Shown here: positions 1 through 64,000 of the stretch, in pieces | Numbering within the stretch: the stretch's first letter is position 1 | Layout: each line of letters begins with the position of its first letter | Assembly: GCF_054482525.1 (NCBI RefSeq) | Contig: NZ_CM137006.1 | Direction: 5' to 3' (one strand) | DNA length: 64,000 nucleotides | Program-made: the position numbers and the translations under genes | Notes under the pieces: generated by a model | Seen by the model: the letters and a program-made list of their open reading frames with translations, nothing else | What the model was told of the DNA's origin: nothing | Database searches by the model: none

Positions 1-1100
1 ACCGTCTCGAAACGTTACCGCTGAAAAAATCCGCAACCATTGCGGTGGTTGGCCCGCTGGCAGACAGCAAGCGTGACGTGATGGGCAGCTGGTCGGCGGC
101 AGGGGTTGCCGATCAATCCGTGACCGTGCTGACCGGGATTAAAAATGCCGTCGGTGAAAACGGTAAAGTGCTGTATGCCAAAGGGGCGAACGTTACCAGT
201 GACAAAGGCATTATCGACTTCCTGAATCAGTATGAAGAAGCGGTAAAAGTCGATCCGCGCTCGCCGCAAGAGATGATTGATGAAGCGGTGCAAACCGCGA
301 AACAATCTGATGTGGTGGTGGCTGTGGTCGGTGAAGCTCAGGGGATGGCGCACGAGGCTTCCAGCCGTACCGATATTACTATTCCGCAAAGCCAACGTGA
401 CTTGATTGCGGCGTTGAAAGCCACTGGTAAACCGCTGGTTCTGGTGCTGATGAACGGGCGTCCGCTGGCGATGGTGAAAGAAGATCAGCAGGCTGATGCG
501 ATTCTGGAAACCTGGTTTGCGGGTACGGAAGGGGGGAATGCAATTGCCGATGTATTGTTTGGCGATTACAACCCGTCCGGCAAGCTGCCGATGTCCTTCC
601 CGCGTTCTGTCGGGCAGATCCCGGTGTACTACAGCCATCTGAACACCGGGCGTCCGTATAACGCCGATAAGCCGAACAAATACACGTCGCGTTATTTTGA
701 TGAAGCTAACGGGGCGCTTTATCCGTTCGGCTATGGTCTGAGCTACACCACTTTCACCGTCTCTGATGTGAAACTTTCCGCGCCGACCATGAAGCGTGAC
801 GGCAAAGTGACCGCCAGTGTGCAGGTGACGAACACCGGTAAGCGCGAAGGGGCGACGGTAGTCCAGATGTACCTGCAGGATGTGACGGCTTCTATGAGTC
901 GCCCGGTGAAACAACTGAAAGGTTTTGAGAAAATCACCCTGAAACCGGGCGAAACTCAGACCGTCAGCTTCCCGATTGATATCGAGGCGCTGAAGTTCTG
1001 GAATCAACAGATGAAATATGACGCCGAGCCTGGCAAGTTCAATGTCTTTATCGGCACTGATTCCGCACGCGTTAAGAAAGGCGAGTTTGAGTTGCTGTAA
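1..1100 (+). CDS. bglX: Periplasmic beta-glucosidase BglX (GH3), C-terminal part; 5' end lies upstream of the window
   Basis: ORF 45-1100 is open to the window edge; translation reads as a GH3 beta-glucosidase C-terminus; synteny with osmF downstream. Confidence 0.85.
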   Translation, partial: RLETLPLKKSATIAVVGPLADSKRDVMGSWSAAGVADQSVTVLTGIKNAVGENGKVLYAKGANVTSDKGIIDFLNQYEEAVKVDPRSPQEMIDEAVQTAKQSDVVVAVVGEAQGMAHEASSRTDITIPQSQRDLIAALKATGKPLVLVLMNGRPLAMVKEDQQADAILETWFAGTEGGNAIADVLFGDYNPSGKLPMSFPRSVGQIPVYYSHLNTGRPYNADKPNKYTSRYFDEANGALYPFGYGLSYTTFTVSDVKLSAPTMKRDGKVTASVQVTNTGKREGATVVQMYLQDVTASMSRPVKQLKGFEKITLKPGETQTVSFPIDIEALKFWNQQMKYDAEPGKFNVFIGTDSARVKKGEFELL

Positions 1101-1112
1101 TGCTTTAGTAAG

Positions 1113-1140
1113 GGCGCGACGTCTGCGCCATTTAAGTATT
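1113..1140 (+). terminator. Possible intrinsic terminator after bglX
   Basis: GC hairpin ggcgc-gacgtct-gcgcc followed by a T-rich tract; read by eye, no folding energy computed. Confidence 0.3.
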
Positions 1141-1248
1141 TATCTGATTCTGCAACTGAATCCGCCCAGACAGGCTAACCCTGTCATTATCAACTATGCT
1201 TTTCTCTTAATTCGCTGAAAACAACAGTAAAAGAATGAGGAAAGCATC

Positions 1249-2166
1249 ATGCCACTCTCAAAGCTCTGGGCAGGTTCACTGGTTATGTTGGCAGCCGTGA
1301 GCCTGCCGCTACAGGCGGCTTCCCCCGTTAAGGTCGGTTCAAAAATCGATACCGAAGGCGCGCTGCTCGGCAATATCATTTTGCAGGTGCTGGAAAGCCA
1401 CGGCGTTCCTACGGTAAATAAAGTGCAATTGGGAACGACTCCTGTGGTGCGCGGGGCGATTACTTCCGGTGAACTGGATATCTATCCGGAATATACCGGC
1501 AATGGCGCGTTTTTCTTTAAAGATGAAAACGATGCGGCGTGGAAAAATGCCGGGCAGGGCTACGAGAAAGTCAAAAAGCTCGATGCAGAGCAAAACAAGT
1601 TAATCTGGCTGACGCCCGCACCTGCGAATAACACTTGGACCATCGCCGTGCGTCAGGATGTGGCAGAGAAAAACAAACTCACTTCGCTTGCTGACCTGAG
1701 TCGTTATCTGAAAGACGGTGGCACCTTCAAACTGGCTGCCTCAGCAGAATTTATTGAACGCGCCGATGCGTTACCCGCGTTTGAAAAAGCCTATGGCTTT
1801 AAGCTCGGTCAGGATCAGTTGCTGTCACTGGCGGGCGGCGATACGGCAGTGACGATCAAAGCCGCTGCTCAGCAAACCTCTGGCGTTAATGCCGCAATGG
1901 CTTACGGTACCGACGGTCCGGTCGCGGCGCTGGGGCTGCAAACCTTAAGCGATCCGCAAGGCGTGCAACCTATCTACGCGCCTGCACCAGTGGTGCGTGA
2001 GTCGGTGTTGAAAGAGTATCCGCAAATGGCACAGTGGTTACAGCCAGTCTTCGCCAGCCTCGATGAAAAAACATTGCAGCAACTGAATGCCAGCATTGCT
2101 GTGGAAGGACTGGATGCCAAAAAAGTGGCTGCCGACTACCTGAAACAAAAAGGGTGGACGAAGTAA
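1249..2166 (+). CDS. osmF: Glycine betaine/osmoprotectant ABC transporter periplasmic binding protein
   Basis: 305 aa with N-terminal signal peptide; first gene of a four-gene ABC transporter block. Confidence 0.85.
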   Translation: MPLSKLWAGSLVMLAAVSLPLQAASPVKVGSKIDTEGALLGNIILQVLESHGVPTVNKVQLGTTPVVRGAITSGELDIYPEYTGNGAFFFKDENDAAWKNAGQGYEKVKKLDAEQNKLIWLTPAPANNTWTIAVRQDVAEKNKLTSLADLSRYLKDGGTFKLAASAEFIERADALPAFEKAYGFKLGQDQLLSLAGGDTAVTIKAAAQQTSGVNAAMAYGTDGPVAALGLQTLSDPQGVQPIYAPAPVVRESVLKEYPQMAQWLQPVFASLDEKTLQQLNASIAVEGLDAKKVAADYLKQKGWTK

Positions 2167-2172
2167 TTTCCC

Positions 2173-3330
2173 GTGACTTATTTCCGTATTAATCCTGTTC
2201 TGGCGCTGCTGCTGTTGCTGACGGCAATCGCAGCGGCGCTGCCGTTTATCAGTTACGCGCCTAATCGTTTAGTTTCGGGTGAGGGGCGTCATCTCTGGCA
2301 GCTGTGGCCGCAAACGATCTGGATGCTGGTGGGCGTTGGTTGCGCCTGGATGACAGCCTGTTTTATTCCCGCTAAAAAAGGCAGCATTTTTGCACTCATT
2401 CTGGCGCAATTCGTCTTCGTATTGCTGGTGTGGGGAGCAGGAAAGGCGGCGACACAACTGGCACAAAATGGCAGTGCGCTGGCGCGTACCAGCCTCGGCA
2501 GTGGTTTCTGGCTGGCTGCGGCGCTGGCATTGCTGGCCTGTAGCGATGCCATCCGCCGAATATCCACGCATCCGCTGTGGCGCTGGTTGTTGCATATGCA
2601 GATTGCCATTATTCCGCTGTGGTTGCTGTACGCCGGCACGCTTAACGATCTCTCGCTAATGAAAGAATACGCCAACCGTCAGGATGTGTTTGACGACGCG
2701 CTGGCACAACATCTGACGTTGCTGTTTGGTGCGGTGCTGCCTGCGTTAGTGATTGGTGTGCCGTTGGGCATCTGGTGCTACTTTTCCACTGCGCGGCAGG
2801 GGGCGATTTTTTCGCTACTCAATGTCATTCAGACCGTGCCTTCGGTAGCGCTCTTTGGCCTGTTGATTGCGCCGCTTGCCGCGCTGGTTACGGCCTTTCC
2901 GTGGCTGGGTAAGCTCGGCATAGCAGGAACAGGCATGACACCCGCACTGATTGCGCTGGTGCTCTATGCCTTGCTGCCGCTGGTGCGCGGCGTTGTAGTC
3001 GGCTTGAACCAGATCCCGCGCGATGTGCTGGAGAGCGCCAGAGCGATGGGCATGAGCGGGGCGCAGCGATTCCTGCATGTTCAGTTACCGCTGGCGTTAC
3101 CGGTATTTCTGCGTAGCCTGCGGGTGGTGATGGTGCAAACCGTCGGCATGGCGGTGATTGCGGCGTTAATCGGCGCAGGCGGTTTTGGTGCGCTGGTTTT
3201 CCAGGGGCTGCTAAGCAGTGCCATTGATTTAGTGTTGCTGGGGGTGATCCCGGTAATTGTTCTGGCGGTGCTGATCGATGCGCTGTTCGATTTGCTTATC
3301 GCACTGCTGAAGGTGAAACGTAATGATTGA
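2173..3330 (+). CDS. yehY: ABC transporter permease
   Basis: 385 aa, highly hydrophobic multi-pass translation; stop overlaps the next gene's start. Confidence 0.85.
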
Positions 3331-4249
3331 ATTTAGCCATGTCAGCAAACTGTTCGGCGCACAAAAAGCCGTTAACGATCTCAATCTCAATTTTCAGGAG
3401 GGGAGTTTTTCGGTGCTGATTGGTACATCAGGCTCCGGTAAATCCACCACTCTGAAAATGATTAACCGCCTGGTGGAGCATGACAGTGGCGTGATCCGCT
3501 TTGCCGGAGAAGAAATTCGCTCGCTGCCAGTGCTGGAGTTGCGCCGCCGGATGGGCTATGCCATTCAATCTATTGGCCTGTTTCCCCACTGGAGCGTGGC
3601 GCAAAACATCGCTACCGTGCCGCAATTACAAAAATGGTCACGGGCGCGGATCGACGATCGTATCGACGAATTAATGGCGCTACTGGGGCTGGAGCCAAAT
3701 TTGCGTGAGCGTTATCCGCATCAGCTTTCTGGCGGTCAGCAGCAACGTGTGGGAGTGGCGCGCGCACTGGCTGCCGATCCGCAAGTCTTACTGATGGATG
3801 AACCTTTTGGCGCACTGGACCCGGTAACGCGCGGCGCGTTGCAACAAGAGATGACGCGCATTCACCGTTTGCTGGGGCGCACTATTGTGCTGGTCACTCA
3901 TGATATTGATGAGGCGCTACGGCTGGCAGAACATCTGGTATTGATGGATCACGGTGAAGTGGTGCAGCAGGGCAATCCGCTGACGATGCTGACTCGTCCG
4001 GCGAATGATTTTGTCCGCCAGTTTTTTGGGCATAGTGAACTGGGTGTCCGCCTGCTTTCGTTACGTAGTGTGGCGGATTACGTGCGTCGCGAAGAACGGG
4101 CAGAAGGTGAGGCACTGGCAGAAGAGATGACGCTACGCGATGCGCTCTCCCTGTTTGTCGCGCGGGGATGCGAGGTGCTGCCGGTGGTGAACACGCAGGG
4201 CCAGCCTTGCGGCACGCTGCATTTTCAGGATCTGCTGGTGGAGGCGTAA
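3323..4249 (+). CDS. yehX: ABC transporter ATP-binding protein
   Basis: Walker [13 protein letters not shown] signature LSGGQQQR and Walker B LLMDEP are visible in the translation. Confidence 0.9.
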
Positions 4250-4253
4250 GCGT

Positions 4254-4985
4254 ATGAAGATGTTGCGCGATCCGCTGTTCTGGCTCATTGCTTTGTTTGT
4301 GGCACTGCTTTTCTGGCTGCCTTACAGCCAGCCGCTGTTTGCTGCCTTGTTCCCACAACTGCCACGACCCGTTTATCAGCAGGAAAGCTTTGCAGCTCTG
4401 GCACTGGCTCATTTCTGGCTGGTGGGAATTTCGAGTTTGTTTGCGGTGATCATTGGTACTGGTGCCGGAATTATTGTTACTCGCCCGTGGGGCGCGGAAT
4501 TTCGCCCACTGGTGGAAACTATTGCCGCCGTTGGGCAGACTTTTCCGCCCGTTGCGGTGCTGGCGATTGCCGTTCCGGTGATCGGCTTTGGTCTGCAACC
4601 CGCGATTATCGCCTTGATCCTTTACGGCGTGCTGCCCGTCCTGCAGGCGACACTTGCCGGGCTGGGAGCGATTGATGTCAGCGTGACAGAAGTTGCGAAA
4701 GGTATGGGAATGAGCCGTGGTCAGCGACTGCGTAAGGTCGAGCTACCGCTGGCGGCTCCGGTGATTCTGGCGGGCGTGCGAACTTCGGTGATTATCAACA
4801 TTGGTACGGCGACGATCGCCTCAACGGTAGGGGCCAGCACGCTGGGTACGCCCATCATCATCGGGCTTAGCGGATTTAATACCGCGTATGTGATCCAGGG
4901 GGCGTTACTGGTGGCACTGGCGGCGATCATTGCAGACCGCCTGTTTGAAAGGCTGGTGCAGGCGCTTAGCCAGCACGCAAAATAA
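4254..4985 (+). CDS. yehW: ABC transporter permease
   Basis: 243 aa hydrophobic permease; last gene of the osmF-yehYXW block. Confidence 0.85.
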
Positions 4986-5073
4986 AGGTATAACCTGCGA
5001 GCATGACGCCACCAATTCCGCCTAACGCCATAAACAGGAACAGGGCGATGACCCCAATTTTAGCTATGCGCAT
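4966..5073 (-). CDS. yohO: Small membrane protein, 35 aa ([35 protein letters not shown])
   Basis: Hand-translated from the minus strand (ATG at 5073, TAA at 4966); too short for the ORF track; single hydrophobic helix; matches my recollection of K-12 YohO between yehW and mlrA. Confidence 0.7.
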
Positions 5074-5132
5074 AATGCACTCCTTATGTTAACGAAAGGA
5101 TTGTACAGTAAAGCGCATTTGTTAACGAATGA

Positions 5133-5864
5133 TTAAATGCCGAGTGGGAAAATATCATGGCCTTGTTCCTGCCAACTGGTAAGTTGCTGCTGTTGGGCAG
5201 AGGTTCGATTTTCACCGCACCACACCAGCAATGTACGGCCTTCGAACAGTTCAGGGCGTAGTTGATTGAGCGAGTGGGCGAGGACATCAATGCGCCATCC
5301 TTGTTGACTGGCAATCCAGCCCTCCAGCCACAGACGGGTGGTATCGTGAATATTCCAGCCAACCACCAGCGCATCTTTACCCTGTTTTTTACGTGCCGAA
5401 GCCAGACAAATGGCGATGTAGTTGATCAGTACGCCGTCGAGGATCGCCAGCAGCGCCTGGAGAGTCGGTTGTTGGCACTGAAGTCGTCGGCGCAGAGGAA
5501 TAAACAGATGCGTGGTGAGTGTCTGGGCGGGGTAATCCTGACCGCGCTCTTTGATCCACGTTCGCAGGCTATGCAGATTGCCGCTTTGCAGGTAAGTCAG
5601 TAATGTTTCTTGCTGATCGCGCCAGCCGTTCTGCACATCAACATTTTCATTACTGAGCAGCATTTTAACTTTGCTGACCTGCACGCCGTTGTCGATCCAG
5701 CGTTTGATCTCGCGGATCCGGTCAATATCGGCATCGTTGAACAGCCGATGGCCGCCGTCTGTTCGTTGCGGTTTCAGCAATCCGTAACGCCTCTGCCACG
5801 CGCGTAACGTGACAGGGTTAATATCACAAAGCAACGCCACTTCACCAATTGTGTAAAGCGCCAT
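5133..5864 (-). CDS. mlrA: MerR-family transcriptional regulator MlrA
   Basis: 243 aa; N-terminal MerR-type HTH (YTIGEVALLCDINPVTLRAWQRRYGLLKP). Confidence 0.9.
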   Translation of the reverse strand: MALYTIGEVALLCDINPVTLRAWQRRYGLLKPQRTDGGHRLFNDADIDRIREIKRWIDNGVQVSKVKMLLSNENVDVQNGWRDQQETLLTYLQSGNLHSLRTWIKERGQDYPAQTLTTHLFIPLRRRLQCQQPTLQALLAILDGVLINYIAICLASARKKQGKDALVVGWNIHDTTRLWLEGWIASQQGWRIDVLAHSLNQLRPELFEGRTLLVWCGENRTSAQQQQLTSWQEQGHDIFPLGI

Positions 5865-6085
5865 CGTCTCACCCTTGCTCGCGAGGTCCCGGTTTAACTT
5901 TAGACGCAGTTTTGCGAACCAGGTAGTTTTGCCCGTTTTTTGTGCATCTATAGGGTGATTTTATTTTTGCCAGGCGATTTTGAGTGATCGTACTCACGAA
6001 TTCTCATTTTTCTGCAAGAGTTCAAAGAAAGTTAAACGCAGGCAATGTATGTTACGCGTTTTAAAGGGAAGTGTGGTTTGCGGGT

Positions 6086-7771
6086 ATGTACGATTTTAAT
6101 CTGGTGTTGCTGCTGCTTCAGCAGATGTGCGTTTTTTTAGTCATTGCGTGGTTAATGAGTAAAACGCCATTATTCATACCGTTAATGCAGGTCACGGTTC
6201 GTCTGCCGCATAAATTTCTCTGCTACATCGTCTTTTCCATCTTCTGCATCATGGGCACCTGGTTTGGGTTGCACATTGACGATTCTATTGCCAATACCCG
6301 TGCGATAGGCGCGGTAATGGGCGGCTTGCTCGGCGGTCCGGTCGTCGGTGGGCTGGTTGGTCTGACCGGCGGGTTACATCGATATTCGATGGGGGGCATG
6401 ACCGCGCTAAGTTGCATGATCTCGACCATCGTTGAAGGATTGCTCGGCGGCCTGGTACACAGCATCCTGATCCGTCGCGGGCGCACTGATAAAGTCTTTA
6501 ACCCCATTACCGCCGGTGCCGTCACGTTCGTCGCTGAAATGGTGCAAATGTTGATCATCCTGGCGATCGCCCGACCTTATGAAGATGCGGTGCGTCTGGT
6601 GAGTAATATTGCTGCGCCAATGATGGTTACCAATACCGTCGGCGCGGCGCTGTTTATGCGTATATTGCTCGATAAACGCGCGATGTTTGAAAAATACACT
6701 TCGGCTTTTTCTGCCACTGCGCTAAAAGTGGCTGCCTCGACGGAAGGCATTTTGCGCCAGGGGTTTAACGAAGTTAACAGCATGAAAGTGGCACAGGTGC
6801 TGTATCAGGAGCTGGATATTGGTGCAGTCGCGATTACCGATCGAGAGAAATTGCTGGCCTTTACCGGAATTGGTGACGATCACCATTTACCCGGCAAACC
6901 GATTTCTTCGACTTACACCTTAAAAGCGATTGAAACCGGTGAAGTGGTCTACGCTGATGGCAACGAAGTACCTTATCGTTGCTCTTTGCATCCGCAATGC
7001 AAACTGGGGTCGACGCTGGTAATTCCGTTGCGTGGTGAAAATCAGCGGGTGATGGGCACCATCAAATTGTATGAAGCCAAAAACCGTTTATTCAGTTCAA
7101 TCAACCGCACGCTGGGCGAGGGGATTGCGCAACTGCTTTCGGCGCAGATCCTCGCCGGGCAATATGAGCGGCAAAAAGCGATGCTCACCCAGTCAGAGAT
7201 CAAACTGCTTCACGCCCAGGTGAACCCCCATTTTTTGTTTAATGCGCTTAACACCATTAAAGCGGTGATCCGCCGCGACAGCGAACAGGCCAGCCAGCTG
7301 GTCCAGTATCTTTCCACTTTTTTCCGCAAAAACTTAAAGCGGCCTTCGGAGTTTGTTACTCTCGCAGACGAAATTGAACATGTGAACGCTTATCTGCAAA
7401 TTGAAAAGGCGCGCTTCCAGTCGCGGTTGCAGGTCAACATTGCTATTCCGCAAGAATTATCCCAGCAGCAATTGCCCGCGTTTACCCTGCAACCGATAGT
7501 GGAAAACGCCATTAAACATGGGACATCACAACTGCTCGATACAGGGCGAGTGGCAATCAGCGCCCGACGTGAGGGGCAACATTTGATGCTGGAGATCGAA
7601 GACAATGCCGGTTTGTATCAACCGGTAACCAATGCCAGTGGGCTGGGGATGAATCTGGTGGATAAGCGTTTACGTGAACGGTTTGGCGATGACTATGGGA
7701 TAAGCGTCGCCTGTGAGCCTGATAGTTACACCCGAATAACGTTACGACTACCATGGAGGGACGAGGCATGA
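6086..7771 (+). CDS. btsS: LytS-type sensor histidine kinase BtsS (YehU)
   Basis: Multi-pass membrane N-terminus plus GAF-like and His-kinase regions; start placed at [10 protein letters not shown] giving 561 aa. Confidence 0.88.
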
Positions 7772-8487
7772 TTAAAGTCTTAATTGTCGATGATGAACCG
7801 TTAGCACGGGAGAACCTGCGCGTATTTTTGCAGGAGCAGAGCGATATTGAAATTGTTGGAGAGTGTTCAAACGCCGTGGAAGGGATCGGCGCGGTGCATA
7901 AACTGCGCCCGGATGTGCTGTTTCTCGATATCCAGATGCCGCGCATCAGTGGTCTGGAAATGGTGGGGATGCTCGACCCGGAACATCGTCCGTATATTGT
8001 TTTTCTCACCGCGTTTGACGAATACGCTATTAAAGCCTTTGAAGAACATGCCTTTGATTATCTGCTGAAGCCAATTGATGAAGCGCGACTGGAGAAAACG
8101 CTGGCGCGATTGCGTCAGGAGCGCAGCAAGCAGGATGTTTCGCTGTTACCGGAAAATCAACAGGCGCTGAAATTTATCCCTTGTACGGGGCATAGTCGGA
8201 TTTATTTGCTGCAAATGAAAGATGTGGCATTTGTCAGCAGTCGGATGAGCGGTGTCTACGTTACGAGTCACGAAGGGAAAGAGGGCTTTACCGAACTGAC
8301 ATTACGTACCCTGGAGAGTCGTACACCACTACTACGCTGCCATCGTCAGTATCTGGTTAACCTCGCGCATTTACAGGAGATTCGTCTGGAAGATAACGGC
8401 CAGGCCGAGTTGATTTTGCGTAATGGCTTAACCGTGCCGGTCAGCCGTCGTTATCTGAAAAGCTTAAAAGAGGCGATTGGCCTGTAA
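7768..8487 (+). CDS. btsR: LytTR-family response regulator BtsR (YehT)
   Basis: Receiver domain ([16 protein letters not shown] ... LFLDIQMP) followed by a LytTR DNA-binding domain; overlaps the btsS stop. Confidence 0.88.
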
Positions 8488-8533
8488 AAGACTGCTAAAA
8501 TGGCTTTTTGCCTCATCAACACCTGAAGGCCTC

Positions 8534-9004
8534 ATGCTAAGTAACGATATTCTGCGCAGCGTGCGCTACATTTTGAAAGCCAATAATAATGACCTGGTGC
8601 GTATTCTGGCGCTGGGTAATGTCGAAGCCACCGCGGAACAGATCGCCGTCTGGCTACGTAAAGAAGACGAAGAGGGTTTTCAGCGTTGTCCGGACATTGT
8701 TTTGTCTTCCTTCCTCAATGGCCTGATTTATGAAAAACGCGGCAAGGATGAGTCTGCTCCGGCACTGGAGCCGGAACGTCGCATTAATAACAACATCGTG
8801 CTGAAAAAATTACGCATCGCGTTTTCGCTGAAAACCGATGACATTCTGGCGATCCTCACCGAACAGCAGTTCCGCGTTTCGATGCCGGAAATTACGGCGA
8901 TGATGCGTGCACCGGATCATAAAAACTTCCGCGAATGCGGCGATCAATTTTTACGTTATTTTCTGCGTGGACTGGCAGCGCGCCAGCATGTGAAGAAAAG
9001 CTAA
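8534..9004 (+). CDS. yehS: DUF1456-family protein YehS
   Basis: Start placed at MLSNDILRSV giving 156 aa; synteny. Confidence 0.8.
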   Translation: MLSNDILRSVRYILKANNNDLVRILALGNVEATAEQIAVWLRKEDEEGFQRCPDIVLSSFLNGLIYEKRGKDESAPALEPERRINNNIVLKKLRIAFSLKTDDILAILTEQQFRVSMPEITAMMRAPDHKNFRECGDQFLRYFLRGLAARQHVKKS

Positions 9005-9013
9005 GACGGGTAT

Positions 9014-9038
9014 GGCGGCCATGCGAAACATGGCCGCC
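9014..9038. terminator. Bidirectional intrinsic terminator between convergent yehS and yehR
   Basis: Perfect 10-bp stem ggcggccatg / catggccgcc with a cgaaa loop. Confidence 0.6.
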
Positions 9039-9044
9039 GACAGA

Positions 9045-9506
9045 TTATTTCACTTCTTTAAAACCAGCGGCTTTCATCACCAGTTCCATTTGCGCCATAG
9101 TGATACCTTTTTTGGCATCTTCAGCAGAAACGTTGATTCCTGAAATACCCTGCAGGGCTTTAAAATCCACTTTTTCCATATCGATAGTCACGTTTTCCTG
9201 CGCGTAGGTATCGGTATAGGTTAATTTTTCTTCAACACCCGCGATATTTTTGTATTTGGCGCTTAACGGCTCAAGTGTCTTGGCAGCGTCTTCTTTGGTG
9301 GTTGCACCAATGGAGGCAAATTGAATTTTGGTTTCAGAAGATTGCTTAAGCACCTTGTCACCTTTGTAGACATAGGTAATGGCAATTTCAGTACCGTTCA
9401 GATTGGCGCTGAATTTTTTCGATTCTTCTTTGTCACCGCAGCCAGCAAGAGAGAAAACCAGAACAGATGCAACAACGAGGGAAAACAGCTTATTGAAAGC
9501 CTTCAT
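9045..9506 (-). CDS. yehR: Lipoprotein YehR (DUF1307)
   Basis: Signal peptide with lipobox (LVVASVLVFSLAGC); start placed at MKAFNKLFSL. Confidence 0.8.
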   Translation of the reverse strand: MKAFNKLFSLVVASVLVFSLAGCGDKEESKKFSANLNGTEIAITYVYKGDKVLKQSSETKIQFASIGATTKEDAAKTLEPLSAKYKNIAGVEEKLTYTDTYAQENVTIDMEKVDFKALQGISGINVSAEDAKKGITMAQMELVMKAAGFKEVK

Positions 9507-9630
9507 GTAAAACTCCATTTTATTTAATCAAGAAACTGGTGACTCTCACCAGGGGCTATATAGGATATGCCTAATACCGTGGCGTGAGCAGTCCGGAACT
9601 GGAGTAGAACTCTTAGTAAAAAGCACTATT

Positions 9631-11631
9631 TCATCCTTGTTGCTGAAGCATGTGGAATAATTGTTCGCAAAGCAAAACACCGTTATTCATTGCTTCTACC
9701 CGTGCCTCGCTTTCTGTATTACAAAATTGTGCCAACACATGTGCCAGCCGATAAAAACCGACCGCGGTGAGGTCATTCGCCAGCAACTCTGCCTGACCAA
9801 TAGCACTCTGTTCCTGATAGCGCCAGCCGTTATGGAGCAGTTGAATAAGTAACGCCTGGCAGCGCATCAGCAACTGATGAGCGGTAGACGGCACAGGCAG
9901 AACGCTGGCAGAAGGTAGCGGTGCCACAGGCGCAGTTTCTGCGTCCAGCGCCCAGGCGCGGGTTTTGGTCATCATTACCCGTGGTTCCAGTGTCAATTGC
10001 CCCTCAACAAAACTGACAAAGCCAGAAACCAGACTCACGGGGTCGTCTGTGTGTTGCAAAAGTGCCGCCATGCGTTCAACGGCAAAAGGCGCGCTGGCTG
10101 AGGCTGGCAGTGATAAAGTCAGCAGATTATCTTCACCTTCGCCGCTGATTACCTGCGCATCCAGCGTCTGGCGGCTGCTATCCCAACCGAGTGAAATACA
10201 CTCAGCGACTGGCAGAATAAATAAGTTATCCACCTGATTAAGAGGCCGTATGCAGGCGGGGGGACGCTGGCGTAAATATTCCCGCAAAGCCACAATGCCC
10301 GACTGGCGCAATGGCGCGCTCAACATTTGCCAGGCGTCTGGCGACAGCGGCACAACGCTGCTTAAGCGGTTGCGGGTAGCTAACAACAGCTCGCCATCGG
10401 CACTGCGTTTTGCTGCTTGTGAAACAATTTGCCCACCTGCCAGTGCGCCAGCCAGAAAACTAAACAGCCGACGCGTCGCTGCCGGTGAGTTTTCCTGTTC
10501 GCTTCTCGGCCAACTACGCGAAAGATGCAAAATACTGCCAGTGTCGGGATCGGTAAACCAGATGCGTAAACCATAATGCTCAATATCCTGCCAGCAACGC
10601 ATACCTAAAGACACCAGCCGCAGATGATCAAGCTTTGCTTCTCCGGCAATGCCAGAGCCAACGACCGTGCGCCACGGCACAGGAGGAACTTCACCAACAC
10701 TGTCGCGCCGGGCCATCTCTTGTGCGCAATTTAATCGACTGTTTAATGCCGCAAGCTGACGTAAGCATTCTCCGACATGATAGTGGCTGGCGCGGGCGTG
10801 GAAGGCATCAACGCTGGCGCGCAGTTGCCGTAGCGATTCACTCACCCAGCGCCAGTTGCAGCGTTCCGCCGCTTGCTGCGCGCGGCTGAAAGCAGCCTTG
10901 TAATGAATAAGCGGCTGGCTGATGCCGCCAAGCCATAACGCCTGGCTTAATTGCTGAACATATTGACGACACGCGTCGCCCTCATCGTTGGCAAACGGAT
11001 CGTCAGATGATGTGACGTGTTCGCTGCGCATCTGCCAGATTAAATGAGTAAATTCCGCTTGCTGCGCTTTGGCCTGGACAAAGGCCTGTACTGCCAGTAC
11101 GACATGTTCGCAAAGTGTGCCGTCAATACAATCACAGCGTGCGAAACGAATGCTGCTGCGGGAATAAAAACGTACATCGCTCATCGGTAAGCGGGCAGAG
11201 GGAATTTCGCCCGGCGTACAGAACAACTCAATGGTGATGCCTTTAGCGACCAGTGTCTGTGCGCGTTTGCGGGTGGCATCGGGCAGGGTAGCCAGTTCTT
11301 CCAGCCAGATTGCCGGATCCCACTCTTCTTCTTTTTCCGTAGGCTGGGTGGTGGCGCAAAGTCGCTGATAACTTAAAACCAGCATCACGCGATGGCGGCA
11401 CATGCCGCTGGCCCCGCAGCTGCATTGAGCCTCTTTCAGTGCCTGACCGTTCGCCAGCTGGGTGCGGACACCGTCACTGAAGGTGGCGATTAAAGCGCCG
11501 TTCTCATGGCTGATTTCCGGGACGTTGCCATTTTCCAGTTCTTTAAGGCTGCGCTTAACAAAACCGGCATTGCTTAACGCCGTCAAAGCTTGTGGTGTCA
11601 GTTCTAATAATTCCGGCCGTAGTGAATTCAT
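9631..11631 (-). CDS. yehQ: SWIM zinc-finger protein YehQ
   Basis: Two CxC...CxH SWIM-like motifs (CSCGASGMCRHRV, CDCIDGTLCEHVV); its ATG overlaps the yehP stop (ATGA); exact start uncertain. Confidence 0.75.
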   Translation of the reverse strand: MNSLRPELLELTPQALTALSNAGFVKRSLKELENGNVPEISHENGALIATFSDGVRTQLANGQALKEAQCSCGASGMCRHRVMLVLSYQRLCATTQPTEKEEEWDPAIWLEELATLPDATRKRAQTLVAKGITIELFCTPGEIPSARLPMSDVRFYSRSSIRFARCDCIDGTLCEHVVLAVQAFVQAKAQQAEFTHLIWQMRSEHVTSSDDPFANDEGDACRQYVQQLSQALWLGGISQPLIHYKAAFSRAQQAAERCNWRWVSESLRQLRASVDAFHARASHYHVGECLRQLAALNSRLNCAQEMARRDSVGEVPPVPWRTVVGSGIAGEAKLDHLRLVSLGMRCWQDIEHYGLRIWFTDPDTGSILHLSRSWPRSEQENSPAATRRLFSFLAGALAGGQIVSQAAKRSADGELLLATRNRLSSVVPLSPDAWQMLSAPLRQSGIVALREYLRQRPPACIRPLNQVDNLFILPVAECISLGWDSSRQTLDAQVISGEGEDNLLTLSLPASASAPFAVERMAALLQHTDDPVSLVSGFVSFVEGQLTLEPRVMMTKTRAWALDAETAPVAPLPSASVLPVPSTAHQLLMRCQALLIQLLHNGWRYQEQSAIGQAELLANDLTAVGFYRLAHVLAQFCNTESEARVEAMNNGVLLCEQLFHMLQQQG

Positions 11632-12764
11632 GACTGAAGATTCTCCGCAAGCCAGGTCGCCAGTTCGCCCGGCGTCATGGCGGCTATTTGTGCGCCGACA
11701 TTAACCAGCGCCTGGGCCGTATCGTGGTCATAGCAAGGTGTTGCGGTGCTATCGAGCGCCGCCAGTCCCAGTACTTTGATGCCGCTCTGGACACACTTTT
11801 TCACCTGATGCGTCAGTAATGATGATGAACCCCCTTCGTAAAAATCGCTCACGAGGATAATGACGCTTTTCGCTGGTTGTTCAATAAGTTGCCGACCATA
11901 TTCCATGGCACTGGCGATATTGGTTCCGCCGCCTAATTGCACTTTCATTAATAACTCTACCGGATCGGCAACGTCTGCCGTGAGATCAACCACGCTGGTG
12001 TCAAACGCCACCAGATGGGTACGAATACCGGGTAACTGCCATAAACAGGTCGCCATCACCGCTGAGTGGATCACCGAGTCCACCATTGATCCGCTTTGAT
12101 CAACCAGTAAGACCAGTTGCCATTGTTCACTGTGGCGCTTAATGCGGCTGTTAAAGCGGGGGGATTCGATATACAACTTGCCGTGTTGCGGATGCCAGTG
12201 TTGCAGGTTGGCGCGCAGCGTACTTTTGAAATCAAAGTTTCGCGCCAGTGGAATAAATGAGCGGCGACGGCGATCGCGGACACCAGAAAAAGCCTGACGA
12301 ACTTCCTTTGCCAGTCGCGCCATAATCTCTTCAACAACCTGGTGCACTATCCGGCGGGCGGCAGCCAGCACTTCGGGATTCATCAGATGTTTAGTGTGCA
12401 AAACGGCGCGTAGCAGGCTTTCAGAAGGCTGCATACGTTCCAGCACGTCGAGATTCGTCACCACATCTTCAATGCCGTAGCGCAGTACGGCATCGCTTTC
12501 CAGCCGCTCGATCACCTGTTGCGGAAACAGCGTGTGAATACTGTTGATCCACTTAGGGGTGGTGAGATTTGAGTCACCTAATCCACCGGAGCGTTCACCA
12601 CGCTGGAGCCGTTCAGGATCGCGCCCATACAGCCACTCCAGCGCGTGGTCTATCTGCCGGGCATTGTCATCCAGCCCACAAAGGGTCGTTTCTGCCGCTT
12701 CGCCAAGAATTAATCGCCAGCGATGTAGCTCACGGGTGGTCAGAAGATCGTTCAGTTCAGACAT
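11628..12764 (-). CDS. yehP: von Willebrand factor A (VWA) domain protein YehP
   Basis: MIDAS-like DQSGSM motif; start placed at MSELNDLL giving 378 aa. Confidence 0.85.
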   Translation of the reverse strand: MSELNDLLTTRELHRWRLILGEAAETTLCGLDDNARQIDHALEWLYGRDPERLQRGERSGGLGDSNLTTPKWINSIHTLFPQQVIERLESDAVLRYGIEDVVTNLDVLERMQPSESLLRAVLHTKHLMNPEVLAAARRIVHQVVEEIMARLAKEVRQAFSGVRDRRRRSFIPLARNFDFKSTLRANLQHWHPQHGKLYIESPRFNSRIKRHSEQWQLVLLVDQSGSMVDSVIHSAVMATCLWQLPGIRTHLVAFDTSVVDLTADVADPVELLMKVQLGGGTNIASAMEYGRQLIEQPAKSVIILVSDFYEGGSSSLLTHQVKKCVQSGIKVLGLAALDSTATPCYDHDTAQALVNVGAQIAAMTPGELATWLAENLQS

Positions 12765-15036
12765 GGAAAACTCCCCAGTGTTGCAGCGATGCCAGTGCCT
12801 GCTGTTCGAGTTGTTGATGATGTGCAATGGCTTGCGGTGGACAATGCAACGGCATTTGCAGCGCTGAAACGGGAAGCTGTGCGAGCTGGTAATGCTCAAG
12901 CACCTGATGCGCCAGCGTCCCGCGTTCTCGTGGTGGTAGCCAGGCCATCGCCGCACGCAAATCGGGCAGGGCGTTAATAAAATCGTCGTCACTCAGTTGA
13001 TTTAAATGACTACTGAAACCGGCGATAAATGCCGGCTGACAGGCCAGTTGATGGCGGGCCAGCGCCAGCAAACCGTGCAGTGCCTCGCCGGATTGTGCCG
13101 GGGATAATTGCGCCAGCATCGTCAGCGCCGCTTCGGCACTGGCGTTGGGATGTTCCAGACGCATCAGTGCGCCAAGAGCCGCGCCGCGATCCAGCGCCGA
13201 GGCATGAATCGCCTGACTGCGGCGCTCAAGTAAGGCTACCGCCGCAGAAAGCGAAACGCCGGGTAAATTAACGCCGCTATGTAGATCGCGCAGGATATGG
13301 CAAAGCGCCTGCCAGCTATGCAGGTGAGCGTGAAACTCCTTTTCCTCCGGTCTGCCGTTGGATTCACACAGCCAGAGTGTGCGATCGATAGCCGCGCATA
13401 ACGTCGTCTGTAATATCTGCGCGCCTTGCATACCGCTAATTTCATCCAGCCGCCATAAGGCGTATAGCACTTCCAGCGCCTGGCCCATTTCGGCAAACTG
13501 ATTTTCCTGGGCGATTAATAATGTAAGTTGCTCCAGTAATTGTTGACTGAAGGACGCCAGACCCGCTAACGCCGCCTGGCTAAGACATGTGGTGATACTG
13601 CCGATTCCACCCGCGTCCAGCATATCGGCTTCTAATTTATTGCGTGCGGCTTCCTGGAGTGTGGCACCAAAGCAGGCGGCCTCAATTAATGCCGCATGTT
13701 GGCTAAGCGGGCGGGTTAATTTCCAGCGTTCTTCACCGTTGCCTGCAAGTGTCAGTGTACTTCCCTGCTGGCGCACAACCCCTGGGATCTCCAGTATTGC
13801 CAGCCGATGTAACACCTGACTTTGCGCTAGTCCATTGGGGTTAAAGCGATTTAAGGTAAGCTCCGCCGGAAGAGAGATTGCGGTACGTTCCAGTTCGCAG
13901 GTGACATCTTTTGGCAGAGGCGGTTGTGGCGTAGAAGGGGCAAGTTTACCGAATCCGTCACCCGCTAATGTGTCTATCAACGTTAGCAGAATCGGATCGG
14001 TATCGGGATGAATAACGCCGCGATAGCTCCACGGCAACGGCGCATTCAGGGCTTCTTTAATCAGCGAGCCTGCTATGGCATCCAGCCAGTCAGTGCGTAA
14101 CGGTAGTGTATGACCGCGCAACTGTGCCAGTGCCATCGCATGCAGATGAGCGGCAGCCATATCCGCTGTTGAAGCAGGCAAGTGGTGCTGGCGCAAACGG
14201 GTAAGAACCGTTTTCAGCAGTTGTTCACCTGCCTGCTGCAAGCCCCACCGCCAGCACCAGTTTTGCCAGACCGGGGCAGGCATACCGGAAAGGTATCCTG
14301 CCAGCACATCAAGGCGCTTTTCACTGTAGGGTGTGAGATAACAACCTGTAACGGCATCATCCAGTAAGAGCAATTCTGGCGTGTTAATTACCTGCGGACA
14401 TTCGCGCCACATTTTTGCCAGTGCCGGAGCGTGCCAGCCACCGCAGACAACTAACACGTCGCCATTATTTTGCTGCATCGCCCATCCAATCCAGCGGGCC
14501 ATAAAGGCTTCGCGCTGACGATTGAGAGCATCTCCGGGGGAGTCGCCCCGCAGTTGGGCAAAATAGTGCGCAAGTGCAGAGGGTAATGCAGTTTGCTGCC
14601 TTTCATCTTCGAACAAGTGATCCCACAGGGTGTCGCTGTTATCCATGCGGGTGGCACGCAGCAGCAAGGTCTGGCTTTCCTCTTGCGTATCAGGCGAATC
14701 GTCCTCTTCTTCACTCTGCGCCCAGCAAGGCAAATCGATGAAGTAAGTTTGTGCCTGAATACGACGAGCGGCTTGTAGCGCCTGCCACTCCGGCGAAAAT
14801 TCAGCAAATGGCGTCCAGGCACCACGCCCGGGGGCCGCACCGTCCTGATACTGGCAATAACTGTAAATAGCTACCGGAAGCTGGTGGGCTAACAACAGTT
14901 CGTCTACCCGGTCATTAAAATCAGCCGGGCCTTCAATCAACACATATCGTGGCCGCTGGCTTTCGATTAACGATTTCACCAGCCGGGCGCAGGCCGGACT
15001 ATGATGCCGGATGCCGACAATTAACGGCTCGCTCAT
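12757..15036 (-). CDS. yehM: Uncharacterised protein YehM
   Basis: Start placed at MSEPLIVGIRHH giving 759 aa; overlaps yehP start and yehL stop. Confidence 0.8.
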   Translation of the reverse strand: MSEPLIVGIRHHSPACARLVKSLIESQRPRYVLIEGPADFNDRVDELLLAHQLPVAIYSYCQYQDGAAPGRGAWTPFAEFSPEWQALQAARRIQAQTYFIDLPCWAQSEEEDDSPDTQEESQTLLLRATRMDNSDTLWDHLFEDERQQTALPSALAHYFAQLRGDSPGDALNRQREAFMARWIGWAMQQNNGDVLVVCGGWHAPALAKMWRECPQVINTPELLLLDDAVTGCYLTPYSEKRLDVLAGYLSGMPAPVWQNWCWRWGLQQAGEQLLKTVLTRLRQHHLPASTADMAAAHLHAMALAQLRGHTLPLRTDWLDAIAGSLIKEALNAPLPWSYRGVIHPDTDPILLTLIDTLAGDGFGKLAPSTPQPPLPKDVTCELERTAISLPAELTLNRFNPNGLAQSQVLHRLAILEIPGVVRQQGSTLTLAGNGEERWKLTRPLSQHAALIEAACFGATLQEAARNKLEADMLDAGGIGSITTCLSQAALAGLASFSQQLLEQLTLLIAQENQFAEMGQALEVLYALWRLDEISGMQGAQILQTTLCAAIDRTLWLCESNGRPEEKEFHAHLHSWQALCHILRDLHSGVNLPGVSLSAAVALLERRSQAIHASALDRGAALGALMRLEHPNASAEAALTMLAQLSPAQSGEALHGLLALARHQLACQPAFIAGFSSHLNQLSDDDFINALPDLRAAMAWLPPRERGTLAHQVLEHYQLAQLPVSALQMPLHCPPQAIAHHQQLEQQALASLQHWGVFHV

Positions 15037-15046
15037 GCATCTTTCC

Positions 15047-16135
15047 TCACGGCAGGCGGTGGCGAGCTTGATAATAAGCCTGCCAGTGAGCTTCTTTATG
15101 TGTGGCGACGCGCTGTTCGAAGTAACGGCGCAGACGCGCGCGATCTTCTTCGTTATCTTTGACGATGGTTCCGGCAATACAGTCCACCAGGTCGGCAGGC
15201 TCCCCCGCGCGATTCGCTAAAAACCAGGCGCGGACACCCACAGCATGGGCCACGTTAACGGCTTCAGCGGTGGACATAATCGCTGTCAGTGTATCCATTG
15301 ACGTTTTCTTTTCGCCGTTGGCACGCAGATCGCGGAACGTGCGCACCAGTAATTCCAGTACCGTGTCAGGCACTTTATGCGGAATACCGCTATGGGCCAG
15401 CAAACGCGCCGAAGCACTGGCGACCAGTTCCAGCTCCTGGGCGAAATCCATAATCGGAAAGACAGTTTCAAAATCGAAGCGACGCTTTAGCGCAGCACTC
15501 ATTTCATTGACGCCGCGATCGCGGGTATTGGCAGTGGCAATAATATTAAAGCCTTCTCGCGCATAGAGCTGACTGGCTTCACCAGTGAGTTCCGGCACCG
15601 TCATTACCCTGTCAGAAAGCATACCTAACAGACAGTCTTGTACTTCCAGCGGTGTACGCGTTATCTCTTCAAAACGGACAATTTTGCCGTCGCGCATTCC
15701 CTGGTAAAGCGGGGCTGGGACCAGCGCTTCCGTTGACGGACCATGGTTGATAAGCAGGGCGTAGTTCCAGCCGTACTTGATTTGATCTTCAGTGGTAGAT
15801 GCGCCGCCCTGGATGGTTAACCCGGCATCGCCGCTAATAGCGGTTGCCAGTAATTCAGACAGGAGAGATTTTGCGGTGCCAGGTTCCCCCACCAACATCA
15901 AACCGCGCCCGGTTGCGAGAGTGACTAACATGCGTTCGACAGCGGAGGGGCTAATCACGACTTTACGGCTAATATTTTGTGCTTCGTCGCCAAGGATAAA
16001 AGCGCGGGCCGCAGGCAAACTTAACTGCCAACCTGGCGGGCAAGGTGCGTTATCATTTTGTTTTAATTTTGCCAGTTCATCGGCGTATAACACAGCGGCA
16101 GGCGGACGCTGCAGATGATTATTCTGCGGTGACAT
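15047..16135 (-). CDS. yehL: MoxR-like AAA+ ATPase YehL
   Basis: Walker A GEPGTAKS and AAA core; start placed at MSPQNNHLQ giving 362 aa. Confidence 0.85.
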   Translation of the reverse strand: MSPQNNHLQRPPAAVLYADELAKLKQNDNAPCPPGWQLSLPAARAFILGDEAQNISRKVVISPSAVERMLVTLATGRGLMLVGEPGTAKSLLSELLATAISGDAGLTIQGGASTTEDQIKYGWNYALLINHGPSTEALVPAPLYQGMRDGKIVRFEEITRTPLEVQDCLLGMLSDRVMTVPELTGEASQLYAREGFNIIATANTRDRGVNEMSAALKRRFDFETVFPIMDFAQELELVASASARLLAHSGIPHKVPDTVLELLVRTFRDLRANGEKKTSMDTLTAIMSTAEAVNVAHAVGVRAWFLANRAGEPADLVDCIAGTIVKDNEEDRARLRRYFEQRVATHKEAHWQAYYQARHRLP

Positions 16136-16567
16136 ATATTCATCCCTGAAATGTATTAATGAAATAAACGATATTTTACGCGCAATAAATGTTTGGCGCA
16201 TTAGTTGTTTGAGCGAAAAATATCTGGAAAGCAGATCACAGTAAATAAAAAAACCTGCTGGTGAGGCAGGTTCTTTGATTTACTACTTTCAGGCCTAACA
16301 CCACGGCCTGTGCAACATCGTGTTCCAACGAACGAATTATAACCATCGGTGGACCCCGTTGCAATTAAGATAATGAGATTTATAATCCTGACTGTTGGGA
16401 CGTTGCGCCGGATCGAACCCATTTCAAGTCCTGGCTACCGGACGGGTGGTGCCGCAGGTAGTGCCCTGATCCGGAGTGCAACATCGTGGTCCAACATACG
16501 TAAACCAGTATCGACAGGCAGTGTAAGGGTAAGGTGCTGGTGTTGCGCTCCTTAATAAGGAGAGCGA

Positions 16568-16657
16568 ATGGACACGCTGACACAAAAGTTAACCGTGCTC
16601 ATTGCTGTACTGGAGCTATTAGTGGCTCTGTTACGGTTGATTGATTTGTTGAAGTAA
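16568..16657 (+). CDS. zorO: Type I toxin ZorO, 29 aa (MDTLTQKLTVLIAVLELLVALLRLIDLLK)
   Basis: Hand-translated; SD aaggagag upstream; hydrophobic helical peptide matching my recollection of ZorO from E. coli O157. Confidence 0.75.
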   Translation: MDTLTQKLTVLIAVLELLVALLRLIDLLK

Positions 16658-16680
16658 TGGGCAAATTGAAACGCAACTAA

Positions 16681-16703
16681 GGGGGAAAACCGCTTCCCCC
16701 TTT
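16681..16703 (+). terminator. Intrinsic terminator of zorO copy 1
   Basis: gggggaa-aaccgc-ttccccc hairpin followed by ttt. Confidence 0.7.
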
Positions 16704-17176
16704 AATAAAATGATTACATCTTCCATTAATTCACCCGATAACTTTTTTCATATTTATAAATTCATCGATTTTATAATCAACGTACTATTTGGCCGGGATG
16801 TGAATAATCATGGTGGGCTATTGGCGAAAAATATCTGGAAAGTAGATCGTAGAAAATAAAAGAACCTGCTGGTGAGGCAGGTTCTTTTATTTACTACTTT
16901 GATGTTAAGTTACTGATAGTGCAACATGGCATCTCAACGAACGAATTATAACCACCGCTGGACCGTGTTGCAATTAAGATAATGAGATTTATAATCCTGA
17001 CTGTTGGGAAGTTGCGCCGGATCGAACCCATTTCAAGTCCTGGCTACCGGACGGGTGGTGCCGCAGGTAGTGCTCTGATCCGGAGTGCAACATGGCGACT
17101 CAACATACGTAAACCAGTATCGACAGGCAGTGTAAGGGTAAGGTGCTGGTGTTGCGCTCCTTAATAAGGAGAGCGG

Positions 17177-17266
17177 ATGGACACGCTGACACAAAAGTTA
17201 ACCGTGCTCATTGCCGTACTGGAGCTATTAGTGGCTCTGTTACGGTTGATTGATTTGTTGAAGTAA
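17177..17266 (+). CDS. zorO: Type I toxin ZorO (second copy), 29 aa, identical peptide
   Basis: Same ORF, SD and terminator context as copy 1. Confidence 0.75.
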   Translation: MDTLTQKLTVLIAVLELLVALLRLIDLLK

Positions 17267-17289
17267 TGGGCAAATTGAAACGCAACTAA

Positions 17290-17312
17290 GGGGGAAAACC
17301 GCTTCCCCCTTT
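17290..17312 (+). terminator. Intrinsic terminator of zorO copy 2
   Basis: Same hairpin as 16681-16703. Confidence 0.7.
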
Positions 17313-17387
17313 AATAAAGTAATATTCTATTAGTTGGTTGAATATATTCTGTAGTTTACGATTAAAAATTGCTATTACAGTTTCAGG

Positions 17388-17639
17388 TTATTCACCTCGT
17401 AATTTCCGCTCATCAATACACTCATCTCTTATATAAATCAACGCATCATTTATTAGCGGGTCAACATCCTCTCGATCACGTTGATGAAATGTTGGACGTA
17501 GCCGGAACCGTTCCAGTCGGTAAACGGAACCTGTAAATAATTCAGAGCATTTATGGATCTCAAGTCTGAAGGAAAACGGATCTTCAGGTACAGGGACCTC
17601 ATAATTGTAAATAGCGACCAGCTCTTTTTGCACGCTCAT
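17388..17639 (-). CDS. Small hypothetical protein, 83 aa (position matches K-12 yehK, not confirmed)
   Basis: ORF only; no motif recognised. Confidence 0.35.
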   Translation of the reverse strand: MSVQKELVAIYNYEVPVPEDPFSFRLEIHKCSELFTGSVYRLERFRLRPTFHQRDREDVDPLINDALIYIRDECIDERKLRGE

Positions 17640-17699
17640 CGCTTTTCCCGATGGTAAGTCGTGTTGATAACGGGCAGTCGCATCACTGCCCGTTGTGTT

Positions 17700-20600
17700 T
17701 TAATGGAAAATGACGTCGGGTGCGCTTAACGCCTCACTCAAATCAAACACATCAAGTTCGGCAAAAGTGACAGATTTATTGTCACGGTATACATGAAGAG
17801 AACGGAAGCTCATTAGCGCTTTGCTATCAACATTGTAGTGGTTAAAACCGGATGAAAACTTAAGGACCAGCCGGTACTCGCCCAGGTCATAGACAAATGC
17901 GTTCTCATAGCCTGACTCCCAGCCTTTGTATCGCATTCCCATAAGTTGCCCAACGGTAGCAGATTTACCTTCCCAGCGATTCAAACTATTACTGGCTGAC
18001 TCGTCAGGCGTGAGCAGTACTGTGCGCCGTGCCAATTGGCGAAAAGGCGGCATAATTTCGTAATCGGCAAAAAGCTGTGCAAACTCACTGCGCATTTCTG
18101 CTGCCATTTCTAACGGGTGGGCAATGCCAATCAGAGCATCGGCAGGCAGGTCAATTGGCTCATCTTGCTCATTGCAGAACTCCCCCTCAGCGGCCACACG
18201 AAAGGCGTTGAGTAAACGACGCGGTTCATTTGCCGGATAAACACCCCATATTAATCGCTGAGTAACCAGACGGGTAAAGGGATGATTAACAAACAGAGAA
18301 TGAAAATCTGCCAGCGACCAGCGTCGGGTGGTGCGCAGGGCAGTTTCAAGACGCGGGAGCAGGTTTTTGCTCACCTGAGTGGCATCTTTTTTTAGCCCTT
18401 TTAGTCGGGCCAGTGCCTCGGGTGCTTTCAGTTGATCGTCATCGGCGCGCAACCGGGGAACGCTTTTCTGGCGAACGTTTTGCTGATCAAAGATAACCGG
18501 GTTAAGGTTTTCATCGAAGCGAACGGTAAATTGCCGTGGACCAAAATCAAAAATCAACGCCTGCGGATCATCAAGACCCAGTGTTGGGACTAATCTGTCC
18601 GCTAACTGTTCCTGGCTTAGCCCTCGATTTTCTGCGACCACCTGAAGAAATTCCGCCGCGTTATCACGTAAGGGGCGGGATTTCGCCCGTTGCGATATAT
18701 GATGCAGCTGTATCAGTGCCATATCATTATTCATCTGAGTAAGGATGTTCAGGCCGCTGACGGCACGGGCAGATTTGCCTTCCTGTGGCCAGGCAAGGAT
18801 CTGTGTTGTTAGATCCCGTGCCGTGCTTTCGTCGCCAAAGAGACTTAACGCCAGAAATGCCCAGTTGTCTTTTGCGGGAGCACCAGCTTGTTGCCACGCG
18901 GTGAAAAGATCCCAGGCAAAGGCTGCCAGCGTTTGCGGCTGGCAAAACGTTTTCAGCTGTTCCAGTCCGCTATAAAAACGTCCGCCCTGGGTAAAGCGCA
19001 GCATTTCGCCGATAATTTCCAGAGCGTCATCAGTAACAGGTTGATTATTCGTGATAAGGCGCGGCCTGGACCACATTGCCGGCTGCCAGAAATCAGGGGC
19101 TTTTGGAATGCGTGTCGGGTAAATCTCTATTGGACTCTGTTTAAGTAATTGCTCCAGGGCAGGCCATACATCTTTACGCTGCCAGCGGTTTGCCACGGTT
19201 TGCAGTAACTCGCCATGTCCCTGTTCGTAAAGTAAACGCAGGGCAAGTAATGCAGCTTCGCTATTATCGCTGGATTTGGTGAAGACAAGAGGGATAAGTG
19301 CAGTAGCTGTATGTTCCGGCCATTGTAAAATCCACTGGCGGGCCAGATCTCGCTGCGCCGCGAAACGTCGCCAGACGCGGGCAACGGGCAGGGCCAGTTC
19401 GGTTGCGCCGAAATTTAAAATTAACGGAAATGTTTCTTTTGGACGATGTGAAAAAGCCAACAGCAGACCTGGTAGAGCATCCAATCCGAAGATACTGAGA
19501 AAATAGTCCTCACCCGCAGACAGATGCTTTTTCTCATTGATACGTAGCCAGAAAGTCAAAGCCATCTCACGCGGCAACTGCGCCAATAAATACAGGTTCC
19601 AGATACTCTTTTCCCGACGATAGCGTGAGTAGCTGTCATTTTCCCATATGTTAATTAACACTTCTACGTGACCGCTGTGAAGCGCCTGTTCTGCTAATTG
19701 AGCTTCCGGGGAGCTCCAGCCATTCATGATCTCTTCAACCCGCCCTGGGTAGTAATGCCACTGAACAATGAGTGAATTGCGTGCAGCATCCAGTTTTCCG
19801 GGGAGTATATAATTCAAAAACAGCCATACATCATCTCCAAAACCCAGCTCCTGTAGTACAACTCGTCCACTTTTTTGTTCCATGCGTTCCGCAAGAGATT
19901 CCGTGCTGAAATAACGGGCAGACGCAGTGGCGGCAAGCCTCTCTCGTTCGCCTGGTTGCCAGTAAACTTGCGGCGTTAATTCGAACGGTGCCAAATCAAG
20001 ACGTGGAACTGTCATTTTTTTCTTACTACGCCACGGTGGTGAAACGAGGATTTCAGGCATTTGGCTGTTATCGGTGCTATCAATAACCGTTTTGGACGGT
20101 GCCGATAAATAACTATTCAGCATTGCCCGGGCTTGAGTACTTAACCACGGCATCACCTCTTCTGCCAGTTGTGGCTGCGATGCCATCAGCGTTTGTAACA
20201 GCGTACGCCAGTATTCATCGCGTGCTTTTTGCTGTGCAGGCAGCTTTTTGTCTTCAATGATTGGATAACCAGGGCGCGCAGGTGGTTCTTTTAACGCCAG
20301 CAGTTCTGCTAATGCGGCGAGCGTCGCATGGGGGAAGTTTTTACTGTATTTAGCCACACGTTGCAGGCTGGGTTTGTTTTTATCAGCAACTAACAGCAAG
20401 GTGCGGATGACTTGCGGATGGTTAATTTGTACCAGCAGACTGCCGCAATCTTCTTTATGGGCATACATCGCGAGGCGCGGAACGGCTGCCAGTCCTTGTT
20501 CGCGCAAAAGGGCGGCGCAGGCCGCGTAGCCGAAGCGGTTTTCTTGTGACATGTAGCTGGCTTCGCGATCGCTAAATACGTCCAGGCCCCAGTATCGTTC

Positions 20601-21332
20601 GAGTTTTTTTACCGCCGTATTATCAGTAGCAACGACCTTTAACCACTCCTTTGAATGGAGACTTGACCGGGAGCTTTCAAAACTGGCGAGTTCATTGGCT
20701 ATTTCAGGTTTTTCCGGGAGGATCAGCGCAATAAAAGGACGGCGAATTTTGGGTATTCCTGGCAGTGCGGCAATGAGTTTATCGGCACAACGCTGCCAGC
20801 AACTTTCCTCTGCCAGCGACAGATGCTTACGCAAACGGAGATCGAAATCGTTATAGGTCGCGGAGCCATAACCGTAGCTATAGTCCTCGTCCTGATACTG
20901 CAAAGTGACGACCAGTGAGTCACTCTCATAACGCCGCGCAATGCACTGACGCGATATCACTACATCCGTCGCATATTCCAGCCCCTCTTGTTGCACGATT
21001 TCATCAAGTAACTGCTGGCTGTCATTTTGCGCGATACAGATCAGAGCCGCCATGGTAAGGGCTGGGATTGACGGTTTATGCTCGCCAGTCAAATTGATTG
21101 CCTGCTGGATGGCGGACTGCCACTCCAGTGAGCATTTATCATAATTCCAGGTGATATTTTCCTTCTGGCCTGCTTGTTGTAGTAATTCATCTCCCAATGT
21201 CTGGATGAGACTTCCAGTGATAACGGACACTGGTTCGCCCGGCCAGCGACGATGACTGAGCGGCGTTTTGCCTTTTTTATATTTCAGTTCCAGTTGGGCG
21301 TTATCCGCCAGCCACGGTAATTCCTTGTCCAT
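17700..21332 (-). CDS. yehI: Large DUF4132-family protein YehI (1210 aa)
   Basis: Length and synteny; clear paralogy to the adjacent molR ORF across most of its length. Confidence 0.85.
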   Translation of the reverse strand: MDKELPWLADNAQLELKYKKGKTPLSHRRWPGEPVSVITGSLIQTLGDELLQQAGQKENITWNYDKCSLEWQSAIQQAINLTGEHKPSIPALTMAALICIAQNDSQQLLDEIVQQEGLEYATDVVISRQCIARRYESDSLVVTLQYQDEDYSYGYGSATYNDFDLRLRKHLSLAEESCWQRCADKLIAALPGIPKIRRPFIALILPEKPEIANELASFESSRSSLHSKEWLKVVATDNTAVKKLERYWGLDVFSDREASYMSQENRFGYAACAALLREQGLAAVPRLAMYAHKEDCGSLLVQINHPQVIRTLLLVADKNKPSLQRVAKYSKNFPHATLAALAELLALKEPPARPGYPIIEDKKLPAQQKARDEYWRTLLQTLMASQPQLAEEVMPWLSTQARAMLNSYLSAPSKTVIDSTDNSQMPEILVSPPWRSKKKMTVPRLDLAPFELTPQVYWQPGERERLAATASARYFSTESLAERMEQKSGRVVLQELGFGDDVWLFLNYILPGKLDAARNSLIVQWHYYPGRVEEIMNGWSSPEAQLAEQALHSGHVEVLINIWENDSYSRYRREKSIWNLYLLAQLPREMALTFWLRINEKKHLSAGEDYFLSIFGLDALPGLLLAFSHRPKETFPLILNFGATELALPVARVWRRFAAQRDLARQWILQWPEHTATALIPLVFTKSSDNSEAALLALRLLYEQGHGELLQTVANRWQRKDVWPALEQLLKQSPIEIYPTRIPKAPDFWQPAMWSRPRLITNNQPVTDDALEIIGEMLRFTQGGRFYSGLEQLKTFCQPQTLAAFAWDLFTAWQQAGAPAKDNWAFLALSLFGDESTARDLTTQILAWPQEGKSARAVSGLNILTQMNNDMALIQLHHISQRAKSRPLRDNAAEFLQVVAENRGLSQEQLADRLVPTLGLDDPQALIFDFGPRQFTVRFDENLNPVIFDQQNVRQKSVPRLRADDDQLKAPEALARLKGLKKDATQVSKNLLPRLETALRTTRRWSLADFHSLFVNHPFTRLVTQRLIWGVYPANEPRRLLNAFRVAAEGEFCNEQDEPIDLPADALIGIAHPLEMAAEMRSEFAQLFADYEIMPPFRQLARRTVLLTPDESASNSLNRWEGKSATVGQLMGMRYKGWESGYENAFVYDLGEYRLVLKFSSGFNHYNVDSKALMSFRSLHVYRDNKSVTFAELDVFDLSEALSAPDVIFH

Positions 21333-21341
21333 GCTCTTTCC

Positions 21342-24300
21342 TTATTCAAACAGGGCTTCAATATCGTTAATTAGCTCGCTGGCGGTGATGGCATCGAGTA
21401 CGGAGAGCTGCGCTTCCTGTGTTGAATTACTCCTCCAGCCATAGCTTTCTGCTTTGCCTTCCCATAGCCACAGCTTGCTTAAGATTTGCTCGGCACTCAG
21501 TTCGGCTGGTGACATACCCACCGCAAAACCTTCATCGATTTCCATGATTAACGACCAGCGGCCCAGAGGTTTGATCATCCAGCCGATCCAGCCTGCATCC
21601 AGCGGGGTGCCCTTTATCCAACCTTTATTCGCCAGTCCCATGACCCGACCGCTCGGGCATTTTCTGCCTGCCCAGCGGATCAATTCGCTGGCATTGCGCT
21701 CGGTTTCTGTCAGGGCGTAACTGTTACGGTCGAGCTGGCGAAACGGCGGTAGCAGTTCGTAGTCGGCAAAAAGCTGACCAAAGGCGGCAGCATCCGTGGG
21801 TGATATTTCCAGAACGTGAGGAATACCAACAGAGATATCGCCTTCCGGCGGGGTGAAAAGATCATCGTCAGCGGTGCTGTAGCTGTTATCTTCCGCCACG
21901 CGAAAGCAAGCCAGTAGCTCGTTTTCGGCGCTATAAACGCCCCAAATCAGACGGCGGGTTAAGTGACGAACCAGCGGATGCTCAACCAGGAAGAGCTGAA
22001 AGTTTTCCGGCGACCAGCGGCGGCGCAGGCACATGGCGGATTCCAGCCTTGCTACCTGCTGGGCGGCGACGGTACGCGCATCTTTTTTCAGCAATTTGTA
22101 GCGGTTAACAGCATCGTTCGCCTGTGATTCATCATCGCTTTTATTGGGTTTAGGTAAGTCTTTCAGGCGGCTGCCGGAAACATCGCGCACAAACGGTTTT
22201 AAGGTTTCATCAAAGCTGACGGTGAACTGCCGTGGGCCAAAATCCAGCAGCAGCGAACCGTTATCATCCAGACCGAGATCCGGTGCTAACCGGTCTTCAA
22301 GTTCCGCCACCGTGAGTTCGCGGCTCTCGGCAATGTCGGCAATTTTTTCTTTCGCCCGCTCCTGTAAGGCTTTGAATTTCAGTTTCTGGGCGATGCCGTT
22401 AAGCTGCATCAGGGCGATATCGCTGCCGATAGCAGCGAGAATATCCAACCCAACGGTGGCACGTTTATGCTGAGATTCGCCAGGCCAGGCGCGGATTAAT
22501 GGCGTCAGTTTGCGGGCGGCGTCATCGTTACCGAGAACGCCTAACGCAGTGAACGCCCAACTCTCTTTCGACGGCGCGCCAGCGGTCTGCCAGGCGGTAA
22601 ACAGATCCCAGGCAAATTCAGCCAGTGAGTCGGCGGTACAGGCATCTTTCACCTGCAATAATCCCGGATACAGCGCCTCCTCCTGATGGAAGCGGAGCAT
22701 TTCACCGAGGTGCTGGAGTGCGCTATCGGGCAGTGATTGGGCGCTTGCTTTTAATACCGGGCGGTTCCAGAGCGATGGCTGATAAAAGGCCGGAAGAGTG
22801 GGGATTTTTGTCGGGTGATTATCTAAGGGATCGAGCGCAAGCAGAGCGTTCACCGCGTCTGTTACTTCCGGCTGGTTATAACGCCGGGCGATTTCTTGCA
22901 GTAATGGCTGATGACCGTTTTCGGTAAGCATACGCAAGGCAGCGCGGGCGTTATCCTGTGCTTCACCGGATTTGCCGAGCGCCGAAGGTAGCAGGCCGGT
23001 AATGGCGTGTTCCGGGTATTTCAGCAGCCAGGTGCGGGCGTCTTGTCGTAGGGTTTTGAGTTTGTTGAAGGCGCGGGCGATCAGTGGCGCTAATTCGATA
23101 GCCGCAAAATATTGTGCTACAGGCAGAGCTTCTTGTGGATAGCGTGAAAAGGAGTGAATAAAACCCTGTAACCCAGTGAGTTGCAGGTGCGTCATGACAA
23201 ACTCGACACCGACGTGTGGCTCTTTACTGAGGACATTCCACGCCTGCGCTGTCTTTTCGATAGGCAGGGTGGCTAACATGTAAAGCTGCCATTCCCGTTG
23301 ATAGGAGTGCCAGAAGGTTTTAAATTCGCTGATCAGCGCGGAATAATGTCCCCTTTGCCAGAGATCTATAGCAGCATCAGGCGCTTTCATATACTGGCCA
23401 TTATTCCAGCGATTGAAACCCAGACGTGCCAGGTAGTTCTGAATATCCTCTTTTTGGCCGATGTCTATTTGATGTGCGTGCCAGCGATGCCTTGCATGAA
23501 TCTCTTTTTCTGCCGTCTCGGTCAATGTGCAGCATGACTCCAACGATAATGGCGTTAAATCCAATACCGGTATAACAGATTTTTTCTTTTTCGAAAGCCA
23601 GGGCGGTGAGACTAATACGGCAGGCAGTAGATCGGCGCAGGCATGGTTTGAGGGCTGTGTCAGTTGTTGCAGGCATGCTTTCAGCACTGCAACTGCGGGT
23701 GTTGAGAGCCAGGGAGTGACCTGTTCTGCTAGTGCCGGTTGCGAGATAAGCATCGTCATTAGCATAATGCGCCAACTATTCTCTTCTTTTTGCGCAAGAA
23801 GTTCCGCCAGTGCCGCCAGTGCCGTGTGTGGGAACGCAGCGCAAGCCTTAGTCATTCGTTCATGGCAGCGTTTAGTTTTGCCAGACACACGTATAAGTAG
23901 CATTAATGCTTGTGGGTGATTGATCTCTGCGAGAATACTTCCGCAAAGATCAGCATAAGCATAGGGGGCGAAGCGAGCGATTCCGGCAATCCCTTGCTCC
24001 TGCAAAACGGTGACATTCCAGATGCAACCATGGTAATAGTCATTAAAAAGGTCGTACGCGCAATAAGATTCCAGTGCTTTGAGCAAGGAAGATTCTTGTA
24101 CAACAAGTTTCAGCCATTCAACAGTTTGGATATTTTTCTGCTCCAGTAACCGTCGTGCGATTTCTTCTGCAATCTCCGGGCGTTCCGGTAGCATTAGCGC
24201 TACCATCGGTTGTTGAACGGGAGGAATATCAGGCAAAGCTGTAATGAATTTATCTACACAGCGTTGCCACAAAGTTTCTTCTGCTAGAGCCAAATGTTTA

Positions 24301-25091
24301 CGCAGTCGAACGTCAAAGGGGGTAACACAATGTGCATGGTTTAATAATGGCTGAAAAGTAATGTGTATGCTTATTCTGTGATAAGTGCAATCGAACGAGA
24401 TATATTGCATGGCAATAAACATATCCACGGCAAATTCTAGTCCGTAGACATAGACAATTTCATCCATGAGTTCAGGGCATTCGTCCCAGAATTTACGTGA
24501 AACCAGAACAACCTGTACAGCCAACGCAGCAGGAGAAAGTGGACCATTAGCGAGAGCTTCATTGATATTCTGCTGCCAGTTAGCAGAACATGCACTGAAA
24601 TCGTATGTTGTTATTTTTCCTGATAGATTATGAATATCCTGACCTAAATTCATAAGGAGGCTGTCTTGTGGTTCGCTTACAGCATCCCCAGGAAAACGTC
24701 GGGAAGGTAAGGCCTCCTGAGACTTTTTCTCCGATAGATGGATAGTGGAATCATCTGTCAGCCACGGGCATGGTGTCTCAGCAGGTTCAGCAACCATACT
24801 TTGGTCAAATACGACTGTGGTTTCTGCCACGCCAGTTGTATCTACTTCGATCGTTTCTATTTTGATTGCGGGTTGGGATGGCGAAGATAATTCTTCCACA
24901 TACCCCTTCTTCACCTTCTCCGCAATCAGCTTCAGTCCCGCTTTTTCCGCCGCTGCTGCATCCGCAAAGCTTTTTACCTGGTTTTGCCCTTTGGTGCCAA
25001 CTTTTCCCCAACAGATATGCAACTCGTTTCCCTGTTGCTCCACCGCCCAGAATTTATGTGATTTTTCGTCCTGAAAGATAAAGTGCCTCAT
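21342..25091 (-). CDS. molR: Intact MolR: N-terminal WGR domain plus DUF4132 region (1249 aa)
   Basis: N-terminal FWAVEQQGNELHICWGKVGTKGQ is WGR-like; remainder is paralogous to YehI; uninterrupted here. Confidence 0.8.
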   Translation of the reverse strand: MRHFIFQDEKSHKFWAVEQQGNELHICWGKVGTKGQNQVKSFADAAAAEKAGLKLIAEKVKKGYVEELSSPSQPAIKIETIEVDTTGVAETTVVFDQSMVAEPAETPCPWLTDDSTIHLSEKKSQEALPSRRFPGDAVSEPQDSLLMNLGQDIHNLSGKITTYDFSACSANWQQNINEALANGPLSPAALAVQVVLVSRKFWDECPELMDEIVYVYGLEFAVDMFIAMQYISFDCTYHRISIHITFQPLLNHAHCVTPFDVRLRKHLALAEETLWQRCVDKFITALPDIPPVQQPMVALMLPERPEIAEEIARRLLEQKNIQTVEWLKLVVQESSLLKALESYCAYDLFNDYYHGCIWNVTVLQEQGIAGIARFAPYAYADLCGSILAEINHPQALMLLIRVSGKTKRCHERMTKACAAFPHTALAALAELLAQKEENSWRIMLMTMLISQPALAEQVTPWLSTPAVAVLKACLQQLTQPSNHACADLLPAVLVSPPWLSKKKKSVIPVLDLTPLSLESCCTLTETAEKEIHARHRWHAHQIDIGQKEDIQNYLARLGFNRWNNGQYMKAPDAAIDLWQRGHYSALISEFKTFWHSYQREWQLYMLATLPIEKTAQAWNVLSKEPHVGVEFVMTHLQLTGLQGFIHSFSRYPQEALPVAQYFAAIELAPLIARAFNKLKTLRQDARTWLLKYPEHAITGLLPSALGKSGEAQDNARAALRMLTENGHQPLLQEIARRYNQPEVTDAVNALLALDPLDNHPTKIPTLPAFYQPSLWNRPVLKASAQSLPDSALQHLGEMLRFHQEEALYPGLLQVKDACTADSLAEFAWDLFTAWQTAGAPSKESWAFTALGVLGNDDAARKLTPLIRAWPGESQHKRATVGLDILAAIGSDIALMQLNGIAQKLKFKALQERAKEKIADIAESRELTVAELEDRLAPDLGLDDNGSLLLDFGPRQFTVSFDETLKPFVRDVSGSRLKDLPKPNKSDDESQANDAVNRYKLLKKDARTVAAQQVARLESAMCLRRRWSPENFQLFLVEHPLVRHLTRRLIWGVYSAENELLACFRVAEDNSYSTADDDLFTPPEGDISVGIPHVLEISPTDAAAFGQLFADYELLPPFRQLDRNSYALTETERNASELIRWAGRKCPSGRVMGLANKGWIKGTPLDAGWIGWMIKPLGRWSLIMEIDEGFAVGMSPAELSAEQILSKLWLWEGKAESYGWRSNSTQEAQLSVLDAITASELINDIEALFE

Positions 25092-25189
25092 TCTGCATCC
25101 CTGTAATTTTATCCAGTTGAATGCTGATGCTACCAGTATTTATGCGGGTTAGAGAGAGACAAAATCGCAAGAAAACAACTTTAGGAATT

Positions 25190-25220
25190 TATAAAGAAAA
25201 GGCGCTGTCGATACAGCGCC
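25190..25220 (-). terminator. Intrinsic terminator of metG
   Basis: Minus-strand hairpin ggcgctgt-atcga-cagcgcc followed by a T-tract. Confidence 0.6.
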
Positions 25221-25231
25221 TTGAAAGGAGA

Positions 25232-27265
25232 TTATTTCACCTGATGACCCGGTTTAGCACCGGCATCCGGGCTTAGCAGGAAAATATCTTTCCCGCCAGG
25301 ACCGGCAGCCATCACCATGCCTTCGGAGATACCGAAGCGCATTTTACGTGGTGCCAGGTTAGCCACCATAATGGTGTGACGACCAATCAGTGCCTGCGGA
25401 TCCGGGTAAGCAGAACGAATGCCGGAGAAGACATTGCGTTTTTCACCGCCGAGATCCAGCGTCAGGCGCAGCAGTTTGTCAGAACCTTCAACAAACTCTG
25501 CGTTTTCAATCAGTGCCACGCGCAGGTCAACTTTGGCGAAGTCATCAAAGGTGATAGTTTCCTGGATTGGATCGTCAGCCAGCGGGCCAGTTACCGGCGC
25601 GGCAGCGGCTTTTACTTCTTCTTTAGATGCTTCCACCAGTGCTTCAACCTGCTTCATATCGATGCGGTTATACAGCGCCTTGAACGGATTCACTTTATGG
25701 CCCAACAGCGGTTGCTGGATACCATGCCAGGTCAGTTCTGTATTGAGGAATGCTTCTGCACGCTCGGTCAGTTTCGGCAGTACCGGCTTCAGGTAAGTCA
25801 TCAGCACGCGGAACAGGTTGATGCCCATCGAGCAAATTGCCTGCAGGTCGGCATCGCGGTCTTCCTGTTTCGCCACCACCCACGGAGCCTGTTCATCGAC
25901 ATAGCGGTTAGCCAGATCAGCCAGCGCCATAATTTCGCGTACTGCTTTACCAAATTCGCGGCTTTCCCACGCTTCACCAATCACTTCAGCGGCATCAGTG
26001 AAGGTTTTGTACAGTTGCGGGTCAGCCAGTTCGCTTGCCAGCACACCGTCAAAACGCTTGTTGATAAAGCCAGCGTTACGGGAGGCCAGGTTAACCACTT
26101 TATTCACGATATCGGCATTCACGCGCTGAACGAAATCTTCCAGGTTGAGATCGATATCATCAATGCGCGAAGAGAGTTTCGCAGTGTAGTAGTAACGCAG
26201 GCTGTCAGCGTCAAAATGATTCAGCCAGGTGCTGGCTTTAATAAAGGTGCCGCGAGACTTGGACATCTTCGCGCCGTTCACCGTCACATAGCCATGAACA
26301 AACAGGTTAGTCGGCTTGCGGAAGTTGCTGCCTTCCAGCATGGCAGGCCAGAACAGGCTGTGGAAGTAAACGATATCTTTACCGATGAAGTGGTACAGCT
26401 CGGCGGTGGAATCTTTCTTCCAGTATTCATCGAAGCTGGTGGTGTCGCCGCGTTTGTCGCACAGATTCTTGAAGGAACCCATGTAGCCAATCGGCGCGTC
26501 CAGCCAGACGTAGAAATATTTGCCCGGTGCGTTCGGAATTTCAAAACCGAAGTACGGCGCATCGCGGGAGATATCCCACTGTTGCAGGCCAGATTCAAAC
26601 CACTCCTGCATTTTGTTTGCCACCTGCTCCTGCAACGCACCGCTGCGGGTCCATGCCTGCAACATTTCGCTGAAAGAGGGCAGATCAAAGAAGAAGTGTT
26701 CAGAATCACGCATTACCGGCGTAGCACCAGAAACCACCGATTTCGGCTCGATCAATTCAGTCGGGCTGTAGGTCGCGCCGCAGACTTCGCAGTTATCGCC
26801 GTATTGATCCGGGGATTTACATTTCGGGCAGGTGCCTTTCACAAAACGGTCCGGTAGGAACATGCCTTTTTCCGGATCGTACAGCTGAGAAATAGTGCGG
26901 TTTTTAATAAAACCGTTTTCTTTCAGGCGAGAGTAGATAAGTTCTGACAACTGGCGGTTCTCTTCGCTGTGCGTCGAGTGATAGTTGTCATAGCTGATGT
27001 TAAAGCCTGCGAAATCAGTCTGATGCTCCTGACTCATTTCGCCAATCATCTGCTCCGGGGTGATACCGAGCTGCTGAGCTTTCAGCATGATCGGTGTACC
27101 GTGGGCATCGTCGGCGCAGATGAAGTTGACCTCGTGGCCGCGCATTCGCTGGTAACGGACCCAGACATCAGCCTGGATGTGCTCCAGCATATGGCCGAGG
27201 TGGATTGAGCCGTTAGCGTACGGCAGTGCGCACGTCACCAGAATTTTCTTCGCGACTTGAGTCAT
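25232..27265 (-). CDS. metG: Methionyl-tRNA synthetase
   Basis: Class I HIGH (ANGSIHLGH) and KMSKS motifs; start placed at [10 protein letters not shown] giving 677 aa. Confidence 0.95.
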
Positions 27266-27396
27266 AGTAGGCATTACTTCTTAATAGTGAAAAGGGGTTA
27301 GATAGTACCAAATGGGAAAATGTTAAGTAAGTACTTCTCTATATTCTTCAGGTAAACTATCAGCTGATGGTTTATCTATACAAAAAAGGAGTCGGG

Positions 27397-28506
27397 ATGA
27401 ACGAACAATCCCAGGCCAAATCACCAGAAGCCTTGCGCGCAATGGTCGCCGGGACACTGGCCAATTTTCAGCACCCAACCCTGAAGCATAACCTCACCAC
27501 GCTGAAAGCGTTGCACCATGTCGCCTGGATGGACGACACGTTGCATGTGGAACTGGTTATGCCATTCGTCTGGCATAGCGCGTTCGAAGAGTTAAAAGAG
27601 CAATGTAGCGCCGAACTGCTGCGCATCACCGGGGCGAAAGCTATCGACTGGAAACTGTCGCACAATATCGCCACCTTAAAACGCGTGAAGAATCAGCCGG
27701 GAATTAACGGCGTGAAGAACATCATTGCGGTCAGCTCCGGTAAAGGCGGCGTGGGTAAATCCTCCACGGCGGTAAACCTGGCGCTGGCACTGGCGGCGGA
27801 AGGGGCGAAAGTCGGCATTCTGGACGCCGATATCTACGGCCCATCAATCCCCACCATGCTGGGCGCAGAAAATCAGCGTCCAACTTCGCCGGACGGTACC
27901 CATATGGCACCGATTATGTCTCATGGACTGGCAACCAATTCAATTGGTTATCTGGTCACTGACGACAATGCGATGGTGTGGCGTGGTCCGATGGCGAGCA
28001 AGGCGTTAATGCAGATGTTGCAGGAAACCTTGTGGCCGGATCTCGACTATCTGGTGCTTGATATGCCGCCAGGCACCGGTGACATTCAATTGACACTGGC
28101 ACAAAACATTCCAGTAACTGGCGCGGTAGTGGTCACCACCCCGCAGGACATTGCGTTGATCGATGCGAAAAAAGGCATTGTGATGTTCGAGAAAGTCGAG
28201 GTTCCGGTGCTCGGTATTGTCGAGAACATGAGTGTGCATATTTGCAGTAACTGTGGTCACCATGAACCGATTTTCGGTACCGGTGGTGCAGAGAAACTGG
28301 CCGAGAAATACCACACGCAGTTGCTGGGGCAGATGCCGTTACACATCTCCTTACGTGAAGATCTCGATAAAGGCACGCCAACGGTTATCAGCCGTCCGGA
28401 GAGCGAATTTACCGCTATCTACCGCCAGCTGGCTGACCGCGTTGCAGCCCAGCTTTATTGGCAGGGAGAAGTCATTCCTGGCGAGATTTCCTTCCGCGCG
28501 GTCTGA
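27397..28506 (+). CDS. mrp: Fe-S cluster carrier ATPase Mrp/ApbC
   Basis: P-loop GKGGVGKS; start placed at MNEQSQAKSP giving 369 aa; divergent from metG. Confidence 0.9.
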   Translation: MNEQSQAKSPEALRAMVAGTLANFQHPTLKHNLTTLKALHHVAWMDDTLHVELVMPFVWHSAFEELKEQCSAELLRITGAKAIDWKLSHNIATLKRVKNQPGINGVKNIIAVSSGKGGVGKSSTAVNLALALAAEGAKVGILDADIYGPSIPTMLGAENQRPTSPDGTHMAPIMSHGLATNSIGYLVTDDNAMVWRGPMASKALMQMLQETLWPDLDYLVLDMPPGTGDIQLTLAQNIPVTGAVVVTTPQDIALIDAKKGIVMFEKVEVPVLGIVENMSVHICSNCGHHEPIFGTGGAEKLAEKYHTQLLGQMPLHISLREDLDKGTPTVISRPESEFTAIYRQLADRVAAQLYWQGEVIPGEISFRAV

Positions 28507-28768
28507 CGCGCATTAACCTTTTTGGTTGTTTTTCATACACCGCAGAGATGTTACATTGATGCGGTGTATTTGTTTTTGCCGCATTAATGAACACTTATTT
28601 AATGCTGTGAATATTCTGCGGACCTTCGTCCGAAACTCTATAAAGTCGATTGATCGTACAGGCAATGCTTCATTATCATCCTTCGTGGCTGTGTAGTGGA
28701 TGTACAGCTATAGTTTGTTATGCACTCATTCTATCCAGGCATAACCTTTACTACAGGGATAACGTTCA

Positions 28769-29050
28769 ATGAATAAGTACTGGCTGTCAGGAATTATTTT
28801 TCTTGCCTATGGAATGGCTTCTCCCGCGTTCTCTTCACAGACTGCCACATTAACGATTAATGGCAGGATCAGTCCCCCAACATGCAGTATGGTTATGGTT
28901 AATGGTCAACCTCAACAGCATTGTGGTCAGTTAACGTATGATGTTGATACCCGTCATCAGGTTTCTTCGCCAGTCAAAGGTGTAACGACAGAAGTGGTTG
29001 TTGCAGGTAGCGATAGCAAACGTCGAATCGTGTTAAATCGCTACGATTAA
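28769..29050 (+). CDS. yehE: Small secreted protein YehE
   Basis: 93 aa with signal peptide; sits upstream of the yeh fimbrial operon. Confidence 0.7.
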   Translation: MNKYWLSGIIFLAYGMASPAFSSQTATLTINGRISPPTCSMVMVNGQPQQHCGQLTYDVDTRHQVSSPVKGVTTEVVVAGSDSKRRIVLNRYD

Positions 29051-29345
29051 TTTGCCACCCTGGTTTTTTAATCGGATTTAGAAAGCTGAAATCATTCGTG
29101 TGAATGATTTCAGCTTTTTTATTGATATCAATAATACCATTTACAAAAATCTGCATTAATTAATAGATGTGATAAATATTTAATATGCTTAAGTATTTGT
29201 TGTATTTATATTGCAATAGTTAATTTGTTTTAAATCAATAAAACAATATGTTTACATTGCGGCAACTTTTTTGATGTGAGAAATTTGTTTCCAAGAGATA
29301 CAGACTCTTAACAACCAAAAAATAAATTTTATTAAGGAACATATT

Positions 29346-29888
29346 ATGAAACGTTCAATTATTGCTGCCGCTGTCTTTTCTTCTTTTTTTATGAGCGCTG
29401 GGGTATTTGCCGCAGACGTTGATACCGGAACATTAACCATTAAAGGGAATATTGCAGAATCTCCGTGTAAATTCGAAGCGGGTGGCGACTCAGTAAGTAT
29501 TAATATGCCAACTGTACCAACCACTGTCTTTGAAGGTAAAGCTAAATACTCGACCTATGATGATGCAGTCGGTGTAACCAGCAGCATGTTAAAAATTAGC
29601 TGTCCGAAAGAAGTTGCTGGTGTAAAACTCTCGTTGATTACCAACGATAAAATAACCGGAAACGATAAGGCGATAGCCAGTAGCAACGATACCGTGGGGT
29701 ACTATCTCTATTTAGGTGATAACAGCGATGTCCTGGATGTTTCTGCACCTTTTAACATTGAGAGTTATAAAACAGCGGAAGGTCAATATGCTATTCCGTT
29801 TAAAGCAAAATACCTGAAGCTGACAGATAATTCAGTGCAATCAGGTGATGTGTTATCTTCTCTGGTTATGCGTGTGGCGCAGGATTAA
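29346..29888 (+). CDS. yehD: Fimbrial major subunit (chaperone-usher pathway)
   Basis: Signal peptide, fimbrial-subunit size; followed by chaperone and usher genes. Confidence 0.85.
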   Translation: MKRSIIAAAVFSSFFMSAGVFAADVDTGTLTIKGNIAESPCKFEAGGDSVSINMPTVPTTVFEGKAKYSTYDDAVGVTSSMLKISCPKEVAGVKLSLITNDKITGNDKAIASSNDTVGYYLYLGDNSDVLDVSAPFNIESYKTAEGQYAIPFKAKYLKLTDNSVQSGDVLSSLVMRVAQD

Positions 29889-29924
29889 TAAATAAAATTT
29901 CAAGTTTCTCCAGGTAATAAACAT

Positions 29925-29950
29925 GGCCGCTATCCCCATGGCGGCCTTTT
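29925..29950 (+). terminator. Stem-loop after the major subunit gene (possible attenuator)
   Basis: ggccgc ... gcggcc stem followed by tttt. Confidence 0.45.
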
Positions 29951-29968
29951 AATTTAAGAGGCATTAAG

Positions 29969-30643
29969 ATGAAAGGATTATTAGCTTTACTCATTTCTTC
30001 TATGGTCCTTCCTGCACATGCCGGTATTGTTATCTACGGGACGCGTATTATTTACCCGGCAGAAAATAAAGAAGTGATGGTGCAGTTGATGAATCAGGGA
30101 AACCGTTCTTCGCTGCTGCAGGCGTGGATTGATGATGGTGATACGTCGTTACCACCAGAAAAAATTCAGGTTCCTTTCATGTTAACGCCACCAGTGGCAA
30201 AAATAGGGGCAAATTCCGGGCAGCAAGTAAAAATCAAAATTATGCCGAATAAACTGCCCACTAATAAAGAGAGCATTTTTTATCTGAATGTTCTGGATAT
30301 TCCACCAAATAGTCCAGAGCAAGAGGGCAAGAATGCACTGAAATTTGCAATGCAAAACAGAATAAAATTGTTTTACCGGCCTGCGGGTATTGCACCGGTA
30401 AATAAAGCGACATTTAAAAAGTTACTGGTAAATCGCAGTGGCAATGGATTGGTGATAAAAAATGACGCAGCAAATTGGGTGACGATTTCGGATGTCAAAG
30501 CTAATAATGTCAAAGTCAATTATGAAACTATTATGATTGCCCCCTTAGAAAGTCAGAGTATTAATGTCAAAAGTAATAATGCGAATAACTGGTATCTGAC
30601 CATTATCGATGACCATGGCAACTATATTAGTGACAAAATTTAA
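29969..30643 (+). CDS. yehC: Periplasmic fimbrial chaperone
   Basis: PapD-like chaperone translation; RBS aagagg upstream. Confidence 0.85.
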   Translation: MKGLLALLISSMVLPAHAGIVIYGTRIIYPAENKEVMVQLMNQGNRSSLLQAWIDDGDTSLPPEKIQVPFMLTPPVAKIGANSGQQVKIKIMPNKLPTNKESIFYLNVLDIPPNSPEQEGKNALKFAMQNRIKLFYRPAGIAPVNKATFKKLLVNRSGNGLVIKNDAANWVTISDVKANNVKVNYETIMIAPLESQSINVKSNNANNWYLTIIDDHGNYISDKI

Positions 30644-33139
30644 TTGCAGGAGCTGCCTATGTTGAGAATGACCCCACTTGCATCAGCAATCGTAGCGTTA
30701 TTGCTCGGCATTGAAGCTTATGCAGCTGAAGAAACCTTTGATACCCATTTTATGATAGGTGCAGTGAAAGATCAGCAGGTTGCAAATATTCGTCTTGATG
30801 ATAATCAACCCTTGCCGGGGCAGTATGACATCGATATTTATGTCAATAAGCAATGGCGCGGGAAATATGAGATTATTGTTAAAGACAACCCGCAAGAAAC
30901 ATGTTTATCAAGGGAAATTATCAAGCGGTTAGGCATTAATACCGATAACTTTGCCAGCGGTAAGCAATGTTTAACATTTGAGCAACTTGTTCAGGGTGGG
31001 AGCTATACCTGGGATATCGGAGTTTTTCGTCTCGATTTCAGTGTCCCGCAGGCGTGGGTGGAAGAACTGGAAAGTGGCTATGTTCCACCGGAAAACTGGG
31101 AGCGGGGTATTAATGCGTTTTATACCTCTTATTATGTGAGTCAGTATTACAGCGACTATAAAGCGTCGGGTAATAGTAAGAGTACATATGTACGTTTTAA
31201 CAGCGGGTTAAACTTACTGGGGTGGCAACTGCATTCTGATGCCAGTTTCAGTAAAACAAATAGCAATCCAGGGGTGTGGAAAAGCAATACCCTGTATCTG
31301 GAACGTGGATTTGCCCAACTTCTCGGCACGCTTCGCGTGGGTGATATGTACACATCAAGCGATATTTTTGATTCTGTTCGCTTCAGCGGTGTGCGGTTGT
31401 TTCGTGATATGCAGATGTTGCCTAACTCGAAACAAAATTTTACTCCACGGGTGCAGGGGATTGCTCAGAGTAACGCGCTGGTAACTATTGAACAGAATGG
31501 TTTTGTGGTTTATCAGAAAGAGGTTCCTCCTGGCCCGTTTGCGATTACAGATTTGCAGTTGGCCGGGGGTGGAGCGGATCTTGATGTCAGCGTGAAAGAG
31601 GCGGACGGTTCGGTAACCACCTATCTGGTGCCTTATGCAGCGGTGCCGAATATGCTGCAACCTGGCGTGTCGAAATATGATTTTGCGGCGGGTCGTAGCC
31701 ATATTGAAGGGGCGAGCAAACAAAGTGATTTTGTCCAGGCGGGTTATCAGTATGGTTTTAATAACTTATTGACGCTGTATGGTGGATCGATGGTCGCGAA
31801 TAATTATTACGCGTTCACTTTGGGGACTGGCTGGAATACACGCATTGGTGCCATTTCCGTCGATGCCACGAAGTCGCATAGTAAACAAGACAACGGCGAT
31901 GTGTTTGACGGGCAAAGTTATCAAATTGCCTACAACAAATTTGTGAGCCAAACGTCGACGCGTTTTGGTCTGGCGGCCTGGCGTTATTCGTCGCGTGATT
32001 ACCGGACATTTAACGATCACGTTTGGGCAAACAATAAAGATAATTATCGCCGTGATGAAAACGATATCTATGACATTGCCGATTATTACCAGAACGATTT
32101 TGGCCGTAAAAATAGCTTTTCTGCCAATATGAGCCAGTCATTGCCAGAAGGCTGGGGTTCTGTGTCCTTAAGTACGTTATGGCGAGATTACTGGGGGCGT
32201 AGCGGCAGCAGTAAGGATTATCAGTTGAGTTATTCCTACAACCTGCGACAGATAAGCTATACCCTCGCGGCAAGCCAGGCTTATGACGAGAATCATCATG
32301 AAGAGAAACGTTTTAATATTTTTATATCGATTCCCTTTGATTGGGGTGATGACGTTACGACGCCTCGTCGGCAAATATATATGTCTAACTCAACGACGTT
32401 TGATGATCAGGGTTTTGCCTCAAATAATACGGGATTATCAGGAACCGTTGGAAGCCGGTATCAATTTAACTATGGGGTCAACCTGAGTCATCAGCATCAG
32501 GGAAATGAAACGACAGCTGGAGCGAATTTAACCTGGAACGCGCCGGTGGCAACGGTGAATGGCAGTTATAGTCAGTCGAGTACTTATCGACAGGCTGGAG
32601 CCAGTGTTTCAGGGGGCATTGTCGCCTGGTCGGGTGGCGTTAATCTGGCGAACCGTCTTTCCGAAACGTTTGCTGTGATGAATGCGCCAGGAATTAAAGA
32701 TGCTTATGTCAATGGGCAAAAATATCGCACAACAAACCGTAATGGAGTGGTGGTATACGACGGAATGACACCTTATCGGGAAAATCACCTGATGCTGGAT
32801 GTGTCGCAAAGCGATAGCGAAGCAGAATTACGTGGCAACCGGAAAATTGCCGCCCCTTTTCGCGGCGCGGTTGTACTGGTTAATTTTGATACCGATCAGC
32901 GCAAGCCCTGGTTTATAAAAGCGTTAAGAACGGATGGGCAACCATTAACGTTTGGTTATGAAGTCAATGATATCCATGGTCATAATATTGGCGTTGTCGG
33001 CCAGGGAAGCCAGTTATTTATTCGCACCAATGAAGTACCGCCATCGGTTAATGTAGCAATTGATAAGCAACAAGGACTTTCATGCACAATCACCTTCGGT
33101 AAAGAGATTGATGAAAGTAGAAATTATATTTGCCAGTAA
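30644..33139 (+). CDS. yehB: Outer-membrane fimbrial usher
   Basis: 831 aa usher-like beta-barrel protein; synteny. Confidence 0.9.
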   Translation: MQELPMLRMTPLASAIVALLLGIEAYAAEETFDTHFMIGAVKDQQVANIRLDDNQPLPGQYDIDIYVNKQWRGKYEIIVKDNPQETCLSREIIKRLGINTDNFASGKQCLTFEQLVQGGSYTWDIGVFRLDFSVPQAWVEELESGYVPPENWERGINAFYTSYYVSQYYSDYKASGNSKSTYVRFNSGLNLLGWQLHSDASFSKTNSNPGVWKSNTLYLERGFAQLLGTLRVGDMYTSSDIFDSVRFSGVRLFRDMQMLPNSKQNFTPRVQGIAQSNALVTIEQNGFVVYQKEVPPGPFAITDLQLAGGGADLDVSVKEADGSVTTYLVPYAAVPNMLQPGVSKYDFAAGRSHIEGASKQSDFVQAGYQYGFNNLLTLYGGSMVANNYYAFTLGTGWNTRIGAISVDATKSHSKQDNGDVFDGQSYQIAYNKFVSQTSTRFGLAAWRYSSRDYRTFNDHVWANNKDNYRRDENDIYDIADYYQNDFGRKNSFSANMSQSLPEGWGSVSLSTLWRDYWGRSGSSKDYQLSYSYNLRQISYTLAASQAYDENHHEEKRFNIFISIPFDWGDDVTTPRRQIYMSNSTTFDDQGFASNNTGLSGTVGSRYQFNYGVNLSHQHQGNETTAGANLTWNAPVATVNGSYSQSSTYRQAGASVSGGIVAWSGGVNLANRLSETFAVMNAPGIKDAYVNGQKYRTTNRNGVVVYDGMTPYRENHLMLDVSQSDSEAELRGNRKIAAPFRGAVVLVNFDTDQRKPWFIKALRTDGQPLTFGYEVNDIHGHNIGVVGQGSQLFIRTNEVPPSVNVAIDKQQGLSCTITFGKEIDESRNYICQ

Positions 33140-33154
33140 TAGTCAGGTGGTTCT

Positions 33155-34189
33155 ATGAAAATTCGCATAATGCTATTTATATTAATGATGATAGTTATGC
33201 CTGTGAGCTATGCGGCATGTTATAGTGAGTTATCTGTTCAGCACAATTTGGTTGTTCAGGGGGATTTTGCACTTAGTCAAACACAAATAGCGACATATGA
33301 GCATAATTTTAATGATTCGTCATGCGTGAGTACAAATACTATCACCCCTATGAGCCCATCGGATATTATTGTTGGACTTTATAACGATACCATTAAATTA
33401 AATTTACATTTTGAATGGACCAATAAAAACAACATCACGTTGTCAAATAATCAGACCAGTTTCACCAGTGGTTATTCGGTAACGGTGACACCTGCGGCCA
33501 GTAATGCAAAAGTGAATGTTTCTGCGGGGGGCGGCGGTTCAGTGATGATTAATGGTGTTGCGACATTATCCAGTGCTTCATCATCGACACGCGGGAGTGC
33601 TGCAGTACAATTTTTACTGTGTTTATTAGGTGGCAAGTCATGGGATGCATGTGTAAATAGCTACAGAAATGCATTGGCACAAAATGCAGGTGTCTATTCC
33701 TTTAATCTGGCATTGTCATATAACCCGATAACCACAACCTGCAAACCGGACGATTTATTAATTACTTTAGAGAGTATTCCCGTTTCACAATTACCAGTCA
33801 CAGGTAACAAAGCAACAATAAATAGTAACAAAGGGGATATTGTTCTGCGTTGTAAAAACTTATTAGGTCAACAAAATCAAACATCACGGAAAATGCAGGT
33901 GTATTTATCAAGTTCTGACTTGTTAAACAACAGCAACACGATACTTAAAGGTGCAAAAGATAATGGCGTAGAATTTGTTCTTGAAAGTAATGGTTCGCCA
34001 GTCACACTTTTAAATATCACTGACAGCAGTAAAGGATACACAAATTTAAAAGAAATTGCGGCGAAGTCAAAACTTACAGATACAACGGTTTCAATTCCGA
34101 TAACAGCCAGTTACTACGTCTACGATACAAACAAAGTTAAATCCGGCGCACTGGAGACAACCGCATTAATCAACGTGAAATACGACTAA
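33155..34189 (+). CDS. yehA: Fimbrial adhesin-like protein
   Basis: 344 aa with signal peptide; terminal gene of the operon. Confidence 0.8.
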   Translation: MKIRIMLFILMMIVMPVSYAACYSELSVQHNLVVQGDFALSQTQIATYEHNFNDSSCVSTNTITPMSPSDIIVGLYNDTIKLNLHFEWTNKNNITLSNNQTSFTSGYSVTVTPAASNAKVNVSAGGGGSVMINGVATLSSASSSTRGSAAVQFLLCLLGGKSWDACVNSYRNALAQNAGVYSFNLALSYNPITTTCKPDDLLITLESIPVSQLPVTGNKATINSNKGDIVLRCKNLLGQQNQTSRKMQVYLSSSDLLNNSNTILKGAKDNGVEFVLESNGSPVTLLNITDSSKGYTNLKEIAAKSKLTDTTVSIPITASYYVYDTNKVKSGALETTALINVKYD

Positions 34190-34245
34190 TAACAAGCAAG
34201 ACGAGCAAGTGGTTAATAATAAAAAATAATAAGGTGTCTGCATTT

Positions 34246-34272
34246 CCCCCTCATGATGAGGGGGCTTTTTTT
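34246..34272 (+). terminator. Intrinsic terminator after yehA
   Basis: ccccctcatgatgaggggg hairpin followed by cttttttt. Confidence 0.7.
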
Positions 34273-34609
34273 AGCGATGATAAAAAATCTCACCGTCGTA
34301 GGCTTTAACGATTTTACCGTCGGTGTCGCTGATCAACACATATGCGCCACCCATATAGGTCCAGTGCGTCCCGGCATCAGGCGCGGGCAGGTTACGTAAC
34401 TGCCACTGCTTAATGTTGTACTCATCGGTGCGGTACATCTCTGGGACGGTATCGCCTGGTTTGAAATGCTTAAAGTCAGCAATGAAACTACTTAACTCAT
34501 ACTTAGAAATTCCCGAGGTATTGGTCGAACCCGCGGTGGCTGGTGCGGCCCAGGCGGCACTGGTAACCAGCAAAAGCGCACCCAGCAACATCTTATTTTT
34601 AATGGTCAT
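34271..34609 (-). CDS. rcnB: Periplasmic Ni/Co homeostasis protein RcnB (YohN)
   Basis: Start placed at MTIKNKMLLGALLL giving 112 aa with signal peptide. Confidence 0.85.
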   Translation of the reverse strand: MTIKNKMLLGALLLVTSAAWAAPATAGSTNTSGISKYELSSFIADFKHFKPGDTVPEMYRTDEYNIKQWQLRNLPAPDAGTHWTYMGGAYVLISDTDGKIVKAYDGEIFYHR

Positions 34610-34827
34610 AAACTCTCCACTTTGGGGATCTGTAATATCAGTCGCATATCTTTCCTGCCATACAATATAACTGACAAGCGATATTTTGTTAGTGATCCCA
34701 TGATTTCGTAAAAAGTGTAAATGAAAGGATGCCCTAAAAGCATCCTTAGCGAGCAGAGAGTCAGCGGAAATAGCTGATTTAAGAATCATCCTGGGCTGAA
34801 GATAACATGCAAGCCTAAAGGATAGAG

Positions 34828-35661
34828 TTATCGCATTATGCCCATAAAGCCATGCACACCCATATACACACCAACTAAGCCAATCAACAGACTGGAAAAA
34901 TAGGGGGCGCGTTTAGCGAGAGTGTTAAATCCGCTCCAGCGTTTTGCGACCTGCTGAACGCTGATTGCTGCGCCAACGCCTACGGTGACCAGCGTTAACG
35001 CCAGGCCGATGCTGAAACTGACGACCAGTGTTGCGCCCAGTGTCAGGGCTTTCAACTGAATGCAAATCAACAGCACGGTAATTGCTGCCGGGCAGGGGAT
35101 AAGGCCACCGGTTAAGCCAAATAACAAAATTTGCCAGTTGGTGACCTCTCTACCATCAAAGCGTCGTTTAATGTCATTGGCATGGGCTCGTGCATGAGCA
35201 TCCTGATACTCCCCATGTTCGTGATGGTGATGATGTCCATGGTCGTGGTGATCTTCGTGATCGTGATGATGATGGTGATGATGCTCATGATCATGCCCGT
35301 GCATATTCTCCAGCCAGTTGCGTTCGCCGCGCCAGGTACGCCAGAACATCCAGAACGCGGTGCCAATAATGATCACCGCGGAAATCAACTGGAGCCACGG
35401 TTCTGCTGATTGAGCAGTAAAGCGCTTACTGATCACCATCCCGCCAAAGGCAATCAACCAGACCACCGCGGTATGCGAAATGGTTGCTGCCAGTCCGAGC
35501 ATCACCGCCTGTTTAATGGTGCCTTTGATGGCGATGATAAACGCCGCCATCATCGTTTTTGAGTGCCCTGGTTCCAGGCCATGAAGCGCACCAAGTAAGA
35601 TGGCGCTGGGGATGAAGAACCAGGCGTTTCCTTGCTGAAGAAGAGTGGTAAATTCGGTCAT
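34828..35661 (-). CDS. rcnA: Nickel/cobalt efflux protein RcnA
   Basis: Membrane protein with a long His-rich loop (HGHDHEHHHHHHHDHEDHHDHGHHHHHEH). Confidence 0.9.
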   Translation of the reverse strand: MTEFTTLLQQGNAWFFIPSAILLGALHGLEPGHSKTMMAAFIIAIKGTIKQAVMLGLAATISHTAVVWLIAFGGMVISKRFTAQSAEPWLQLISAVIIIGTAFWMFWRTWRGERNWLENMHGHDHEHHHHHHHDHEDHHDHGHHHHHEHGEYQDAHARAHANDIKRRFDGREVTNWQILLFGLTGGLIPCPAAITVLLICIQLKALTLGATLVVSFSIGLALTLVTVGVGAAISVQQVAKRWSGFNTLAKRAPYFSSLLIGLVGVYMGVHGFMGIMR

Positions 35662-35697
35662 GATAATAATTCTTAGTATTAATTCGGCAATCCGATT

Positions 35698-35731
35698 CTA
35701 CTCCCCCCCAGTACCTGATACTACCCCCCAG
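35698..35731. promoter_or_regulatory. RcnR operator sites in the rcnA-rcnR intergenic region
   Basis: Two TACT-(C/G)6-AGTA inverted-repeat sites (35698-35711 and 35717-35731), matching the known RcnR operator pattern. Confidence 0.65.
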
Positions 35732-35781
35732 TAGATTAATAGTGCTATGATTTTTCATGTTCTTGTTAACCAGGTGTTGCC

Positions 35782-36054
35782 ATGTCTCATACCATCCGTG
35801 ATAAACAGAAACTGAAAGCGCGTGCCAGTAAGATTCAGGGCCAGGTCGTGGCGCTCAAGAAAATGCTCGACGAGCCGCACGAATGCGCTGCAGTTTTACA
35901 ACAGATTGCTGCTATCCGTGGCGCGGTAAACGGTCTGATGCGGGAAGTGATTAAAGGTCATCTGACGGAACACATCGTTCACCAGGGGGATGAGCTAAAA
36001 CGTGAAGAAGATCTGGATGTCGTTCTGAAGGTGCTGGATTCTTATATCAAATAA
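35782..36054 (+). CDS. rcnR: Ni/Co-responsive repressor RcnR (CsoR/RcnR family)
   Basis: 90 aa; divergent from rcnA. Confidence 0.9.
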
Positions 36055-36142
36055 TTTATTAACGCTATTGTAAAACTGCCGTTTTTCCTCGTTTACAACG
36101 GGTGCGCTGGACATTACCATCCTCCTCTGCGATTTATCATCG

Positions 36143-36224
36143 CAACCAAACGACTCGGGGTGCCCTTCTGCGTGAAGGCTGAGAAATACCCGTATCACCT
36201 GATCTGGATAATGCCAGCGTAGGG
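36143..36224 (+). repeat. attL-like direct repeat: orphan copy of the 5' 82 nt of the thiM TPP-riboswitch leader
   Basis: 82/82 identity with 44023-44104, checked by eye. Confidence 0.85.
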
Positions 36225-36307
36225 GGCCAAAATAGTCTTGAAAATTATGTGGTTGTATCTCTTTTTGACCATAAATCATGCTGTTAAGGTACAAAAAGGG
36301 GTCGTTT

Positions 36308-37615
36308 ATGAGGTCAAGAACTCTCCCATACACATTTCAGCGAAACGGTAATTACTATCTACAAATCCGGCTTTCGGATGGTCGGATATACAAAAAATCA
36401 CTTTTTACTGACAGTTATCGCGAAGCATCGGCGTTGATGATTGGCCTTACTCCGCACATTCCTTTCGTTAAATCACTCGCTACTCCGTTGCCGCAATTTA
36501 ATAAGTTTGTTTCAAACTTGATCGCTTCGTCACGTAACGTAATGATTCCGTTGCCACTCCCTCAGCAATTGAACAATATTTCTAAAGAAGTTTTGCAGCT
36601 TCAACCACCAGCCAAACCGGAAAAGGTACTAACACTTGCTGATGCGTGGGCTATGTACAAGGAGGAAAGAGGTCGAAATTGGACAAAATCGATCTCAATA
36701 GCAAATGAGCGTTATATGGAGGTATTGCTTGTTGTCTTGGGAAAAGAAACAGACGTAACGGCAATCACCAAACAAGATATTAAGCGAGTAATGGAAACTG
36801 TCGAAAACTTACCAAAGCGTGTAGTGCAACCGTATAGGTCAATGACTATTCAGCAACTAATCGAATGTGATGATGTGCTGCCAGAGGATTTAGTTGGTGC
36901 TGAGGCTGTACATAAGCACCTTAAAATCTACAAATCGTTATTCAAAACATTTCTGACTGAAAACAAAGATATTCTATCTAAGTCTCCGACTGATGGAATA
37001 GTAGCGGCACCATCCAAAGCTAGGTTTGGTGCATACAGTGCAGCAGAAATGAAAAAATTTGTAGGATGGGCACTAAAGCAGCCTGATGGATGGCAGAAGT
37101 GGATCACTTTGTTGTTGGCGTACACAGGAGCCAGAAGAGGTGAGATTGCTAAACTGGAGAAGTCGCAGATCAAATTTGATGAAGATAGCCAGCGGCACTA
37201 TCTTCTGATCGCGGAAAGAAGGCTGGGTAAAACTGAGAATGCTACAAGACAGGTAGTGATTCATCCCAAACTGATTGAGTGGGGGTTTCTGGATTTTGTT
37301 AACCGCCAATGGAAAGAGAAAATCTTTTCGGAAGTCTCAGGTCGAAATATGTCAAAGATAGGTAAAGTTCTTTCAGATGTTCGTGATCAGCTTGATATTC
37401 CTTATCTTGATGATTATGGGCAGCGGCGCTTGGTGCATAGTTTCCGGCATACTATGATTTCTACTTGTTTAGCTGGTTGGGTGAGTAATTTGGCGCATCT
37501 GCAACAGGTGGTAGGTCATGAAAAGAGTGGAGTAGGGATTACCCAGCGTTATCTGCACACATTCCCACTTTCCACCGTTTGTTATGTGATCGATGGTCTT
37601 TGTTGGGAGACTTAG
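36308..37615 (+). CDS. Tyrosine recombinase/integrase
   Basis: Catalytic residues in TGARRGE, HSFRHT and ITQRYLH; start may be 36278 or 36308. Confidence 0.85.
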   Translation: MRSRTLPYTFQRNGNYYLQIRLSDGRIYKKSLFTDSYREASALMIGLTPHIPFVKSLATPLPQFNKFVSNLIASSRNVMIPLPLPQQLNNISKEVLQLQPPAKPEKVLTLADAWAMYKEERGRNWTKSISIANERYMEVLLVVLGKETDVTAITKQDIKRVMETVENLPKRVVQPYRSMTIQQLIECDDVLPEDLVGAEAVHKHLKIYKSLFKTFLTENKDILSKSPTDGIVAAPSKARFGAYSAAEMKKFVGWALKQPDGWQKWITLLLAYTGARRGEIAKLEKSQIKFDEDSQRHYLLIAERRLGKTENATRQVVIHPKLIEWGFLDFVNRQWKEKIFSEVSGRNMSKIGKVLSDVRDQLDIPYLDDYGQRRLVHSFRHTMISTCLAGWVSNLAHLQQVVGHEKSGVGITQRYLHTFPLSTVCYVIDGLCWET

Positions 37616-37743
37616 TTATTCGTGTATCCTTCTTAGTGTATAACCAGCTAATAATTTGTAGATTTTTATTGTCTGAGATCAAAAATTTTCACAACTAATT
37701 TACAATAATAACTTAAGATGAATTTAGGCTTAGTGAGTCTTCT

Positions 37744-38469
37744 ATGGTTAAAAATTTAGGCAAAAAATACAAGTATGGCGATCAACCGATAAGAGCTATT
37801 ACCATACAGATAATTGCTAATCAGTTTGGTGGGGCTGCAACGGCTAAGCAGGTAGATGATTATCTTAGAAAGCTATTTCCATCTTATAAAGATAATACTT
37901 GGCTCAATTTAATTGCTAATACAGTTAATTGTAAGCGGAGCTACTGGAGTTTCAACAAAACTGCCCGACGAACTGATGATGTAACTCATCGGCATCATAA
38001 GTATGACCGATTGTTCAAGCGTGGAAATATTTTTGAAATCTATCAACCATCTGTGCACGGTATTTGGGAATTATACCAGGATTTAGAAGGGATGTGGCGT
38101 TATCGTCAAGTAAAATCGGTTTTCGAAGAAGCTGTTGAGACGGCTGCAAAATTATCTTCAGTGGAACGAAAGCAAATTTTAGCGACAGAAAGTAAAATCC
38201 CGGAACTAATCGAAGTAACAACACGAGTTTATAAACGAAGCCCATATGTAGTTGCTGAAGTTCTTTTGAGAGCAAATGGAAAATGTCAATATTGTAAGCG
38301 AGATGCTCCTTTTCTAAAGGAAGATGGTACTCCATTTCTAGAAGTTCATCATATTGAGTGGCTTTCAAAGGGGGGGGAGGACTCTGTGGAAAATGCTATT
38401 GCATTATGTCCTAATTGCCATAGACAAGCCCATTATGGCGATCTGACATTACTACCTGTTAATAAATAG
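37744..38469 (+). CDS. HNH nuclease with McrA-like C-terminal domain and unrecognised N-terminal domain (candidate type IV restriction enzyme)
   Basis: C-terminus CQYCKRDAPFLKEDGTPFLEVHHIEWLSKGGEDSVENAIALCPNCHRQAHYG closely parallels the McrA HNH motif as I recall it. Confidence 0.7.
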   Translation: MVKNLGKKYKYGDQPIRAITIQIIANQFGGAATAKQVDDYLRKLFPSYKDNTWLNLIANTVNCKRSYWSFNKTARRTDDVTHRHHKYDRLFKRGNIFEIYQPSVHGIWELYQDLEGMWRYRQVKSVFEEAVETAAKLSSVERKQILATESKIPELIEVTTRVYKRSPYVVAEVLLRANGKCQYCKRDAPFLKEDGTPFLEVHHIEWLSKGGEDSVENAIALCPNCHRQAHYGDLTLLPVNK

Positions 38470-38546
38470 GCTTGATGAAAGTTCTATTTCTATATTTTTC
38501 AATATACAAATTTCCCCAAAAACGGCGTGAATATCACGCCGATCAA

Positions 38547-38894
38547 TCATACTTCAGAACACATACTCAATGTGTAAACAGCCATCTCCCCATCGGGATT
38601 AGAAGGGCGTAATACAAATATCGGTATACTGCCATTGTCAATGTATGTGGCTGCAACCCCTCCGTCAGGTGTAGCATACATCTTTGCGATGCTTTTTTGA
38701 CCTACAAAATCAAGTCTCCAAGTTTTACCGCCAAGATTTATGGTCATTTTTTTATCTTGTATATCAAAAGTTGAATCTACAGAAACTTTCTGACTTCCCG
38801 AGTCAATATGACCTTCCTGTATTGCTTTACAGGAAAAGGTTGTGGCGTGGCCCATCACTGGAATTAACAAAGCGGCAAATACTAGTTTTTTCAT
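38547..38894 (-). CDS. Small secreted protein, possibly lipoprotein (about 115 aa)
   Basis: Signal peptide MKKLVFAALLIPVMGHA; no recognisable domain. Confidence 0.5.
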   Translation of the reverse strand: MKKLVFAALLIPVMGHATTFSCKAIQEGHIDSGSQKVSVDSTFDIQDKKMTINLGGKTWRLDFVGQKSIAKMYATPDGGVAATYIDNGSIPIFVLRPSNPDGEMAVYTLSMCSEV

Positions 38895-39004
38895 TTGTCT
38901 CCCTTGGTGTGTCAAATGGATGGTGATGCTAATAATACATGATTGATTCAAAATGTCACGATTAGTGCGTGGTTAATTGGTGCGTCAAATTGCATCTTTG
39001 TGCC

Positions 39005-39469
39005 ATGCGAAAGAATCTGAGATACCTTTTTGGACAACGAGTAAAAGAGTTCCGTATAGCTATTGGCTTAAGCCAAGAGGCCTTTGCAGATCGGTGTGGT
39101 TTTGCACGTAGTTATATGAGTCGAATTGAGCGTGGTTGCTCTAATGCATCTCTTGATGCAATTGAGGTTCTGGCTGACGCTTTGCGTATTGAGCCTTGGC
39201 AGTTACTGGCTTCTGATTCAAGGAAACCTGATGATCAGGAGGTACTTGTTCCTTATGCTGCAGATGGGTCGTGTTTTCATCCAGGATTGGCAAGTACTCG
39301 CGATGGTTCGTTTAGAGTAGGGGAAAAATCAGCCCAGAAACGTTTCAGTTCGTTCAATGAAGCTCTCGAATACCTTCGTGGAATGGAAACCGCGAAGTGG
39401 CGTAGGCCTAATGCTAGTGGTAATTGGGGAATTGTATCTGCGGTTAAATGGGATCGACTGAATCAATAA
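39005..39469 (+). CDS. XRE-family HTH protein with about 80-aa C-terminal domain of unknown function
   Basis: N-terminal HTH (LSQEAFADRCGFARSYMSRIERG); start placed at MRKNLRYL. Confidence 0.65.
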   Translation: MRKNLRYLFGQRVKEFRIAIGLSQEAFADRCGFARSYMSRIERGCSNASLDAIEVLADALRIEPWQLLASDSRKPDDQEVLVPYAADGSCFHPGLASTRDGSFRVGEKSAQKRFSSFNEALEYLRGMETAKWRRPNASGNWGIVSAVKWDRLNQ

Positions 39470-39635
39470 GATATCAGTAATTTTCGGGCCACTCCACAAG
39501 GCAATAAGTGGCTTAGTGGTGATTATCGAAGGGGAATACAAGCGAGCACCTAGGCACCATTGCAAGAACCGCTCAACGCTGAGATCAGCAAGCCCCGATT
39601 TTTGCCGACCGTCCCTGTCAAATATCAAGGAGGCA

Positions 39636-40187
39636 TTACGCCACCTGCTCTTTCTTGATACGTTGCACCGTCTGCGTGCTGACACTGAAATCTTTTGCTA
39701 CGCTCCGAATTGAGCCACCATTCGCGAGAGCGGCAGCAATTCCCGCTCGATCAATTGCTTTTCCATTACCACGTTTTGCTATACGTCCAGCGGCCTTGGC
39801 TGCGGCGATCCCTTCACGTTGACGCTCAAGCATCATTTCACGTTCCATTTGTGCCACTGCTGCAAGAACTGTGAGCATCATATTCCCTGCGGGAGAGTTC
39901 TTTCCTGTCTTAAAGTCTTCTTTATGGAAATGCACAGACACGCCGCGCTTTGTTAATTGCTCTACAGTTGCCAGAAGGTCGGCTGTATTACGACAAAGGC
40001 GATCAATACTATGGACGTGTAACACGTCACCCTCCCGCACATAGTTCATCATTGCCTCAAACTGTGGGCGCTGAGTGTTCTTGCCTGACGCTTTATCTTC
40101 AAAGACTTTATCAAGAGTTACTCCTGCTAATTGACGGTCTGTGTTTTGTTGCACAGTCGATACCCTAATGTATCCAATATTAGCCAT
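39636..40187 (-). CDS. Serine recombinase (resolvase/invertase family)
   Basis: N-terminal IGYIRVSTVQQNTDRQ with catalytic Ser; C-terminal HTH. Confidence 0.85.
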   Translation of the reverse strand: MANIGYIRVSTVQQNTDRQLAGVTLDKVFEDKASGKNTQRPQFEAMMNYVREGDVLHVHSIDRLCRNTADLLATVEQLTKRGVSVHFHKEDFKTGKNSPAGNMMLTVLAAVAQMEREMMLERQREGIAAAKAAGRIAKRGNGKAIDRAGIAAALANGGSIRSVAKDFSVSTQTVQRIKKEQVA

Positions 40188-40674
40188 CTTCTTTTTTCTT
40201 CTGTATTGATTTGTGTGTAGTGATTATTGAACGTGTTGATTAGGTGTGTAAAGTACTTTTTTCACTACGAAATTCGAAGTTTTTTAGTGTGGTGATTTAG
40301 CCTGCCTTATCACTACACTTCTTGCATGAGAATCATGTAGTTACATTTTGGTAAAATTAGCAAGCTATTAAATTGTGTGTTTATTTTGAAAAAATAATTT
40401 TTGTTGCATTAAAGAAAACTTGTTCGACAAATAATAGGTTGATTTTTGATCAATAATTTCTGATAGTGCTCTGTAAGCCGCATTACACAAGGCGCAGCGA
40501 AAGTGATGTAAAAGTGAAGAAAGCTAACATTGCACTTTTAAACTACTTTTCATTGAATTTTTTAGTATGGAATTACACAGGAATAAGTTAGGGATATTCT
40601 ATGATTTACACAGGGAATATAGGGGGATTATGGTATTACACAGAGTGAGTGCTATGTGATGATTGGTAGTAACG

Positions 40675-40782
40675 GTAGGTCACTGTGAACTAGGGGGGTA
40701 GGTCACTGTGAACTAGGGGGGTAGGTCACTGTGAGCTAGGGGGTAGGTCACTGTGAACTAGGGGGTAGGTCACTGTGAACTA
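40675..40782. repeat. Iteron array: five tandem 22-23 bp repeats (gtaggtcactgtgaactaggggg) next to an AT-rich tract
   Basis: Contiguous direct repeats with no spacers, followed by ataagactataataagactattaataaaacta. Confidence 0.8.
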
Positions 40783-41883
40783 CAATAAGACTATAATAAG
40801 ACTATTAATAAAACTATATTAGATTATTAATTAGATCATAATAATAATATTCTTTATATCTATATATATATGATCTTTTGCCTTCCGGCGTTAGCTTCAC
40901 TCTCTGGCAAGCAGCCTTACTCCGCTACCTTTCGGGCTACGTTGGCTGGCCCGTTCCGCTCACACCGAAAGCAAAGCGTTACTTTCTTCGTGTAACTTCG
41001 TTGGCGGTAACGCCCACGAAGGAATACTATTGCGCTGTGCGCAGTAAGAGTAATCACCTAACCAATCATCTGATTGCTTACGTGTTAACTCTCTCTAACT
41101 CTTAATTACCCTCCTACATTTAATAACTCTCGTTATTCTCTGTAGTTGTGTAATTACTCGAAGAGAGAGCGGCTAAAGCTCAATTACACTCTGCTTTCCT
41201 CGTGTAATTTCACTAAGCCTCAATACAATTTCACTTCCTACATTCTGTAGTCGTGTAATTGTTTTCGGTGGAAAAGCCAGAGGCGACACCGAAAGAGAAT
41301 TCTGATCTTATTAATCTTATCTATCTTAGTTATCTTACTTACTTTATCTACTTTATTATTAATAATAGCTTTATAAGCTCTCTGTGTAGCTCTCTGACGC
41401 AAGAAACAGAGTTCAGGAAGGGAATCACCTTAGAAAAGTGTTCTTTGCGTCATAATGTGTTTTATGAAGGATTCAGAGGTGTTTCATAACAGAGATGTAT
41501 AGAGGATACTTTAGGTAATTAAAAATAAGGGGTCTAAATGCTTCTCTAACAGCATTAAGCAGGGTAGAGAATGGAAACCGCTTTGCCTACATATATAAAC
41601 TCACTACAGGGCTTTACAGAGCGTTTTATAAAGTGACTCTCTGTTTTATATCTACCATCACCTTTTCATATACCTAACAAATACAAAATAAGCCCCTTAA
41701 ATAAGCCTCTGGCGAGCTAAACAGCCATTACATAAGAGAATGTATTGCTTTTATCAAAACCTCGTTAGAACGCGTTTTAGAGCGTTTTAGCGGATAATGA
41801 AGAATAGCACTACACAGGAGAGCACGAATTGCTAAGAAAAAATGTAACTACATGAAAAAGATCAGATTTTTTGTGAAAAGGTA

Positions 41884-41912
41884 TTGACAAACGTCTCTTT
41901 CTGTGCAATAAT
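41884..41912 (+). promoter_or_regulatory. Candidate sigma70 promoter for the downstream operon
   Basis: TTGACA, 17-bp spacer, then TGcAATAAT extended -10. Confidence 0.45.
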
Positions 41913-42038
41913 AGGTATTAGAGGGACAGGAATAGATTCTTATCCTCTAAATAATTAAACCAATGCACCGCACTTTGAAGCCCAAGGCTTGTAAGGTGTG
42001 TTTTTTCTTTTAACCAAATAGAATAAGGAGGCTAATTA

Positions 42039-42227
42039 ATGAAATATTTTACTCCACAGGATGTAGTAGAAGCCTGGAAACGTGGTGAGATCAACCGCTT
42101 TAAAGTAAGGATGTATAGAAACACCGCTCGCCGTTGTGGTTATCCAGAGCGTGAAAAATGTTTTGACGATGCACTAAAAATTATTGATGAACTGCGTAAA
42201 GCTGAGAAAGAAGCAGAGAAAAAATAA
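42039..42227 (+). CDS. Small hypothetical protein (62 aa)
   Basis: Strong SD aggagg; first gene of a tightly packed operon. Confidence 0.55.
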   Translation: MKYFTPQDVVEAWKRGEINRFKVRMYRNTARRCGYPEREKCFDDALKIIDELRKAEKEAEKK

Positions 42228-42249
42228 TAGACAAGAGAAGGAGAAAACT

Positions 42250-42417
42250 ATGAGCGAAACTAAGAAACCAATTCCGCGCACTTACCTACACGTTGACCCT
42301 GAAATCTTCAAGGTTTTATTTGCTGAAGCCAAGAAAAGGCAAATTATGGTCAGTGATTTGATGTTAGAAATCATTACTGAAGCAGCAGAGAACATCAAAC
42401 AAAAAAAGGGTAAGTGA
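42250..42417 (+). CDS. Putative ribbon-helix-helix DNA-binding protein (55 aa)
   Basis: SD aaggag; beta-strand RTYLHVDPEIF followed by two helices, typical of CopG/Arc-type RHH. Confidence 0.55.
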   Translation: MSETKKPIPRTYLHVDPEIFKVLFAEAKKRQIMVSDLMLEIITEAAENIKQKKGK

Positions 42418-42468
42418 TCCTCATTCACTTTAGTAGCGCATTAAGCGTGATTTATAAGGAGATTTTTA

Positions 42469-43158
42469 ATGATTAATCAACTAACTTTTACAAAACACTA
42501 TGACACGTTTGATAATGTATCAAAGATTTATTCTGATAAATTCCCTCAAGGAAAAGATTTAGATCTATTACATATTGTGCTTTATTTTCGATTCCTTAGT
42601 TATCAGGAAAACAACCTTAATTGTTATGAAAGTCACGAAACATTAGCTAAGATTTTTAAGTCTTCAGCGTCAACAATTAAACGTAAGATAAACGATCTTA
42701 AAGAGATGGGATTATTAGAAACATCCCCACATCCTGATCCGTATATTTCATCTTTGATTTACAATGCTCTCCCTCTCACAGATGCACATATTACTCCCCC
42801 AGGAGAATCATCACTCTCTGATCTTTCTGAGGCAGAAGAAGCACAGGAACAACCTAAAGGCCATAAACAGCCTTCTTTTGATGTTCTTGATGATTGGGAT
42901 ACGCCTTTACCCTGGGAGACGGAAGAAACACCTGTTTCATCAAGTGAAAAAGTAGCTAATGATAATGAGGAGGATGTGTTAGAGAATTTTGCCTCTCTTA
43001 TCATCCAGGAGAAACACACAAGAACAGGAGGAGCATCATTTATTGAGTTTGCAAATTCACTAGCTTGTAGATACGGGCTAAAACGACCAAATGGTATTGA
43101 GGCATATTTTTCTAAGAATTACCCAAATATATACGATGACTTTGATATTCCATTTTAA
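42469..43158 (+). CDS. HTH protein with acidic linker and SSB-like C-terminal tail (229 aa); possible replication or recruitment protein
   Basis: SD aaggag; HTH-like ETLAKIFKSSASTIKRKINDLKEMGLLE; acidic low-complexity middle; C-terminus YDDFDIPF resembles the E. coli SSB tip DFDDDIPF. Confidence 0.6.
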   Translation: MINQLTFTKHYDTFDNVSKIYSDKFPQGKDLDLLHIVLYFRFLSYQENNLNCYESHETLAKIFKSSASTIKRKINDLKEMGLLETSPHPDPYISSLIYNALPLTDAHITPPGESSLSDLSEAEEAQEQPKGHKQPSFDVLDDWDTPLPWETEETPVSSSEKVANDNEEDVLENFASLIIQEKHTRTGGASFIEFANSLACRYGLKRPNGIEAYFSKNYPNIYDDFDIPF

Positions 43159-43169
43159 TAAGGAGGGTT

Positions 43170-43415
43170 ATGATTCAATATTTAGTAAAAAATCAAGTAG
43201 ACAGAATTCAGTGTAATGACACAGGAAAACGCATCTACGAGACACTTGTTTACCTCTATAAAGGAAAGCCAACACCGCTAAAATATAGCGATGTGTTACA
43301 TCGAGCAGGTTGCTCTGAGTCAGGTTTAAAATTCTGGCTGAAACAGCTATCAAATTTCGGTGTTATTGAAATGAAAGAGCTGTCTTTTTCTACATTCAAC
43401 CTCAAGAAGTTATAG
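43170..43415 (+). CDS. Small winged-helix-like protein (81 aa)
   Basis: SD aaggagg; last gene of the operon. Confidence 0.5.
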   Translation: MIQYLVKNQVDRIQCNDTGKRIYETLVYLYKGKPTPLKYSDVLHRAGCSESGLKFWLKQLSNFGVIEMKELSFSTFNLKKL

Positions 43416-43580
43416 AAAATAGAATTCATCTATTCCACGCTCTAATTCTATTTCTCTGTTTAATATAAAAGGAAAACATTATTATGGTAATAGCTATGTG
43501 GTGGTTGTTGTTTTTTATGCTCGTAGAAACATATGCAAGTAAGTCTGGAAAACAAAAATAATATATTGATGATTTGTTTT

Positions 43581-43820
43581 TTATAACTTCGTGGTGTCAA
43601 GTCCAGCAGCTTTGAGTCGCTCGGTAAGATTTCTCATTTTGCTGAACTCTGTACCAAAGCTGGCTTTAAGTCCTACACCTTCACAAAACTCTTTTGCCGT
43701 AACCTTTTTCAGATGGTCAGCATATTTGATCATCTGGAGGTGCATTTCCATCGTTTGGCTATTTCGTGGTGCGCTGCTAATGGCTTGCTTAATGTTCTCG
43801 TAGATCTGGGTTTCTGTCAT
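43581..43820 (-). CDS. Small helical hypothetical protein (79 aa), convergent with the operon
   Basis: ORF only; low-GC context. Confidence 0.45.
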   Translation of the reverse strand: MTETQIYENIKQAISSAPRNSQTMEMHLQMIKYADHLKKVTAKEFCEGVGLKASFGTEFSKMRNLTERLKAAGLDTTKL

Positions 43821-44022
43821 TTTTTATCTCACCTATCAAATTTAGATAAATAATATAAATTAGCAAATTAAGATAATCAATAGTTTTTATCATCTGAATG
43901 ATAGATGTTAAATGTTTCTTTTTCATTTCTGATATGGGGTACAAAATGGGGTACACAGAGAAGAAGCAATTAATGGAGGCGAGCTTGCATCTGCAAGCCA
44001 CTTCCCCTAAGCTGGCACAAAA

Positions 44023-44166
44023 TATAGAGATTCAACCAAACGACTCGGGGTGCCCTTCTGCGTGAAGGCTGAGAAATACCCGTATCACCTGATCTGGATA
44101 ATGCCAGCGTAGGGAAGTCACGGACCACCAGGTCATTGCTTCTTCACGTTATGGCAGGAGCAAACT
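44023..44166 (+). promoter_or_regulatory. TPP riboswitch (thi-box) in the thiM leader
   Basis: Contains ctgagaaatacccgtatcacctgatctggataatgccagcgtagggaa immediately upstream of the thiM start codon. Confidence 0.9.
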
Positions 44167-44955
44167 ATGCAAGTCGACCTGCTGAGTTCCGCGCAATCTG
44201 CGCACGCGTTACACCTTTTTCACCAACATTCCCCTCTTGTGCACTGCATGACCAACGATGTGGTGCAAACCTTTACTGCCAATACCTTGCTGGCGCTCGG
44301 TGCATCGCCAGCGATGGTTATCGAAACCGAAGAGGCCAGTCAGTTTGCGGCTATCGCCAGTGCGTTGCTGATTAACGTTGGCACGCTGACGCAGCCACGC
44401 GCACAGGCGATGCGTGCCGCCGTTGAACAGGCAAAACGCTCTCAAACACCCTGGATGCTTGATCCAGTAGCGGTGGGTGCACTCGATTATCGCCGCCGTT
44501 TTTGTCTGGAACTTCTGTCTCATAAGCCAACCGCCATACGTGGTAATGCTTCGGAAATCATGGCATTAGCTGGCGTTGCTAATGGTGGACGGGGAGTGGA
44601 TACCACTGACGCCGCAGCTAACGCGATACCCGCTGCACAAACACTGGCACGGGAAACTGGCGCAATCGTCGTGGTCACTGGCGAGATGGATTATGTTACC
44701 GATGGACATCGTATCATTGGTATTCACGGTGGCGATCCGTTAATGACCAAAGTGGTAGGAACTGGCTGTGCATTATCGGCGGTTGTCGCTGCCTGTTGTG
44801 CGTTACCAGGCGATATGCTGGAAAATGTCGCATCTGCCTGTCACTGGATGAAACAAGCCGGAGAACGCGCAGTCGCCAGAAGCGAGGGGCCAGGCAGTTT
44901 TGTTCCACATTTCCTTGATGCGCTCTGGCAATTGACGCAGGAGGTGCAGGCATGA
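44167..44955 (+). CDS. thiM: Hydroxyethylthiazole kinase
   Basis: 262 aa; matches ThiM as I recall it. Confidence 0.92.
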
Positions 44956-45752
44956 AACGAATTAACGCTCTGACGATTGCCGGTACTGATCCGAGTGGTG
45001 GTGCGGGGATTCAGGCCGATCTTAAAACCTTCTCGGCACTTGGCGCTTATGGTTGCTCAGTGATTACTGCACTGGTGGCGCAAAATACCCGTGGCGTACA
45101 GTCGGTGTATCGCATTGAGCCTGATTTTGTCGCCGCCCAGCTCGATTCGGTGTTCAGCGATGTGCGAATCGACACCACTAAAATCGGTATGTTGGCGGAA
45201 ACCGATATTGTTGAAGCGGTGGCAGAACGGTTGCAACGTTATCAGATCCAAAACGTGGTACTCGACACCGTTATGCTGGCAAAAAGCGGCGACCCGCTGC
45301 TTTCACCTTCGGCGGTTGCTACGCTGCGCAGTCGATTATTGCCACAGGTTTCATTAATAACGCCAAACTTGCCCGAAGCTGCTGCCTTGCTCGACGCGCC
45401 ACACGCGCGCACCGAACAGGAAATGCTGGAACAAGGGCGATCGCTGTTGGCGATGGGCTGTGGCGCAGTGCTAATGAAAGGTGGTCATCTGGATGATGAA
45501 CAAAGCCCGGACTGGCTGTTTACCCGCGAGGGTGAACAACGGTTTACGGCACCGCGCATTATGACCAAAAACACCCACGGCACTGGTTGTACACTCTCTG
45601 CGGCGTTGGCTGCACTACGCCCGCGCCATACAAACTGGGCAGACACCGTCCAGGAGGCAAAAAGCTGGCTTTCATCGGCGTTAGCCCAGGCCGACACGCT
45701 GGAAGTTGGTCACGGTATTGGTCCGGTTCACCACTTCCACGCCTGGTGGTGA
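44952..45752 (+). CDS. thiD: Hydroxymethylpyrimidine/phosphomethylpyrimidine kinase
   Basis: 266 aa; overlaps thiM stop; PfkB-type kinase. Confidence 0.92.
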
Positions 45753-45807
45753 GCACCTTACTATAGCTGCTTTGGTTATTGTCAGCCTTTGGCGCTGACA
45801 TTCAGGG

Positions 45808-46635
45808 ATGAAACCAATGCAGCTGAAAATCACCAGTCGAAAAAAATTCACCGCTTTATTATGCTCTCTTGGGCTAATTTCCATCGTTGCAATTTATCCG
45901 CGTCAGACGGTGAATTTTTTCTATTCGACAGCAGTTCAGATTAAAGACTACATCCACTTCTACGGTTATCGCCCGGTTAAATCTTTCGCTATTCGCATTC
46001 CTGCCAGTTACACCATTCATGGTATTGATGTTTCACGCTGGCAGGAGCGAATCGACTGGCAGCGGGTGGCAAAAATGCGCGATAACGGTATTCGCTTGCA
46101 GTTTGCCTTTATCAAGGCGACGGAAGGCGAAAAGCTGGTGGACCCCTATTTTTCGCGTAACTGGCAACTAAGCCGCGAAAATGGCCTGCTGCGCGGGGCG
46201 TATCATTATTTTTCCCCGTCGGTATCCGCTTCAGTTCAGGCGAGATTATTTCTGCAAACGGTGGATTTCTCACAAGGCGATTTCCCTGCCGTGCTGGACG
46301 TAGAAGAACGGGGAAAATTATCGGCAAAAGAATTACGCAAGCGGGTAAGTCAGTGGCTAAAAATGGTCGAAAAAAGTACGGGGAAAAAGCCGATTATTTA
46401 CTCAGGAGCCGTTTTTTATCACACGAATCTGGCGGGCTATTTCAATGAATATCCGTGGTGGGTGGCTCACTACTATCAACGTCGTCCGGACAATGACGGA
46501 ATGGCCTGGCGCTTCTGGCAGCATTCCGACCGTGGACAGGTAGATGGCATCAATGGTCCGGTGGATTTTAATGTATTTAATGGCACGGTGGAGGAGTTGC
46601 AGGCATTCGTTGATGGGATTAAAGAAACGCCTTAA
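45808..46635 (+). CDS. yegX: GH25-family lysozyme-like protein YegX
   Basis: 275 aa; synteny. Confidence 0.8.
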   Translation: MKPMQLKITSRKKFTALLCSLGLISIVAIYPRQTVNFFYSTAVQIKDYIHFYGYRPVKSFAIRIPASYTIHGIDVSRWQERIDWQRVAKMRDNGIRLQFAFIKATEGEKLVDPYFSRNWQLSRENGLLRGAYHYFSPSVSASVQARLFLQTVDFSQGDFPAVLDVEERGKLSAKELRKRVSQWLKMVEKSTGKKPIIYSGAVFYHTNLAGYFNEYPWWVAHYYQRRPDNDGMAWRFWQHSDRGQVDGINGPVDFNVFNGTVEELQAFVDGIKETP

Positions 46636-46686
46636 ATAAGAAGCAGTGATATACTCCCACCAGACTCCCTGGCAGGAAAAAGACAA

Positions 46687-47433
46687 ATGGAACAAGCGCA
46701 TACCCAGCTGATTGCCCAACTGAACGAACGTATTTTAGCGGCGGATAACACGCCGCTTTATATTAAGTTTGCCGAAACGGTAAAAAATGCCGTGCGCAGC
46801 GGGGTGCTGGAGCATGGCAATATTTTGCCCGGTGAGCGTGATTTAAGTCAGTTAACCGGCGTTTCGCGCATTACGGTGCGCAAGGCGATGCAGGCGCTGG
46901 AAGAAGAGGGCGTGGTGACGCGTTCGCGTGGTTACGGTACGCAGATCAACAACATCTTCGAATACTCGTTGAAAGAAGCGCGAGGTTTTTCTCAGCAGGT
47001 GGTATTGCGCGGGAAAAAGCCCGATACACTATGGGTTAACAAGCGTGTCGTGAAATGTCCCGAAGAAGTCGCGCAGCAGCTAGCGGTCGAAGCAGGAAGT
47101 AATGTCTTTTTGCTTAAGCGTATTCGCTATGTCGATGAAGAAGCGGTATCAATTGAGGAATCGTGGGTTCCTGCGCATTTAATTCATGATGTTGATGCCA
47201 TCGGAATTTCTCTTTATGACTACTTCCGCAGCCAGCACATTTACCCACAACGTACGCGTTCCCGCGTTAGCGCCCGGATGCCGGATGCCGAGTTTCAGTC
47301 ACATATTCAGTTAGATAGCAAAATACCGGTGCTGGTGATCAAGCAAGTGGCGCTTGACCAACAGCAACGGCCTATTGAGTACAGCATCAGCCACTGTCGC
47401 AGCGATCTATACGTTTTTGTGTGCGAGGAGTAG
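46687..47433 (+). CDS. yegW: GntR-family transcriptional regulator
   Basis: N-terminal GntR-type HTH. Confidence 0.82.
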   Translation: MEQAHTQLIAQLNERILAADNTPLYIKFAETVKNAVRSGVLEHGNILPGERDLSQLTGVSRITVRKAMQALEEEGVVTRSRGYGTQINNIFEYSLKEARGFSQQVVLRGKKPDTLWVNKRVVKCPEEVAQQLAVEAGSNVFLLKRIRYVDEEAVSIEESWVPAHLIHDVDAIGISLYDYFRSQHIYPQRTRSRVSARMPDAEFQSHIQLDSKIPVLVIKQVALDQQQRPIEYSISHCRSDLYVFVCEE

Positions 47434-48372
47434 TTCCTCGCGCGTTGGCGCACAATCACCGCCCCGATGCCCGACAACCCACGACGCCACTGCATTGCCC
47501 AGTAATACGGCATCCGCCAGTGGCAGACCAGAGGCTAGCCCGGCAAGTACGCCACCTGCATGACTGTCGCCCGCCCCAATGGTGTCTACAACTTGCGTTG
47601 GAAATGCCGGAATGCAGCCAGAAGCGTCGTTGCTGAAATACCATGCGCCCTCTTTATCGAGACGAATGATCAACGGCGCGGCAAATTTCTCCTGCCATTG
47701 CTTGCCAAGTGTTGTTATCTCTGCGGATAAAGCAAAACGTTCGGCGGCAATCTCAGCCTCCTGACGATTGAGTGACACTAAAGGTCGACAGGTCATGATC
47801 CGCGCCAGCAATGCATCCGGGATATCGCCAATACGTGGGCCAAAATCGATAAACGGCGTCACGTCTTGCAGCTTTTCCAGCCATTCCACTAATAATTCGC
47901 CGCAGGGCGAGGCCAGTTGATAACCGGAAAAATAGAGCAGGCTGCCAGGCGCAACGGTTAATCGCGCCAGCCACTGGCGATTCCACTGATTTTCCACACC
48001 GCTGAATGACATAAAAGTGCGTTCGCCATCCGGCTCAACCAGCGCCAGACACCAGCCGTTATCACCTTCGGCGTTATCGATCAGGCTGATTAAGTCCTCT
48101 TTTGCCATCCGGTTGCGAATAATCTCCGCCCACACCCCCTGACCGAGCGGCAAGGCATTACCCGCTTCGATGCCGAGGCGCTTTAATGCCACGGCAATAT
48201 TCAGTGCACAGCCGCCAACGTTAACGCTCTGCTGTTTCAGTTCGATATCGCACCCACGCCAGGGGAGGGCATAAGCGTCGGCGATCACATCAATGACCGC
48301 CGCGCCGACGACCATCACCGGCTGACGCGTGGCTAATTCAGGCAGCAGCGTGTGTAATCGAGCGCCGCTCAT
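47407..48372 (-). CDS. yegV: PfkB-family sugar kinase
   Basis: 321 aa; GAGD motif near C-terminus. Confidence 0.82.
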   Translation of the reverse strand: MSGARLHTLLPELATRQPVMVVGAAVIDVIADAYALPWRGCDIELKQQSVNVGGCALNIAVALKRLGIEAGNALPLGQGVWAEIIRNRMAKEDLISLIDNAEGDNGWCLALVEPDGERTFMSFSGVENQWNRQWLARLTVAPGSLLYFSGYQLASPCGELLVEWLEKLQDVTPFIDFGPRIGDIPDALLARIMTCRPLVSLNRQEAEIAAERFALSAEITTLGKQWQEKFAAPLIIRLDKEGAWYFSNDASGCIPAFPTQVVDTIGAGDSHAGGVLAGLASGLPLADAVLLGNAVASWVVGHRGGDCAPTREELLLAHKNV

Positions 48373-49373
48373 ATCGCCTCCCGTTGTTGGCGATACTTCG
48401 CCAGCGCCGTGGCATAGCGGTTGAAATCAAGCTGATTTACTGCATCCAGTTCCGCCTTTAACGCAGGATCGATAGCGTTAACGCCATGCAACGCGCCACA
48501 AATTGCCGTCGCCATAGCACCGATGGTGTCTGTGTCGCCGCCAAGGTTAGCGCACAGGACGGCGCAACGGTTCGGGTCGGTTTGTGCCAGTTCAACCAGC
48601 GCAATGGCGCACGGAACGGACTCAATAGTGCTGGTACCTGCGCCAACGACCTGGTAAAGCTGTTCGCTGGCGGATTCGGTGCCGTCGGCATTGCGCACAA
48701 TTTTCAGCGCAATCTCCAGACGTGCTGCCAGTGAGGCGCTGAAGGTAGTGATGCGTTTTTGTTGAGCATGTCGCGCAATTGAAGGCAGTGAATCAACAAT
48801 TGCTGACCAGCTTTCTCCGTCAATGGCACGAGAAATCGCCCATGCGATGACTACCGCCCCCGCAACCGCCAGATCGGATTTATGTGTCGGGCTGGAGGCC
48901 AGCGCCACATCATCAATAAAGGAATCAACATCACGCGCCGGAAGCAAACAACCTAATGGCGAGACGCGCATCGCTGCGCCGTTGGTCACGCCGTTATTTT
49001 CCAGTTCAGCAACGGGTTTACCGTCGCGAATGGCGTTAAGCGCAATCTTCGAGGTCGGACCTAGTACGTTTTTGTTAAAGGCGTCGAAACGCAGCGCCCA
49101 GTCGAGAATATTACGCCCAATCAGATCCGGATCGATCTTGCCTTCACGTTCCAGTAACGCATCCGCCAGACACAGCGCCATCGAGGTATCGTCGGTGAAT
49201 TCGGCGCGGTTAAAATAACAGGCTGCGTTATTCTCCTTTGGCCCAGGCAGAAAACGGTCAATCCAGCCAAAGTGCGCTTTGACGCGACTGCGCGGCCAAA
49301 GCTCGGAGGGCATCCCCATCGCATCCCCTAACGCCTGCCCATAAAGAGCACCGAGAATACGTTCTGTTTTCAT
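48369..49373 (-). CDS. yegU: ADP-ribosylglycohydrolase-family protein
   Basis: 334 aa; overlaps yegV and yegT boundaries. Confidence 0.82.
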   Translation of the reverse strand: MKTERILGALYGQALGDAMGMPSELWPRSRVKAHFGWIDRFLPGPKENNAACYFNRAEFTDDTSMALCLADALLEREGKIDPDLIGRNILDWALRFDAFNKNVLGPTSKIALNAIRDGKPVAELENNGVTNGAAMRVSPLGCLLPARDVDSFIDDVALASSPTHKSDLAVAGAVVIAWAISRAIDGESWSAIVDSLPSIARHAQQKRITTFSASLAARLEIALKIVRNADGTESASEQLYQVVGAGTSTIESVPCAIALVELAQTDPNRCAVLCANLGGDTDTIGAMATAICGALHGVNAIDPALKAELDAVNQLDFNRYATALAKYRQQREAI

Positions 49374-50647
49374 TTAACTTCCCCTTGTGTCAACGCAATA
49401 TCGCGATCATCGACCTTGATAGCCGTAATTTCGTTGTCGGATTCGCGGAAAAAAATCATGAACAGCACGGCGATAATGGCAATCATCACCGCGCCAAAAG
49501 TCCACATCCCGGACCAGTTGAAAGTCAGTCCGTTTACCGGTTCCTGATAAGCGAACATCTTTTCCATCATCACACCGCCAAGACGATAGCCGAGCAAACT
49601 GCCGAAGCCCTGGCAGCAGAGCGTGATCAGCCCCTGCGCGGCGGTACGCATATGCACGGGGGCTTTTTTATCGACATAGATGTAAGCGGTAACGTAGTAA
49701 AAATCGTAACTTACGCCGTGAAGCAAAATGCCGAGGAACAGTAACGCGTAGGTGAAATATTCATCCGCACTACCGTAAATAAAGAAGCCATAGCGGATCG
49801 CAGCGGTGACCAGACCAAGTAATAATACCTTTTTGATACCAAAGCGTTTGGTAAAAAACGGCAATGCCAGCATAAAGAAGATTTCAGAGAACTGGCCGAG
49901 CGTCATCCAGCCAGTGGCGTTTTTCATGCCAACTTCGGTCAGATAACCGTTGGCAAAGATGTAATAGAACGCCAGTGGCATTGCAAACAGAAATGAACAG
50001 AAGAAAAAGACGAGGAAGTTTTTATCGCGCAGCAGGATCAGCGCATCCAGGCCGAGCATGACTTTAATGTCCATTTTGCCGGTGCTTTTTGGCGGCGTGT
50101 CGGGCAGGAAAAACGCAAACACACCGAGCAGAGCAGAACTTCCGGCGGTAATCAGCAGCGGGATGTTAGTCGGAGAGATATCGGCATAACCCAGCATTTG
50201 CGGCAAAAATCCACATGCCAGACCAGAGGCAATCCAGCCGATAGTGCCCATCACACGAATGCGTGGGAAATCACGCTCCACATCCGGCACGTTGGCAAAA
50301 GCGATACTGTTAGTCAGCGCAATGGTCGGCATATAGGTTAGCGAGTAGGCCAGCAGTAACGGGAAGAACCCGGCAAAAGTGGTCTGTTGCGCAGCGAAAT
50401 ACATCAGTACCGCGCCAGCGAACATCAATACCGCCAGCACTTTCTGCGCCGAGAAAAAGCGGTCAGTGATGGAGCCAACCAGAATTGGCGACAGGATCGC
50501 CGCAATGGCGGTACAGGCATACGACCAGCCAATTTCTCCGGCACTAAAACCACTTTTACTTAACCACAGCCACAATGGCACAAACCACGCGCCCCAGATA
50601 AACCATTCAACAAACATCATGAACGACAGCTTTGCTGTTGTTTTCAT
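49370..50647 (-). CDS. yegT: MFS-type nucleoside transporter
   Basis: 425 aa polytopic membrane protein. Confidence 0.82.
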   Translation of the reverse strand: MKTTAKLSFMMFVEWFIWGAWFVPLWLWLSKSGFSAGEIGWSYACTAIAAILSPILVGSITDRFFSAQKVLAVLMFAGAVLMYFAAQQTTFAGFFPLLLAYSLTYMPTIALTNSIAFANVPDVERDFPRIRVMGTIGWIASGLACGFLPQMLGYADISPTNIPLLITAGSSALLGVFAFFLPDTPPKSTGKMDIKVMLGLDALILLRDKNFLVFFFCSFLFAMPLAFYYIFANGYLTEVGMKNATGWMTLGQFSEIFFMLALPFFTKRFGIKKVLLLGLVTAAIRYGFFIYGSADEYFTYALLFLGILLHGVSYDFYYVTAYIYVDKKAPVHMRTAAQGLITLCCQGFGSLLGYRLGGVMMEKMFAYQEPVNGLTFNWSGMWTFGAVMIAIIAVLFMIFFRESDNEITAIKVDDRDIALTQGEVK

Positions 50648-50903
50648 CTTTTAATTCCTTCATGACAGGTAATGTAAGGTACGCGATGACAATACCATTT
50701 AATAATACCTTTTAAATACCTTTGCGGTGAAAACTTGACCGCGCTAACATTTTTTCTGATGAATCGAGCCAACAGAAAACGCTGAAAAAACATCCAAAAG
50801 ATGGAAAAACTCGCCTGTAACGACCAGGATTATGATTGCCCGCAAAAGGTGGGCCAGGACAATCCATAGCCGATATCCAATCGGAATTTACGGGAGCATA
50901 GTA

Positions 50904-51956
50904 ATGACAGATATTGCGCAGTTGCTTGGCAAAGACGCCGACAACCTTTTACAGCACCGTTGTATGACTATTCCTTCTGACCAGCTTTATCTCCCCGGAC
51001 ATGACTACGTAGACCGCGTGATGATTGACAATAATCGCCCGCCAGCGGTGTTACGTAATATGCAGACGTTGTACAACACCGGGCGTCTGGCTGGCACAGG
51101 ATATCTTTCTATTCTGCCGGTTGACCAGGGCGTTGAGCACTCTGCCGGAGCTTCATTTGCCGCTAACCCGCTCTACTTTGACCCGAAAAACATTGTTGAA
51201 CTGGCGATCGAAGCGGGCTGTAACTGTGTGGCGTCAACTTACGGCGTGCTGGCATCGGTATCGCGGCGTTACGCGCATCGCATTCCATTCCTCGTCAAAC
51301 TTAATCACAACGAGACGCTAAGTTACCCGAATACCTACGATCAAACGCTGTATGCCAGCGTGGAGCAGGCGTTCAACATGGGCGCGGTGGCGGTTGGTGC
51401 GACTATCTATTTTGGCTCGGAAGAGTCACGTCGCCAGATTGAAGAAATTTCTGCGGCTTTTGAACGTGCGCACGAGCTGGGCATGGTGACAGTGCTGTGG
51501 GCCTATTTGCGTAACTCCGCCTTTAAGAAAGATGGCGTTGATTACCATGTTTCCGCCGACCTGACTGGTCAGGCGAACCATCTGGCGGCAACCATAGGTG
51601 CAGATATCGTCAAACAAAAAATGGCGGAAAATAACGGCGGCTATAAAGCGATTAATTACGGTTATACCGACGATCGCGTGTACAGCAAGTTGACCAGCGA
51701 AAACCCGATTGATCTGGTGCGTTATCAGTTAGCTAACTGCTATATGGGCCGCGCAGGGTTGATAAACTCCGGCGGTGCTGCAGGCGGTGAAACTGACCTC
51801 AGCGATGCAGTGCGTACTGCGGTTATCAACAAACGCGCTGGCGGAATGGGGCTGATTCTTGGACGTAAGGCGTTCAAGAAATCGATGGCTGACGGCGTGA
51901 AACTGATTAACGCCGTGCAGGACGTTTATCTCGATAGCAAAATTACTATCGCCTGA
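50904..51956 (+). CDS. fbaB: Class I fructose-bisphosphate aldolase
   Basis: Start placed at [10 protein letters not shown] giving 350 aa. Confidence 0.9.
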
Positions 51957-52041
51957 TACGCCTTATACGAACAGCACTACCCCGTATGACGGAAAAGGCG
52001 TTTACGTCGCATCCGGCATAAAAACACGCGCACTTTGCTAC

Positions 52042-52069
52042 GGCTTCCCTATCGGGAGGCCGTTTTTTT
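52042..52069 (+). terminator. Intrinsic terminator after fbaB
   Basis: ggcttccc-tatc-gggaggcc hairpin followed by gttttttt; a REP-like palindrome lies just upstream. Confidence 0.55.
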
Positions 52070-52129
52070 GCCTGTCATTCTGATTAATTTTCGAATTGTC
52101 GTTTTTGTGATCGTTATCTCGACATTTAA

Positions 52130-53065
<936 letters not shown>

Positions 53066-53066
53066 T

Positions 53067-54329
<1,263 letters not shown>

Positions 54330-54338
54330 GGACGGTAT

Positions 54339-54791
54339 ATGACTAACCTGTTTGTTCGTAGCGGAATTTCTTTTGTCGATCGTAGCGAAGTTTTAACCCA
54401 TATCGGTAATGAGATGCTCGCGAAAGGTGTGGTTCATGATACCTGGCCACAGGCATTAATTGCCAGAGAAGCAGAATTCCCTACCGGGATAATGCTTGAG
54501 CAGCACGCCATTGCAATACCGCATTGTGAGGCGATTCATGCTAAGTCGTCAGCCATTTATCTGTTAAGGCCAACAAATAAAGTTCATTTTCAGCAAGCGG
54601 ATGATGATAACGACGTGGCGGTATCGTTGGTTATTGCGTTAATTGTGGAAAATCCGCAGCAGCAATTGAAACTTTTACGCTGTTTATTTGGCAAGTTACA
54701 ACAGCCCGATATCGTCGAGACACTAATCACTCTTCCTGAAACCCAGTTAAAGGAATACTTCACAAAGTATGTTTTAGATTCAGACGAATAA
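54339..54791 (+). CDS. gatA: Galactitol PTS EIIA component
   Basis: 150 aa. Confidence 0.9.
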   Translation: MTNLFVRSGISFVDRSEVLTHIGNEMLAKGVVHDTWPQALIAREAEFPTGIMLEQHAIAIPHCEAIHAKSSAIYLLRPTNKVHFQQADDDNDVAVSLVIALIVENPQQQLKLLRCLFGKLQQPDIVETLITLPETQLKEYFTKYVLDSDE

Positions 54792-54821
54792 ATCCCTCTG
54801 TAACAATAAAAAGGACTATTT

Positions 54822-55106
54822 ATGAAACGCAAGATTATTGTCGCTTGCGGAGGCGCGGTTGCGACCTCCACGATGGCGGCGGAAGAAATTAAAGAGTTGT
54901 GTCAGAGTCATAATATTCCTGTTGAATTAATCCAGTGTCGGGTTAATGAAATAGAGACCTATATGGATGGCGTGCATTTGATATGTACTACCGCCAAAGT
55001 TGACCGTAGTTTTGGCGATATTCCGTTAGTTCACGGCATGCCTTTTGTTTCTGGTGTCGGTATCGAAGCATTACAAAATAAAATTCTGACTATCTTACAG
55101 GGGTGA
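54822..55106 (+). CDS. gatB: Galactitol PTS EIIB component
   Basis: 94 aa; active-site Cys near N-terminus ([12 protein letters not shown]). Confidence 0.9.
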
Positions 55107-55109
55107 CCT

Positions 55110-56465
55110 ATGTTTTCAGAAGTCATGCGTTATATTCTCGACCTCGGCCCTACGGTGATGCTGCCGATTGTCATCATTATTTTTTCTAAAATATTAGGCA
55201 TGAAGGCAGGCGATTGCTTTAAAGCGGGTCTGCATATCGGGATTGGCTTTGTTGGCATTGGCCTTGTGATTGGCTTAATGCTGGATTCCATTGGTCCGGC
55301 GGCGAAAGCGATGGCGGAAAATTTCGACCTGAATCTGCATGTGGTCGATGTCGGTTGGCCGGGCTCTTCACCAATGACCTGGGCGTCGCAAATTGCGCTG
55401 GTGGCGATTCCGATTGCGATTCTGGTTAACGTGGCGATGCTACTGACCCGTATGACGCGGGTGGTAAATGTTGATATCTGGAATATCTGGCATATGACCT
55501 TCACCGGCGCATTGCTGCATCTGGCAACCGGTTCATGGATGATAGGGATGGCGGGTGTGGTAATTCACGCGGCGTTTGTTTATAAGCTCGGCGACTGGTT
55601 TGCCCGCGATACCCGAAATTTCTTTGAGCTGGAAGGCATTGCTATCCCGCACGGTACGTCGGCGTATCTGGGGCCGATTGCGGTGCTGGTGGATGCTATC
55701 ATCGAAAAAATCCCAGGCGTTAACCGTATTAAATTTAGCGCCGACGATATTCAGCGCAAATTTGGCCCATTTGGCGAACCTGTCACCGTGGGCTTTGTGA
55801 TGGGGCTGATTATCGGCATCCTCGCGGGTTACGATGTCAAAGGTGTATTGCAGCTGGCGGTAAAAACGGCGGCAGTTATGCTGCTGATGCCACGGGTGAT
55901 TAAACCCATCATGGATGGTTTAACGCCTATCGCTAAGCAGGCCCGTAGTCGTTTACAGGCGAAGTTCGGCGGTCAGGAGTTCCTGATTGGCCTTGATCCG
56001 GCGTTGCTGCTGGGGCATACGGCGGTGGTATCGGCAAGCCTGATTTTTATCCCGCTCACCATTTTTATTGCTGTTTGTGTGCCGGGTAATCAGGTGCTGC
56101 CGTTTGGCGATCTTGCCACCATCGGCTTCTTTGTGGCGATGGCAGTTGCCGTGCATCGAGGAAATCTGTTCCGCACCTTAATCTCGGGTGTCATCATTAT
56201 GAGCATCACCCTGTGGATCGCGACGCAAACTATTGGTTTGCACACCCAACTGGCGGCTAATGCTGGGGCGTTAAAAGCCGGAGGTATGGTGGCTTCAATG
56301 GATCAGGGCGGTTCTCCCATTACCTGGTTACTGATTCAGCTTTTCTCCCCGCAAAATATTCCCGGTTTCATTATTATCGGCGCAATTTATCTTACCGGTA
56401 TTTTCATGACCTGGCGTAGAGCGCGTGGTTTTATTAAACAAGAGAAAGCCGTTCTCGCAGAATAA
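55110..56465 (+). CDS. gatC: Galactitol PTS EIIC permease
   Basis: 451 aa polytopic membrane protein. Confidence 0.92.
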   Translation: MFSEVMRYILDLGPTVMLPIVIIIFSKILGMKAGDCFKAGLHIGIGFVGIGLVIGLMLDSIGPAAKAMAENFDLNLHVVDVGWPGSSPMTWASQIALVAIPIAILVNVAMLLTRMTRVVNVDIWNIWHMTFTGALLHLATGSWMIGMAGVVIHAAFVYKLGDWFARDTRNFFELEGIAIPHGTSAYLGPIAVLVDAIIEKIPGVNRIKFSADDIQRKFGPFGEPVTVGFVMGLIIGILAGYDVKGVLQLAVKTAAVMLLMPRVIKPIMDGLTPIAKQARSRLQAKFGGQEFLIGLDPALLLGHTAVVSASLIFIPLTIFIAVCVPGNQVLPFGDLATIGFFVAMAVAVHRGNLFRTLISGVIIMSITLWIATQTIGLHTQLAANAGALKAGGMVASMDQGGSPITWLLIQLFSPQNIPGFIIIGAIYLTGIFMTWRRARGFIKQEKAVLAE

Positions 56466-56512
56466 TTTTTACCTGAGGGGGAGTTTATCCCCCTTAACAA
56501 TCAGGAGTTTTT

Positions 56513-57553
56513 ATGAAATCAGTGGTGAATGATACTGATGGTATCGTGCGCATTGCAGAAAGCGTCATTCCTGAAATTAAACATCAGGATGAGGTACGGG
56601 TAAAAATTGCCAGCTCGGGCTTATGTGGTTCCGATTTACCCAGGATATTTAAAAATGGTGCACATTATTATCCAATAACGTTAGGCCATGAATTTAGCGG
56701 CTATATTGATGCGGTGGGATCCGGTGTTGATGATTTACACCCTGGCGATGCGGTTGCCTGTGTGCCGTTATTACCCTGTTTTACTTGTCCAGAGTGTTTG
56801 AAAGGGTTTTATTCCCAGTGCGCAAAATATGATTTTATTGGCTCGCGGCGTGATGGTGGATTTGCTGAATATATTGTCGTTAAGCGAAAAAATGTCTTTG
56901 CTCTACCCACGGATATGTCTATTGAGGATGGGGCTTTTATTGAGCCGATTACCGTTGGCCTGCATGCTTTTCATTTAGCGCAAGGTTGTGAGAATAAAAA
57001 CGTTATTATTATTGGTGCCGGAACCATTGGCCTGCTGGCTATTCAGTGCGCTGTCGCGCTGGGAGCAAAGAGTGTGACGGCTATCGACATTAGCTCAGAA
57101 AAACTGGCACTGGCAAAATCTTTCGGTGCGATGCAAACATTTAACAGCCTTGAAATGAGCGCGCCGCAAATGCAGGGCGTTTTACGCGAGCTGCGCTTTA
57201 ATCAGCTTATCCTCGAGACGGCTGGCGTCCCGCAAACCGTCGAACTGGCGGTAGAGATTGCCGGGCCTCATGCCCAGCTGGCGCTGGTGGGCACGTTGCA
57301 TCAGGATTTGCATTTAACATCGGCAACGTTTGGCAAAATATTACGTAAAGAGCTGACGGTTATCGGCAGTTGGATGAACTACTCCAGCCCTTGGCCGGGG
57401 CAGGAGTGGGAAACGGCGAGCCGGTTGCTGACAGAACGTAAGTTAAGCCTGGAGCCATTAATCGCTCACCGTGGAAGCTTTGAAAGCTTCGCCCAGGCGG
57501 TGCGTGACATCGCTCGTAATGCTATGCCGGGCAAAGTGTTGCTCATTCCCTGA
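56513..57553 (+). CDS. gatD: Galactitol-1-phosphate 5-dehydrogenase (Zn-dependent MDR family)
   Basis: 346 aa; Zn-ADH motifs and GAGTIG Rossmann motif. Confidence 0.92.
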   Translation: MKSVVNDTDGIVRIAESVIPEIKHQDEVRVKIASSGLCGSDLPRIFKNGAHYYPITLGHEFSGYIDAVGSGVDDLHPGDAVACVPLLPCFTCPECLKGFYSQCAKYDFIGSRRDGGFAEYIVVKRKNVFALPTDMSIEDGAFIEPITVGLHAFHLAQGCENKNVIIIGAGTIGLLAIQCAVALGAKSVTAIDISSEKLALAKSFGAMQTFNSLEMSAPQMQGVLRELRFNQLILETAGVPQTVELAVEIAGPHAQLALVGTLHQDLHLTSATFGKILRKELTVIGSWMNYSSPWPGQEWETASRLLTERKLSLEPLIAHRGSFESFAQAVRDIARNAMPGKVLLIP

Positions 57554-57652
57554 AACTGCGGGCCAGCGTGATGCTGGCCCGGTATTGTGCAAAACAGATC
57601 ATTCACCAATGGTCCCCCTTCGTTTACACTAGCCACAATTGAATATGGGTAA

Positions 57653-58432
57653 ATGACGATGAATTCATTCGAGCGAAGGAATAAGATCATCCAATTAGTG
57701 AATGAACAGGGAACCGTGCTTGTTCAGGATCTGGCGGGAGTATTTGCTGCCTCGGAAGCGACAATCCGTGCCGATTTGCGCTTTCTCGAACAAAAAGGCG
57801 TAGTTACGCGCTTTCATGGCGGTGCGGCGAAAATAATGTCCGGTAATAGTGAAACCGAGACCCAGGAAGTTGGGTTTAAAGAGCGATTTCAGCTCGCCAG
57901 TGCGCCAAAAAACAGAATAGCGCAGGCGGCAGTCAAAATGATCCACGAAGGGATGACCGTTATTCTCGACAGCGGAAGTACCACAATGCTTATCGCCGAA
58001 GGTTTAATGACCGCCAAAAATATCACGGTGATTACCAACAGTCTCCCGGCGGCGTTTGCCCTTTCCGAAAATAAAGACATTACTCTGGTCGTCTGTGGTG
58101 GCACCGTCCGCCATAAAACGCGCTCGATGCATGGTTCCATTGCCGAGCGTTCATTGCAGGATATTAATGCCGATTTAATGTTTGTCGGTGCTGATGGTAT
58201 TGATGCGGTTAATGGTATTACGACCTTTAATGAAGGTTATTCGATTAGCGGGGCGATGGTCACAGCCGCAAATAAAGTGATTGCCGTTCTCGATTCATCG
58301 AAATTTAATCGTCGCGGTTTTAATCAGGTACTGCCAATCGAAAAAATCGACATTATTATTACCGACGATGCTGTGTCAGAGGTGGATAAACTGGCATTGC
58401 AGAAGACACGGGTGAAATTAATTACGGTGTAG
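57653..58432 (+). CDS. gatR: DeoR-family repressor of the gat operon (uninterrupted here)
   Basis: N-terminal DeoR HTH; start may be 57653 or 57659. Confidence 0.85.
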   Translation: MTMNSFERRNKIIQLVNEQGTVLVQDLAGVFAASEATIRADLRFLEQKGVVTRFHGGAAKIMSGNSETETQEVGFKERFQLASAPKNRIAQAAVKMIHEGMTVILDSGSTTMLIAEGLMTAKNITVITNSLPAAFALSENKDITLVVCGGTVRHKTRSMHGSIAERSLQDINADLMFVGADGIDAVNGITTFNEGYSISGAMVTAANKVIAVLDSSKFNRRGFNQVLPIEKIDIIITDDAVSEVDKLALQKTRVKLITV

Positions 58433-58513
58433 TATTGCTCTGTATGCCGGATAAAGTTTTTACACCGCATCCGGCATTACGGATTCTCCCTGGTTCAAGA
58501 GAGAATAGTGTGA

Positions 58514-59413
58514 TTAACGCAACAATGGGCAATCTGGTGGTAATCGACAACGCAACGCCGCCGGAAGTATTTCAATATGAAAGTTTTGCCCACTCAACGG
58601 TTCGCCATCAAGATTAAAAGTGATTTCGTGTGGGGCTTGTATATCAAACCACGACGAAGCACCTTCGATAATATTCGGGTTATCTTCGTCAGATTTTAAG
58701 GTTGATACGAGAGCTGGAAGAATTTCATCGCCGGTAAAAATGCGCAGTTGCAGCAGGCCATCGTTAATTAACGCGTTCGGGCACAATTGCTGACCGCCAC
58801 CGGCCTGACGCCCGTTACCAATACCAATGACCAGGGCGTCACCTTGCCAGTGAAAGTTTTCACCGCGGATCTCACAACGGTCCGGTTGCAGAGTATCCAT
58901 GCGCATTAAGCCATGAATGATGTAAGAGACGCCACCCAGCGCGGCTTTTAATTTTTCCGGCGTTTCTGTGGTAATACGCGTCCCAAATCCGCCTGTCGCC
59001 ATATTAATAAAACAGGTTTGTTTATTGACCTGCGCCATATCTATCGCAATGGCGTTACCGGCAATTGCCAGTTTCAGCGCCTTATCCAGTGCCTCAGGAA
59101 TCCCTACACTGGTGGCAAAATCATTGGCGGTTCCTAATGGTAAAATTCCCAGCGCGGGTATGTCATCCCCCTCACACTGAATCAACGCCGTAGAAACTTC
59201 ATTAATGGTGCCATCGCCACCACCGGCAATCACCGTTGCGACGCCCAACTTCCGTGCCTCCTCTACATATCGTGCGGCATCGCCTTTCTCCCAGGTGACC
59301 CGCACATGGATCGTCATTCCTTCCTCACGCAACAGCATAATTGCTTCGCGCAAGGGTAGATTGTCAGTACTTTTGCCATTAAGAATCAGTAAGCTGGCGG
59401 GAAATTCTGCCAT
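58514..59413 (-). CDS. yegS: Lipid kinase YegS (DAGK-catalytic family)
   Basis: 299 aa; GGDGT motif. Confidence 0.9.
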
Positions 59414-59827
59414 GATCGTATGTGCCTTTATGATTGGTCTGTAGACAGTGTAGAGCAGAAAACAAAAGGTGGAGTCAGAACAGGATGAAAATCGGAGGAT
59501 AAAAAGTCAGTTCAAGTATGGAGGATTCAGTGGTTACCACCAGGAGCTTGCAATGGGAACATCGAATATTAACGGTAGCCACCAGTAAATTTCAAAAAAG
59601 AGCAAATACCTAATATTCAACTAAACAGTGGCATCTTCAATATCTTATTCTAAATATATTAAAGCCCTCATGGGGATACCTGGGCAGGGCTTCATGTTTG
59701 TAATTCCTACTTATGTAGGAAATGTTGTACAGAACATTTATTATAATCCTATTCAATTATAATAATCATGCCATTATTATATTTTAACACCAGAGCGTGT
59801 CGTTGGTATTTAATGGGGGAAGGTGAG

Positions 59828-60145
59828 ATGAAAAAGATAGCTGCTATATCATTAATTAGTGTTTTTCTTATGTCTGGGTGTGCTGTACATAATGATGAGA
59901 CAAGTATCGGTAAATTTGGTCTTGCATATAAAAGTAATATTCAGCGTAAACTCGATAACCAATACTACACCGAAGCCGAAGCTTCTTTAGCCAGGGGCAG
60001 AATTTCTGGTGCAGAAAATATAGTAAAAAATGATGCAGCTCATTTCTGTGTTACTCAGGGCAAAAAAATGCAGATAGTTGACCTGAAGACAGAAGGTGCA
60101 GGATTACATGGCGTCGCTCGTCTGACATTCAAATGTGGAGAGTGA
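59828..60145 (+). CDS. yegR: Small lipoprotein YegR
   Basis: Start placed at MKKIAAISLISVFLMSGC giving 105 aa with lipobox. Confidence 0.75.
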   Translation: MKKIAAISLISVFLMSGCAVHNDETSIGKFGLAYKSNIQRKLDNQYYTEAEASLARGRISGAENIVKNDAAHFCVTQGKKMQIVDLKTEGAGLHGVARLTFKCGE

Positions 60146-60315
60146 GAATATTTTTTGGTAAGCGTCAAACATCCGCGTTCTGGTTGTGCTTAGCCGGAAC
60201 CTGTGCGAGCACGATGCCGTTACGTGAAAGGCATCGTGCTATGAAGGGAGATTCTATCGATGTGGTCAATGGAAGACGGTCACCTGGGATCAATCCGTCT
60301 CTATGGTTTATGCAC

Positions 60316-60342
60316 AAAAAATAAGCCCGTGTAAGGGAGATT
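60316..60342. repeat. P2-type attachment core (27 bp), left junction of the prophage
   Basis: aaaaaataagcccgtgtaagggagatt matches the phage P2 att core as I recall it; the integrase gene follows. Confidence 0.7.
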
Positions 60343-60421
60343 TAGGGTGTCACCAGTAGGGGCTTTCAACGGTACAATGCGGGTTTGAGCGGCATAAATT
60401 ACCACTGAAAGCCCTTAAACG

Positions 60422-61435
60422 TTACTCTACTGTGGACACTGTGTGGACACTCTCGGCCTCAGTACCACCTCTTAGCGGATTAAGAGAAATGGCGTCCTGA
60501 AGGTACTCTGGCGCAAAATGAGCGTAAACCATAGTTTGTTCAATCCGCGTGTGACCTAGTATCCGTTGTAGCGTGATAATACTTCCTCCATTAATCATGA
60601 AATGAGTGGCAAAGCTGTGCCTTAGTGCATGTGTGGCTTGCCCCATTGGCAAATCCGGTTTTATTGCTTTCATTGTTCGTCTGAAGCGAGGGTAATCAGC
60701 ATCAGGGAATAAAAAACCTCGTTTGTTATCCGCGATCATTTTGGCAACAGCCTCTGAGATCGGGACGGTGCGTGGTTTGTTTGTTTTCGTTTTAACAAAC
60801 GTGACGCGGTTATGGATGATATTTTCTGCTTTCAAACGAGCTGCTTCTCCCCAACGTGCGCCTGTACTCAGGCAAAGAATCGCAATCTTTTTGTTGTCGC
60901 CGTCAAGTGCTGCAAGCAGTAAGGCAATTTCTTCCTGTGTGAGATAGCCTGTTTCTGGTTTTTCCTCCTTAAGCCTCTTTGTCCCTCTGATAGGGTGCTC
61001 ACCAAAGAATAACTCCGCTTCAATCAGGGCTGTAAACATGCCGCTAATACATGTTAAATCACGATTGATACTCGAAGGTTTAATACCCTGACTTCTTCGG
61101 GTGGCGCAGTACTGGCTGATAAGGGATTTCGTGATTTGAAATGCGCATGGGTCATTCGTTATTTTTGTGAAGATTTCAATTTTTCCAAGATTAGATTTCC
61201 CATGCTCTTCGTGTTTACCCTTTAAATCCCACCAGATCTGTGTCAGTTCCGACAGACGTCGTTTGTCTGTTGGTTTTGATAGCCATTCTTTATTGTGGTG
61301 GTTGTACAACGTGTATTTTTCGAAAGCGACAGCTTCGCTTTTCTTATCAAACTTCCTACGGATGCGTTTTCCGTTACGTCCAGTAGGGCGGATGTCCACT
61401 TCATATCGACCATCATCGAGTTTTTTGATTGCCAT
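60422..61435 (-). CDS. int: P2-type tyrosine integrase (337 aa)
   Basis: Catalytic motifs HALRHSFAT and MVYAHF; adjacent to the att core. Confidence 0.9.
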   Translation of the reverse strand: MAIKKLDDGRYEVDIRPTGRNGKRIRRKFDKKSEAVAFEKYTLYNHHNKEWLSKPTDKRRLSELTQIWWDLKGKHEEHGKSNLGKIEIFTKITNDPCAFQITKSLISQYCATRRSQGIKPSSINRDLTCISGMFTALIEAELFFGEHPIRGTKRLKEEKPETGYLTQEEIALLLAALDGDNKKIAILCLSTGARWGEAARLKAENIIHNRVTFVKTKTNKPRTVPISEAVAKMIADNKRGFLFPDADYPRFRRTMKAIKPDLPMGQATHALRHSFATHFMINGGSIITLQRILGHTRIEQTMVYAHFAPEYLQDAISLNPLRGGTEAESVHTVSTVE

Positions 61436-61550
61436 CAGAAAACCCTCCGAGTGGTACTTTTTTTTGCTACTACTAATCGCTTTTTTCGTGGTGGCTGAAA
61501 TTTAGCCACCAATAGTAGGCACTTGTGATGAATATATTCACGATAAATTG

Positions 61551-61850
61551 TTAACCAGTCTTTTGACCGGAGTGGGGCGACGTTGTTTCGTTTTGCCCAA
61601 AGTGTGCGAGAGCGGGCGCAATTTGCCCGGCTTCTGGAGCTACCTGATCAGTCATGAACCACAAAGTATATTTAGTAAATCTGGGATGTTGTAAGACCTT
61701 CATTATGGCTTCAACTCCAGCGTTTTTTGACCGGCTCTCATAGCTCGAAAGTGAGCTGTAGGCTACACCAGTTAATTCACTGAATTCTTTACGGTTTAAC
61801 CTTTCAGATTCACGGATTAGCTTCAACTTCTCCGAAACGTCTATTGACAT
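61551..61850 (-). CDS. P2 C-type immunity repressor (99 aa)
   Basis: Start placed at MSIDVSEKLK; HTH; divergent from cox. Confidence 0.75.
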   Translation of the reverse strand: MSIDVSEKLKLIRESERLNRKEFSELTGVAYSSLSSYESRSKNAGVEAIMKVLQHPRFTKYTLWFMTDQVAPEAGQIAPALAHFGQNETTSPHSGQKTG

Positions 61851-61971
61851 AATTACTCCGATTGCGTAATTTCTTGCTGATAGTGTGAAATATTGTGCTT
61901 CTGGAGTTATCCTTTTAGGCAATAATTAGCCATTAGGAGCCATTAGAAGCACTAAGGGAGAATCGTAGCAG

Positions 61972-62247
61972 ATGAATAGACAGCTTGTAAGCGTGACTGA
62001 TGCCGTGCCTTATCAGGAGTTTGCAAAACTCATTGGTAAAACTCCAAGAGCTGTAAGAGGCATGATTGAGAAAGGGAAATTACCAGTTATTGAGATTACT
62101 GACCCTCAGTCAGTATCGGGGCGTGCTGGTGAATATTGGGTATACCTTCCGGCATGGAATAACGGACTAAAACTGGCTTATGAAAGCCGTCCTAAAGAAA
62201 TTCGTGACGGCTGGTTGATGTGGTTAGGTCTCGGTGAACCACGTTAA
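61972..62247 (+). CDS. cox: P2 Cox-like excisionase/repressor (91 aa)
   Basis: Size and position; first gene of the early operon. Confidence 0.8.
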   Translation: MNRQLVSVTDAVPYQEFAKLIGKTPRAVRGMIEKGKLPVIEITDPQSVSGRAGEYWVYLPAWNNGLKLAYESRPKEIRDGWLMWLGLGEPR

Positions 62248-62257
62248 GGAGAACCGT

Positions 62258-62428
62258 ATGAATGAGCCTCGTTGTATTGCTCAGTTATTGCGTAACGAAA
62301 GCCCTAGGGCGATTGACTTCACCATCACCCACGGTAAGGGGCGTAAGGGAATCATTATCCGCACCAAAAAACAGAGTCCGTTAAAAAAGGCTCTGACCTT
62401 TCTGAAAAGCCGGAGGGTCTGGAAATGA
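62258..62428 (+). CDS. P2 orf78-like small protein
   Basis: SD aaggag then ATG at 62258; position in the early operon. Confidence 0.55.
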   Translation: MNEPRCIAQLLRNESPRAIDFTITHGKGRKGIIIRTKKQSPLKKALTFLKSRRVWK

Positions 62429-62925
62429 CAGTGATGACGCTCAATCTCGTTGAAAAACAGCCAGCAGCTATGCGCCGGATAATTGGTAAGCATCTGGCCG
62501 TCCCTCGCTGGCAGGAGACATGCGATTATTATAATCAGATGATGGAACGCGAACGGCTAACGGTTTGCTTCCATGCGCAGTTAAAACAGCGTCACGCAAC
62601 GATGCGTTTTGAAGAAATGAACGACGTCGAACGTGAACGGCTGGTTTGTGCAATTGATGAACTGCGTGGGGCATTCTCAAAACGCCGTCAGGTCGGTGCA
62701 AGTGAGTATGCATATATTAGCTTTTTAACTGTCAGTCAGCGCCGTACTTTATTTATGCATGCCGGATTGACTGAAAAAGAATTCAACCAGCCATACTGGC
62801 GAATTAATGAAGAATCATGTTACTGGCGTGATGCCTTATTCCGTGCATTACGTGAATTATTCAGCCTGTTTGAGTATGCACCGACAATTCTGACGTCGGT
62901 AAAACCAGAGCAATATCTGCATTAA
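62425..62925 (+). CDS. P2 B-like replication protein (166 aa)
   Basis: Size and position match P2 gene B. Confidence 0.75.
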   Translation: MTVMTLNLVEKQPAAMRRIIGKHLAVPRWQETCDYYNQMMERERLTVCFHAQLKQRHATMRFEEMNDVERERLVCAIDELRGAFSKRRQVGASEYAYISFLTVSQRRTLFMHAGLTEKEFNQPYWRINEESCYWRDALFRALRELFSLFEYAPTILTSVKPEQYLH

Positions 62926-62988
62926 GTAATTAACCAGAGTTTTTAACGCACTTAATTGTGCGGGGCTTCTTTTTGCCTGGAGAAAGTC

Positions 62989-63213
62989 ATGCATACAGTT
63001 TCTGAAAATCAGTGCGGTAAATACGCATTACTGCTGCAACAGGCCAGAACCGAAGCACAGGCCGACGCAGCGACGCGCTTTTCTTCTCATCTTGACGCCA
63101 TGATTCGCCACATCACAAAGGCGGAGTTATCCCGCGTAGAGATAGTCGAGCTGCTCAGTCAGGAGTCGGAAAAATTTCACAATATCGGATTGTCTCGCGG
63201 GGAGGTGCTTTGA
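62989..63213 (+). CDS. P2 orf80-like protein (74 aa)
   Basis: Position; start placed at MHTVSENQ. Confidence 0.55.
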
Positions 63214-63512
63214 TGTCCTGTTCTCATTCAGTTGTATTACTGAATAACGCCTTAAAAATCGCCGTTATGAAAAATGGCGATTTGTCTCTTATTCAACTTT
63301 GTCTTGATAAAGAAAAACGCGACATCACTGAATCTGTTATCGCGATTTATCAGAATGAATTAAACCTCCTGTCTGATGTGGTCAATTTACTTGTTAAACG
63401 CGCTGTATTCCACAAGCAAATTTCCTCAGTGGATGAACTGACAAAATTAACGACAGAACTTGCCAGTTATTGCGCTGATGTATCCAGGAAACTTAACGAT
63501 AAAAGGAGCTGA
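63210..63512 (+). CDS. P2 orf81-like protein (100 aa)
   Basis: Position; overlaps neighbouring stop/start. Confidence 0.55.
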
Positions 63513-63514
63513 TA

Positions 63515-63739
63515 ATGCCGGATAACGTAGATTTTATTCAGGAACAACAGGCTGAATTACTGGAGCGCCAGATTAACGCGGCAAGGGTAAAACATTGCGG
63601 TGCTTCTGCGCTGGTTTGCGAAGAGTGTGACGCGCCAATACCTGCTGCCCGTCGTGCGGCTTATCCGTCAGCCACGCGTTGTGTTTCCTGTCAGTCAGTC
63701 TTTGAAGCAAAAAACAAACATTACCGGAGAACGGCATGA
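63515..63739 (+). CDS. P2 orf82-like C4 zinc-finger protein (TraR/DksA-like), 74 aa
   Basis: CEECDAPIPAARRAAYPSATRCVSC zinc-finger motif. Confidence 0.6.
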   Translation: MPDNVDFIQEQQAELLERQINAARVKHCGASALVCEECDAPIPAARRAAYPSATRCVSCQSVFEAKNKHYRRTA

Positions 63740-64000
63740 GTATTCGTATTGAAATTGGCGAACGTTATGTCGTTACCAGTGACAGCTTTCAGTTTATTCT
63801 CCACGAGAAAAAGAGAGCGGAAAGCGGTAAAAACGCCGGTCAGGAATGGCTGTCGGTGGTTGGTTATTACCCGAAATTAAGCCAGCTCGTTTCCGGCCTG
63901 ATGCATCACGATATTCTGACCGGAAGCGCAAAGTCTTTTGCTGATTTAAACGTGCAGGTTGAGCAACTCAGCAAGCGTTGTTCAGAGGCTTTTGGCTCAT
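63736..64000 (+). CDS. P2 orf83-like protein, 3' end outside the window
   Basis: Hand-translated from ATG at 63736 (MSIRIEIGERYVV...); no stop before the window end. Confidence 0.5.
   Translation, partial: MSIRIEIGERYVVTSDSFQFILHEKKRAESGKNAGQEWLSVVGYYPKLSQLVSGLMHHDILTGSAKSFADLNVQVEQLSKRCSEAFGS

Follow-up and report, generated by a model that had tools for sequence, protein, structure and literature searches.

A genomic island with a probable attachment site in the thiM TPP riboswitch of Escherichia coli

A duplicated riboswitch segment between rcnR and thiM

In the stretch of DNA analysed here (64,000 nucleotides, hereafter referred to as the window), a low-GC island of 7,890 bp lies between rcnR and thiM, with 82-nt perfect direct repeats at both ends. 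These repeats fall in the TPP riboswitch of the thiM leader. The GC content is ∼0.31–0.46 over most of the island and 0.50 over the resolvase gene, against ∼0.54 for thiM/thiD. A repeat search of the window placed the two copies, which are 100% identical, at 36143–36224 and 44033–44114, with a spacing of 7,890 bp; the initial annotation had recognised this identity and located the left copy correctly, but had put the right one 10 nt too low (44023–44104). Both copies match the Rfam TPP family RF00059, with scores of 61.3 bits (left) and 71.2 bits (right) for a gathering score of 54.3, and neither the 82-mer nor its 26-nt core occurred by chance in shuffled sequence.

As the initial annotation had stated for K-12, rcnR directly adjoins thiM in MG1655, with a single, identical 82-mer and thus one riboswitch copy between them. 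I compared empty and occupied junctions, a check that the initial annotation had proposed: the rcnR-riboswitch-thiM junction, reconstructed without the island, is uninterrupted in 4,727 of the 5,426 complete E. coli genomes, and the island is present in 64 (at least 80% coverage). Its identity is 99.7–100% in SCU-102, CE0007a and PCN033, and near-identical copies come from unrelated hosts (human, USA; cattle, New Zealand; the pig isolate PCN033). The repeats and the island between rcnR and thiM are therefore confirmed as genuine, because the same island occurs in 64 complete genomes. An assembly artefact, or a tandem riboswitch duplication older than the island, is next to impossible, and both are ruled out by these 64 genomes together with MG1655 and the 4,727 genomes that carry one copy and no island; in addition, PGAP annotates two riboswitches in independent assemblies. 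The view of the locus as an integrase-bounded island in the thiM riboswitch leader is thus upheld by the repeats, the integrase, the RF00059 matches and the empty site elsewhere.

Gene content and relatives of the island

The tyrosine integrase, cargo, serine recombinase, iterons and low-GC region that had been described between the repeats were all found in the window, as listed below.

36308..37615, plus strand: tyrosine integrase (int), 435 aa, alternative start at 36278 (PHROG integrase 7e-27; Pfam PF00589; PGAP)
37744..38469, plus strand: HNH endonuclease, type IV (modification-dependent) restriction-like, in cargo slot 1 (PADLOC mREase_IV 1.3e-23; Pfam HNH 1.2e-12)
38547..38894, minus strand: hypothetical protein, 115 aa, signal-peptide-like N-terminus (PGAP CDS; phrog_35183, unknown function)
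39005..39469, plus strand: XRE-family HTH regulator (PHROG transcriptional regulator 4e-14; PADLOC control protein 7e-17; Pfam HTH_31/HTH_3)
39636..40187, minus strand: small serine recombinase of resolvase/invertase type, 183 aa (Pfam Resolvase 1.9e-38; PHROG DNA invertase 2e-61)
40333..41855, no strand: ORF-poor segment between perfect 17-bp inverted repeats TCATGTAGTTACATTTT (40333–40349, 41839–41855), putative origin region
40671..40787, plus strand: five direct 22–23-bp iterons GGTAGGTCACTGTGAACTAGGGG (repeat search)
41884..41912, plus strand: strong sigma-70-like promoter TTGACA-17-TG-AATAAT before the rep operon (11/12 matches)
42039..42417, plus strand: two small ORFs, 62 aa (42039–42227) and 55 aa (42250–42417) (PGAP CDSs)
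42469..43158, plus strand: Rep-like winged-helix protein, 229 aa (PHROG replication initiation protein 1.9e-9; Pfam HTH_36 4.8e-5)
43170..43415, plus strand: 81-aa ORF (PGAP; no family match)
43581..43820, minus strand: HTH_73 / 'HTH-like' protein, 79 aa (phrog_30666 1e-56; PF24718; homolog of ECD_02033 of E. coli B)

The cargo had been called largely unrecognisable, but part of it can be assigned: the HNH type IV-like enzyme, the XRE regulator, the resolvase and the Rep-like winged-helix protein. The ORF-poor segment holds the iterons and an AT-rich stretch, and an inverted arrangement of the segment was found in none of the 5,426 genomes. The excised circle would replicate from this iteron/Rep-like replicon. 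The 55-aa protein reads as ribbon-helix-helix-like, judging from its sequence.

The window island is one member of a large family. An integrase homolog is present in 221 E. coli genomes. In the five examined closely (SCU-102, EC-10, EC20-72C-1, A37, 33-6) it lies without exception at the rcnR–thiM locus, with TPP riboswitches annotated on both sides. At 24 loci, which represent more than 15 enterobacterial genera, an aptamer fragment ends 85–130 nt upstream of the co-oriented int, and the integrase adjoins a TPP aptamer fragment at every intact locus checked. In relatives, cargo slot 1 is occupied by GmrSD, by Hachiman, or by HNH together with AIPR, and the varying defence cargo of relatives comprises Hachiman, GmrSD, PD-Lambda-2, OLD-like and McrX systems.

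Two members of the same element family, at the same locus, have been reported: the E. coli B 'genome island adjacent to thiM', which encodes EcoBLMcrX (Fomenkov et al., 2017; PMC5487053), and an 'rcnR-thiM' RM_type_IV island with the MGE type 'None', in the supplement of Hochhauser et al. (2023; PMC10121019). A primer and ORF given in the former match the 79-aa HTH_73 gene, and the window island matches that of E. coli 789 (7,956 bp, 8 genes; PMC10121019) in size and content. Both papers treat the locus as a variable region, and mention neither an integrase there, nor a riboswitch duplication, nor an att site.

Putative attachment sites and a proposed thiM promoter

The features at the two island ends are as follows.

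36092..36120, plus strand: native thiM promoter-like site TTTACA-17-TACCAT (consensus scan), putative function
36143..36224, plus strand: attL, displaced aptamer 5′ part, with the 5′ strand of P1, P2, P3 and P4-P5 (61.3 bits)
36197..36222, plus strand: predicted core/crossover in attL, P4-P5 hairpin ACCTGATCTGGATAATGCCAGCGTAG (minimal attL/attR identity block among relatives)
36225..36307, plus strand: island left arm (P′ arm), with an arm-type-like site AGGTACAAA at 36287–36295 directly upstream of int
43937..43957, plus strand: pair of arm-type-like repeats, GGGTACA(A/C)A, lying 12 nt apart on the right (P) arm of the island
43985..44013, plus strand: promoter-like element TTGCAT-17-TAAGCT, within/after the palindrome GCTTGCATCTGCAAGC, proposed island promoter for riboswitch-thiMD
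44033..44114, plus strand: attR, island-supplied aptamer 5′ part fused to the host 3′ part (71.2 bits)

The element is very likely an integrative island of lambda/P4 type that recombines at a specific site, with its chromosomal target in the P4-P5 hairpin of the thiM riboswitch. The tyrosine integrase and the arm-type sites flanking the core on both sides would place it in this type. The P4-P5 hairpin of the aptamer would serve as attB, and attP would carry, upstream of the core, a copy of the aptamer 5′ half preceded by a promoter-like element. Integration would leave the host promoter and host 5′ half at attL, where they would face int as a fragment without function, and would join the island promoter and 5′ half to the host 3′ half, expression platform and thiMD at attR, so that thiMD would keep a complete, partly foreign TPP riboswitch. 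The island thus appears to bring a copy of the riboswitch's first half, and it seems a promoter as well, such that thiM would stay regulated. Between the ends, the element combines exchangeable anti-phage cargo, the XRE regulator, the resolvase-type serine recombinase and an iteron/Rep-like replicon that capsid-encoding satellite-like elements also have. I infer that such islands excise and have a route of transfer from cell to cell.

The anatomy of the two copies is in line with this scheme. AttL possesses neither the 3′ strand of P1 nor the expression platform, and attL copies score 10–20 bits below attR in all relatives. The complete aptamer at the thiM side spans residues 44036–44132, followed by the native expression platform and by thiM (44167–44955), and the earlier proposal that the riboswitch is rebuilt on this side, with the right copy as the full aptamer, was correct. 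In three relatives (L002, L006 and L023), the leader of attR differs and its P3 stem, although of other sequence, is still paired (CCCCATC..GATGGG vs CCCTTC..GAAGG), attL is host-like, and the attL/attR identity begins only at GCTGAGA; it stops at GCGTAG(G) in all loci compared. Chimeric attR aptamers of relatives appear intact, with 71–76 bits in Rfam TPP, vs 55–62 for attL. The smallest identity block, the 26-nt P4-P5 hairpin ACCTGATCTGGATAATGCCAGCGTAG, was found in Pantoea ananatis (L020); this hairpin is an inverted repeat (CCTGATCTGG / ATAATG / CCAGCGTAGG) with just two occurrences in the 64-kb window.

Because the 5′ half of attR is foreign in relatives and the identity is reduced to 26 nt, the crossover is predicted to lie within the P4-P5 hairpin, the exact point being an estimate. 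The 5′ ∼55–70 nt of the repeat would be an island-carried replacement and not core. The initial annotation had taken the 5′ end of the riboswitch as the att site; the recombination core is instead predicted in the P4-P5 hairpin, towards the 3′ end of the repeat. The 82-nt identity is longer than the core needs, probably through homogenisation with the host copy; in the lineage of the window island, this makes the assignment to host or island less clear. The P4-P5 hairpin is near-invariant in these hosts, and the lack of attL/attR differences there bounds the crossover and does not map it. At one relative locus (L003), the P3-loop alleles are distributed opposite to expectation.

The left-arm sequence is conserved across genera, and the motif RGGTACAMA occurs three times in 64 kb, always within 100 nt of an island end. 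Type-A right ends keep two to three arm-type repeats with a spacing of about 11–12 nt. No excisionase was identified in the island.

The native thiM promoter-like site is now cut off from thiM and faces attL and int, and in other genera attL is preceded by homologous TTTACA-N17 promoters. The island probably supplies a promoter for riboswitch-thiMD as well, a point that the initial annotation had not raised; this activity is proposed on the conservation of the right end. TTGC and TAnnCT do not vary among 15 right ends that span 8 genera, and type-A ends have the form TTGC..17..TAnnCT; the type-A element has 7/12 consensus matches, which is below detection by the consensus scanner. Type-B right ends consist of a terminator, TTTACA-17-TACTAT, a leader and the 5′ half, almost identical in three genera. 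A promoter function is further suggested by BL21(DE3) and O157:H7 EC4115, which lack the native promoter sequence and keep only the island right end before the riboswitch. Spontaneous mutants of McrX restriction in E. coli B always needed vitamin B1, probably through IS1-mediated deletions reaching thiM (PMC5487053), from which it follows that thiMD is normally expressed in the E. coli B island context. The conserved bases of the type-A element could alternatively be protein-binding sites of the att arm.

Alternative readings and known systems

It is possible, if doubtful, that the island is an intact or decayed phage satellite, with helper-induced excision, replication from the iteron origin and packaging in helper-derived or self-encoded particles, the 7.9-kb form having lost its structural module. 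With the defence-carrying satellites (P4-like, PICI, cf-PICI) it shares its small size, a bounding integrase, a replication module beside a repeat-bearing origin and hot-swappable anti-phage genes. It also has its replicon in common with ∼13-kb elements at tRNA-Thr and near ygeR/ETT2, which encode Phage_cap_E capsid, tape-measure-like and Dit-like proteins: the Rep-like protein is 94% identical to its counterpart in the tRNA-Thr element, and one small ORF (the 55-aa protein, WP_000005056.1) is identical in that capsid-encoding element. One metagenome contig links the exact thiM-type integrase with this capsid module, but could be a chimeric assembly across the common replicon. However, the window island contains no packaging gene and none of the hallmark genes (alpA, primase or primase-helicase, sid/psu/delta type, terS or other terminase, portal, capsid), and its integrase and Rep-like protein match none of 50,697 phage records. 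No helper phage is known for the island, which also weighs against a satellite.

An integrative mobilizable element, excised and moved by a co-resident conjugative plasmid or ICE via an oriT in the 1.85-kb ORF-poor region, with the resolvase and Rep-like protein maintaining the circle, is unlikely. That long non-coding region, rich in repeats and palindromes, adjoins the resolvase gene, and near-identical copies in unrelated hosts would fit such transfer, as would the relaxase-free 'minimal hitcher' islands reportedly proposed in a preprint (bioRxiv 10.64898/2026.01.13.699239); yet the island yielded no relaxase or coupling protein and no recognisable oriT, and the ORF-poor region is almost unmatched in 72,556 plasmids (3 records, partial). 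Quite improbable is an immobile, domesticated remnant, with the repeat and integrase as relics, distributed by vertical descent and homologous recombination of the flanks. O157:H7 and E. coli B do carry fixed remnants that lack int (in BL21, the Rep-like, McrX and HTH_73 genes persist, as does the right arm beside the riboswitch), int is a pseudogene in some relatives (L013), and long identical repeats allow RecA-mediated loss, and transfer along with the flanks. Against this, int is intact and 99.7–100% conserved in 67 genomes, an index of an assembly collection lists this exact protein in 529 blocks, tandem arrays of different islands occupy one site at five loci (L006, L007, L011, L023, L025), and in more than 15 genera the same integrase clade occupies this site with differing cargo.

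Site-specific integration at the riboswitch, the preferred reading, resembles that of tRNA/tmRNA islands with P4/CP4-57-type integrases (the 'Islander' class; PMC4383910, PMC7192596): the integrase lies at one end, co-oriented and ∼90 nt from a structured RNA, the core is in a hairpin-encoding inverted repeat, an island copy of the displaced part keeps the target functional while the displaced fragment marks the other end, and tandem arrays and variable cargo occur. In contrast to that class, the target here is a cis-regulatory mRNA leader and not an RNA gene, and the restored part is the 5′ half and not the 3′ end; the functional copy would therefore be int-distal, with the int-proximal copy a dead fragment behind the host promoter, and the island must supply a promoter. 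Targeting of a riboswitch had been called unusual, and a literature search found no paper that describes one as an integration target or att site.

Islands at the 5′ end of dusA (PMC4482086) likewise enter a host transcription unit at its 5′ end and restore the 5′ part of their target, but there a protein-coding 5′ end is rebuilt, and here a chimeric ligand-binding RNA fold; their integrases appear to belong to another family. The closest integrase relatives outside Enterobacterales, ∼30% identical, are from rnpB-adjacent islands of marine gammaproteobacteria. The integrase has the same spacing and orientation to the structured RNA there, and RNA direct repeats flank islands of 3.4–8.5 kb, but it is the 3′-terminal 117–175 nt of a stand-alone RNA gene that is duplicated, and the int-proximal copy is intact (canonical polarity).

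The insertion and its empty site

A repeat search of the window identified a perfect 82-nt direct repeat at 36143–36224 (attL, on the integrase side) and 44033–44114 (attR, on the thiM side), 7,890 bp apart from start to start. The initial annotation had the left interval right but placed the second one 10 nt too low; the rest of its description of the repeat and island was correct. The two objections it had raised against an insertion are both excluded. The identity is not an assembly artefact, since the same island is present, at a coverage of at least 80%, in 64 of 5,426 complete E. coli genomes, and island-free strains do not already carry two copies, since MG1655 possesses exactly one 82-mer, identical to those of the window, with rcnR and thiM 222 bp apart. 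Islands 99.7–100% identical were found in a human isolate (USA), a cattle isolate (New Zealand) and the pig strain PCN033. I used a reconstructed empty-junction probe, consisting of the left flank, one repeat and the right flank, and found it contiguous in 4,727 of the 5,426 genomes. The insert is a true insertion, and its GC content is ∼0.31–0.46 over most of its length (0.50 in the resolvase gene), compared to ∼0.54 in thiM and thiD.

Features of the island and its flanks (window coordinates)
Left flank: rcnA (−), rcnR (+)
36308–37615, +, tyrosine integrase, int (PHROG integrase 7e-27; Pfam PF00589)
37744–38469, +, HNH endonuclease, type IV methyl-directed restriction-like (PADLOC mREase_IV 1.3e-23)
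38547–38894, −, hypothetical protein, 115 aa (PHROG search; PGAP)
39005–39469, +, XRE regulator (PHROG, PADLOC)
39636–40187, −, serine recombinase, resolvase/invertase-type, 183 aa (PHROG, Pfam)
40188–42038, ORF-poor region of 1.85 kb with iterons and an AT-rich stretch
40671–40787, five iterons of 22–23 bp
41884–41912, +, strong promoter-like site (consensus scan)
42039–43415, +, operon of a 62-aa ORF, a 55-aa ORF, a 229-aa Rep-like winged-helix protein and an 81-aa ORF
43581–43820, −, HTH_73 gene, 79 aa, convergent (PHROG, Pfam)
Right flank: thiM, thiD, yegX (all +)

In the left flank, short direct repeats at 35222–35295 are ordinary His-rich coding repeats within rcnA (HDHEHHHHHHH...), with no relation to the island.

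Mechanistically, this is a conventional tyrosine-integrase island, as every testable feature of that class was found: a tyrosine recombinase gene lies at one end, starting 84 nt past attL, the flanking direct repeats correspond to the single-copy sequence of the empty site, and related integrases occupy the same target with different cargo in other genomes. It differs from the tRNA and tmRNA islands of the Islander definition, in which the 3′ part of a tRNA or tmRNA gene is restored: here the target is a TPP riboswitch (Rfam RF00059), and it is the 5′ part that is restored. No tRNA or tmRNA was found at either end of the island, and a tmRNA match at 43823–44077, scoring 15 bits against a threshold of 47, was taken as chance.

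The gene following int encodes a protein with a Pfam HNH domain at residues 181–230, and no methyltransferase gene is present within the island in the ORF and PGAP annotation. An HNH domain combined with an N-terminal specificity domain, and lacking a cognate methyltransferase, is what would be expected of a type IV (modification-dependent) restriction endonuclease. The position after int is variable between relatives, and harbors the first-named cargo of each intact island listed below. A second cargo position adjoins the HTH_73 gene, and is occupied by DUF6998 in BL21 and EC20-72C-1. The cargo in these relatives identifies the island family as a carrier of anti-phage defence systems.

Cargo of the island and its relatives
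Window: HNH type IV-like enzyme (PADLOC, Pfam)
E. coli 33-6: GmrSD
E. coli A37: Hachiman HamA and helicase (1e-119)
E. coli EC20-72C-1: HNH and AIPR; DUF6998 (McrX-like) near the right end
Enterobacter cloacae: OLD/AriA-like ATPase
Pantoea ananatis: PD-Lambda-2 (1e-156 to 1e-185)
E. coli BL21: DUF6998, which is EcoBLMcrX

The two aptamer copies and the integrase family

The thiM-side copy is a complete TPP aptamer (44036–44132), scoring 71.2 bits across the full model, 1–105. The sequence downstream of it matches the K-12 junction, and an expression platform and a thi gene follow, as in a riboswitch at the sequence level. In contrast, the int-side copy (36146–36241) reaches 61.3 bits, its P1 3′ strand being swapped for unrelated island DNA with mismatches, and it precedes int, with no thi gene after it. 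The same asymmetry is observed in all relatives, where the attL copies score 10–20 bits below attR (55–62 bits, or under threshold for one copy), and the chimeric attR aptamers reach 71–76 bits, equal to native aptamers.

As the two copies in the window are identical, they hold no information on the crossover, and it is the relatives that are informative here. In E. coli EC20-72C-1 (L002), Enterobacter chuandaensis (L006) and Citrobacter MGH106 (L023), the thiM-side copy differs in its 5′ leader, CAATCTTCATGACTC..., and in its P3, which reads GCCCCATC...GATGGGC, as opposed to GCCCTTC...GAAGGC, and is still self-complementary. The int-side copy is the native E. coli sequence in L002, and is preceded by the right end of an upstream island in L006 and L023. 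In these three loci the identity between attL and attR starts no earlier than GCTGAGA, and in Pantoea ananatis it is down to ACCTGATCTGGATAATGCCAGCGTAG, which corresponds to the P4-P5 hairpin. It ends at GCGTAG(G) in all loci, beyond which attL continues into island DNA, and attR into the host P1 3′ strand. From these limits of identity it follows that strand exchange would take place inside the 26 nt of the P4-P5 hairpin, with the sequence 5′ of that being island-borne in attR and host-borne in attL. The hairpin is an inverted repeat, CCTGATCTGG / ATAATG / CCAGCGTAGG, and by analogy appears to have the form of a tyrosine-recombinase core; it can be likened to the anticodon or T stem-loops of tRNA genes, which are integrase targets. 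The 82-nt identity of the window is longer, including 11 E. coli-specific nt that precede P1. This is best explained if the island copy was homogenised with the host copy in the past. In E. coli A37, the alleles are distributed the opposite way round. In addition, the 64-kb window contains just three occurrences of RGGTACAMA, at 36287 (13 nt before int) and at 43937 and 43949 in the right arm; these would look like integrase arm-type sites on both attP arms.

A DNA search identified int homologs in 221 E. coli genomes, in each case on the chromosome. In EC20-72C-1, A37 and 33-6, whose int genes are 74–98% identical, the island is located at rcnR-thiM, flanked on both sides by an annotated TPP riboswitch, and a common backbone is recognizable, consisting of int, variable cargo, the resolvase, a long non-coding region, small ORFs with the Rep-like protein, and an HTH-like gene. 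Scanning one genome of each species revealed integrases 64–84% identical in Lelliottia, Enterobacter, Erwinia, Citrobacter, Silvania, Atlantibacter, Rahnella, Cedecea, Pluralibacter, Klebsiella, Winslowiella, Pantoea, Mangrovibacter, Pseudenterobacter, Franconibacter and Kosakonia. At every scorable locus, where int has an intact 5′ end and the contig covers the sequence upstream of it, the co-oriented 5′ ∼80 nt of the TPP aptamer, ending ...GCCAGCGTAG, is found 85–130 nt upstream of the int start codon, and where the second aptamer copy is within reach, thiM comes after it. Several islands can be stacked, as in six loci (L006, L007, L011, L023, L024 and L025) the int-side copy is preceded by the right end of another island.

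The segment comprising the right arm and the HTH_73 gene is present in 543 E. coli genomes at a coverage of at least 80%, and in part in 828, and the simple empty junction is missing in 699 of the 5,426 genomes. Taken together, these counts indicate that about one eighth of E. coli genomes, including the O157:H7 lineage, carry the island, a tandem array or a remnant.

Outside the Enterobacterales, the nearest integrases (∼30% identical) belong to marine gammaproteobacteria (L028–L041; Methylophaga, Oleiphilus, Microbulbifer, Marinomonas, Motiliproteus and others). For most of these distant integrases no neighbouring tRNA was found; instead, rnpB, the gene for RNase P RNA, lies ∼90 nt upstream of them. 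The 3′-terminal 117–175 nt of rnpB are repeated 3.4–8.5 kb downstream (for example 9574–9914 and 13200–13340 in L029, and 9536–9906 and 17359–17475 in L032), identifying rnpB as the island integration site in those genomes. The rnpB islands have the classical layout, where the 3′ end is restored by the island and the intact gene adjoins int, whereas in the riboswitch islands this is reversed. This makes the riboswitch-targeting clade a polarity-reversed offshoot of a lineage specialised in structured RNAs.

Putative promoters and the riboswitch as a probable target

Integration severs thiMD from the native promoter-like site, TTTACA-17-TACCAT (36092–36120). Three lines of evidence indicate that a substitute is supplied by the island, in the form of a putative promoter. 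Type-B right ends (Enterobacter sp. 10-1, Mangrovibacter and Kosakonia) contain a terminator-like hairpin and TTTACA-17-TACTAT, along with a leader and the 5′ half of the aptamer, and since they are almost identical in three genera they are island-borne. Type-A right ends, the class found in the window, have an invariant TTGC-(N2+17)-TAnnCT just 5′ of the aptamer, in 15 right ends from 8 genera. In the window this putative promoter (43985–44013) matches 7 of 12 consensus positions, and was missed by the promoter scanner. A sigma-54 promoter in the right arm (CTGGCAC-N5) was also considered, and rejected as the −12 GC element is missing.

Third, in two well-known strains, BL21(DE3) (L048 3237–7451) and O157:H7 EC4115 (L047 10192–12461), only the right part of the island is present, directly upstream of the thiM riboswitch. 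Neither int, the left copy nor the native thiM promoter sequence was found at this locus. It has been reported that spontaneous McrX-restriction mutants of E. coli B always needed vitamin B1, presumably due to IS1-mediated deletions into thiM (PMC5487053), implying normal thiMD expression in that setting. In BL21, IS1 has additionally removed rcnRAB and yehABCD.

On the other side of the island, the displaced host promoter and the half-aptamer face int. Control of int by TPP through this copy is unlikely, as P1 is not restored in attL. The P1 5′ strand AAACGACUC (36149–36157) pairs with GGGGUCGUUU (36298–36307), which overlaps the int Shine-Dalgarno, over 9 bp with −10.8 kcal/mol. The minimum-free-energy fold adopts this pairing. 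Among the other integrase lineages checked it is absent, except in one locus (L014), with a predicted duplex of −9.3 kcal/mol; the fold has a z-score of −0.85. As a weaker extension, the displaced promoter and half-aptamer could make expression of the integrase depend on how active the thiM promoter is, or on thiamine status.

The integration sites of bacterial islands are usually tRNA or tmRNA genes, a few other RNA genes, and the ends of protein genes. I propose, with middling confidence, that this integrase clade has adopted a riboswitch aptamer as its att site, that the elements bring half an aptamer and a promoter, and that each integration generates a chimeric, still-functional TPP riboswitch, placing thiMD under a mobile-element promoter. 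No report of a riboswitch as integration target was found in the full-text literature searched, most subscription journals lying outside it. The attB classes of a 2025 paper are protein genes, tRNA/tmRNA, csRNA, intergenic sites and, newly, ffs, with no riboswitch among them. [quoted passage not shown]

A cis-acting riboswitch would constitute a new class of integration target, following the same logic as known ones (a highly conserved hairpin), with mirrored geometry. This geometry obliges the element to bring along a promoter as well as one half of a ligand-binding RNA. Specialists would find little surprise in the target logic; what is new is the mirrored geometry, together with the natural chimeric riboswitches, the exchange of promoters in well-known strains and the family's size. 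If correct, expression of the genes for thiamine salvage and biosynthesis would depend on an element-derived promoter and a half-foreign riboswitch in about one eighth of E. coli genomes, among which are the entire O157:H7 lineage and the B strains used in laboratories. For BL21 and O157:H7, the thiMD leader and promoter are apparently derived from a mobile element, which matters for models of the thiM riboswitch and of thiamine regulation in these strains. The family would further provide natural riboswitch chimeras open to functional comparison, and would account for a defence-system hotspot to which the pan-genome survey gave no recognised MGE type. With a compact integrase and a short conserved attB, it is also a possible engineering tool for Enterobacterales.

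The replicon and the nature of the element

Compared to an iteron-type theta replicon, the central region of the island possesses five direct iterons and an AT-rich stretch, and a Rep-like protein whose family match is weak (phrog_270, 1.9e-9; HTH_36, 4.8e-5). The resolvase would most plausibly serve in multimer resolution of a replicating circle. A perfect 17-bp inverted repeat, TCATGTAGTTACATTTT (40333–40349 and 41839–41855), with a near-palindromic centre (ATGTA-GT-TACAT), encloses the 1.5-kb ORF-poor iteron and putative origin region, between the divergent promoters of the resolvase and the rep operon. A Hin/Gin-type inversion switch was rejected, as a probe for the inverted junction was found in none of 5,426 E. 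coli genomes at a coverage of at least 80%, and the segment has the same orientation in all compared variants, which are co-linear. Since no inverted configuration was found in these genomes, the repeats may instead act as operators or as sites for resolution.

Searches of the island with PHROGs, NCBIfam and Pfam turned up neither a relaxase or primase gene nor alpA, a terminase or a capsid gene. It is not a recognised satellite, as P4-like, PICI and cf-PICI satellites have as hallmarks alpA, a primase-replicase and capsid-redirecting, capsid-forming or packaging genes, which it does not possess. Nor was it recognised as an integrative mobilizable element, which is marked by a relaxase and/or an oriT that a conjugative helper recognises. 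The integrase and the Rep-like protein match no record of the phage collection, and among plasmids there is hardly any homolog of the replication region; a phage or plasmid origin for these proteins was rejected on these grounds.

The replicon is nonetheless shared with another type of element. In E. coli, ∼13-kb integrase-bounded elements at the tRNA-Thr/proA and ygeR/ETT2 loci (L051 1356–14374, L052 and L062–L065) encode a Rep-like protein 94% identical to that of the island, and an identical 55-aa ORF, together with a Phage_cap_E capsid, a 609-aa tape-measure-like protein and a Dit-like protein. They sit behind at least two other integrases, different from the thiM type, and the index of the assembly collection lists their Phage_cap_E capsid protein in 1,151 blocks. 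They were not recognised as members of a known satellite family. Furthermore, the ENA metagenome contig k141_70610 (L061 10001–21308) encodes the exact thiM-type integrase, the HNH gene, the resolvase and the rep module, followed by the capsid/tape-measure module where the HTH_73 gene would be. This contig is either a larger, capsid-bearing island at thiM, or a chimeric assembly across the shared replicon.

How the island is transferred can be considered in light of these observations. The shared replicon and the metagenome contig joining the integrase to a structural module make a helper-phage-dependent, satellite-like life style the leading guess, albeit a doubtful one: the island has no capsid, terminase, primase or alpA gene and no match in the phage collection, and the contig is possibly chimeric. 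The alternatives are conjugative mobilisation, for which a relaxase was searched and not found, and for which plasmid homology is almost nil, and immobility. The replicon module has a distribution of its own, as homologs of the non-coding sequence upstream of the rep operon (41660–41855) are present in 680 E. coli genomes, at up to 6 places per genome, making this module far commoner than the thiM island.

Follow-up and report, generated by a model that had tools for sequence, protein, structure and literature searches.

A DUF7669-type winged helix fused to a McrA-type HNH nuclease on an integrative island of Escherichia coli: a candidate type IV restriction enzyme

Introduction

Type IV restriction enzymes consist of interchangeable sensor and nuclease modules, and with each sensor that was newly characterised (SRA, EVE, YTH, NEco, SBD, DpnI-type winged helix), another way of reading modified DNA came to light, and often a reagent for epigenetics as well. 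This modular pattern of sensors and effectors has been reported repeatedly for type IV sensors (PMC6765204; PMC11037411; PMC12191111). In EcoKMcrA, encoded by the e14 prophage of E. coli K-12 (PDB 6GHC), residues H228, H229, H252, and H256 of the HNH domain are the catalytic or metal-binding residues, and the enzyme is only loosely methyl-dependent in vitro (PMC6182155). Helbrecht et al. described haloarchaeal enzymes with wH-HNH (224–283 aa) and PUA-wH-HNH architectures; their target is Gm6ATC, and they are toxic to Dam+ E. coli (PMC11037411).

Here, we analyse a nuclease gene in a 64,000-nucleotide stretch of contig NZ_CM137006.1 (RefSeq assembly GCF_054482525.1), hereafter the window. An initial annotation, made from the sequence alone, described the product as a McrA-like HNH nuclease with an unrecognised N-terminal domain and proposed it as a candidate type IV restriction enzyme. 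Our literature searches found no paper that mentions the nuclease or DUF7669, the domain family to which we assign its N-terminal half.

Results

The nuclease is cargo of a 7.9-kb island

The open reading frame at 37744..38469 is real, as first observed, and the RefSeq entry for the identical coding sequence, WP_000240373.1, is labelled 'HNH endonuclease'. It lies on a 7.9-kb island of low GC content (35–42%, compared to 50–54% in the flanks) that is bounded by perfect copies of an 82-bp repeat (Table 1). The island is inserted in the TPP riboswitch of thiM, with duplication of 82 bp of the aptamer (36143–36241 and 44033–44132), and both aptamer copies score above the Rfam gathering threshold (61 and 71 bits). 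The left copy immediately precedes the integrase gene, whose expression thiamine pyrophosphate could thus in principle influence.

As the initial annotation held, the nuclease is the first cargo gene after the integrase. There is no methyltransferase among the genes of the island. The other genes encode a secreted-looking 134-aa protein, an XRE-type HTH protein, a serine invertase, and a few small open reading frames. Beyond its HTH part, the XRE-type protein has an additional C-terminal domain without assigned function; the protein could act as a regulator of the island or of the nuclease. A search of the 128-bp spacer upstream of the nuclease gene gave no clear sigma-70 promoter.

A 1.85-kb stretch of the island (40188–42038) contains no annotated gene and is also blank in RefSeq. 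Five tandem iteron-like repeats of 22–23 bp (GGGGGTAGGTCACTGTGAACTA) are present within it at 40671–40787, and a perfect 17-bp inverted repeat (40333–40349 and 41839–41855) is found beside the Hin/Gin-type invertase gene. The stretch could be an origin of replication or a segment that undergoes inversion. In the island, the McrA-type HNH gene and a gene for a serine invertase are approximately 1.2 kb apart; K-12 has a similar pairing, with mcrA immediately next to pinE, an invertase gene, at the end of the e14 prophage (locus L012).

Table 1. Features of the island and of the nuclease gene, in window coordinates.
Feature	Position	Strand	Basis or remarks
Left 82-bp direct repeat (attL), inside a TPP riboswitch aptamer copy	36143..36224	.	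Exact repeat; Rfam TPP match 36146–36241
Tyrosine integrase of the island, immediately upstream of the nuclease	36278..37615	+	Open reading frame; PHROG integrase family, E 7e-27; RefSeq
Two-domain nuclease, complete open reading frame, 241 aa	37744..38469	+	ATG start; open reading frame listing and RefSeq annotation
N-terminal sensor candidate, DUF7669-type winged helix, residues ~8–125	37765..38118	+	Predicted
Helical linker/pre-HNH segment, residues 126–165	38119..38238	+	AlphaFold2 helices 126–135 and 139–148; BLASTP alignment to McrA
McrA-type HNH nuclease domain, residues 166–232	38239..38439	+	PDB, Pfam, and BLASTP matches
XRE-type HTH protein, 166 aa	38969–39469	+	HTH part matches PADLOC restriction-modification 'control protein', E 6.6e-17
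Hin/Gin-type serine invertase gene	39636–40187	minus	
Right 82-bp direct repeat (attR), inside the native thiM TPP riboswitch	44033..44114	.	Exact repeat; Rfam

The C-terminal half is a McrA-type HNH domain

Database searches bear out the assignment of the C-terminus to the McrA-type HNH nucleases. The Pfam HNH model matches residues 181–230 (E 1.2e-12), the PADLOC model 'mREase_IV' matches the protein (E 1.3e-23), and a phmmer search of PDB sequences recovered EcoKMcrA (6GHC; E 5.5e-23). By BLASTP, residues 136–231 align with residues 161–257 of K-12 McrA at 44% identity over some 96–97 positions (E 1e-27). The four zinc cysteines are arranged in two CxxC pairs (C181/C184 and C222/C225), and H202, H203, N217, H226, and H230 are the counterparts of McrA residues H228, H229, N243, H252, and H256. 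All of these residues, including both CxxC pairs, are invariant in 23 of 23 homologues from many genera of Enterobacterales. Judged by sequence, the active site of the HNH domain is intact. The motif string proposed in the initial annotation was correct overall, but three residues (KRD) rather than two separate the first CxxC from APF.

The NCBIfam model PT-DNA_restrict matches the query in the HNH part only. We also considered ZorE, IscB, and homing or packaging HNH proteins and rejected them: these matches are weak and confined to the HNH core, the partner genes are absent, and the N-terminal domain occurs in no phage record.

The N-terminal half is predicted to be a divergent DUF7669 winged helix

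The initial annotation had seen no resemblance to McrA in the 180 residues that precede the HNH motif. A dissimilar region does exist, but it spans residues ~1–135; from residue ~136 onward, the linker is already homologous to EcoKMcrA residues 161–190 by BLASTP. Residues 1–160 of McrA gave no BLASTP alignment with the query N-terminus and an hhalign probability of 2%, which rules out an ordinary McrA N-terminal domain; at the sequence level, residues 1–135 are without similarity to NEco, the 5mC/5hmC-reading domain of McrA.

Scans of the single N-terminal sequence against Pfam, NCBIfam, and PADLOC returned only a faint Forkhead match, and profile searches of the PDB gave nothing significant beyond a hint of histone H5. 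The Pfam model of DUF7669 (PF24706) matched neither the query (E<=10) nor 20 close relatives. A word-index search for the N-terminal domain found 127 homologues, all of them HNH fusions, and those with a named organism were all from Enterobacterales. We then built a profile from 20 homologues of the domain and searched it against 1.84 billion cluster representatives, which yielded 135 proteins. Among the full-length hits scanned, 64 of 88 match PF24706, and an hhalign comparison of the query family with distant DUF7669 members gave a probability of 99.95% (E 1.7e-38) over 127 columns.

AlphaFold2 modelling of residues 1–140, from an alignment of 56 sequences, predicted a winged helix (H1, strand, H2, H3, wing) with a pLDDT of 93.9 and a pTM of 0.83. 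The predicted elements are helix 16–27, strand 31–33, helices 34–44 and 52–58, a loop at 60–88, the wing hairpin at 90–99, and an extra beta-hairpin at 107–123; the loop, which joins H3 to the wing, is long and conserved. The most conserved residues (V61, N62, R65, D88, L90, Y100, H105, G106, and W108) are in the loop, wing, and hairpin. Foldseek searches of AFDB50 gave 48 matches at E<=0.001, the named ones including DUF7669, HNH endonuclease, NucS/DUF91, and McrB proteins. Those named 'DUF7669 domain-containing' reached E-values down to ~1e-7 with query TM-scores of 0.6–0.8.

Together, the profile and structure comparisons support a confident model in which the N-terminal domain is a divergent DUF7669 winged-helix member overlooked by the Pfam model. 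The domain called unrecognised is thus unrelated to that of McrA, as stated, but can be classified, and the winged helix is one of the folds that the initial annotation had named beforehand.

DUF7669 is fused to restriction-type effectors in bacteria and archaea

DUF7669 comprises more than 100 sequence clusters in bacteria and archaea with typical restriction architectures. HNH_2 is the partner in 37 of the 88 scanned relatives; the same Pfam scan found fusions to HNH, AAA_5/McrB, NucS_C, EVE, DUF3427, nSTAND3, and Hypoth_Ymh, and the Foldseek relatives add GIY-YIG, DUF262, DUF1016, RecB-like nucleases, and McrB (rank 14). Nuclease partners across bacteria and archaea thus include HNH, HNH_2, NucS/PD-(D/E)xK, GIY-YIG, and DUF262. 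In one relative with the arrangement DUF7669-AAA_5-McrB_lid, a gene for McrC follows directly 3'; DUF7669, at the N-terminus of a McrB GTPase that adjoins McrC, therefore occupies the target-recognition position of McrB. Such combinatorial fusions, as read from domain assignments, are a pattern typical of restriction sensor domains and lend independent support to a role of DUF7669 in target recognition in restriction. PADLOC models labelled type II match the HNH_2 domains of DUF7669 relatives.

Distant DUF7669-HNH genes stand alone amid housekeeping genes. We screened 17 taxonomically diverse DUF7669 loci from bacteria and archaea, a small sample, for methyltransferase motifs within up to 10 kb. 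Candidates were flagged in 3 of the 17 loci and the other 14 had none; an NCBIfam check of the flagged loci identified clear DNA methyltransferases near the DUF7669 match in two and a weak candidate some 3 kb away in the third. The complete 4.7-kb plasmid Drgb5 encodes a homologue of the query but no methyltransferase, and none is annotated within ~6 kb of the homologue on an IncX5 plasmid, for which the gene tables are incomplete.

In Alicyclobacillus montanus (L030:3552–6275), a 131-aa DUF7669 open reading frame overlaps, in another frame, one that contains a NucS-like PD-(D/E)xK motif. This arrangement looks like a frameshifted DUF7669-nuclease fusion. The locus adjoins genes for Vsr and for a C5 DNA methyltransferase.

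Comparison with characterised restriction enzymes

The query and EcoKMcrA share a homologous HNH domain with the same catalytic histidines, CxxC zinc sites, and pre-HNH helices, and both are single polypeptides encoded on a mobile element without a methyltransferase. In contrast, the NEco reader of EcoKMcrA is missing from the query. ScoMcrA, SprMcrA, and TagI likewise have a related HNH domain (5ZMM, E 1.6e-8; 6GHS, E 0.55) and a modular sensor-plus-HNH design, but their SRA/SBD sensor is undetectable in the query: Pfam and NCBIfam searches found no SRA or sulfur-binding domain outside the HNH part. McrBC systems, which have variable N-terminal sensors, resemble the query family in that DUF7669 can form the N-terminal domain of a McrB-type AAA_5 GTPase adjoining McrC; the query instead has its DUF7669 domain fused to an HNH nuclease and dispenses with the GTPase/McrC machinery.

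The wH-HNH enzymes of Helbrecht et al. are similar to the query in size, in the order of an N-terminal winged-helix reader and a C-terminal HNH domain, and in the lack of a methyltransferase. Some relatives of the query, with the arrangement DUF3427-DUF7669-HNH_2, mirror their PUA-wH-HNH layout. For comparison, we took the sequence of HhiV4I from the HHPV4 genome. Its winged helix is the Pfam family DpnI_C (PF17726; E 3.5e-16) and its nuclease is of the HNH_2 type. DpnI_C was matched in Pfam scans by neither the query nor any of 88 relatives, the profile of the DUF7669 family gave an hhalign probability of 1.6% with HhiV4I, and the query model matched DpnI (4KYW) in Foldseek with an E-value of 3. 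A winged helix of the DpnI_C/HhiV4I type, a reader of Dam methylation, was rejected on these grounds, with no detectable homology. The two groups also differ in that the query has DUF7669, with a conserved loop of 25–30 residues and an extra hairpin, where the Helbrecht enzymes have DpnI_C, that the nuclease is McrA-type in the query and HNH_2 in the Helbrecht enzymes, and that the latter are toxic in Dam+ E. coli whereas the query family resides in E. coli and other Enterobacterales. At the level of sequence families, the query is architecturally parallel to the Helbrecht enzymes but built from other families.

Distribution and selection

The exact gene was found in 68–69 of 5,426 complete E. 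coli genomes, in 68 of them at >=99% identity, and a paralogue of ~76% identity in a further 31; together, they account for 99 genomes (~1.8%). An IS1 element is present within the matched region in one of the 69 matching genomes. Homologues were also found on 14 plasmids, among them Drgb5 of Pectobacterium, which otherwise encodes Rep, a Fic protein, and two small hypothetical proteins, and an IncX5 KPC-2 plasmid. No DUF7669-type domain was detected among 50,697 phage records.

The paralogue belongs to a sister island family in other E. coli genomes (L002–L006), with an integrase 82% identical and an HNH protein 76% identical to those of the window. The sister islands occupy the rcnR/thiM site, as the island of the window does, in three of five places and other sites in two. 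Their cargo differs, including an AIPR (abortive-infection family) protein and IS1 insertions. In four of the five places, the integrase gene is separated from the HNH gene by an 86-aa open reading frame; in three, one of 161 aa overlaps the HNH stop codon.

Comparisons with three homologues gave dN/dS values of 0.07–0.13 where estimable, dS being saturated in several pairs, and by these sequence estimates both domains are under purifying selection. The dN of the N-terminal domain is three to five times that of the HNH domain, and the query and its paralogue are 66% identical in the sensor domain and 92% identical in the HNH domain. In one homologue pair, among the comparisons of the query with L002 and L011, dS was uneven (N-terminal domain, 1.54; linker, 0.07; HNH domain, 0.55), which hints at recombination that swaps sensor and nuclease halves within the family.

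Discussion

The explanation that we favour, and consider somewhat probable, is that the nuclease is a stand-alone type IV, i.e., modification-dependent, restriction endonuclease carried as cargo of a small integrative island. In its favour are the McrA-type HNH domain with its intact active site, the winged-helix model and its homology to DUF7669, the effectors to which that family is fused, the lack of a methyltransferase in the island, on the plasmids, and in most of the distant loci screened, and the purifying selection on both domains. By analogy with EcoKMcrA, the C-terminal HNH domains would dimerise and form a catalytic DNA channel. Each DUF7669 winged helix would bind a mark on invading phage or plasmid DNA that is absent from Dam/Dcm-methylated E. 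coli DNA, and the HNH domains would then nick both strands near the bound site. Dimerisation, modification dependence, and the identity of the mark are elements of this model that we infer. E. coli is a Dam+ and Dcm+ species; because the gene resides there, Gm6ATC or C5mCWGG is unlikely to be the target, and the mark would be a different one. A bolder proposal, which we consider unlikely, is that DUF7669 domains form a class of modified-DNA readers that has so far gone unrecognised, paired in bacteria and archaea with six or more types of effector, and that the E. coli enzyme reads a mark beyond those of McrA, McrBC, Mrr, and GmrSD. Such a mark might be a hypermodified phage base, for instance 7-deazaguanine, Mom-type adenine, or a pyrimidine carrying glucose or another decoration.

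Counting against a modification-dependent enzyme is that a winged helix can equally read unmodified sequence. The nuclease could serve defence independently of modification, its winged helix recognising unmodified sequence or DNA structure while the host is spared by an unlinked methyltransferase, tight regulation, or activation only during infection, in a manner resembling restriction-modification or abortive infection. McrB-like systems such as LlaJI are also restriction-modification-like, and the dependence of EcoKMcrA itself on methylation is not strict in vitro. The type II labels of the PADLOC models that match HNH_2 relatives likewise count against a type IV assignment. Furthermore, DUF7669 is also fused to the non-nuclease or abortive-infection-type domains nSTAND3 and Hypoth_Ymh, two of the 17 distant loci have a confirmed DNA methyltransferase nearby besides the weak third candidate, and the HTH protein that resembles restriction-modification control proteins is encoded 0.5 kb downstream of the nuclease. 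Methylation inhibits, and does not trigger, a structurally McrA-like HNH enzyme flanked by methylases in E. coli NILS69 (bioRxiv 10.1101/2024.12.20.629700), so that type IV behaviour should not be taken for granted. Yet the island, the 4.7-kb plasmid, and the IncX5 plasmid move between diverse hosts free of a methyltransferase, a nuclease blocked by methylation would kill a new host on arrival, and the downstream partner genes vary between island variants. On balance, we regard a defence role independent of modification as unlikely.

The linkage of integrase and nuclease is a further point against the type IV interpretation. The pair is kept at the left end of two diverged island versions whose other cargo differs, a pattern that would fit a nuclease working for the island, whether by nicking in its replication, transfer, or excision or as an addiction or homing factor, instead of anti-phage cargo. 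The iteron-like repeats and serine recombinase of the island would fit such a role. We nevertheless think it improbable, given that integrase-free homologues exist on plasmids and chromosomes, that the N-terminal family is fused to a McrC-adjoining McrB and to many nuclease types in unrelated contexts, and that the domain was seen in no phage record. The failure to find a promoter-like site in the upstream spacer, which also weighs against an active restriction enzyme, and the single IS1-bearing copy would be expected of an inactive relic without present function. The low dN/dS values, the catalytic residues invariant across many genera, and the near-identity of the gene across 68 complete genomes make a relic very improbable.

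The type IV interpretation of the initial annotation is therefore supported as a candidate, although 'type IV' and 'different modified-base specificity' are terms that we, too, infer. The enzyme is a type IV-style sensor-HNH fusion and not a new category, and its placement in DUF7669 is a refinement. If true, this interpretation would bring the kinds of methyl- or modification-directed restriction in the E. coli pan-genome to five. With the gene or its paralogue in ~1.8% of complete genomes, and homologues on resistance plasmids, it is relevant to phage therapy and plasmid spread. The E. coli copy, fused to the best-understood HNH partner, offers the easiest entry to what DUF7669 reads; if DUF7669 does prove to be a class of modified-DNA reader, the E. 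coli enzyme would be a tractable model and a possible detection reagent for the mark.

Follow-up and report, generated by a model that had tools for sequence, protein, structure and literature searches.

The stretch of DNA analysed here, the window, comprises 64,000 nucleotides of the Escherichia coli contig NZ_CM137006.1 (RefSeq assembly GCF_054482525.1) and carries a 7.9-kb island inserted in the TPP riboswitch of thiM. Alignment of both junctions revealed an 82-bp exact direct repeat, the left copy of which (attL core, 36143..36224, + strand) lies in the riboswitch aptamer and keeps the native thiM promoter side, now placed before the integrase gene, and the right copy of which (attR core, 44033..44114, +) completes the native thiM riboswitch. 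Rfam matched TPP riboswitches at 36146-36241 (61.3 bits) and 44036-44132 (71.2 bits), two riboswitches are also recorded in the RefSeq annotation, and no other known RNA family was found by Rfam over the island; a tmRNA-like match at 43823-44077 scored 15 bits against a cut-off of 47 bits and was treated as noise. The island encodes a tyrosine integrase (36278..37615, +; phrog_1 integrase, 7e-27; PGAP 'tyrosine-type recombinase/integrase'), as cargo, an HNH endonuclease similar to the methyl-directed restriction enzymes of type IV (37744..38469, +; PADLOC mREase_IV, 1.3e-23), which is replaced by a DUF262 protein in the variant L011, and an XRE-family helix-turn-helix regulator (38969..39469, +; transcriptional regulator/repressor families phrog_8, phrog_4 and phrog_3; PADLOC 'control protein', 7e-17). 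Neither the ORF list nor the family searches showed a primase or helicase gene in the island.

A set of ordered repeats occupies the middle of the island, where conserved boxes are followed by five iterons, an AT-rich tract and a GC-richer stretch. The iteron array (40674..40782, +), classed as type A, was described by Tandem Repeats Finder with a period of 22, 4.8 copies, 96% matches and the consensus GGTAGGTCACTGTGAACTAGGGG; a 19-nt core occurs five times at spacings of 23, 23, 22 and 22 bp, each iteron holds an internal dyad TCAC-T-GTGA, and no such array was obtained in 100 shuffles. The adjoining tract (40783..40872), a presumed unwinding element with a degenerate repeat of ~11-bp periodicity, is 86.7% A+T, and no 80-nt stretch of the island is richer in A+T than one within it (90%). 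The initial annotation had described five contiguous 22-23 bp iterons at 40675-40782 followed by an AT-rich tract, and both features proved to be real. Its three spaced copies of ATTACACAG were borne out in part, since two exact copies exist (40572 and 40635) and the third is a variant, TTTACACAG at 40605, with a fourth site, ATTACACAA at 40482, also being inexact. Four TTACACR boxes at 40483, 40573, 40606 and 40636 (span 40483..40642, +) are kept in relatives of every initiator type, and four more, overlooked by the initial annotation, lie to the right of the AT tract at 40989, 41147, 41201 and 41252 (-). The eight copies within 776 bp compare with 0.16 expected (Poisson P about 1e-11), and their orientation is strictly convergent. 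As DnaA boxes, the ATTACACAG repeats were unconvincing: the consensus TTWTNCACA had no match in 40188-42038, and boxes with one mismatch occurred at the chance rate (142 observed versus 134.7 expected in the window).

Beyond the AT tract extends an ultra-conserved region (40873..41880) with 93% mean column identity across elements whose initiators have been swapped. It contains the four minus-strand boxes (40989-41258) and a 9/13-bp repeat at 41299-41350; Rfam gave no match within it, and the ssDNA fold of 40860-41260 has z = -5.45. A coding role was rejected because the indels that separate the relatives (1, 2, 4, 12 and 13 nt) are not confined to multiples of three. A strong sigma-70-like promoter (41884..41912, +; TTGACA-17-AATAAT with an extended -10 TG, 11/12 matches) then precedes an operon, the first gene of which is a 62-aa ORF (42039..42227, +) with no Pfam or PHROG match. 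The second product, a 55-aa protein (42250..42417, +), is a presumed regulator of the ribbon-helix-helix (Arc/CopG-like) type: its AF2 model (pLDDT 86) shows an extended N-terminus and two helices, and its top Foldseek matches, Arc, CopA, MazE, CopG and ORF56, were all ribbon-helix-helix proteins, with query-normalised TM-scores of 0.65-0.74 for the five best. The 229-aa protein discussed below (42469..43158, +) is followed by an 81-aa ORF (43170..43415, +), which the ORF list and the relatives mark as the last gene of the conserved module; Pfam gave no match for the 62-, 55- and 81-aa proteins. The iterons thus lie 1.7 kb upstream of the gene for the 229-aa protein and 1.1 kb from the operon promoter, with the conserved non-coding region between.

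According to the AF2 model and the family alignment, the 229-aa protein consists of a winged-helix N-domain, a disordered acidic linker (114-165) and a helical C-domain, and it terminates in DDFDIPF. Its PHROG matches were all of replication types, namely phrog_270 'replication initiation protein' (2e-9), O-like and DnaD-like families, with no terminase among them, and its sole Pfam match was the generic HTH_36. In Foldseek searches the best PDB matches were the initiator domains of staphylococcal RepA_N proteins, including a Rep-DNA complex (E about 0.01), and the functionally named BFVD matches, generic HTH or DNA-binding labels aside, were all replication proteins, replisome organizers or replication initiators. 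The resemblance to known initiators, as judged from sequence and predicted structure, is weak, and the family is narrow, with 39 representatives among 1.84 billion. A C-terminus of the form [DE]F[DE]-IPF is kept in most full-length members. In PMC5872125, the SSB-Ct hexapeptide DDDIPF is described as the mediator of SSB partner interactions; the likeness of DDFDIPF to this tip is a motif resemblance only.

Comparison of related elements displayed which parts of the module change together. Between the window and the variant L002, only 40615-40838 (the iterons) and 42248-43135 (the initiator gene) have been replaced, in islands otherwise 89-99% identical, and across the relatives the AT-adjacent repeat array and the N-terminal winged-helix domain of the 229-aa protein are swapped together and alone. 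Five N-domain types, A to E, were distinguished, with about 18-30% identity between types and 97-100% within them, type C comprising two subtypes that are 81% identical. The type of the AT-adjacent array matches the type of the initiator in all 22 loci derived from isolate genomes; the one exception is metagenome contig L041, where type-A iterons accompany a type-C initiator. This contig had been picked by means of its A-iteron pattern, and its assembly may be chimeric. No covariation with the iterons was seen for the ribbon-helix-helix alleles, both of which occur with type-A iterons, or for the remainder of the module, and older repeat arrays persist in the backbone as fossils. This pairing of types, an indirect test made on sequences, supports a cis-encoded, iteron-specific initiator.

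An initiator/iteron origin is therefore well supported, because the array and the N-domain swap together and the protein is similar to the replication initiators of phages and plasmids. The earlier proposal of a theta-like origin agrees with this behaviour of the repeats and the AT tract. The most likely reading is that the repeats are the replication origin of a small, widespread and apparently undescribed family of integrative, phage-satellite-like islands of E. coli. Several points were counted against it, namely the weak similarities of the initiator, the missing consensus DnaA box, the 1.7-kb distance from iterons to gene, the contig L041 and the fact that a recombinase gene described below is missing from 5 of 14 related elements. 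The same repeats could alternatively be operators, with the 229-aa winged-helix protein serving as a transcription factor across the non-coding region and not in replication. The protein is indeed named 'transcriptional regulator' or 'helix-turn-helix domain-containing protein' by its source annotation (PGAP) and has the generic Pfam match just mentioned, a weak promoter-like site (40605-40634) points into the iterons, and the covariation would report cognate binding, not replication. However, the array adjoins the AT maximum in every relative as well, and even distant ones keep both the position of this maximum and the arrangement of the parts, their array being ~1.4 kb upstream of the initiator gene; the operon promoter is 1.1 kb away; in PHROG and BFVD the protein is similar to replication initiators and replisome organizers and not to repressors; and a repressor would have no evident use for the conserved acidic linker and the SSB-like tip. 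Five tandem dyad sites are, moreover, typical of origins such as ori-lambda. The operator explanation is accordingly unlikely.

Beside the repeats, the initial annotation had placed a serine resolvase/invertase gene, and an intact 183-aa ORF with catalytic motifs was found there (39636..40187, -). This small serine recombinase aligns over its full length, from the catalytic domain to the C-terminal HTH, with the Tn3 and gamma-delta resolvases (3e-27) and carries the catalytic-domain motifs, including the N-terminal 'RVST' segment; its best PHROG is phrog_125 'DNA invertase' (2e-61), Gin was matched at 2e-24, and its identity to resolvases and invertases alike is about 38-40%, read by eye from the alignments. 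The repeats upstream of the gene (40201..40318) form a candidate binding (res/operator) region, which goes together with the recombinase gene among the relatives and overlaps a promoter-like site (40252-40223, -). A search for res subsites gave three GTGTAGTGAT-like 10-mers within 104 bp, at 40215 (+), 40287 (+) and 40309 (-), the last two forming a dyad with a 12-bp spacer; a three-subsite architecture was not assignable. A second recombinase allele (62% amino acid identity) occupies the same position in relatives and has dyad repeats of its own. Of 14 related elements, 5 have no remnant of the gene and lack the upstream region too, so the recombinase is regarded as an accessory and not as a core part of the replicon.

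The recombinase could also be thought of as an invertase that flips a 1.5-kb segment and so switches the orientation of the origin or of a promoter. The segment is bracketed by a perfect 17-nt inverted repeat, with the left arm, TCATGTAGTTACATTTT, at 40333..40349 (+) and the right arm at 41839..41855 (+), which has a near-palindromic core with a non-palindromic central GT/AC, and the best PHROG match is consistent with such a function. Nevertheless, the flipped junction, searched with a chimeric query at >= 80% coverage, was found in none of 5,426 genomes, although one half or the other is present in 685 of them. Only in this lineage is the right arm perfect; in relatives it reads AAAATGTAAGTGCATGA, with two central mismatches even where the left arm is identical, and it also occurs in relatives without any recombinase. 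At about 38-40% identity to Gin, the enzyme therefore falls outside the tight Hin/Gin/Cin/Pin group, and an invertible segment, rejected on the flipped junction and the right arm, is very improbable.

The module (about 40391-43533) is present in 673 of 5,426 complete E. coli genomes, about 12% or roughly one in eight; the strain SCU-102 is one of those in which the island is identical. The initial annotation had suggested an integrated plasmid, a suggestion favoured by the theta-plasmid-like layout of iterons, AT tract, Rep protein and small recombinase and by a related copy on the IncF plasmid pEND_Eco 19019-1, beside sopAB. With tblastn (E <= 1e-4), no true plasmid with the initiator was found among the 72,556 of PLSDB, and with tblastn no phage among the 50,697 of INPHARED; 766 of the 767 places that hold the conserved non-coding part of the module in E. 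coli are chromosomal, and the single plasmid copy, inside that large multi-replicon plasmid, is disrupted by IS3. The search for free plasmid or phage carriers was negative: DNA and protein searches of PLSDB and INPHARED returned only this disrupted copy and a mislabelled chromosome. Furthermore, a tyrosine integrase and a duplicated 82-bp att sequence mark the island, which carries no partition or transfer genes and has relatives with virion-like genes, so that an integrated plasmid is very unlikely. Among metagenomes, 14 contigs with type-A iterons were recovered, all matching the sequence of chromosomally integrated relatives, and none of them shows circularity because none has a terminal overlap. 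The 19 loci in IMG/VR give no evidence of packaging, since nearly all are prophage-style calls from isolate genomes.

The alternative option of a satellite, also raised in the initial annotation, fits with the relatives. Full-size relatives, about 12 kb long and integrated at a tRNA-Thr or tRNA-Gly gene, have genes resembling those for a major capsid protein, a tape measure and tail fibres; NCBIfam gave no match for these virion-like genes, a terminase match was found for none of the 10 ORFs searched, and six smaller ORFs had no family match. The 55-aa gene occurs in two lytic phages at 98-99.6% nucleotide identity, and the copy of the 55-aa protein in the lytic phage muut is 100% identical. 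The virion-like genes of the relatives and the phage copies of the 55-aa gene therefore indicate a satellite-like element outside the four satellite families so far defined, and literature searches for an island at thiM or thrW, or for a Justusliebigvirus-linked satellite, gave nothing relevant. A further reading, in which the repeats serve packaging (as a pac site) or partition (as a centromere) and are bound by a protein of the TerS or ParR type, is very improbable: repeated protein-binding sites occur in both, a satellite would need packaging, and a ribbon-helix-helix protein, whose fold is also used by some centromere-binding proteins, is encoded nearby, but the 229-aa protein has no terminase match, no ParA/ParM ATPase is encoded, and the two ribbon-helix-helix alleles do not track the iteron type.

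These results suggest a path by which the satellite-like island may replicate. The tyrosine integrase would excise the island from the thiM riboswitch site, and the 229-aa protein would bind the five dyad-containing 22-23-bp iterons as dimers, via its N-terminal winged-helix domain, and melt the adjacent 90-bp AT tract. The acidic linker and the DDFDIPF tip may then recruit host replisome or primosome proteins to an element without its own primase or helicase, and the eight convergent TTACACR boxes could be the binding sites of a factor that the whole family shares, shaping the origin complex, by which means the element would replicate autonomously. The initiator would be made from the strong promoter at 41884, and the co-operonic Arc/CopG-like protein probably limits its expression in a form of autoregulation. 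The serine recombinase, with its own upstream sites, would be an optional accessory, most likely resolving circular multimers into monomers, which is a plausible role. That 40391-43533 is the replication module of the 7.9-kb satellite-like island, working by this initiator/iteron mechanism, is considered probable. A more far-reaching proposal is offered tentatively and is rather doubtful at present: the element may stand for a hitherto undescribed class of phage satellites (or of minimal phage-like elements) in E. coli, the origin of which would be fired, without DnaA boxes or an own primase or helicase, by a new kind of initiator, with a specificity-swappable winged-helix domain joined by a disordered acidic linker to an SSB-tip mimic. 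This mimic would draw SSB partners (PriA, DnaG and Pol III chi) to the melted DNA, and large lytic phages of the phAPEC8 group, as helpers or targets, would use the repressor that they have captured to keep the element silent.

The general principle is not new, because iteron origins in phage satellites are already known. What the locus adds is a family of small integrative elements in roughly one of eight E. coli genomes, of which no description was found in the literature searched, and a natural experiment in origin specificity, in which five pairs of initiator and iterons have replaced one another, cassette-like, within a near-identical backbone. The SSB-tip-like motif of the initiator suggests an unusual route of host replisome recruitment. 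Considering that the island carries a defence cargo, the type IV restriction-like HNH enzyme, and that genes are exchanged with lytic phages, its mobility and induction bear on the spread of defence islands.

Compared with known systems, the auxiliary parts of the module have recognisable counterparts. The 55-aa protein resembles the copy-control repressors of the Arc/CopG type (pMV158 CopG, Sulfolobus ORF56) in being a beta-alpha-alpha protein whose gene directly precedes that of the initiator in a shared operon; unlike them, it has no family match at the level of sequence, and its gene has been captured by lytic phages. The recombinase shares with the Tn3/gamma-delta resolvase-res systems, and with plasmid multimer resolution as in RK2 ParA, the end-to-end alignment and candidate repeated sites directly upstream, yet at the identity noted above it is equally close to Gin and is dispensable in a third of the related elements.

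Iteron-bearing theta plasmids (RK2 oriV/TrfA, pSC101, F ori2/RepE, and RepA_N plasmids such as pSK41) show the same order of boxes, iterons, AT-rich and GC-richer stretches and a winged-helix initiator encoded in cis, and the RepA_N initiator N-domains are the best PDB fold matches of the 229-aa protein. The module differs from them in not being found on plasmids, in lacking a consensus DnaA box and in having iterons with dyads. Initiators of the RepE/Pi type have two winged-helix domains, whereas the AF2 model of the 229-aa protein has a single winged-helix domain with a disordered linker.

The phage-inducible chromosomal islands (PICIs; e.g., EcCICFT073 with pri-rep-ori), membership of which was judged by the SatelliteFinder / Fillol-Salom definition, are likewise chromosomal islands with an integrase and an iteron and AT-rich origin expected to fire after excision, and the present island has both the integrase and the specific att site of that definition. 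PICIs use a primase-replicase (Pri-Rep) and have their origin directly 3' of rep, where an iteron set stands on either side of the AT region; genes for AlpA, capsid morphogenesis and TerS belong to their core set. The present island departs from the Pri-Rep arrangement, as its origin lies upstream of the gene for a 229-aa winged-helix HTH initiator without an enzymatic domain and has a single cognate array, which borders the AT tract on one side only; where the definition names an AlpA, MerR or Stl-type regulator, the island has one of the XRE family and no AlpA was found, and neither a capsid-morphogenesis gene nor a small terminase is present. Allelic initiator variants within E. coli are on record for PICIs as well (PMC6092414).

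The system of phage lambda, like other phage initiators of the 'replisome organizer' kind, offers a further parallel. The module differs from lambda in that its origin lies 1.7 kb upstream of the initiator gene and no lambda-P-like helicase loader gene accompanies it, ori-lambda being located inside the O gene, and its initiator, from a narrow protein family, differs from lambda O in ending in an SSB-tip-like motif. Both origins nevertheless consist of tandem repeats of ~19-23 bp with internal dyads beside an AT-rich tract, and both initiators combine an N-terminal DNA-binding domain with a C-terminal partner-recruiting part, which for the 229-aa protein is predicted; its PHROG matches include 'replication initiation O-like' families and its BFVD matches 'replisome organizer'.

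The island spans 7,890 bp between rcnR and thiM in the E. coli chromosome and has at its two ends an exact 82-bp direct repeat (36143–36224 and 44033–44114) lying within the thiM TPP riboswitch aptamer. It is complete in 64 of 5,426 complete E. coli genomes, and the RefSeq annotation of the island in strain SCU-102 is identical to that of the window island. From the left, it has genes for a tyrosine integrase, an HNH enzyme similar to type IV restriction endonucleases (37744–38469), a small secreted-looking protein, an XRE regulator, and a serine recombinase on the minus strand (39636–40187), followed by 1,851 bp that are gene-free by annotation (40188–42038), a plus-strand operon of four genes (62, 55, 229, and 81 aa), and a rightmost 79-aa gene on the minus strand. 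At the two junctions (36143–36308 and 44033–44166), the left copy retains the native thiM promoter side, and thiM itself has kept a full riboswitch and lost its native upstream region. The left riboswitch copy is still recognised as a complete TPP aptamer at 61 bits and is located ~40–70 bp upstream of the integrase start, which raises the prospect that integrase expression might be thiamine-responsive. A tmRNA-like Rfam match at the right island end (43823–44077, overlapping attR) was discarded as noise, its 15 bits (E 0.0075) falling below the gathering score of 47.

The repeat region in the gene-free stretch is well supported as a replication origin by its anatomy and by the covariation of iterons and initiator, so that the origin proposed in the initial annotation holds as a prediction, short of proof of function. 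The tandem iterons and the AT-rich tract named there are both real. Five in-register iteron copies with spacings of 23, 23, 22, and 22 bp occupy 40674–40782 (period 22, 4.8 copies, 96% matches in Tandem Repeats Finder), each unit contains the dyad TCAC-T-GTGA, and a shuffle test returned no iteron match in shuffled sequence. The following tract, 40783–40872, is 86.7% A+T with a degenerate 11-bp periodicity and includes the AT-richest 80 nt of the island. The three upstream copies of ATTACACAG were only partly borne out, two being exact and the third reading TTTACACAG. A larger pattern absent from that annotation is formed by the TTACACR core, which occurs eight times in 776 bp against 0.16 expected (Poisson P ~1e-11), with four plus-strand boxes left of the iterons and four minus-strand boxes right of the AT tract, so both sets converge on the iterons and the tract. 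No consensus DnaA box was found and near-matches occurred at chance rate; therefore, DnaA does not explain these boxes. Since every initiator type retains them, the presumed ligand is a factor shared by the family or provided by the host.

The adjoining ~1 kb (40873–41880) shows 93% identity across elements differing in initiator, integrase, and insertion site, and is not coding because frame-breaking indels separate the relatives. It has no Rfam match, its first 400 nt are predicted to fold much more stably as a single strand than shuffled sequence (z = -5.45), and it holds the right-hand TTACACR boxes together with a 9/13-bp repeat. This stretch may contribute to the origin complex, serve as a packaging site, or be transcribed.

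The pairing of iterons and initiator was revealed by comparison with related loci. The window island and relative L002 are 89–99% identical except for two replaced blocks, 40615–40838 with the iterons and 42248–43135 with the 229-aa gene. Five types are distinguished among the N-domains of the 229-aa homologues, with 97–100% identity within a type and 18–30% between types, type C consisting of two subtypes 81% identical to each other. The arrays abutting the AT tract likewise form five types that match the protein types, each with its own dyad: GGTAGGTCACTGTGAACTAGGGG for type A (the window island), TGATACCCCTATCAA for type B, ACAGAATTCTGTTAGACACCCCC for type C, ACCTAGGAAATGAGTTCC for type D, and GTAACG-N4-GTTACA for type E. 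The proximal array agreed with the resident protein at every locus taken from isolate genomes (22/22). Only one locus departed from this, a human-associated metagenome contig (L041, 5416–5866) that was retrieved via the type-A iteron pattern and has two type-A iterons alongside a type-C protein; either recombination or chimeric assembly through the 93%-identical spacer may have joined the two. Several elements also hold arrays of other types farther from the AT tract, and in these multi-array relatives it is only the array beside the last AT tract that corresponds to the resident initiator; the distal arrays look like remnants of successive origin-cassette replacements. Relatives with two to four different tandem arrays include L004, L007, L008, and L027, the order in L007 being A, C, B, D, then A. 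Two alleles of the 55-aa gene exist, neither tracking iteron type, and the rest of the module is conserved whatever the initiator type, leaving the winged-helix N-domain as the only candidate for the cognate iteron binder.

The 229-aa protein (42469–43158, plus strand) is named ‘transcriptional regulator’ or ‘hypothetical protein’ in the sources and yields HTH_36 alone in Pfam. Its PHROG matches are all replication initiators, lambda-O-like initiators, or DnaD-like loaders (best 1.9e-9), and its family is narrow, with 39 representatives among 1.84 billion clusters. An AlphaFold model built from a 22-sequence alignment displayed a confident winged-helix domain (residues ~15–110), a disordered, acidic, proline-rich linker (114–165), and a helical C-domain (167–226). 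The best PDB fold matches, although weak (E ~0.01), are N-domains of RepA_N initiators from staphylococcal plasmids, among them a Rep-DNA complex; in a viral structure library, with generic HTH and DNA-binding labels left out, all functionally named matches carry the label replication protein, replisome organizer, or replication initiator, the best reaching 8e-6. The C-terminus DDFDIPF (43138–43158) is conserved in most full-length members of the homologue alignment, even where the preceding C-domain type differs. According to PMC5872125, the C-terminal hexapeptide DDDIPF of SSB is its contact with partner proteins. The resemblance of DDFDIPF to this tip is one of motif only, and a disordered acidic, proline-rich linker precedes the tip in both proteins. 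Given that the island contains no primase or helicase gene, the SSB-like tip would recruit host replication proteins.

The operon is preceded by a strong sigma-70-like promoter (41884–41912, TTGACA-17-AATAAT with an extended -10). Its 55-aa product (42250–42417, plus strand) has no family match, and the model (pLDDT 86) shows an extended N-terminal segment, which would be the strand of a ribbon-helix-helix fold, followed by two helices. The top fold matches are all ribbon-helix-helix proteins, namely Arc, CopA, MazE, CopG, and the Sulfolobus copy-control protein ORF56. In plasmids, a cop-like repressor ahead of an initiator is a familiar layout. The stretch 42238–42470, with the whole 55-aa gene, was also found in two phages only among 50,697 records, muut (entered twice, in GenBank and RefSeq) and inny, both lytic phAPEC8-like Justusliebigvirus phages of E. 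coli with ~146-kb genomes. Identity is 99.6% over 233 bp in muut (L034, 2501–2733) and 98.3% over ~230 bp in inny (L035); the muut protein is 100% identical to that of the island, and the inny protein shows full identity along 53 residues and differs at the C-terminal end. These copies suggest that the gene was captured recently and that phages and island are engaged in an arms race.

The serine recombinase gene next to the origin, as initially annotated, is an intact ORF; its product aligns along the entire length with Tn3 and gamma-delta resolvase (E ~3e-27) and with Gin (2e-24), and its ~38–40% identity to resolvases and to Gin alike is not diagnostic of either class. Three GTGTAGTGAT-like 10-mers lie within 104 bp upstream and overlap a promoter-like site, two being arranged as a dyad around a 12-bp spacer. 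Other relatives have at this position a second allele, 62% identical at the amino-acid level and preceded by different dyad repeats, and 5 of 14 relatives lack the recombinase and any remnants, making it accessory rather than a core replicon component. A role as invertase is suggested by a 17-nt perfect inverted repeat (40333–40349/41839–41855) bracketing 1.5 kb containing the origin, and was disfavoured: none of 5,426 genomes gave an inverted copy when searched with a synthetic query for the flipped junction, and the right arm, perfect in the window lineage only, is also present in recombinase-less relatives. The perfect repeat is specific to this lineage; a CACTACAC motif stands ahead of each arm (41806–41815 at the right arm) and recurs upstream of the recombinase gene. 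Multimer resolution is plausible as the most economical role.

The module at ~40391–43533 is common to many other islands. Its 1.2-kb non-coding part occurs in 673 of 5,426 genomes (with coverage of 80% or more in 413), almost always chromosomal and in no case annotated as a gene. Full-size relatives (L004–L010 and L012–L014, e.g., L005 362–11680) are ~12 kb and reside at tRNA-Thr (thrW) or tRNA-Gly. Their layout comprises an optional serine recombinase, then the non-coding region and the same operon, several small genes, virion-like genes encoding major-capsid-like (phrog_29), 611-aa tape-measure-like (phrog_16051), and 237-aa tail-fibre/endolysin-like (phrog_817) proteins, and an integrase; no terminase or portal family match was obtained among the ten ORFs searched. 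The cargo slot of the thiM island is variable, with the HNH enzyme in the window and a 523-aa DUF262 protein in a different strain (L011, 121–1692), consistent with a small defence island.

Of the options initially proposed, the integrated plasmid was rejected and a satellite-like island family preferred: none of 72,556 plasmids carries the initiator at E <= 1e-4, except a 4.9-Mb ‘plasmid’ record that is a chromosome, and the search for free plasmids with the module gave a single genuine copy, divergent, IS3-interrupted, and inside an IncF plasmid. The initiator was equally missing from 50,697 phage genomes, and 14 metagenome contigs found by type-A iteron scanning all matched chromosomally integrated relatives, with terminal overlap in none (0/14), so none shows circularity; these collections thus give no direct sign that a free form exists. 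The virion-like genes of the 12-kb relatives, the defence cargo, and the 55-aa gene captured by muut and inny instead point to a satellite-like or minimal phage-like element. No description of this family was found in the searchable literature, and one may exist elsewhere. The relationship to phage satellites and the SSB-tip recruitment would, if true, be the upside of the finding. The 12-kb relatives match no definition of P4-like elements, PICI, cfPICI, or PLE, and the published definitions of PICI, cfPICI, and P4-like elements exclude the present element, which is without Pri-Rep, AlpA, terS, and capsid-morphogenesis genes and whose origin does not lie 3' of the initiator gene.

Follow-up and report, generated by a model that had tools for sequence, protein, structure and literature searches.

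In the ColE1 (RNA I/RNA II) and R1 (CopA) systems, a structured region made of successive stem-loops lies near the origin, and in the intergenic region of the phages f1 and M13 about 500 nt of non-coding DNA form consecutive hairpins that are single-stranded DNA signals, comprising the packaging signal and the origins of both strands. The initiator of the lambdoid phages is a two-module protein, its N-terminal part tracking the iterons and its C-terminal part tracking the next gene. In lambdoid origins the N-terminal domain of the initiator binds to iterons that lie beside an AT-rich tract (PMC7466680). In the oriV of the IncQ plasmid RSF1010 the iterons adjoin the ssiA and ssiB hairpins; the initiator binds the iterons, and unwinding exposes the origin hairpins, on which the start of DNA synthesis depends (PMC8567376). 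In the Vibrio cholerae satellite PLE the origin lies in a non-coding region of 2.7 kb; of the several repeat types there, one alone is the iteron set of the satellite's own RepA (PMC7145576).

The present analysis concerns a GC-rich, hairpin-rich block of 420 bp (40880-41300) in a window of 64,000 nucleotides, i.e., the whole stretch of DNA that was analyzed. In the reading that we favor, with a probability of roughly 0.5, the block acts in cis, as DNA, and forms a module of the origin from which a small integrative element with a replicon of the plasmid type would replicate. Iteron origins flanked by structured DNA are of a kind already known; a 420-bp, two-allele hairpin module linked to an initiator domain and a small winged-helix protein was not found described in the literature.

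The island and its relatives

The block resides in an island of 7.9 kb for which the TPP riboswitch of thiM is the insertion site. Alignment revealed an 82-bp direct repeat at its ends, with the attL-like left copy (36143..36224) being the 3' part of the riboswitch and the attR-like right copy (44033..44114) being identical to it. The strain E. coli SCU-102 is identical to the window at the island, and in its record the TPP riboswitch is annotated twice. The first half of the island encodes, in order, a tyrosine integrase, an HNH endonuclease, a hypothetical protein, an HTH protein and a serine recombinase of the resolvase/invertase family (39636..40187, minus strand; Pfam Resolvase, 1.1e-38; PHROG DNA invertase, 2e-61). 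The last of these borders a gene-free stretch of 1851 bp (40188-42038), after which a 62-aa ORF, a 55-aa ORF, Rep (229 aa), the 81-aa protein ORF81 and an HTH_73 protein follow. A strong sigma-70-like promoter of this rightward operon (TTGACA, 17 nt, TG-AATAAT) was located by consensus scan at 41884..41912 on the plus strand, and a site homologous to it is found in locus L003. The 55-aa ORF directly upstream of rep (42250..42417, plus strand) matched no Pfam family; we would guess at a ribbon-helix-helix fold, from its sequence pattern alone. The cargo next to the integrase is swappable within the family, being the HNH endonuclease here and GmrSD in another island.

At the left end of the gene-free stretch, the segment 40200..40330 with its GTAGTGAT-type repeats is a probable target region of the recombinase, as read from the sequence. 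In locus L004 the flank at this position is non-homologous and a small tyrosine recombinase is encoded in place of the serine recombinase. The possibility that the whole gene-free stretch is an invertible segment of the Hin/Gin type, under the control of the adjoining serine recombinase, was considered and rejected: the perfect 17-bp inverted repeat 40333-40349/41839-41855 is peculiar to the window, its left copy being constant and its right copy varying among relatives, and no inverted arrangement was observed in 10 loci.

Homologues of the gene-free stretch were detected in 755 of 5426 complete E. coli genomes and the type of block present in the window, designated type A, in 438 of them; for the block and its 1.85-kb gene-free surroundings this corresponds to 8-14% of the complete genomes. 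At the match site nearly every record that was inspected is without annotation, a few bearing a hypothetical protein or an IS transposase. Larger relatives exist, for example the thrW element of O104:H4; these have the recombinase, the gene-free stretch and the rep module in common with the island and, after them, genes resembling those of a major capsid protein, a tape-measure protein and Dit. In total, 110 related loci were gathered from E. coli genomes, IMG/VR contigs, species-representative genomes and metagenomes. Only two sequence types of the block, A and B, were found among these genomes (438 and more) and in a metagenome-wide pattern scan, in which no third type appeared; apart from types A and B, the metagenomes yielded only chance matches in GC-rich soil contigs. 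A putative relative retrieved with the second viral-contig pattern (L039) was discarded as a chance match in coding DNA. Searches for Rep in plasmids and phages gave weak partial matches only, a protein word search for homologues outside Escherichia returned only near-identical E. coli proteins, and the scan of species-representative genomes for non-Escherichia homologues gave two loci, both from Escherichia. The element is an overlooked family of small integrative replicons, defined by the block with its surroundings and by Rep; no description of this family was found in the literature.

Among the functions that the initial annotation had considered for the block was an oriT, which would have to be used in trans by a helper plasmid. 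The resemblance is generic, consisting of inverted repeats beside AT-rich DNA, and the module has been found once on a plasmid, of the IncF group; that copy, however, is interrupted by IS3 and lies beside sopAB as a passenger. Moreover, no Pfam relaxase or mobilisation domain was detected among the island genes and neither block type showed similarity to any of 72,556 plasmids, and an oriT is in our opinion hardly credible.

Iterons, AT-rich tract and Rep

The left neighbor of the block consists of five tandem 22/23-bp iterons, GGTAGGTCACTGTGAACTAGGGG (40674..40783, plus strand; repeat family D1), directly followed by an AT-rich tract of about 95 bp (40784..40879), a candidate DNA-unwinding element. 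As read from the sequence the tract is almost all A+T, the 35-38% GC of the 200-nt windows over it reflecting the inclusion of iterons and block. The order of iterons, AT-rich tract and hairpin-rich block is the same in both block types. At least five iteron types exist, and across about 90 loci five of them match five types of the Rep N-terminal winged helix, which argues that the iterons are the sites of Rep and that the left neighbor of the block is the predicted replication origin. The link to replication proposed in the initial annotation thus gains substance from the position of the block, directly after Rep-matched iterons and an AT-rich tract. No TTATCCACA with at most one mismatch, i.e., no DnaA box, was present in 40188-42038, and no Tus Ter sites were found. 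A single match to the IHF consensus lies at 40432, outside the block.

Rep itself (229 aa; 42469..43158, plus strand) scores 24.4 bits with Pfam HTH_36, just under the 25-bit cut-off, and matches a replication initiation protein in PHROG (1.9e-9). Its AF2 model shows a winged helix at the N terminus and a small helical domain at the C terminus, joined by a disordered acidic linker. The protein ends in ..DDFDIPF in type A and in ..YDS[IL]PF in type B. By alignment, the former resembles DDDIPF, the C-terminal motif of SSB, which binds DnaG and many other partners (PMC5872125).

Anatomy and folding of the block

The GC-rich core of the block spans 40880..41100, and its composition agrees with the initial description: GC content is 50.5% in the 200-nt window 40900-41099 versus 29-35% in the flanks (40100-40599 and 41200-41499). 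Within the core lie motif m1, CCGCTCACACCGAA (40956-40969), motif m2, GCGCTGTGCGC (41032-41042), and two hairpins (40996-41006/41011-41021 and 41055-41067/41072-41084). The short repeats noticed initially were all recovered. Both cttcgtg (40985) and cacgaag (41015) are present, as part of the 10-bp hairpin 40996-41006/41011-41021, and ccgaaag occurs at 40964 and 41288, with its complement at 40928 and 41263; the pair tctgtagtYgtgtaatt occupies 41139-41155 and 41244-41260, a few bases off the positions originally given. A resemblance of m2 to a Xer/dif-like site is limited to one arm, and this identification was rejected by eye.

To the right of the core follows a series of inverted repeats. 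Compound hairpin unit a (41103..41156; repeat I1) reads TAATTAC..CTACA..AATAAC tctc GTTATT..TGTAG..GTGTAATTA, and its paralogue, unit b (41225..41262; repeat D12), reads ACAATTTCAC..CTACA ttc TGTAG..GTGTAATTGT. Between them lies a perfect palindrome of the box described below, AATTACAC, 12 nt, GTGTAATT (41182..41209), and the block is closed by the hairpin TTTCGGTG, 16 nt, CACCGAAA (41263..41294). The block holds about 10 hairpins over 420 bp. Beyond it, a second AT-rich tract (41299..41375; repeats D2 and D3) is built of 9-bp periodic ATCTTA/ACTTTA units; it is 98% conserved, and its unit copy number differs between strains.

The box in question is ATTACAC/GTGTAAT, which is more over-represented than any other 7-mer in the gene-free regions of type A. 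The 64-kb window contains nine copies, seven of them within 778 bp (40482-41259); the counterpart in type B is ATTGCAC/GTGCAAT. Whichever the type, the boxes are oriented as ATTRCAC to the left of the iterons and, inverted, as GTGYAAT in the block. The left cluster (40482..40641, plus strand) comprises ATTACAC at 40482, 40572 and 40635 and the variant TTTACAC at 40605, while the boxes of the block form the hairpin stems at 41103-41156, 41182-41209 and 41225-41262. The distance between the arms of a stem is variable; in ascending order, the values are 12, 18 and 36 nt. The core (40880-41100) has almost no boxes, and a model based on them therefore leaves its high conservation unexplained.

The initial impression of a structured region is borne out by folding z-scores of -6 to -10 against shuffled controls. 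For the RNA fold of 40780-41380, z was -6.3 on the plus and -10.2 on the minus strand, and for the single-stranded DNA fold of 40880-41300 it was -5.9 and -8.2, respectively. When the 1851-bp stretch was scanned with a sliding window of 160 nt, 40908-41307 alone stood out, with z down to -7.8 and -6.1. The local stems are nearly all Watson-Crick and the two strands fold equally well; the strand asymmetry of the global fold comes from long-range stems, which are unconserved. These stems, which close the structure between the AT-rich flanks and drive the best global fold, are broken in relatives and were hence dismissed as not real. On the plus strand the central hairpin is capped by GTAA, a loop of the GNRA type.

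The block is non-coding. As the initial annotation had judged, no convincing ORF spans it: the 75-aa ORF at 40878-41105 exists, but of 39 distinct homologous sequences only one has the frame at 75 aa and 22 have it at 38 aa, its length being unconserved because of many 1-nt indels.

Conservation and variation of the block

No segment of the element is better conserved than the core (40876-41075): identity among the 40 distinct type-A sequences compared is 97.7-97.9%, as opposed to 54-86% for the neighboring genes. Covariation across homologues, which had been put forward as a check on the pairing, gave a divided result. Within type A there were no compensatory substitutions as opposed to 32-34 broken pairs, most of them in the long-range AT-rich stems. 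Between types, one hairpin is retained at the same place with a different sequence. Types A and B are otherwise unalignable and have in common m1, as CCGCTCACA[C/A]CGAA, m2, as GCGCTGTGCGC, and a 9-11-bp hairpin that lies between the two motifs, just 5' of m2; according to our reading of the sequences, five of the nine pairs of this hairpin differ on both sides between A and B. A DNA hairpin would give the same between-type pattern as RNA pairing.

Where indels affect the central hairpin, a mismatch becomes a bulge or a pair, and a 19-nt self-complementary apical insert has been gained or lost between strains exactly at the tips of units a and b; both observations point to real hairpins. On the other hand, the GTGTAAT arm of units a and b is invariant, whereas their 5' arms carry uncompensated changes, which favors sequence recognition over pairing. 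In locus L037 the 90 bp between the two direct repeats (41155-41244) are missing, and part of the block is therefore dispensable. In type B, duplications of hairpin units were noted.

Such gains, losses and conversions of hairpin units between strains, together with the unit duplications of type B, could also be taken as the signs of functionless palindromic DNA that propagates itself through hairpin-mediated duplications and hitch-hikes beside an origin. The core, however, is about 98% identical, more than any other part of the element, the metagenomes and more than 438 genomes have yielded just two types, and m1, m2 and the position of the hairpin are common to types that cannot otherwise be aligned. 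We thus assign a very slight probability to this explanation.

A structured non-coding RNA transcribed from the block, acting as a primer, a copy-number regulator or an immunity RNA, with the left ATTACAC and right GTGTAAT pairing in the transcript, deserves more consideration. In addition to the very strong RNA folding scores and the GNRA-type loop on the central hairpin of the plus strand, the left and right boxes change together, with A-T in type A and G-C in type B, as would be expected of base pairing. Weak promoter-like sites exist at 40605-40634 (plus strand) and 40862-40835 (minus strand), and a similar site is found at the edge of the block in locus L003. However, consensus scans found promoter-like sites to be no commoner than in shuffled sequence and detected no intrinsic terminator, a search of 38000-44000 against Rfam 15 gave no match at E <= 1, and no tRNA or tmRNA was found. 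The stems are essentially devoid of G-U pairs and fold symmetrically on the two strands, type A offers no covariation, and no RNA feature is annotated at the match site in any E. coli record inspected. An RNA gene seems to us rather unlikely, and the more specific proposal of a replication-control antisense RNA, made in the initial annotation, finds no backing in the same searches of Rfam, terminators and promoters or in the near absence of G-U pairs. Most likely the block acts as DNA, and not as a protein or RNA gene.

Linkage of the block to Rep and ORF81

The type of the block is independent of the type of the iterons, iteron types I1 to I4 each having been seen with both A and B, and the block is by this sequence comparison a module separate from the iterons. 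It is strictly linked to the type of the Rep C-terminal domain (A in 44/44 and B in 34/34 cases) and to the type of ORF81 (A in 30/30 and B in 25/25). ORF81 is encoded after rep (43170..43415, plus strand). Its AF2 model is a winged helix with a pLDDT of 89, the closest folds found with Foldseek being the C-terminal domain of CodY, HlyU and ArsR winged helices, and its A and B forms are 22% identical. These features make ORF81 a candidate for the protein that binds the 7-mer boxes. From the linkage, the block, the C-terminal domain of Rep and ORF81 may be functionally coupled, but it could also mirror two ancestral backbones with swapped cassettes of iterons and Rep N-terminal domains instead of physical contact.

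Modular two-allele sites are typical of specificity determinants, and the block is such a site. It could thus be conceived as a packaging or helper-exploitation site (cos, pac or another site of a helper phage), with A and B representing two helper specificities. The capsid-, tape-measure- and Dit-like genes of the larger relatives suggest that the family is phage-related or satellite-like, and a small island lacking structural genes would need a helper in order to move. Nevertheless, blastn of types A and B against 50,697 phage records gave no match, the linkage is to the Rep C-terminal domain and ORF81 and not to a terminase-related gene, and the block lies inside the origin region. This function is accordingly considered very unlikely.

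The linkage also bears on the proposal that the block is simply a single-strand initiation signal, i.e., that hairpins on the displaced strand are recognised by PriA, DnaG or RNA polymerase, leading to DnaB loading and priming. The strong folding of single-stranded DNA (z of -5.9 and -8.2) and the position directly beside the putative unwinding element are in line with this proposal, as are the ..DDFDIPF end of Rep, similar to the SSB motif DDDIPF (PMC5872125), and the precedent of the RSF1010 origin (PMC8567376). Yet local windows show no strand asymmetry, no similarity to plasmid sequences was detected, and the tracking of block type by the Rep C-terminal and ORF81 types is left unexplained. 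Moreover, known signals of this kind measure 40-140 nt as opposed to the 420 nt of the block. As a complete account we regard it as unlikely; it overlaps with the explanation preferred here, and the boxes and ORF81 have no role in it.

Proposed role of the block

According to the preferred explanation, that of a cis-acting DNA module of the origin, the N-terminal winged helix of Rep would bind the five iterons at 40674-40783, as indicated by co-variation, and the 95-bp AT-rich tract beside them would melt. The block would be the second, type-specific half of the origin. The GTGTAAT boxes on both sides of the iterons may be bound by a type-matched partner, most likely ORF81 together with the Rep C-terminal domain, a role that we infer because the linkage is strict. 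Once the DNA is unwound, the inverted repeats would extrude as hairpins and rebuild the boxes in their stems, and, by analogy to a single-strand initiation site, the extruded hairpins could serve as a platform for helicase loading or priming. The SSB-like tail of Rep may recruit host partners of SSB, e.g., PriA, DnaG or the chi subunit. Overall, the interpretation of the block in the initial annotation is partly supported.

A bolder version would hold that about 600 nt of conserved non-coding DNA (40876-41475) encode or form a new class of large structured nucleic acid, the alleles of which are read by a small winged-helix protein and an initiator with an SSB-tail mimic, bypassing DnaA via the host restart primosome. 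Candidates would be an RNA, either a long primer or a regulator, and a platform of folded single-stranded DNA. We consider this version decidedly unlikely.

In the predicted origin two specificity modules are exchanged independently of each other: one comprises the iterons and the N-terminal domain of Rep, the other the hairpin block, the C-terminal domain of Rep and the winged-helix protein. The origin offers a natural system for the study of how an iteron initiator hands over to helicase loading and priming where DnaA boxes are absent, and it bears on whether host restart proteins are recruited by the SSB-tail mimic of an initiator. In genome annotation, it accounts for a recurrent "empty" stretch of 2 kb.

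Comparison with known systems

The block shares with the antisense-RNA control regions its structured nature and the stem-loops in series near an origin. It differs from them in that no promoter-terminator pair, Rfam match, G-U pairs or strand bias were found, and the replicon has an iteron-binding Rep instead. Like the intergenic region of f1 and M13, the block is non-coding DNA made of consecutive hairpins; the island, however, has neither a rolling-circle initiator nor filamentous-phage genes, the hairpins fold equally well on both strands, and no similarity was detected. PLE and the island are both small and integrative, and in both a very large gene-free region carries several repeat types. 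No homology between the two was detected, and the replication of PLE depends on a helper phage.

The lambdoid O-P arrangement is paralleled by Rep, the N-terminal part of which tracks the iterons and the C-terminal part the next gene. In contrast to the lambdoid origins, that of the island is found not within the initiator gene but in non-coding DNA 1.7 kb upstream of it. In place of a P-like helicase loader the downstream partner is a winged-helix protein of 81 aa, and lambda has no counterpart of the 420-bp hairpin module. RSF1010, with its RepC iterons, carries two 40-nt ssi signals, one per strand, as opposed to about 10 hairpins over 420 bp in the block, and it encodes its own primase and helicase, neither gene being present in the island. 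No sequence similarity between the two was found, and the likeness is one of layout, with iterons, an AT-rich tract and hairpins in both.

Insertion Site, Cargo and Recombinases of the Island

The 7.9-kb island is integrated at the TPP riboswitch of thiM. An exact duplication of 82 bp from this riboswitch (36143-36224 and 44033-44114) was found, and thiM is therefore still preceded by a complete riboswitch. The gene adjoining the integrase occupies a swappable cargo slot. In the island under study this slot holds an HNH endonuclease gene (37744-38469), whereas in strain ATCC 8739 the equivalent position is taken by a GmrSD-type restriction enzyme gene (locus L002, 2086-3657), which suggests that the element is a small island carrying defence genes.

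The gene-free stretch that contains the GC-rich block is bordered by a serine recombinase of the invertase family (39636-40187), adjoined by a perfect 17-bp inverted repeat (40333-40349 and 41839-41855, 1489 bp apart). Only the left copy (40333-40349) is conserved among relatives, and it is therefore improbable that the two copies form a pair of recombination sites. The right copy lies approximately 30 bp upstream of a strong promoter. In some elements a tyrosine recombinase of 192 aa replaces the serine recombinase at the equal position beside the gene-free stretch (related locus L004, 4901-5479), and the flank adjacent to it is non-homologous to that found by the serine recombinase. This arrangement fits a role of the two recombinases as interchangeable multimer-resolution modules.

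Regulatory Features and ORF81

The strong promoter (TTGACA, 17 nt, TG-AATAAT) and its leader span 41884-42038. Between the promoter and the first ORF the leader, approximately 120 nt long, contains two hairpins and a T-run, and could act as an attenuator or regulated terminator. A second AT-rich tract (41299-41375), composed of ATCTTA/ACTTTA units with a 9-bp period, is 98% conserved and differs among strains in unit copy number; it could serve as a further unwinding element, or as a series of sites bound by a protein. Downstream of rep, the 81-aa ORF81 (43170-43415) has no match in Pfam, but structure prediction confidently assigns it a winged-helix DNA-binding fold (pLDDT 89). ORF81 occurs in two forms, 22% identical to each other, and the form present matches the type of the block (A or B) without exception.

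Relatives of the Island and the Rep Tail

The origin and rep module of the island is also found in relatives of approximately 12 kb (L005 and L004), such as the one at thrW of E. coli O104:H4 2011C-3493 (L005, 19121-31995). These relatives additionally encode major capsid protein-like, tape-measure protein-like and Dit-like genes, with no recognisable portal or terminase. Roughly 1 kb of their sequence forms a second region devoid of genes (L005, 25061-26050). These relatives may constitute an undescribed phage-satellite-like family. A plasmid-borne copy comprising the recombinase, the gene-free stretch and the rep module was located on a conjugative IncF plasmid (L040, NZ_CP126938.1, 38779-46964), where it adjoins sopAB and its gene-free stretch is interrupted by an IS3 element.

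The putative initiator Rep (gene at 42469-43158; counterpart in L005 at 27371-28039) ends, after a disordered acidic linker, in ..YDDFDIPF in type A (43135-43158) and in ..YDS[IL]PF in type B. Rep may mimic the SSB tail and thereby recruit host replication or restart proteins, a possibility raised by the close likeness of its tail to DDDIPF, the C-terminal interaction motif of E. coli SSB.
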